DNA of 4,522 nucleotides. It comes from a virus. Taxonomy: Duplodnaviria; Heunggongvirae; Uroviricota; Caudoviricetes. The position numbers were made by a program, and so were the translations under genes. Shown in pieces: positions 1 through 4,522 of this stretch. Location of the stretch: the IMG/VR virus record IMGVR_UViG_2597490224_000009, positions 1-4,522 of that record. One strand, written 5' to 3'. The notes under the pieces were generated by a model that worked only from the letters and a program-made list of their open reading frames with translations, was not told the origin of the DNA and ran no database searches. Each line of letters begins with the position of its first letter. Positions within the stretch are counted from its first letter, which is position 1.

Positions 1-16
1 CAGTACGCGGTTCATT

Positions 17-154
17 TCACCACCAGCGTATCTGACCGATGAAATAACCAGAGGCCATAATCACAAACACCAGCCAGATAAGAATGAACTTCCAGGTGGA
101 TAATTTTTCAGCCATCACTCGAATCTCCCGAATCAGTTTGCTAAAATCAAACAC
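17..154 (-). CDS. hypothetical small membrane peptide (~45 aa, single predicted TM helix); alternative ATG start at 115 would give 32 aa
   Basis: Read by hand from the minus strand (too short for the ORF track). GTG at 154 is preceded by AAGGAG with a 5-nt spacer; an in-frame ATG at 115 is preceded by GGGAG. Translation ...MAEKLSTWKFILIWLVFVIMASGYFIGQIRWW then TGA at 17-19: a charged N-terminal stretch followed by a ~20-residue hydrophobic segment. Lies just downstream of the terminator that follows the endolysin. Confidence 0.3.
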   Translation of the reverse strand: MFDFSKLIREIRVMAEKLSTWKFILIWLVFVIMASGYFIGQIRWW

Positions 155-190
155 ACTTTCTCCTTTGACTTTTCCGGAGTCAGGAAACAC

Positions 191-223
191 AAAACCCCGC
201 TTGGTGCCAACAAACGGGGTTTT
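191..223. terminator. putative bidirectional intrinsic terminator
   Basis: Inverted repeat AAAACCCCG (191-199) / CGGGGTTTT (215-223) with a GC core, A-run on one side and T-run on the other, so a T-tract follows the stem on both strands. The loop is large (15 nt), hence moderate confidence. Sits ~90 nt downstream of the endolysin stop. Confidence 0.5.
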
Positions 224-313
224 TACTTTTATTCACTTACGTTTCGCCACTTCGCAGGATTTCATGTTATCCGCCCGCGTGGCCATGCCTTATTTTTCAG
301 CAAAATATTCTGC

Positions 314-847
314 TTATCTGTCGATACCCCAGCACGCCAGCGCGCTCTCCTGGTCACGACGGGATACCTGACCGTAGCAGTTGTTTGAACGAATACGGCA
401 GTCTCTGCCACCGTCCTTAATCCACCAGCGAATCGCCTCACACGCTCCCCTGCGATCACCTGCATTAATTCGTTTATAAAACGTCGACGGGAAACACTTA
501 CCGGGACCAATGTTGTACGGACAGAATGACGCGATCCCCGCTTTCTGGGGTTCGCTCAATGGCACTTTGATGTTTTTCTCCACCCATGCCAGCGCCTTAT
601 CACGCTCAATGGCGTTGACCTGGTCGCATTTTTCCTTCGACAGTTTCATACCGGGAAAAACGGGTTTTCCATCCACCATCGTGGCCCCCCGACAGATGGT
701 CCAGTTGCCGGAACCATCGCGGTATGCCGTAGTGTGGTTACCCTCTTTTTCATCCAGAAACTGGTCAAGTATCTGAGGAGCTGATGCGCCTGCTCCAATC
801 AGCGCCAGAACTGCAGCTGACAGGCCGTATTTGATTTTTGCGTTCAT
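314..847 (-). CDS. phage endolysin, GH24 lysozyme with N-terminal SAR (signal-arrest-release) domain; RrrQ / phage 21 R-like
   Basis: 177-aa ORF. The N-terminus YGLSAAVLALIGAGASAP is a Gly/Ala-rich weakly hydrophobic segment typical of SAR endolysins. It is followed by the T4-lysozyme-type catalytic spacing E-x8-D-x5-T (DEKEGNHTTAYRDGSGNWTICRGAT). Length and sequence match my recollection of E. coli Qin-prophage RrrQ (177 aa). Confidence 0.9.
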   Translation of the reverse strand: MNAKIKYGLSAAVLALIGAGASAPQILDQFLDEKEGNHTTAYRDGSGNWTICRGATMVDGKPVFPGMKLSKEKCDQVNAIERDKALAWVEKNIKVPLSEPQKAGIASFCPYNIGPGKCFPSTFYKRINAGDRRGACEAIRWWIKDGGRDCRIRSNNCYGQVSRRDQESALACWGIDR

Positions 848-952
848 GGATATTTATCAGGATTTATCGGTTTCTGAACCCTGGATATGTTTATCTGTCC
901 CGGCCTGTTGAATCAGGCGGGGAAAAGGTAAAGACAATCAAGAGGATTATTT

Positions 953-1225
953 ATGGACAATAGCACCATTTCTCTACAGGAGTTGCTCGACTGCATTTCC
1001 AGGCTTCGGGATGATGTAAATGCCCTCACTGTTGCATTTTCACATCTGGCCTTATCAATTCCCAGGGAGCAAATGCTGCCAACGCTGGCATCCATTCATT
1101 TTGAATCACGCAACCCCAAATGGTCCCAGGAACAACAAAATTCTTTCAAGTGGCTGGCGGCATTGCTGGAAGAAAATTATGCTGGCAAAACTACCATTTC
1201 GGCGGAGTCTTCAGGGAACCAGTAA
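953..1225 (+). CDS. hypothetical protein (90 aa), antisense to the lysis genes, no recognisable family
   Basis: Complete ORF with a well-placed RBS (AAGAGGA ending 7 nt before ATG 953) and TAA stop at 1223-1225. No TM segment or signal peptide; predicted soluble, probably helical. Lies in a ~330-bp segment present beside endolysin copy 1 but absent from the equivalent position beside copy 2. Confidence 0.5.
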   Translation: MDNSTISLQELLDCISRLRDDVNALTVAFSHLALSIPREQMLPTLASIHFESRNPKWSQEQQNSFKWLAALLEENYAGKTTISAESSGNQ

Positions 1226-1325
1226 TCCTTCCCGGTAGCTTTCCTTTGTAGGTTATCCATACATTCTGCGCCTCTAAAATTACGGGGCGCTTTTCCGGCG
1301 ACTGCTCATCCCCTTCACATAACCC
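1197..1325. repeat. direct repeat copy A (~129 bp, near-identical to 1824-1952)
   Basis: Hand alignment: 1197-1325 matches 1824-1952 with about 3 mismatches, all near the left end. Copy A runs directly into the N gap, so its true extent is unknown. Confidence 0.85.
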
Positions 1326-1335
1326 NNNNNNNNNN
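1326..1335. other. assembly/scaffold gap (run of 10 N)
   Basis: Ten consecutive n characters in the sequence; the 185-aa track ORF 1191-1748 reads through it (XXXX). Confidence 0.95.
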
Positions 1336-1748
1336 GCCTCACATGCACCCTTACGATCACCGGCATTCAGCCGCTTATAAAACGTCGACGGGAAACACTT
1401 ACCAGGGCCAATGTTATAGGGACAGAATGACGCGATACCGGCTTTCTGTGGCTCGGTCAGTGGAACTTTTATATTGCGCTCCACCCATGCCAGCGCCTTA
1501 TCCCGCTCAATGGCGTTAACCTGGGCGCATTTTTCCTTCGACAGTTTCATTCCCGGAATAACAGGTTTACCGTCCACCATCGTTGCTCCCCGACAGATGG
1601 TCCATATGCCGGAGCCATCGCGGTATGCAGTGATGTGATTCCCCTCTTTTTCATCCAGAAACTGATCGAGAATGTCAGGCGCGGGCGCACCGACGGCAAT
1701 CAGTGCCAGAACAGCAGCCGACAGGCTGTATCTGATTTTTACGTTCAT
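1336..1748 (-). CDS. phage SAR endolysin, second copy; 3' end (C-terminal ~40 aa) missing at the N gap
   Basis: N-terminal 135 aa of the track ORF 1191-1748 align to the 314-847 endolysin with 15 substitutions (~89% identity), keeping the SAR segment and the E/D/T catalytic spacing. The part of the track ORF below the gap (1191-1325) is repeat copy A, not endolysin. Confidence 0.85.
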
Positions 1749-1811
1749 GGATATTTATCAGGATTTATCGGTTTCTGCCCACGGACAGGTTTATCTGTTC
1801 CGGTCAGTGAC

Positions 1812-2162
1812 TTAAGGTTGTGATTCCGGAGGAGTCTTCAGAGAACCAGTAATTCTTCCCGGTAGCTTTCCTTTGTAGGTTATCCATACATTCTGCGCCT
1901 CTAAAATTACGGGGCGCTTTTCCGGCGACTGCTCATCCCCTTCACATAACCCGGCAGCAACATCCAGGAAGACCTGTCTGATGCTCATTCTGGCTGCTGC
2001 CTCATAAAACTCCAGCGCGGCACCTTCAACACGGTCCAGCGAGATGTCCAGGTCAAAAATTTCACCGTCAAAGCGTTTTTTGTCCCGTAACGCTAAAGTT
2101 ACCGTAACTTTATTCTCAAAATTGCGGATCCCTTTCACAATCAGTTCATAGTTTTGAGTCAT
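1812..2162 (-). CDS. conserved lambdoid lysis-cassette protein between holin and endolysin (YdfR-like); C-terminal ~45 aa lie inside the repeat and may not be native
   Basis: 116-aa ORF with RBS GGGGAGAG ~8 nt upstream of ATG 2162, starting 4 nt after the holin stop. The holin / small protein / endolysin order matches my recollection of essQ-ydfR-rrrQ in the Qin prophage. The family assignment is from memory and unverified. Confidence 0.6.
   Translation of the reverse strand: MTQNYELIVKGIRNFENKVTVTLALRDKKRFDGEIFDLDISLDRVEGAALEFYEAAARMSIRQVFLDVAAGLCEGDEQSPEKRPVILEAQNVWITYKGKLPGRITGSLKTPPESQP
1824..1952. repeat. direct repeat copy B (~129 bp, near-identical to 1197-1325); overlaps the 3' end of CDS 1812-2162
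   Basis: See repeat copy A. Confidence 0.85.
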
Positions 2163-2166
2163 TGAA

Positions 2167-2382
2167 TTACTCTCCCCGTGCAGCCTTACGCTTGTCTTCT
2201 CTGATTTTGAAGTACAGATTTGTCAGATAAGTCAGGAAGCCCAGAACCAGACTCCCCAGTACACCAATCGCAGCCCACTGTGACGGACTGACCTGATCAA
2301 GCCACTGTAAAAACCAGTAGCCAGCACTGCCTGCGGAGGTGCCATAGGCGACACCCGTTGTTAACTTATCCATGGATTTCAT
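2167..2382 (-). CDS. class II holin (pinholin), phage 21 S21 / EssD-EssQ family, with dual-start motif
   Basis: 71-aa product [71 protein letters not shown]: two TM segments, a charged C-terminal tail, and Met1-Lys-Ser-Met4 dual start as in S21 (holin/antiholin). RBS GAGGTG ~8 nt upstream. The track's 92-aa version (to 2445) adds 21 residues that overlap the upstream terminator and is not preferred. Confidence 0.9.
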
Positions 2383-2417
2383 AACCCCACCTCGCAGATG
2401 CGGGTGCTGTGTAATGG

Positions 2418-2443
2418 AAATAAAAAGGCCACCTGACGTGGCC
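2418..2443 (-). terminator. putative rho-independent terminator between the methyltransferase and the holin
   Basis: Minus strand reads GGCCAC-GTCAG-GTGGCC (6-bp GC-rich stem, 5-nt loop; plus 2427-2443) followed at once by TTTTTATTT (complement of 2418-2426). Begins 6 nt after the methyltransferase stop codon. Confidence 0.5.
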
Positions 2444-2449
2444 ACCAGA

Positions 2450-3502
2450 TTATTTCCCCACCAGCTCGTTTATCTCTTTCACTGTCTGGTTAAACCGCTC
2501 TGACTCAAGCTCAACACCTAAGGCCCGACGCCCCAGCGCCATTGCTGCTTTTATTGTGGAACCGGATCCCATAAAAAAATCAGCAACCAGATCACCAGGT
2601 CGACTACTGGCATTGATTATTTGCCTGAGCATATCCGCCGGTTTCTCACACGGATGTTTACCCGGGTAGAACTGAACGGGTTTATGCATCCAGACATCGG
2701 AATAAGGCACGGAGACTGATACGGAGAAATAGCGCCGGAGAGATTTAAACTCATCCAGCAATTCAGAATATTTGCGATTCAGTGAATCATAAGATGCCAC
2801 CAGCTGGTGGTGTGGTTGTTCCAGTTGTTGTTCCTGAAACTTCTCTGCCGCTATACGGGAAAACAGTGCCTGTAACTTCCGATAGTCAGCCTCATTCGGC
2901 AACTGCCACTGACTGGCACCAAACCAGTGGGAAACCATATTTTTCTTACCTGTGGCTTCGGCAATTTGTTTTGCCGTTATACCCAGTTCGGCACGAGCAT
3001 CCCTGAAATACGATATCAGCGGTGCCATTATGTGCTGTTTGAGTTCCCTTTCTTTTGCCGCATAGCCGTCACTTTTGCCGCGATATGGCCCCTGGTAATG
3101 TTCAGCAAACAGAACGCGCTCTGTGGCAGGAAAATATGCGCGCAGACTTTCTTTATTACACCCATTCCAACGTCCGGACGGCTTCGCCCAGATGATATGG
3201 TTAAGCACGTTGAAACGTTCACGCATCATGATCTCAATATCAGATGCCAGGCGATGCCCACAGAACAGGTAAAGGCTTCCGGCAGGTTTTAACACCCGCC
3301 AGAACTGGGCCAGACAGTGGTCCAGCCACTTAAGGTAATCTTCGTCCCCTTTCCACTGATTGTCCCAACCGTTGGGTTTCACCTTGAAGTACGGCGGATC
3401 GGTAACAATCAGGTCAATGGAATCATCAGGCAGGGACTGAATAAAATGCAGGCAATCAGCGTTGATTAAATCAACACTGTTTATTTTTACAGTATTTTTC
3501 AT
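2450..3502 (-). CDS. DNA methyltransferase, beta-class amino-MTase (N6-adenine or N4-cytosine), apparently orphan
   Basis: 350-aa ORF with motif IV DPPY near the N-terminus (IVTDPPYF) and the AdoMet-binding motif I FxGxG near the C-terminus (DFFMGSGST). The IV-then-I order defines the beta class. No restriction endonuclease candidate adjoins it in the window. Weak SD. Confidence 0.9.
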
Positions 3503-3534
3503 GGATCAGTAAGCGTAACTCTGGTAGGCTCACT

Positions 3535-3554
3535 CTGCTTTTGCGCTAAAGCAG
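3535..3554. promoter_or_regulatory. inverted repeat CTGCTTT-N6-AAAGCAG upstream of the methyltransferase start (candidate operator or RNA hairpin)
   Basis: Perfect 7-bp inverted repeat with a 6-nt spacer, 33-52 nt upstream of the MTase ATG, within a 150-nt non-coding interval (3503-3652). Confidence 0.2.
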
Positions 3555-3652
3555 TGGGCCGTGGTTCGCTTGTGACCAGTAAGCATGAGCGAATGGCTGG
3601 CAGGTGCTACCAACACCCACCAGCCGCCCATTTTCACAGCAGGAAACCGCCA

Positions 3653-3880
3653 TTACTGGCAGCGTCTGAATTTATTCCCGTATCCGCCGTTATCCTTCGC
3701 CAGACCCGCCAGAACTAACTGAGTCAGTATTAACTGGCACCGGGCTTCGCTTACTCCGGTAGTTCTCGTCATCATGCGTGGCGTTACCCACTTGTCAGCA
3801 GGTAAGAAATGAAGGACTGCGGCGGCGGTTTCTGTCATATCTTGCTGTTTTAGCATGTCTTTTTCCCTTCTGGTTAACAT
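3653..3880 (-). CDS. hypothetical small protein (75 aa), possibly helix-turn-helix DNA-binding
   Basis: Complete ORF ATG 3880 to TAA 3653-3655, with an in-frame stop 18 codons upstream so the start cannot extend far. The segment TRTTGVSEARCQLILTQLVLAGLA resembles an HTH recognition helix. Weak SD; family not recognised. Confidence 0.4.
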   Translation of the reverse strand: MLTRREKDMLKQQDMTETAAAVLHFLPADKWVTPRMMTRTTGVSEARCQLILTQLVLAGLAKDNGGYGNKFRRCQ

Positions 3881-4064
3881 GACATACCAATAACTCTTGT
3901 CTAAAAAGCCAGCAAGATAAAAGGTCAGTATTCACGACCACCAGCGTGTTTACTGTACTGCACCAAGTTTACAGGTACAAAAAAACCGCTCAGCGGCGGG
4001 TTTAAGTTGTGTGGCGAAGTAACCACTCTTAACAGCATATTTGATTTTTTACGATTGTAAACGG

Positions 4065-4092
4065 TTGATTATTCATCTCCAATAAAAATAAT
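4065..4092 (+). promoter_or_regulatory. candidate sigma-70 promoter for the lipoprotein gene
   Basis: TTGATT (4065-4070), 16-bp spacer, AATAAT (4087-4092; 5/6 match to TATAAT), about 35 nt upstream of ATG 4127 in an AT-rich interval. Pattern match only. Confidence 0.3.
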
Positions 4093-4126
4093 TGTGTAGG
4101 TATGCCCTTAACAATGGATAAGAAAC

Positions 4127-4522
4127 ATGAATAAAATGACTGTACTATTACTTAGCGCAACTATCATTTCAGGTTGTACTTCTTCCGTACCATTGATAAA
4201 AAAAACTCAATCAGGAAAACCTGAGGGGGTTTATCAAAATACGACAAAAGATAAAGTCAAAGATGCCCTTGTGAATTACTGCAATAGTAGAGGGTTGATA
4301 ATTTACAACGCTGATAACAGCAGTGTTATATGTGGTAAAGAACTGGAAGGCGGGTCTGCTGTTTTTGGACAAATGTTAATCGGCAATGCCTATTCAACAA
4401 CCCCGGTATCAAAAGTCAGATTTACTATCGCTCAAGTTAATAACGATACAAAAGTGTGGGCCGATATGTGGATGGAAACTCAAATGGCAATGGGGCAAGT
4501 ACAACAAATGGCTATAACAGAC
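4127..4522 (+). CDS. putative lipoprotein, 5' partial view (132 codons, continues beyond the window)
   Basis: Hand-read ORF, absent from the track because it has no stop inside the window. N-terminus MNKMTVLLLSATIISGC is a classical lipoprotein signal peptide with lipobox ISG-C; the +2 residue is Thr, not Asp, which suggests outer-membrane sorting. The gene is visibly more AT-rich than the rest of the window. Confidence 0.7.
   Translation, partial: MNKMTVLLLSATIISGCTSSVPLIKKTQSGKPEGVYQNTTKDKVKDALVNYCNSRGLIIYNADNSSVICGKELEGGSAVFGQMLIGNAYSTTPVSKVRFTIAQVNNDTKVWADMWMETQMAMGQVQQMAITD

What the first reader, a model, noticed from the sequence alone, without database searches (positions are those of the whole stretch)
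1..313. No Rz/Rz1 spanin genes after the endolysin; a terminator and a 45-aa TM peptide occupy that position
In lambdoid lysis cassettes of Gram-negative hosts, including phage 21 and the Qin/DLP12 prophages, the endolysin is normally followed directly by Rz with Rz1 embedded in it. Here the 313 bp downstream of endolysin copy 1 hold no Rz-like ORF in any minus-strand frame. They contain a bidirectional terminator (191-223) and then a well-initiated small ORF (17-154) encoding an amphipathic N-terminus plus one TM helix. This could be a moron such as a type I toxin-like peptide, or a non-canonical outer-membrane disruption factor replacing the spanins, as described for a few spanin-less phages. 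Alternatively the spanin genes may simply lie beyond coordinate 1.
Basis: partly seen in the sequence, partly recalled or inferred. Interest (0 to 1): 0.6.

Follow-up and report, generated by a model that had tools for sequence, protein, structure and literature searches.

The report
Spanins present; mobile small-peptide cassette
The spanin genes are not missing (Rz starts at base 15 and runs off the left edge of the window), and the gap between endolysin and Rz holds a conserved, mobile cassette of a hairpin terminator plus a 45-codon membrane-peptide gene of unknown function, which many temperate phages carry in their late operons.

Summary
The terminator hairpin (191-223) and the 45-codon ORF (17-154, minus strand, GTG start, AGGAG Shine-Dalgarno) are real. 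"No spanins" is a window-edge artefact. Bases 15-1 encode MNRVL, the start of a lambda-type Rz. Window 1-1325 is 100% identical to E. coli UTI89, where a 154-aa Rz (PF03245) with embedded Rz1 (PF06085) follows 1 nt after the small ORF's stop.

The small ORF is a real gene (dN/dS 0.07-0.29 with near-saturated dS; 175 of 177 copies intact). It belongs to PHROG 6632, function unknown, and is present in H-19B and many Stx phages.

Hairpin, leader, non-ATG start and ORF travel together as a cassette. It lies mostly between endolysin (four families) and Rz, but also between baseplate genes, next to tape-measure genes and at the end of a head-gene cluster, in Enterobacterales, Pseudomonas and marine phages. 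It is therefore neither a spanin substitute nor lysis-specific.

The best reading is a moron-like late gene for a tail-anchored inner-membrane peptide, reached only by terminator-resistant late transcription.

An unproven extra: invariant synonymous sites form an antisense extended -10 promoter. That would give a roughly 80-nt cis-antisense RNA ending at the same hairpin, a type I toxin-antitoxin-like arrangement.

The parts
1..15 (-). First five codons (MNRVL) of the i-spanin gene Rz; the rest of Rz, with Rz1 embedded in it, lies left of the window.
   Evidence: Translation of window 1-15, minus strand. The identical UTI89 locus has a 154-aa Rz at L001 5551-6015 (PF03245, E=1.4e-52; phrog_13) and a 60-aa Rz1 at 5613-5795 (PF06085, E=5.4e-20; lipobox VVGC).
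17..154 (-). 45-codon gene (GTG start) for a small tail-anchored membrane peptide, MFDFSKLIREIRVMAEKLSTWKFILIWLVFVIMASGYFIGQIRWW. It belongs to PHROG 6632. Its TGA stop is 1 nt before the Rz ATG.
   Evidence: ORF list. phrog_6632 E=1.2e-29 over the full length. dN/dS 0.07-0.29. 175 of 177 copies intact. Annotated as WP_000459345.1 / CAH23245.1. Hydropathy.
160..164 (-). Shine-Dalgarno sequence AGGAG, 5 nt upstream of the GTG start.
   Evidence: Read directly from the sequence. A GGAG/GGGAG motif is kept in most of the 13 diverged copies, with variants such as GGAAG in E. ictaluri and GGGTGG in one CD306-type copy.
165..190 (-). Conserved leader: a U-run (TTTTGTGTTTCC) followed by a short second stem-loop that abuts the Shine-Dalgarno sequence.
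   Evidence: Alignment of 13 modules. In helix 2, 3 of 5 pairs show changes on both sides.
191..223 (.). GC-rich hairpin with A-tract and T-tract flanks, i.e. a bidirectional intrinsic terminator. It always travels with the ORF.
   Evidence: Terminator scan. Covariation: 6 of 11 pairs compensatory, 93% of cells paired. RNAalifold consensus structure. More stable in the ORF (sense) direction in all 13 copies.
119..147 (+). Hypothetical antisense promoter inside codons 3-12 of the ORF: -35 TCGAAT (119-124), TG (139-140), -10 TAAAAT (142-147). The predicted RNA would run from about 153 to about 230 on the + strand and end at the hairpin.
   Evidence: Inference only. The synonymous sites that make up TGCTAAnnT and TCG are kept in nearly all diverged copies, including GC-rich Pseudomonas and marine copies. 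The tool's standard -35/-10 scan does not call this site, and there is no Rfam family.
314..847 (-). 177-aa phage lysozyme with a weakly hydrophobic N-terminal segment (SAR-type by appearance); the gene upstream of the cassette.
   Evidence: PF00959 E=4e-24; phrog_7.

Best explanation
This is an ordinary lambdoid lysis cassette (holin, YdfR-like gene, lysozyme, Rz/Rz1). Its spanin genes begin at window base 15 and continue leftwards out of the window.

Between lysozyme and Rz sits a compact mobile cassette. In the direction of late transcription it consists of:
1. a GC-rich hairpin with U-runs (an intrinsic terminator),
2. a leader of about 35 nt with a Shine-Dalgarno sequence,
3. a GTG-initiated 45-codon gene.

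Shown: the gene is real, and it encodes a peptide with a conserved amphipathic N-terminal helix (D3, S5, K6, I8, E10, R12, M14, L18) and a variable C-terminal membrane anchor.

Inferred:
- The cassette has no room for a promoter between hairpin and Shine-Dalgarno sequence. The peptide would therefore be made only when terminator-resistant (Q-antiterminated) late transcription reads through the hairpin, i.e. late in lytic growth.
- Here its translation would be coupled to Rz, because the stop and the Rz ATG are 1 nt apart and TGGTGGTGA doubles as the Rz ribosome-binding site.
- The same cassette sits in tail and head operons elsewhere. The peptide would therefore be an accessory, moron-like late membrane protein that acts through its cytoplasmic helix on a host or phage membrane-proximal target. 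It is not an outer-membrane disruptor, a spanin substitute or an endolysin-specific regulator.

Its molecular target is unknown.
For: Spanins are present:
- MNRVL at bases 15-1.
- Window 1-1325 is 100% identical to UTI89, where Rz and Rz1 follow.
- H-19B, CP-1639, TL-2011c and FSL SP-016 show the same order: R, cassette, Rz.

The ORF is a real gene:
- dN/dS 0.07-0.29 with about 20 of 28 synonymous sites changed.
- 175 of 177 copies are intact, and within that set the start codon is always GTG or TTG.
- PHROG 6632 match.
- 89 homologues in Enterobacterales, P. aeruginosa and metagenomes, all unnamed.

The cassette is a unit. Homology starts just 5' of the hairpin and ends at the stop codon in all contexts. 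Hairpin covariation is reached by 0 of 500 shuffles.

Contexts:
- Roughly 130 of about 175 copies are followed after 1 nt by the Rz ATG.
- Upstream lie four unrelated endolysin families.
- The cassette also occurs between baseplate V and W-like genes in SEN34, Rac-SA53 and Yersinia similis.
- It occurs in the tail region of Pseudomonas phage YMC11/02/R656.
- It occurs between tail chaperone and tape measure, after the tape measure, and at the end of a head-gene cluster.

No promoter-like site was found on the ORF strand.
Against: - The left flank of the actual source contig was not seen; Rz and Rz1 are inferred from 15 bases plus identical genomes.
- Neither read-through of the hairpin nor late expression has been measured.
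- A strong sense terminator inside tail operons would be polar unless those phages antiterminate, and this was not checked.
- No function, partner or phenotype is known for the peptide.
- The tight 1-nt junction with Rz in most copies could still mean a spanin-related role in that context.
- Conservation of the A-tract and of ATAAAGC on the 5' side of the hairpin, and of several synonymous sites in codons 3-12, is not explained by this model alone.
Confidence: 0.75

Rival explanations
1. The cassette is a type I toxin-antitoxin-like pair. A constitutive extended -10 promoter on the opposite strand, inside codons 3-12 (TCGAAT, 17 nt, TGcTAAAAT), would make a roughly 80-nt RNA. That RNA is perfectly complementary to the start codon, Shine-Dalgarno sequence and leader, and would terminate at the same hairpin. 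It would silence leaky expression of a membrane-active peptide until massive late transcription overwhelms it, or it would act in trans.
For: - TGCTAA(A/T/G)(A/C)T is kept in all 16 diverged representatives and in 6 further Pseudomonas-type and marine copies, even though the codon-4 amino acid changes (F/I/L), and in GC-rich genomes.
- Ser5 is always AGC, one of six possible codons.
- Arg12 is the rare CGA codon in 30 of 31 unique sequences and in all Pseudomonas-type copies, whereas Arg9 uses CGG, AGG, CGC or CGT.
- The unrelated B-family ORF that shares the same leader has antisense TATACT at the same nt 8-13.
- The A-tract and ATAAAGC on the 5' side of the hairpin, which would give a U-rich tail in the antisense direction, are conserved and mark the cassette's left boundary.
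- The peptide is under 60 aa with one transmembrane segment.
Against: - There is no transcript evidence.
- The -35 is weak (3-4 of 6), and the tool's promoter scan does not call the site.
- G.U pairs favour the sense-strand hairpin, 11 versus 2.
- There is no promoter for the putative toxin.
- There is no Pfam, NCBIfam, PADLOC or Rfam similarity to any known toxin or antitoxin.
- Conservation is concentrated in the cytoplasmic helix rather than the membrane segment, unlike pore-forming toxins.
- AT-rich, conserved early codons can reflect translation-initiation constraints, and E10 GAG is also invariant although it lies in the spacer.
- None of the EcOnc sites from the Hfq-CRAC study of EHEC that were checked maps to a cassette of this kind; only the Sp10 and Sp6 prophages of Sakai were inspected, and both lack the A cassette.
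Confidence: 0.2
2. The small ORF is only a translational coupling device: a leader ORF that reloads ribosomes after the hairpin and delivers them to Rz. Its peptide product would have no function.
For: - A 1-nt stop-to-start spacing with Rz in roughly 130 of about 175 copies.
- The last codons, TGG TGG TGA, form a Shine-Dalgarno-like GGTGGTGA for Rz.
- The unrelated B-family ORF ends with the same IRWW-TGA-N-ATG junction.
Against: - Protein-level purifying selection across the whole ORF.
- A conserved N-terminal motif.
- The same ORF occurs where no Rz follows: in baseplate, tape-measure and head contexts, or followed by other small ORFs.
Confidence: 0.04
3. One reading: the cassette lacks spanins, and the 45-aa peptide is a non-canonical outer-membrane disruption factor (disruptin-like) that replaces them.
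For: Only the absence of a full Rz ORF inside bases 1-313, and the amphipathic N-terminus of the peptide.
Against: - The Rz start codon is in the window, and Rz and Rz1 follow in every identical genome and in related phages.
- The N-terminal net charge is only about +1, so the peptide is not strongly cationic.
- The peptide also occurs in tail and head operons.
Confidence: 0.01

Closest known systems
Lambdoid lysis cassettes of phage H-19B, CP-1639 and other Stx phages (S, R, Rz/Rz1)
   Same: Same gene order and 93-95% DNA identity over window 1-313, including the hairpin and the 45-codon ORF between R and Rz. Rz and Rz1 are lambda-type (PF03245, PF06085).
   Different: In phage lambda (from my own knowledge of the lambda sequence) and in K-12 Qin, the endolysin gene overlaps or abuts Rz with nothing in between. 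Here about 300 bp are inserted. GenBank records mostly leave the small ORF unannotated or call it hypothetical.
Morons of lambdoid phages (Juhala et al. 2000, as cited in PMC4104026): extra genes inserted between late genes
   Same: An extra small gene, present or absent among otherwise related phages, inserted between conserved late genes at several positions and co-oriented with the operon.
   Different: Classical morons carry their own promoter and a downstream terminator and are expressed from the prophage. This cassette has the terminator upstream, no detectable promoter, and a non-ATG start in nearly all copies (a few Pseudomonas-type copies start with ATG).
Type I toxin-antitoxin loci with a cis-antisense RNA over the ribosome-binding site (hok/sok, symE/symR, ibs/sib)
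   Same: A small hydrophobic peptide under 60 aa. A possible short antisense RNA would cover the Shine-Dalgarno sequence and start codon and end at a Rho-independent terminator.
   Different: There is no toxin promoter and no homology to any known family. The antisense RNA and toxicity are unproven. The conserved part of the peptide is cytoplasmic rather than membrane-embedded.
Accessory small membrane proteins of lysis cassettes (Mu gp25 releasin, PMC9239132; antiholins)
   Same: A small single-pass membrane protein encoded next to an endolysin with a SAR-like N-terminus.
   Different: There is no sequence similarity. The cassette occurs with at least three endolysin families that lack a SAR-like N-terminus and also outside lysis cassettes, so it is not tied to SAR endolysin release or to one holin type.
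Disruptin (phage phiKT gp28) in spanin-less phages
   Same: A small amphipathic peptide encoded in a lysis cassette.
   Different: Spanins are present here. The peptide has a membrane anchor and low net charge.

Membership tests
Two-component spanin system (Rz/Rz1) downstream of the endolysin | An i-spanin gene encoding an N-terminal transmembrane segment plus a periplasmic coiled-coil domain (Pfam PF03245). | tested here: met
   Window 15-1 encodes MNRVL. In UTI89, which is 100% identical over window 1-1325, the ORF continues for 154 aa. PF03245 E=1.4e-52; phrog_13 E=1.2e-73.
Two-component spanin system (Rz/Rz1) downstream of the endolysin | An o-spanin lipoprotein gene embedded in the +1 frame of Rz, with a lipobox. 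| tested here: met
   L001 5613-5795 encodes a 60-aa protein with lipobox VVGC. PF06085 E=5.4e-20. It lies outside the window, so it is inferred for the source.
PHROG 6632 (phage protein family, function unknown) | Full-length profile match. | tested here: met
   E=1.2e-29, residues 1-45 against profile positions 1-45. The CD306-type variant gives E=1.4e-13.
Type I toxin-antitoxin system | A small hydrophobic membrane peptide (under 60 aa, one transmembrane segment). | tested here: met
   45 aa; Kyte-Doolittle maximum 2.5 over residues 23-39.
Type I toxin-antitoxin system | An antisense RNA antitoxin with its own promoter and terminator that pairs with the toxin mRNA. | tested here: inconclusive
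   A conserved antisense TGcTAAnnT and TCG, plus a bidirectional hairpin. There is no transcript evidence, a weak -35, no call by the promoter scan, and G.U pairs that favour the sense strand.
Type I toxin-antitoxin system | The toxin gene has its own promoter and its product is toxic when expressed. | tested here: not met
   Promoter part: no promoter-like site on the ORF strand, and only about 35 nt between hairpin and Shine-Dalgarno sequence. Toxicity is not testable with these tools.
Type I toxin-antitoxin system | Homology to a described toxin or antitoxin family (Hok, Ldr, Ibs, TisB, ShoB, Zor, DinQ, SymE; Sok, Sib and others). | tested here: not met
   No Pfam, NCBIfam or PADLOC hit at E<=0.1-1. 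No Rfam hit except a chance rimP match at E=0.76.
Moron (own promoter, gene, own terminator, inserted in a late operon) | An extra gene inserted between conserved late genes, variably present among related phages. | tested here: met
   At least five insertion contexts. At the same R-Rz junction, the alternatives are nothing (K-12 Qin), B- or C-family ORFs, or ant.
Moron (own promoter, gene, own terminator, inserted in a late operon) | Own promoter upstream and own terminator downstream, allowing expression from the prophage. | tested here: not met
   The terminator is upstream of the ORF. No promoter-like site was found. The downstream gene starts 1 nt after the stop.
Spanin-less lysis with a disruptin-type peptide | Absence of spanin genes, with a cationic amphipathic peptide taking over outer-membrane disruption. 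| tested here: not met
   Rz and Rz1 are present. The N-terminal net charge is about +1.
Holin, antiholin or releasin-type lysis regulators | Sequence family membership, or strict linkage to a holin or SAR endolysin. | tested here: not met
   No match to any PHROG or Pfam holin family. The cassette is linked to four endolysin families and at least three holin types, and it occurs outside lysis cassettes. A functional role is not testable here.

The most novel reading that the evidence does not exclude
The hairpin-leader-ORF unit is a previously undescribed, horizontally mobile two-gene cassette of temperate-phage late operons. It would encode a tail-anchored peptide made only from terminator-resistant late transcripts, overlapped at its 5' end by a constitutively transcribed cis-antisense sRNA of about 80 nt. 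The sRNA's promoter would be written into synonymous sites of codons 3-12, and its terminator would be the same bidirectional hairpin.

That would make it a type I toxin-antitoxin-like or sRNA-gated module spread across Enterobacterales, Pseudomonas and marine phages. The R-Rz junction would then be a hot spot that collects such small membrane-peptide cassettes (A, B and C families).
Probability: 0.25. Interest if true: 0.6.

Novelty: new member of a known kind. Interest (0 to 1): 0.33.

Why it matters
As posed, the finding is an edge artefact: this prophage has ordinary lambda-type spanins, so it says nothing new about spanin-less lysis.

What remains is a widespread, strongly conserved small membrane-protein gene with no assigned function:
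- About 16-20% of complete E. coli genomes carry it.
- It is present in Stx1 and Stx2 phages, including H-19B.
- It also occurs in Salmonella, Citrobacter, Edwardsiella, Yersinia and Pseudomonas phages.
- Annotation often misses it.

Its fixed architecture (terminator first, non-ATG start in nearly all copies, no promoter) and its mobility between lysis, tail and head operons make it a tractable example of how phages add small late genes. If the antisense promoter is real, it would also be a new sRNA-plus-peptide module. Because Stx phages carry it immediately before Rz, it could influence lysis timing and therefore toxin release, but that is speculation.

Tried and rejected
- Rfam at E<=1 over the whole window gave only a chance rimP-leader hit (E=0.76) over 158-233.
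- Pfam, NCBIfam and PADLOC gave nothing for the A, B or C peptides.
- Literature searches:
  - "between R and Rz" returned nothing relevant.
  - Searches on lysis cassettes and SAR endolysins found no description of this ORF.
  - A search combining sRNA, spanin and endolysin found nothing.
- Known prophage sRNAs:
  - PasA, PasC and PasD lie upstream of the holin. The RefSeq phages cited for the Pas sRNAs (NC_011356, NC_049945, NC_049952) are absent from my 53 ORF-A hits.
  - AsxR and AgvB are Rfam families and were not hit.
  - The EcOnc sites of Tree et al. 2014 that I checked do not match. EcOnc11 lies 3' of Rz in Sakai Sp10, and EcOnc33 lies at the esterase gene in Sp6. Those two prophages carry ant plus a C-family ORF instead of this cassette.
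- The supplements of the Sakai ribosome-profiling paper (PMC5597208) contain none of the peptide strings.
- The + strand ORF 84-371, annotated in CP-1639, was rejected as a gene: it runs through the hairpin and the endolysin 3' end and is broken in SP-016.
- The + strand promoter-like site at 32-61 found by the scan was rejected because its -10 is not conserved in SP-016.
- The idea of a SAR-endolysin-specific partner (releasin-like) was rejected because of the endolysin families without a SAR-like N-terminus and the tail contexts.

Full report
**Observation**

The window's left end was read and all ORFs listed.
- On the minus strand the 177-aa lysozyme gene (847-314; PF00959, phrog_7) is followed by about 90 nt.
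- Next comes a 13-pair GC-rich inverted repeat at 223-191, flanked by an A-tract and a T-run.
- About 35 nt further on are AGGAG (164-160) and a GTG (154-152) that opens a 45-codon ORF ending with TGA at 19-17.

**Spanins**

- The 15 bases left of the small ORF's stop read, on the minus strand, ATG AAC CGC GTA CTG = MNRVL.
- Window 1-900 matches 129 E. coli records at 99% identity or more. Window 1-1325 is 100% identical to UTI89.
- In UTI89 and ST95-32 this ATG opens a 154-aa "lysis protein". It is a lambda-type Rz (PF03245 E=1.4e-52; phrog_13) with a 60-aa lipoprotein ORF embedded in it (PF06085; lipobox VVGC).
- H-19B, CP-1639, TL-2011c, many Stx1 and Stx2 phages and Salmonella phage FSL SP-016 have the same order: R, hairpin, small ORF, Rz.
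The only caveat is that I could not see the actual source contig left of base 1.

**The small ORF is a gene**

- It matches PHROG 6632 (function unknown) over its full length, E=1.2e-29. It has no Pfam, NCBIfam or PADLOC match.
- RefSeq sometimes annotates it (WP_000459345.1), and CP-1639 calls it a "putative bacteriophage protein".
- Among 177 copies in the loci I fetched, 175 are intact at 42-45 codons. Every start codon in that set is GTG or TTG; a few Pseudomonas-type copies fetched later start with ATG.
- Between diverged lineages about 20 of about 28.5 synonymous sites differ while dN stays at 0.12-0.26, giving dN/dS of 0.07-0.29.
- The invariant residues (D3, S5, K6, I8, E10, R12, M14, L18, F23, W27) lie mostly in the amphipathic N-terminal helix, while the hydrophobic segment varies.
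- This suggests a tail-anchored peptide that works through its cytoplasmic helix.
- A profile search found 89 relatives in Escherichia, Salmonella, Citrobacter, Enterobacter, Klebsiella, Providencia, Trabulsiella and Pseudomonas aeruginosa (one form on 497 contigs) and in metagenomes. All are unnamed.

**The hairpin belongs to the ORF**

- In alignments of 13-16 diverged copies, homology begins a few bases 5' of the hairpin's A-tract and ends at the stop codon.
- The stem sequence differs between lineages but pairing is kept. 91% of cells are paired, and 9 of 16 pairs show changes on both sides. No shuffle of 500 reaches the observed covariation, and all slid registers score far lower.
- RNAalifold returns the same hairpin.
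- G.U pairs are tolerated in the ORF-sense RNA (11 cells) far more than in the antisense RNA (2 cells). The sense hairpin is the more stable one in all 13 copies. Selection therefore acts at least on the mRNA-sense structure, which is a terminator shape followed by UUUUcUGUUUC.

**Contexts**

- Downstream, roughly 130 of about 175 copies are followed after exactly 1 nt by an Rz ATG. Another 36 are followed by a different small membrane ORF.
- Upstream, about 95% have an endolysin. These belong to four unrelated families: the 177-180-aa lysozyme with a SAR-like N-terminus, a 138-aa NNNPGNIR type, a GH108-like type and a GH19-like type by appearance.
- The same cassette also sits in several non-lysis positions:
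  - between baseplate V and W-like genes in Salmonella phage SEN34, E. coli phage Rac-SA53 and a Yersinia similis prophage;
  - in the tail region of Pseudomonas phage YMC11/02/R656;
  - between tail chaperone and tape measure, after the tape measure, and at the end of a head-gene cluster in metagenomic phage contigs, one of them from Tara Oceans.
- It is always co-oriented with the late genes. It is therefore a mobile, moron-like insertion, not a lysis-specific gene and not tied to SAR endolysins.

**Most likely mechanism**

- There is no room and no signal for a promoter between hairpin and Shine-Dalgarno sequence. The ORF can therefore only be transcribed by polymerase that passes the hairpin.
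- In lambdoid late operons that is Q-modified polymerase (established lambda biology).
- The peptide would then be a late protein. In this prophage its translation would run directly into Rz: stop and start are 1 nt apart, and TGGTGGTGA serves as a Shine-Dalgarno-like sequence.
- These steps are inferred. Only the anatomy and the selection are shown.

**An open extra**

- Several synonymous positions in codons 3-12 do not vary even though synonymous sites elsewhere are near saturation:
  - GAT at codon 3;
  - the third-position T of codon 4, although its amino acid changes among F, I and L;
  - AGC at Ser5;
  - the rare CGA at Arg12, while Arg9 uses CGG, AGG, CGC or CGT.
- This holds in GC-rich Pseudomonas and marine copies too.
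- On the opposite strand these positions spell TCGnAn, 17 nt, TGcTAAnnT, an extended -10 promoter. Its transcript would start at about the ORF's start codon, be complementary to the Shine-Dalgarno sequence and leader, and end at the hairpin and its conserved U-rich far side. It would be about 80 nt long.
- The unrelated B-family ORF that uses the same leader has antisense TATACT at the same offset.
- This would resemble a type I toxin-antitoxin layout.
- Against it:
  - there is no transcript evidence, and the -35 is weak;
  - the hairpin is biased toward the sense strand;
  - there is no toxin promoter and no homology to known systems;
  - early-codon conservation has other common causes.
- I give the type I toxin-antitoxin reading 0.2, and 0.25 to the broader reading in which the antisense RNA merely gates the ORF or acts in trans.

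**Comparison and novelty**

- The lysis cassette itself is the known H-19B / Stx-phage type.
- The cassette resembles a moron but fails two of the three defining features (own promoter, downstream terminator).
- It resembles a type I toxin locus in peptide size and possibly in the antisense RNA, but fails on toxin promoter and homology.
- It is not a disruptin, holin or releasin by any test I could run.
- I file it as a new, uncharacterised member of the broad class of small accessory late genes.
- Overall interest is low to moderate. The headline is refuted, but a common, conserved, unannotated gene next to Rz in Stx phages, with an unusual fixed architecture, is worth a bench test.

Noticed in passing
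window 1326-1335, 435-734 vs 1336-1635, 1196-1325 vs 1823-1952: A run of 10 N separates two blocks. Window 1-1325 is 100% UTI89-like. The right block carries a second endolysin copy (86% identical, 3' end missing) and a second YdfR 3' end (97% identical). No complete E. coli genome is colinear with the whole window. The two endolysin copies therefore look like a scaffold join of two different lambdoid prophages, not a tandem duplication.
   Followed up: partly
L008 2323-2475; L009 2096-2659; L010 2171-2499; L179 2622-2771: The R-Rz junction is a hot spot for other small single-pass membrane ORFs. The B family (phrog_4493/1115, e.g. MRKYKRFF...IRWW) uses the same hairpin and leader. The C family (phrog_4906, MSDKLIT...) also occurs there. 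Up to four are packed in tandem in strain CD306. Sakai Sp10 and Sp6 instead carry an antirepressor gene plus a C-family ORF. All are of unknown function.
   Followed up: partly
window 953-1225 (+): A 90-aa ORF (phrog_2411, no Pfam match) lies on the opposite strand between the YdfR-like gene and the endolysin. It overlaps the YdfR 3' end convergently. RefSeq annotates it as hypothetical (WP_001351274.1).
   Followed up: no
window 4128-4522 (+): An ORF running off the right end starts MNKMTVLLLSATIISGCTSS, a lipoprotein-type signal with a lipobox. It sits upstream of, and divergent from, the late region, so it may be a moron-like lipoprotein.
   Followed up: no
L013 2640-3101 (Edwardsiella ictaluri): After the cassette there is a lipobox ORF (2800-3081) embedded in a 106-aa ORF (2781-3101) that looks like a different spanin pair. 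I could not find an N-terminal membrane segment for the putative i-spanin; the start may be miscalled or the gene degraded.
   Followed up: no
L176 2671-2787 (Pseudomonas phage YMC11/02/R656): The Pseudomonas copy of the cassette is followed by another small hydrophobic ORF of 38 aa. This echoes the tandem small-ORF arrays seen in E. coli.
   Followed up: no
L179 about 3320-3370 (Sakai Sp10, 1946819-1946867, minus strand): The Hfq-bound candidate sRNA EcOnc11 (Tree et al. 2014, Table S2) maps just 3' of Rz and antisense to the late operon. EcOnc10 and EcOnc12 have near-identical read scores and may be copies in Sp12 and Sp9. The site is outside the window, but it shows convergent sRNA genes around lysis cassettes.
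   Followed up: partly
L005 2915-3568 (CP-1639): In CP-1639 the cassette and Rz lie directly downstream of stx1AB, with no holin or endolysin annotated in between. That suggests a deletion or rearrangement of S and R in that prophage.
   Followed up: no

Follow-up and report, generated by a model that had tools for sequence, protein, structure and literature searches.

A strand-reversed gene of family PHROG 2411 is a real, selected, and dispensable accessory of lambdoid prophage lysis cassettes

Introduction

What is a 90-codon open reading frame (ORF-90) doing inside a phage lysis cassette on the strand opposite to the late genes around it? The question is raised by a 4,522-nucleotide stretch of caudoviricete DNA (IMG/VR record IMGVR_UViG_2597490224_000009, positions 1 to 4,522; "the window" throughout), in which a first-pass annotation made from the letters alone saw two endolysin copies in one late operon, one of them accompanied by a plus strand gene that its paralogue lacked. 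That annotation took the extra gene for a moron, and named lysis timing, superinfection exclusion, anti-defence, and host modulation as candidate roles. The ATG-initiated frame is indeed present in the open reading frame list, and it does run against the late genes: those recognizable in the window by the open reading frame list and Pfam, holin, DUF1327, and lysozyme among them, are all on the minus strand, and ORF-90 is on the plus strand (Table 1).

Table 1. Coordinates of features in the window and in comparison loci
Feature	Position	Strand	Basis and remarks
SAR-type phage lysozyme (endolysin), cassette allele 1, complete	314-847	-	Pfam Phage_lysozyme, E 4e-24; RefSeq "lysozyme/rrrQ"
Leader between lysozyme start and allele-specific segment	848-903		Also in copy 2 (1749 to ~1807) and in the island copy
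Weak candidate promoter	863-891	+	By eye, 7/12, below scan threshold; -35 TTTATC, 17-nt spacer, -10 TATGTT
GC-rich stem-loop, CCCGGCCTG-TTGAAT-CAGGCGGGG	899-923		30 nt upstream of ATG, left edge of allele-specific segment
Allele-specific segment	904-1195		Left boundary 904-917 uncertain; global alignment of 780-1325 with 1681-1952; L002 compared with L003
Shine-Dalgarno AAGAGG	940-945	+	7 nt upstream of ATG; read from sequence
ORF-90, 90-aa gene, ATG start, stop included	953-1225	+	Open reading frame list; PHROG; RefSeq CDS
DUF1327/YdfR 3' end, allele 1, last 135 nt, cut by gap	1191-1325	-	Repeat and RefSeq
10-N scaffold gap between contigs of different cassette alleles	1326-1335		Sequence; continuity tests
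Lysozyme of cassette allele 2, 3' part missing at contig end	1336-1748	-	Repeat; 100% identical to L003
ORF-less lysozyme-ydfR junction, allele 2	1749-1822		Alignment of the two copies
DUF1327/YdfR family gene, allele 2, complete, 116 aa	1812-2162	-	Pfam DUF1327, E 5e-42
P21-type class II holin	2170-2385	-	Pfam Phage_holin_2_1, E 3e-35
DNA methyltransferase	2450-3502	-	Late region
Genes for 62-63-aa partner proteins	L011 5239-5430; L019 5248-5436	-	Convergent with ORF-90 homologue
Chromosomal homologues (X)	L010 5001-5282; L021 4001-4285; L027 4001-4276		Between dinI and bssS

The tandem endolysins are a scaffold join

The repeats that suggested a duplication are present as described, 1196-1325 matching 1823-1952 at 97% identity and 435-734 matching 1336-1635 at 86%, but the contrast between a module and its paralogue in one operon was produced by the 10-N scaffold join. 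Specifically, i) each of the two contigs flanking the N-run ends within a gene, at the border of what the two alleles have in common; ii) the ORF-less cassette of strain MS21324 (L003) matches window 1336-2400 at 100% identity; iii) window 760-1325 is 100% identical to E. coli ATCC 11775 (L001), which past position 1325 continues as window 1953 onward (193/200) and not as window 1336 onward (85/300); and iv) where complete genomes match the whole window best, the match covers 3589 or 3313 bp, which is the window less a single repeat period (627 or 901 bp, respectively) and leaves one lysozyme per cassette, as in every cassette of the complete genomes inspected. A true tandem endolysin duplication is ruled out by these one-lysozyme spans together with the continuity test in ATCC 11775. 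The window is an ORF-bearing and an ORF-less cassette strung together, not a pair of paralogues in one operon. Mis-scaffolding, which the first-pass annotation had itself listed as a possible refutation, thus does away with the tandem layout but leaves the ORF-90 segment untouched inside a single contig. The practical lesson is to check N-runs first, before making comparisons within scaffolded windows.

Several other features of the window deserve mention. Intrinsic-terminator-like hairpins with U-runs are found on the late strand at 2427-2443(-), between the methyltransferase and holin genes, and at 3985-3997(-), upstream of a 75-aa ORF; both are probably sites of Q-antitermination read-through. 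The 75-aa ORF itself (3653-3880(-)) is labeled hypothetical in related prophages, and its winged-helix matches (MarR_2, E 0.058; TrmB, E 0.17) are far under the cut-offs. Lysozyme copy 1 is followed by a small ORF at 16-190(-) that has a transmembrane (TM) segment (45 aa in RefSeq, 57 aa from a GTG start); ahead of this ORF lies a hairpin, 191-223, with a 13-bp stem and U/A runs on both sides. Finally, a second plus strand gene of the late region, 4128-4522(+), lies between the Q side and the methyltransferase and runs past the window end; known in RefSeq as a 447-nt gene for a hypothetical protein (WP_001038608.1), it begins MNKMTVLLLSATIISGC, a lipobox-like signal, has a 10/12 promoter match at 4108-4137, and is a candidate lipoprotein moron.

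ORF-90 is a real and selected gene

Although the first-pass annotation could recognize no family, ORF-90 is already catalogued, without functional annotation. It matches phrog_2411 over its full length (E 5.5e-55, residues 1-90 on profile positions 1-90 of 90), is identical to RefSeq WP_001351274.1 ("hypothetical protein"), is an annotated CDS in ATCC 11775, and shares with these entries the gene order holin-YdfR-ORF-lysozyme. Homologues from Citrobacter, from another lambdoid phage (L019), from plasmids, and from Serratia match the same profile with E values of 1.5e-35 to 4.5e-10. What stands of the earlier statement is that no characterized homologue was found: PHROG 2411 is a family with no assigned function, structure, or literature; all 126 homologues are annotated as hypothetical; and no relevant literature was found in searches on phrog_2411, on ORF-90 accessions and locus tags, on YdfR/DUF1327, or on lysis-cassette morons.

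Selection acts on the protein. Among six alleles (the window, CFT073, ZH193, island, plasmid, and Citrobacter copies, with 55% to 90% protein identity), Nei-Gojobori dN/dS in the non-saturated comparisons is 0.15-0.41 in the annotated frame as against 1.2-1.9 in the two shifted frames, and variants of ORF-90 carry in-frame deletions of 2, 4, 7, and 8 codons. Some variants are frameshifted or truncated, so the constraint is not universal, and a few such variants are to be expected of a dispensable gene. The Shine-Dalgarno sequence reported earlier is there, and the CFT073, ZH193, pathogenicity island (PAI), Serratia, and Sodalis homologues have purine-rich motifs of the GAGG/GGAG type at that spacing as well. 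At least 25 complete genomes match the ORF-90 segment with 100% identity over 566 bp. We conclude that ORF-90 is a real, selected, and dispensable accessory gene of lambdoid prophages belonging to family PHROG 2411.

A 60-aa ORF on the other strand, 913-1095(-), was considered and rejected: its start codon is lost in 3 of the 4 other alleles checked, and two of these also have a premature stop.

Two alleles of the lysis cassette

The polymorphism that had been predicted among related prophages exists. Of 5426 complete E. coli genomes, 1131 carry the ORF-90 segment (coverage of at least 80%) and 992 carry the specific ORF-less junction; prophages of UTME-12 (L002) and MS21324 (L003) are otherwise collinear, the former reading holin - ydfR - ORF(+) - lysozyme and the latter holin - ydfR - lysozyme. 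ORF-90 is a dispensable part of the cassette, present in roughly half of the cassettes with these flanks.

The dimensions given earlier for the shared and extra sequence need correction. The leader common to both alleles upstream of the lysozyme start extends from 848 to about 903/916 and measures about 56-69 bp rather than 29 bp; the allele-specific segment (about 904/917 to 1195) measures about 280-290 bp rather than 330 bp, and is replaced in copy 2 by about 15-19 bp (about 1804/1808-1822). The right flank common to both alleles begins at 1196, a few bases at most from the ydfR stop codon. It includes the terminal 30 nt of ORF-90 (1196-1225), and the terminal 35 nt of ORF-90 (1191-1225) run antisense to the 3' end of ydfR.

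That ORF-90 was inserted, as the first-pass annotation had it, is unproven. Salmonella prophages keep a 63-aa partner gene (see below), and the ORF-90 homologue on the opposite strand is reduced to a 3' remnant of about 23 codons; in one Salmonella enterica prophage these C-terminal codons, QQNSFKHLAKELEERLGSSITIL, are found at L029 3158-3230(-) beside the 63-aa partner, and the rest of the homologue has been replaced by an 83-aa late-strand gene. The Salmonella remnant clearly records a loss, so an insertion cannot be taken as established for the E. coli allele.

Expression signals and an upstream hairpin

Consensus scans of the plus strand found neither a sigma-70 promoter for ORF-90 at 9/12 or better nor an intrinsic terminator after its stop codon. 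The nearest weak plus strand hairpin in ATCC 11775 lies about 490 nt downstream of ORF-90, and with no terminator to stop it, a transcript would continue in antisense into ydfR and on to the holin gene. The weak candidate promoter of Table 1 would place the transcript start at the GC-rich stem-loop. Its -10 region reads TGGATATGTT in all ORF-bearing alleles, including the island copy, and CGGACAGGTT in the ORF-less allele, the -10 hexamer TATGTT of the former corresponding to ACAGGT in the latter. We treat this putative promoter as a lead only.

For the stem-loop, RNA folding of 885-955 gives -24.2 kcal/mol (z -4.3); the mismatched position in the stem turns into an A-U pair in ZH193; and the Citrobacter and L019 homologues each have an upstream stem of their own (8 bp with a 6-nt loop), in which two compensatory pairs differ. 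Since no U-run follows it on either strand, the hairpin is not a canonical terminator, and Rfam has no match in the ORF-90 region.

A small, acidic, and helical protein

ORF-90 encodes a 10.1 kDa acidic protein (pI 4.95), and its homologues are acidic throughout. The earlier finding that it lacks TM and signal features holds up: it has no hydrophobic segment (maximum Kyte-Doolittle value over 19 residues, 0.83) and no TM, SAR, or lipoprotein signal, and an AlphaFold (AF2) model built on a 44-sequence alignment (pLDDT 82.5) predicts a soluble three-helix protein (a long helix 8-35, then helices 38-52 and 59-77) with a disordered C-terminal tail (80-90). The most conserved residues are E10, L11, I15, L25, A28, F29, Y31, L32, F34, E51, F65, L68, and A69, although the window allele has H31 for Y31 and L34 for F34; the family motif, ELL..I..L...L..AFSYLAF ... 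ES.N ... F..LA, is retained down to 25% identity.

The profile and structure searches that had been recommended as a check yielded no characterized homologue. Pfam has no match for the ORF-90 protein or for 13 family members; NCBIfam offers only a chance-level match to Mip (NF041858; 12.6 bits, E 0.081, against a curated cut-off of 50 bits); no functional match to a lysis-protein family was found in Pfam, NCBIfam, or PHROG; no PDB sequence profile was matched below E 0.69; and searches of PDB folds and BFVD found no structural relative. PADLOC-DB, which covers defence systems and not anti-defence proteins, has no match for the window protein, and among the 13 family members PDC-M71B and PDC-M60B are each weakly matched by one (E 0.005 and 0.03).

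The family is found across the Enterobacterales

The ORF-90 family is Enterobacterales-wide, but close homologues are confined to E. coli, Shigella, and E. albertii, with the model uropathogens UTI89, CFT073, S88, and APEC O1 and the E. coli type strain among the carriers. Deposited phage genomes with ORF-90 are only three, Chlobot, vB_EcoS-783R2, and phiSTEC1575-Stx2k; in Chlobot and 783R2, whose annotation was checked, ORF-90 adjoins ydfR as it does in E. coli. Profile searches add a Citrobacter homologue at 55% identity.

Mobile elements carry the gene as well. On about 74 E. coli plasmids, mostly conjugative, the homologue (about 65% identity) follows the genes for a TibC-like heptosyltransferase and for an AIDA/TibA-type autotransporter, and one further plasmid has an identical prophage-type ORF-90 adjoining ydfR. 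A pathogenicity-island copy, divergent from iha, retains the lysozyme leader and about 8 starting codons of the lysozyme gene, and was thus derived from a cassette fragment. No significant YdfR, lysozyme, or holin remnants were found by tblastn around the plasmid and island copies. On plasmid pE21845IncF (L008 1-6267) and some 70 other E. coli plasmids, the homologue lies about 300 bp past the heptosyltransferase-autotransporter operon; the IncF conjugative plasmids that bear the homologue of about 65% identity come mostly from livestock isolates.

More distant relatives (25-38% identity) occur in many species of Serratia and in Sodalis, Chania, Gibbsiella, Chimaeribacter, and Acerihabitans. 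In Serratia marcescens, S. odorifera, and at least one further lineage, the homologue (X) occupies a fixed chromosomal site, pyrC-dinI-X-bssS-solA; in E. coli K-12, dinI and bssS are adjacent, and no X is known between them. The only conserved element in an alignment of the dinI-X intergenic region of Serratia-like loci is the dinI terminator, and inspection by eye revealed no LexA box ahead of any homologue. The Sodalis and metagenome homologues are solitary genes among unrelated neighbors. Upstream of these two (L015, about 4940-4990; L016, about 4960-5000) there is a conserved promoter-like TTTAA(T/C) followed by TG-TAT(G/C)GT, and the spacer holds a palindrome, CACTA-N6-TAGTG, that resembles an operator site.

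A recurrent convergent partner

ORF-90 is convergent with ydfR. In the RefSeq annotation of ATCC 11775, YdfR (5432-5776(-)) overlaps the ORF-90 CDS (5194-5466(+)) by 35 nt. Similar arrangements recur at a distance: a Citrobacter freundii prophage has its homologue upstream of the holin, and lambdoid phage L019 has one beside the terminase genes, in both cases antisense to the late genes and overlapping the 3' end of a minus strand gene for a protein of 62-63 aa. The two small partner proteins are homologous to each other (E 5e-6), and share with YdfR the C-terminal ITGSL..P motif and a second, collinear weak match. Three diverged phage lineages therefore have an ORF-90 homologue convergent with a YdfR or YdfR-like late gene, although its position relative to the holin varies. 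The neighbors DUF1327/YdfR (PF07041) and ORF-90 are alike in sharing a locus and a recurrent convergent 3' overlap, and differ in lying on opposite strands, in lacking homology, and in that YdfR occurs without ORF-90 in 992 genomes. The pairing could tie ORF-90 function to the late region.

Likeness to morons and to DinI

The classical lambdoid morons are lambda bor and lom and the morons of HK97 and HK022 as defined by Juhala and Hendrix. ORF-90 resembles them in that it is an extra gene between genes adjacent in a related prophage (compare UTME-12 with MS21324), is dispensable, and has an orientation that bars expression from the late operon; this much of the moron claim stands. It differs in that i) there is no recognizable promoter-gene-terminator unit, neither a consensus promoter nor a terminator having been found; ii) its 3' end overlaps a late neighbor, ydfR; iii) its product is predicted to be cytoplasmic and is not an envelope protein; and iv) its base composition is not distinct (45.5% GC for the segment, compared with 47.0% for ydfR, 47.7% for the window, and 53.2% for the lysozyme gene). 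ORF-90 is best described as a moron-like accessory gene lacking a recognizable promoter-terminator unit of the classical kind.

Another comparison is with small host modulators of stress or SOS responses that phages also carry, such as DinI (PF06183). Like DinI, ORF-90 encodes a small, acidic, apparently cytoplasmic protein with both chromosomal orthologues and phage copies; the chromosomal orthologue directly adjoins dinI and bssS, and a DinI-family gene is also found in the Citrobacter prophage. ORF-90 resembles, however, neither DinI nor BssS in sequence or in fold, its homologues have no LexA box detectable by eye, and adjacency is no evidence of a common pathway.

What might ORF-90 do?

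We give about even chances to the reading that ORF-90, as a real accessory gene expressed on its own account and probably in the lysogen, encodes a small modulator of a conserved host partner, and is probably not part of the lysis machinery. As ORF-90 cannot be translated from the late mRNA, it would have to be expressed from a weak promoter of its own, probably in the lysogen and without dependence on Q-driven late transcription. The protein would most likely be a small cytoplasmic binding or modulator protein, and since Serratia and allied genera keep the orthologues as fixed genes of the chromosome, its partner would be conserved across the Enterobacterales. ORF-90 may then represent a small host regulator copied into phages, as with phage-borne dinI. 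No sequence or structure relatives that point to a binding partner emerged from the PDB, BFVD, or profile searches.

The location of ORF-90 inside the lysis cassette, and the convergent 3' overlap with a DUF1327-like late gene near the holin or lysozyme in three diverged lineages, might suggest instead that ORF-90, or the pair of ORF-90 and the YdfR-like gene, tunes holin or endolysin action or the timing of lysis. We hold this to be unlikely. The orientation excludes co-translation from the late mRNA; the protein has no TM or SAR segment; and homologues are fixed at dinI-X-bssS and are found on plasmids and islands without lysis genes. Taken together, these points make a direct role in lysis improbable. 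Moreover, YdfR cassettes function without ORF-90 in 992 genomes, and the Salmonella prophages have lost it. Lysis timing is accordingly the least likely of the roles listed in the first-pass annotation, given the homologues in chromosomes, plasmids, and islands that lack lysis genes.

It is likewise unlikely that ORF-90 acts in anti-defence or superinfection exclusion, for example as a small acidic protein that inhibits a host defence or an incoming phage. A small acidic protein encoded at a variable, moron-like site in temperate phages, and spread to plasmids and islands, would fit such a role. However, the fixed-site orthologues in Serratia and related genera resemble housekeeping or stress genes and not genes engaged in an arms race, dN/dS stays well under 1 and gives no hint of diversifying selection, and the window protein has no match in PADLOC, a collection of defence systems and not of anti-defence proteins.

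Distinctly improbable in our estimation is a composite scenario in which ORF-90 and the DUF1327/YdfR-like gene form an old, convergent, 3'-overlapping module that moves as a unit through lambdoid lysis regions with a conserved hairpin before each ORF-90; ORF-90 expressed in the lysogen (as protein, antisense transcript, or both) would restrain or time the downstream late genes; and the phage gene would be a domesticated copy of the small host stress protein encoded between dinI and bssS in Serratia.

Very improbable is a function chiefly at the RNA level, in which the plus strand transcript through 953-1225 would serve as antisense RNA, or act by transcriptional interference, to damp leaky late-operon read-through into the endolysin gene or the ydfR 3' end, the peptide being secondary. 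The convergent overlap with ydfR, the missing terminator and resulting antisense run into ydfR and the holin gene, and the structured hairpin conserved upstream of ORF-90 are all consistent with this; but selection is at the protein level, which makes an RNA-only role unlikely, the amino acid motif is kept down to 25% identity in contexts that offer no antisense target, the scans found no strong promoter, and Rfam has no match. Last, the notion that ORF-90 is a chance ORF or an assembly artefact, which the scaffold gap in the window and its artefactual duplicated layout might encourage, is effectively refuted by the location of the segment within one contig, its identity to sequence in complete genomes, the coding-selection tests, and the homologues in other genera.

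Significance

ORF-90 is present in about one fifth of complete E. coli genomes and is under selection there. If it is indeed a modulator of a conserved host protein, expressed in the lysogen, it would be a common lysogenic-conversion factor, and the Serratia orthologues beside dinI and bssS would provide a simple genetic system for finding its target. Should the composite scenario hold, in which ORF-90 paired with its YdfR-like partner restrains or times the late genes, it would amount to a level of control over lysis or lysogeny that has not been described before.

What the first reader, a model, noticed from the sequence alone, without database searches (positions are those of the whole stretch)
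4020..4522. AT-rich lipoprotein gene on the opposite strand, adjacent to the late region
The ORF starting at 4127 encodes a textbook lipoprotein signal peptide (MNKMTVLLLSATIISG-C, Thr at +2). It is transcribed opposite to the phage late genes and is visibly AT-richer than the rest of the window (by eye roughly 35-40% GC versus about 50%; not computed). It has a candidate promoter of its own. Atypical composition, opposite orientation and a surface-exposed product are typical of prophage morons such as Bor-like serum-resistance or superinfection-exclusion lipoproteins, but the sequence does not resemble lambda Bor and I cannot place it in a family. The gene is incomplete in the window.
Basis: partly seen in the sequence, partly recalled or inferred. 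Interest (0 to 1): 0.5.

Follow-up and report, generated by a model that had tools for sequence, protein, structure and literature searches.

The report
Prophage cargo gene for an outer-membrane lipoprotein
This is a real, intact, AT-rich gene carried as add-on cargo by an E. coli prophage; it encodes an outer-membrane lipoprotein of an unstudied family found almost only on phages, and its function is untested.

Summary
An ORF starts at 4127 on the + strand, opposite to every other gene in the window. It encodes a lipoprotein signal peptide (lipobox ISG-C, Thr at +2) and runs off the window. In identical genomes it is an intact 148-codon gene. Its GC is 37.6% (GC3 31.5%), the lowest of 35 prophage genes.

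It is a mobile "moron" cassette lying between a QuuD-type antiterminator gene Q and what I infer to be the late promoter pR'. In sister phages that slot holds a porin, a lipocalin lipoprotein, a PD-Lambda-1 defence gene or unknown two-gene cassettes.

The protein belongs to PHROG 3152 (unknown function). It has no Pfam, NCBIfam or PADLOC family. It is not Bor or Cor: only the signal peptides align. An exhaustive profile search finds 822 cluster representatives. Every context examined is a phage or other mobile element. Most diverged copies sit inside the tail-tip gene cluster of lambda-like phages.

The confident AlphaFold model is a generic alpha/beta fold with a co-varying cysteine pair. The +2 residue is never Asp, predicting outer-membrane sorting.

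The likeliest function is envelope-level exclusion of phages, but this is inference. The lipoprotein does not track the phage's receptor-binding domain, which argues against simple masking of its own receptor.

The parts
4127..4522 (+). Lipoprotein coding sequence: the first 132 of 148 codons. The remaining 16 codons and the stop lie beyond the window.
   Evidence: Translation. Full gene in identical genomes, L001 12228-12674 = WP_001038608.1. PHROG 3152 at E = 1e-104 over the full length. 52 of 53 copies intact.
4127..4177 (+). Signal peptide with lipobox: MNKMTVLLLSATIISG|C. Cys17 is the predicted lipid-attachment site at 4175-4177, followed by Thr at +2.
   Evidence: Sequence read directly. 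In 114 family members the Cys is present in 102. Lipobox positions are L/I/V, then A/S/T, then G/A/S. The +2 residue is never Asp. There is a weak LPAM_1 match. The signal peptide aligns with those of Bor and Cor.
4065..4092 (+). Candidate sigma-70 promoter of the lipoprotein gene: -35 TTGATT (4065-4070), 16-nt spacer, -10 AATAAT (4087-4092). This would give a 5' UTR of about 27 nt.
   Evidence: Consensus scan, 9 of 12 positions (reported as L001 12166-12193, equal to window +8101). Not experimentally mapped. A better-scoring match at 4108-4137 overlaps the start codon and was rejected.
4034..4061 (-). Inferred late promoter pR' of the prophage, divergent from and back-to-back with the lipoprotein promoter: -35 TTTACA (4061-4056), 16-nt spacer, -10 TATGCT (4039-4034).
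   Evidence: Consensus scan. Across four small-Q phages the sequence downstream of the -10 is conserved, while the -10, spacer and -35 change with the Q allele. That is expected if the Q-binding element lies between -35 and -10 (PMC6266700). Inference only; not mapped.
3979..4000 (-). Intrinsic terminator about 35-55 nt downstream of the inferred pR' (tR'-like): hairpin CCGC-TGA-GCGG followed by a run of 7 T on the minus strand.
   Evidence: Terminator scan. Annotated as 'terminator' at the homologous place in phage Ayreon. Conserved in L017, L020 and L021. The fold energy of the short transcript is unremarkable (z = -1.2).
4040..4522 (+). Window part of the mobile cassette. Similarity to phages with other cargo ends between 4002 and 4054 on the left. 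The right end lies at the Q stop codon, about 140 nt beyond the window.
   Evidence: Break points of BLAST matches. Cargo between the Q stop and the conserved block spans 641 nt here, against 1687, 1529 and 1577 nt in the porin, cdtI and 569R4 phages.

Best explanation
Shown by sequence and comparison: window 4127 onward is the 5' part of an intact 148-codon gene. The gene is a self-contained, horizontally mobile 'moron' cassette with an AT-rich upstream region carrying a candidate promoter, the gene itself, and a downstream hairpin. It sits on the opposite strand between the QuuD-type antiterminator gene Q and the start of the late operon of an E. coli lambdoid prophage. Its product has a class II (lipoprotein) signal peptide.

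Predicted from established rules: the protein is exported by Sec and lipidated on Cys17 by Lgt, LspA and Lnt. Because +2 is Thr and not Asp, Lol carries it to the outer membrane. The mature part is 132 residues (14.5 kDa, pI 8.5) and forms one compact alpha/beta domain held by a disulfide between C52 and C69.

Inferred, not shown: the gene is expressed from its own promoter in the lysogen, divergently from the late promoter. The protein acts at the cell envelope to protect the lysogen or infected cell against phage adsorption or DNA entry (superinfection exclusion), by binding a conserved outer-membrane or periplasmic component, or a component of the incoming tail tip. It probably does not work by masking the particular receptor that its own phage uses.

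The confidence given (0.4) is for the exclusion function. Confidence that this is a functional outer-membrane lipoprotein moron is about 0.9.
For: Gene and cassette: intact and identical in 185 of 5426 complete E. coli genomes and in two plaque-forming phages (PMC13190303). 52 of 53 copies are intact, with only single conservative substitutions. GC is the lowest of 35 prophage genes, and gene GC is lower than flank GC in 37 of 38 diverged loci.

Mobility: the same family occupies at least five slots, namely Q|pR', TMP|gpM, gpM|gpL, gpK|gpI and an early region, and also occurs on P1-like, Mu-like and integrase or primase-bearing elements. One TMP|gpM copy has a clear promoter and terminator of its own. 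HK022's authors annotate the K|I junction as a moron site.

Slot: sister phages with related Q alleles carry a porin, a lipocalin lipoprotein, a PD-Lambda-1 defence homolog (E = 2e-89) or unknown two-gene cassettes at the same place.

Lipoprotein and export: lipobox Cys in 102 of 114 members and +2 never Asp. C52 and C69 are both present in 103 members and both absent in 11, never one alone.

Fold: AlphaFold2 pLDDT 85.4, pTM 0.75.

Function (indirect): 31 of 38 diverged copies lie among tail genes on the same strand as those genes, some with no promoter of their own. Such copies would be expressed late in lytic growth, when a virulence factor would be of little use but an exclusion factor would help. 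The characterised siphophage exclusion lipoproteins Llp, Rtp45 and Cor are likewise encoded in the tail/receptor-binding-protein region and act from the periplasmic face of the outer membrane (PMC12685063, PMC9586334, PMC11436027).
Confidence: 0.4

Rival explanations
1. A Bor/Iss/TraT-like lysogenic-conversion factor: an outer-membrane lipoprotein expressed from the prophage that benefits the host in animals (serum resistance, adhesion, immune evasion) and has no role against phages.
For: It shares design features with lambda bor: a small lipoprotein gene on the opposite strand beside the lysis/late region, AT-rich, with its own candidate promoter. Carriers include the uropathogenic strain UTI89, avian pathogenic strains and an O157:H7 strain.
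Against: There is no homology to Bor beyond the signal peptide and no Pfam Lambda_Bor or TraT match at E <= 10. Most family members are embedded in tail operons on the same strand, some without a promoter of their own, which would put expression in late lytic growth. Relatives occur in insect and nematode symbionts, Halomonas and Sphingomonadales, which are not serum-exposed niches.
Confidence: 0.18
2. An envelope-maintenance or ligand-binding lipoprotein: the helix-grip/TBP-like domain binds a lipid or other hydrophobic ligand, or docks on an outer-membrane machine such as BAM, and helps the envelope cope with stress, including the stress of phage production.
For: The nearest folds include BamC domains, Bet v 1/SRPBCC/START lipid binders, membrane-binding KA1 domains and Flpp3. 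In a sister phage the same slot carries a Blc-type lipocalin lipoprotein. Distant relatives are fused to periplasmic PDZ domains.
Against: The fold similarity is weak and generic (about 10% identity, no Foldseek E <= 0.001), with no sequence link to BamC or lipocalin. Nothing explains the strong preference for tail-tip gene clusters. No ligand cavity could be assessed with the tools available.
Confidence: 0.14
3. A periplasmic inhibitor or immunity protein directed at a tail-tip enzyme or at lysis: for example, neutralising the NlpC/P60-JAB protein gpK of incoming or own virions, or tuning outer-membrane disruption at lysis.
For: Ten diverged copies lie directly next to gpK or gpI. Periplasmic lipoprotein immunity proteins encoded beside cell-wall hydrolase effectors are an established pattern (own knowledge, type VI secretion effector-immunity pairs). 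Two distant relatives lie near immunity-type genes, Imm11 and a weak Rap1a match.
Against: The other junctions (TMP|gpM, gpM|gpL, Q|pR', early region, P1-like and Mu-like elements) are not next to gpK. A separate Rz-type lysis gene is annotated in this prophage. The weak PHROG spanin hits cover only the signal peptide. A cell-wall-degrading role for gpK is not established (own knowledge).
Confidence: 0.07
4. Not a functional gene: a decaying remnant, a chance ORF, or a housekeeping lipoprotein gene that merely abuts a prophage.
For: It is annotated only as 'hypothetical protein'. One of 53 copies has a frameshift in the A8 run. Some database entries are 5'-truncated gene calls.
Against: 52 of 53 copies are intact with few, conservative substitutions. 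The profile search finds 822 cluster representatives with conserved motifs, a conserved lipobox and a co-varying cysteine pair. The structure prediction is confident. The distribution is sporadic, in 13 of about 185,000 species representatives, and always in mobile-element contexts.
Confidence: 0.03

Closest known systems
Cor (phi80, N15, HK022, T1): superinfection-exclusion lipoprotein that inactivates FhuA
   Same: A phage-encoded lipoprotein with a very similar signal peptide and lipobox (hhalign aligns residues 1-31). It is annotated as a moron in lambda-like siphophage tail regions. It is the functional model for the leading hypothesis (PMC11436027).
   Different: There is no similarity in the mature domain. 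The Cor precursor is 77 aa against 148 aa here. Cor lies downstream of gpJ, whereas this family sits at the TMP|M, M|L and K|I junctions or, in E. coli, next to Q. Six phages carry both genes, so they are not interchangeable.
Llp (T5, target FhuA) and Rtp45 (Rtp, target LptDE): periplasm-facing exclusion lipoproteins of siphophages
   Same: Lipoproteins of the outer membrane's inner leaflet, encoded in the tail/receptor-binding-protein region. Rtp45 has an internal disulfide. They act in infected cells and on debris (PMC12685063, PMC9586334). The family here also has a co-varying cysteine pair and a tail-module location.
   Different: Llp and Rtp45 are about 6 kDa and specific for the receptor of their own phage. 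This protein is 14.5 kDa with a full alpha/beta domain, and it does not co-vary with the gpJ receptor-binding domain. Neither appeared among the top structural matches. Direct sequence comparison with Llp and Rtp45 was not done.
Bor (lambda) / Iss: serum-resistance lipoprotein
   Same: A prophage moron on the opposite strand to the late genes, near the lysis cassette, encoding an outer-membrane lipoprotein. The signal peptides align.
   Different: The mature domains are unrelated and there is no Pfam Lambda_Bor match. The position differs: bor is downstream of Rz, while this gene is upstream of the late promoter.
Lc/NmpC porin gene of PA-2 and DLP12-type prophages
   Same: It occupies the same slot in the same orientation, between a QuuD-type Q gene and the holin, on the opposite strand (the location of nmpC in DLP12 is also established knowledge). 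It too is an outer-membrane product.
   Different: It is a beta-barrel porin, not a lipoprotein, and there is no sequence relation. Only the insertion site and the type of target compartment are shared.
BamC N-terminal domain, Flpp3 (DUF3568), DUF4468/TBP-like lipoproteins and KA1 domains (fold neighbours)
   Different: Identity is 6-16% and TM-scores are 0.3-0.67. No sequence-profile link was found. The similarity is at the level of fold class and does not show common ancestry or shared function.

Membership tests
Bacterial lipoproteins (Lgt/LspA/Lnt substrates) | N-terminal signal peptide with a positively charged start, a hydrophobic core and a lipobox [LVI][ASTVI][GAS]C | tested here: met
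   MNKMTVLLLSATIISG-C. The lipobox Cys is conserved in 102 of 114 family members with canonical residues at -3 to -1.
Bacterial lipoproteins (Lgt/LspA/Lnt substrates) | Actual lipidation and signal peptidase II cleavage | not testable with these tools
   Needs globomycin sensitivity, palmitate labelling or mass spectrometry.
Outer-membrane (Lol-sorted) lipoproteins of Enterobacterales | No Lol-avoidance signal (no Asp at +2) | tested here: met
   +2 is Thr here. Among the 95 members with a recognisable lipobox, +2 is A/V/S/T/G/Q/M and never D. Orientation (periplasmic or surface) cannot be told from sequence.
Phage morons (Hendrix/Juhala sense) | Present or absent between otherwise related phage genomes, and found at different genome positions | tested here: met
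   Sister phages with related Q alleles carry other cargo in the same slot. The family occurs in at least five slots.
Phage morons (Hendrix/Juhala sense) | Base composition different from the flanking phage genes | tested here: met
   37.6% against 51.2 +/- 4.3% GC. Gene GC is lower than flank GC in 37 of 38 diverged loci.
Phage morons (Hendrix/Juhala sense) | Own promoter and terminator (an autonomous transcription unit) | tested here: inconclusive
   The window copy has a 9-of-12 promoter match. The downstream hairpin has its T-run on the other strand. L099 has a clear promoter and terminator, and L104 has neither. No transcript data are available.
PHROG 3152 (unknown function) | Full-length match to the family profile | tested here: met
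   E = 1.3e-104, residues 1-148 on profile positions 1-148.
Bor / Iss (Pfam Lambda_Bor) | Homology of the mature domain | tested here: not met
   hhalign aligns only residues 1-38, the signal peptide. There is no Pfam match at E <= 10.
Cor superinfection-exclusion proteins | Homology of the mature domain | tested here: not met
   hhalign aligns only residues 1-31. No exclusion-annotated PHROG matched.
Receptor-matched exclusion lipoproteins (Llp / Rtp45 type) | Encoded beside, and matched to, the phage's receptor-binding protein | tested here: not met
   Identical lipoproteins occur with gpJ C-termini 53-59% identical. The E. coli carrier has an unrelated gpJ C-terminus. The window copy is next to Q, not the tail genes.
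Receptor-matched exclusion lipoproteins (Llp / Rtp45 type) | Blocks adsorption or DNA entry when expressed | not testable with these tools
   Needs plating, adsorption and injection assays.
Known anti-phage defence systems (PADLOC) | Match to a defence-system protein model | tested here: not met
   No match at E <= 10. In contrast, the phiP27 gene in the same slot matches PD-Lambda-1 at 2e-89.
BamC / helix-grip lipoprotein domains | Shared fold with significant structural score and sequence-profile support | tested here: inconclusive

The most novel reading that the evidence does not exclude
PHROG 3152 may be a previously unrecognised, widespread class of phage-borne envelope exclusion factors. 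In this reading it is a 14-kDa, disulfide-bonded outer-membrane lipoprotein that lambda-like siphophages carry inside their tail-tip gene cluster. It blocks a conserved periplasmic step of siphophage entry (tape-measure or tail-tip penetration, or a conserved outer-membrane machine) and not one specific receptor. That would make it mechanistically distinct from Cor, Llp and Rtp45. The PDZ-fused relatives in Xanthomonadales and Sphingomonadales would then capture a C-terminal peptide of the target.
Probability: 0.25. Interest if true: 0.65.

Novelty: new member of a known kind. Interest (0 to 1): 0.4.

Why it matters
Prophage-encoded envelope proteins decide which phages can infect a lysogen, and some change how a pathogen behaves in its host. 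This gene is present in 185 of 5426 complete E. coli genomes (about 3.4%), including UTI89, avian pathogenic strains and an O157:H7 strain. It belongs to a family of at least 822 sequence clusters that has no name, no Pfam entry and no experimental study. Its strong, repeated placement inside tail-tip gene clusters gives a concrete hypothesis that can be tested cheaply. Viable carrier phages (PhiR40.1 and PhiR55.1) already exist in a laboratory collection. The work also defines the interval between the QuuD-type Q gene and the inferred late promoter as a cargo-exchange slot holding porins, lipoproteins and at least one known defence gene, so it is a place to look for new accessory functions. 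None of this overturns current ideas; it adds an uncharacterised member to a familiar class.

Tried and rejected
- **Family libraries:** Pfam, NCBIfam and PADLOC scans of the protein gave no family. The weak Pfam hits (SapB_1, SUR7) are noise below their cut-offs.
- **'VirB7' name:** the UniRef name on the Xenorhabdus homolog most likely reflects only the lipid-attachment-site model, so it was rejected as homology.
- **PHROG 'Rz-like spanin' hits** (E about 0.03) cover only the signal peptide, and a separate Rz-type lysis gene is annotated in this prophage. Rejected.
- **Solved structures:** PDB sequence and profile searches found nothing.
- **BFVD viral structure search:** no hit at E <= 0.001.
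- **afdb50 fold library:** not available.
- **Direct profile comparisons:** Bor and Cor align only over the signal peptide. The HK022 K|I moron gp20 and the lipocalin from the same slot show nothing.
- **Shared receptor-binding domain among carrier phages:** not supported.
- **Best-scoring promoter match** (TTAACA-18-TAAAAT, 10 of 12): rejected because its -10 lies inside the coding sequence.
- **Rfam:** no RNA family in the Q-to-late-gene region. The only hit, a rimP leader at 158-233, is far below threshold.
- **Short pR' transcript:** it does not fold unusually stably (z = -1.2), so no small-RNA claim is made.
- **Literature:** searches for the accession, the carrier phages, the hotspot and the DLP12 late promoter found nothing on this protein or on the mapped promoter.
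- **The 126-aa database form:** it starts at codon 23 and lacks the signal peptide. All 185 complete genomes have the full-length gene at the DNA level and 52 of 53 checked copies are intact, so it is most likely a gene-calling or homopolymer artefact.
Full report

Yes. On the + strand an ATG at 4127 opens a reading frame that runs without a stop to the end of the window. It covers 132 codons and begins MNKMTVLLLSATIISGCTSS. That is a canonical lipoprotein signal peptide: a Lys in the first three residues, a hydrophobic core, the lipobox I-S-G-C with Cys17 at 4175-4177, and Thr at +2.

All other annotated genes in the window lie on the minus strand. They are two lysozyme copies, YdfR, the holin EssD, a 350-aa DNA methyltransferase and a 67-75-aa ORF.

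The composition claim, made by eye, holds when computed. Window 4020-4522 is 36.4% GC against 49.1% for 1-4019. The complete coding sequence is 37.6% GC and 31.5% GC3, against 51.2 +/- 4.3% and 52.6 +/- 7.5% for the 34 other annotated genes of the same prophage. It is the lowest of all 35.

**2. The whole gene**

Window 3900-4522 is 100% identical to many E. coli chromosomes and to the temperate phages PhiR40_1 and PhiR55_1. In E. coli SLK172 (locus L001) the gene is 447 nt and encodes 148 aa. It is annotated as hypothetical protein WP_001038608.1 and has a normal stop 16 codons beyond the window.

The gene is present at full length in 185 of 5426 complete E. coli genomes, always on chromosomes. 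Carriers include UTI89, avian pathogenic strains and an O157:H7 strain. They differ from each other only by single, mostly conservative substitutions. The one exception has a 1-nt deletion in an A8 run. So there is no pseudogene and no frameshift beyond the window.

PhiR40.1 and PhiR55.1 are plaque-forming phages used in a recent study (PMC13190303). That study says nothing about this gene.

**3. Where it sits**

The gene lies between the antiterminator gene Q (121 aa, QuuD type, 82-88% nucleotide identity to quuD) and the late genes. It is convergent with Q and divergent from the late operon.

On the minus strand, window 4061-4034 reads TTTACA, a 16-nt spacer, then TATGCT. A hairpin and T-run follow at 4000-3979.

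I compared four phages with small Q proteins: this one, a porin-carrying prophage L017, phage cdtI L020 and vB_EcoS-569R4 L021. The sequence from just downstream of the -10 through the terminator is conserved in all four. The -10, spacer and -35 change with the Q allele. Many phages with unrelated Q genes share only the part up to the hairpin or up to the -10. That is the pattern expected for a late promoter pR' whose Q-binding element lies between -35 and -10 (general rule stated in PMC6266700), followed by tR'.

I therefore infer that the cassette sits between Q and pR'. This is inference. No mapped promoter for this Q type was found in the literature. The short transcript does not fold unusually stably. 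In phage Ayreon, which has an unrelated Q, the shared terminator is a second terminator that follows extra ORFs.

The candidate promoter of the lipoprotein gene (TTGATT-16-AATAAT, 4065-4092) is back-to-back with the inferred pR' -35.

**4. The slot is a cargo-exchange site**

At the same place, between the Q stop codon and the conserved promoter-terminator block, other phages carry different cargo:

| Phage or prophage | Cargo in the slot | Strand |
|---|---|---|
| L017 | OmpC/NmpC-type porin | opposite |
| L016 | Blc-type lipocalin lipoprotein | opposite |
| cdtI (L020) | DUF6731 protein plus a 147-aa protein | opposite |
| vB_EcoS-569R4 (L021) | two unknown proteins | opposite |
| phiP27 (L019) | PD-Lambda-1 anti-phage defence homolog (E = 2e-89) | same |

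The cargo spans 641 nt here, against 1529-1687 nt in the porin, cdtI and 569R4 phages.

**5. The protein family**

The protein matches PHROG 3152 (unknown function) over its full length (E = 1e-104). It matches nothing meaningful in Pfam, NCBIfam or PADLOC.

A word-indexed search found only about 30 relatives, all in Enterobacterales. An exhaustive profile search of 1.84 billion cluster representatives found 822 at E <= 0.001 and 408 at E <= 1e-10. None of the 114 members scanned has a Pfam family for this domain. Fifteen of the longer ones carry a C-terminal PDZ domain, and a few carry SHOCT, TPR or SH3. Named examples are 'PDZ domain-containing proteins' of Xanthomonas, Stenotrophomonas and Sphingomicrobium.

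Across the 114 sequences:
- The lipobox Cys is present in 102.
- The +2 residue is never Asp, which by the E. coli Lol rule predicts outer-membrane sorting.
- The two internal cysteines (C52, C69) are both present in 103 and both absent in 11, never one alone. This is good covariation evidence for a disulfide, and so for an exported protein.

**6. Structure**

AlphaFold2 with a 20-sequence alignment gives a confident model (pLDDT 85.4, pTM 0.75). After the signal peptide the order of elements is strand, helix, two strands, helix, three strands, helix.

Foldseek agrees on the same set but finds nothing at E <= 0.001 in either the PDB or the viral BFVD library. The fold class is clear, but no specific family or function follows from it. 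Sequence profiles find no solved relative.

**7. Genomic contexts of relatives**

This was the most informative analysis. The 63-72% identical homologs in Salmonella, Jejubacter and Citrobacter are also in lambda-like prophages. There they lie inside the tail-tip gene cluster and on the same strand as the tail genes. An Enterobacter copy lies next to DarA and DdrB genes, as in P1-like elements. A Phytobacter copy lies in the early region.

Only 13 of about 185,000 species-representative genomes carry a relative detectable with the scan's peptide patterns, whereas 75 IMG/VR viral contigs do.

I labelled neighbours by BLAST against annotated phage proteins:

| Group | Loci | Position |
|---|---|---|
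| E. coli-type (>= 95% identity) | 50 | all in the Q slot |
| Diverged | 10 | gpK\|gpI junction (9, plus 1 with extra cargo) |
| Diverged | 7 | TMP\|gpM junction |
| Diverged | 3 | gpM\|gpL junction |
| Diverged | 11 | elsewhere among tail genes |
| Diverged | 1 | early region |
| Diverged | 6 | no recognisable phage neighbour (5), or only a peptidase-M15 gene nearby (1) |

Some contigs are duplicated between the two collections.

Gene GC is below flank GC in 37 of the 38 diverged loci. One TMP|gpM copy has a clear promoter and a strong terminator of its own. One gpK|gpI copy has neither. HK022's annotation marks the K|I junction as a moron site.

Distant copies are also on mobile elements:
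- next to AlpA and a primase, with HicAB beside it, or next to an integrase
- beside a phage capsid gene, AlpA and HNH
- in an island with Imm11 and RadC
- beside a DUF3164 gene, a family I know from Mu-like prophages, in Halomonas
- at a prophage edge in Sphingosinicella

No context suggested a housekeeping gene.

**8. What does it do?**

Nothing is known experimentally, and the accession appears in no searchable paper. I commit to an envelope-level exclusion or protection function as the most likely, for indirect reasons:
- The product is targeted to the compartment where phages adsorb and enter.
- The family is confined to phages and other mobile elements.
- Most members are embedded in tail operons, and some would be expressed only late in lytic growth. 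A serum-resistance factor would be useless at that time, whereas a factor that stops adsorption or entry would help.
- The characterised siphophage exclusion lipoproteins Cor, Llp and Rtp45 are also encoded in the tail/receptor-binding region and act from the periplasmic face of the outer membrane (PMC11436027, PMC9586334, PMC12685063).

**9. Tests that cut against the simplest version**

- Bor and Cor align with the family only over the signal peptide.
- The mature protein (132 residues) is about twice the size of Llp and Rtp45 (about 6 kDa) and of Cor (a 77-residue precursor).
- The tail-slot carriers have HK022-like gpJ proteins, whereas the E. coli carrier has a different gpJ whose C-terminal 250 residues share no more than a ~50-residue local match with theirs.
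- Among tail-slot phages, identical lipoproteins occur with gpJ C-terminal domains only 53-59% identical, while the neighbouring gpK is 94-100% identical.
- Six carriers also encode Cor.

So this is not a receptor-matched blocker of the Llp or Rtp45 type. If it excludes phages, it more likely acts on a conserved host component or a conserved step of entry. My confidence is about 0.9 that it is a functional outer-membrane lipoprotein moron, and about 0.4 that its role is phage exclusion.

**10. Novelty and verdict**

The kind of thing, a prophage moron encoding an outer-membrane lipoprotein, is well known. The slot next to Q was already known to hold the Lc/NmpC porin gene in PA-2 and DLP12-type phages (own knowledge, consistent). 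The family itself is uncharacterised and unnamed. Its preference for tail-tip gene clusters appears not to have been described in the literature I could search.

I rate it a new member of a known kind, of moderate interest.

Noticed in passing
window 1196-1952 (N run at 1326-1335): A run of 10 N joins two related lysis-region segments. 435-734 and 1336-1635 are 86% identical (two lysozyme copies), and 1196-1325 and 1823-1952 are 97% identical (YdfR 3' part). The 'second lysozyme' ORF 1191-1748 is a chimera across the gap. This looks like a scaffolding join or a collapsed repeat between two prophages, not a real tandem duplication.
   Followed up: partly
window 3979-4061, minus strand: A promoter-like element (TTTACA-16-TATGCT) followed within about 35-55 nt by a terminator. 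The part downstream of the -10 is conserved across phages with different Q alleles, while the -10 to -35 part changes with the Q allele. It is probably pR'/tR' of QuuD-type lambdoid phages, giving a transcript of about 50-55 nt when terminated. Not mapped experimentally.
   Followed up: yes
L016 2784-3308; L017 2205-3287; L019 3169-4398; L020 3236-4624; L021 3289-4684: The interval between the small Q gene and the inferred pR' is a cargo-exchange slot. In different phages it holds a lipocalin lipoprotein, an OmpC/NmpC-type porin, a PD-Lambda-1 defence homolog, a DUF6731 two-gene cassette, or two unknown genes. The two unknown two-gene cassettes are candidates for new accessory or defence functions.
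   Followed up: partly
window 4198-4205: An A8 homopolymer at codons 24-27 of the lipoprotein gene. One of 53 copies (L086) has a 1-nt deletion there that frameshifts the gene. Some database proteins (a 147-aa form and a 126-aa form that starts at codon 23) may stem from it. It could be sequencing error or a slipped-strand on/off switch.
   Followed up: partly
protein residues C52 and C69 (window 4280-4282 and 4331-4333): The two internal cysteines co-vary perfectly in 114 family members: both present in 103, both absent in 11, never one alone. This indicates a disulfide.
   Followed up: yes
P0229, P0237, P0239; L013 6001-6930; L037 5740-6699: Distant relatives in Xanthomonas, Stenotrophomonas, Sphingomicrobium and Sphingosinicella fuse this lipoprotein domain to a C-terminal PDZ domain, sometimes with SHOCT as well. 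They also sit at prophage or island edges. This architecture seems undescribed.
   Followed up: partly
L115 (E. coli O157:H7 NE 1092-2), 1-8701: The same Q protein and the lipoprotein cassette head a late region of the Stx-phage type: tRNA-Ile, two tRNA-Arg, TerB, DUF3927, a SASA/NanS-p-type esterase, then holin. No stx gene is present.
   Followed up: no
window 953-1225, + strand: A 90-aa ORF on the + strand between the first lysozyme copy and the N gap, opposite to the lysis genes. It is absent from the collinear prophage L001. Not examined.
   Followed up: no
window 2450-3502, minus strand: A 350-aa DNA methyltransferase is the first large gene downstream of the inferred pR'/tR', ahead of the holin. 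The same arrangement occurs in phiP27, cdtI, Ayreon and 569R4.
   Followed up: no
L087, L104-L107, L109: Six tail-slot carriers of the lipoprotein also encode a Cor homolog (36-58% identity to HK022 Cor) downstream of gpJ. These phages therefore carry two different lipoprotein morons in one tail module.
   Followed up: partly
window 158-233, + strand: A sub-threshold Rfam match to the rimP leader (24.7 bits against a gathering score of 47). It is essentially a GC hairpin plus a U-run, so it is most likely just an intrinsic terminator downstream of the lysis genes on the other strand's intergenic region.
   Followed up: no
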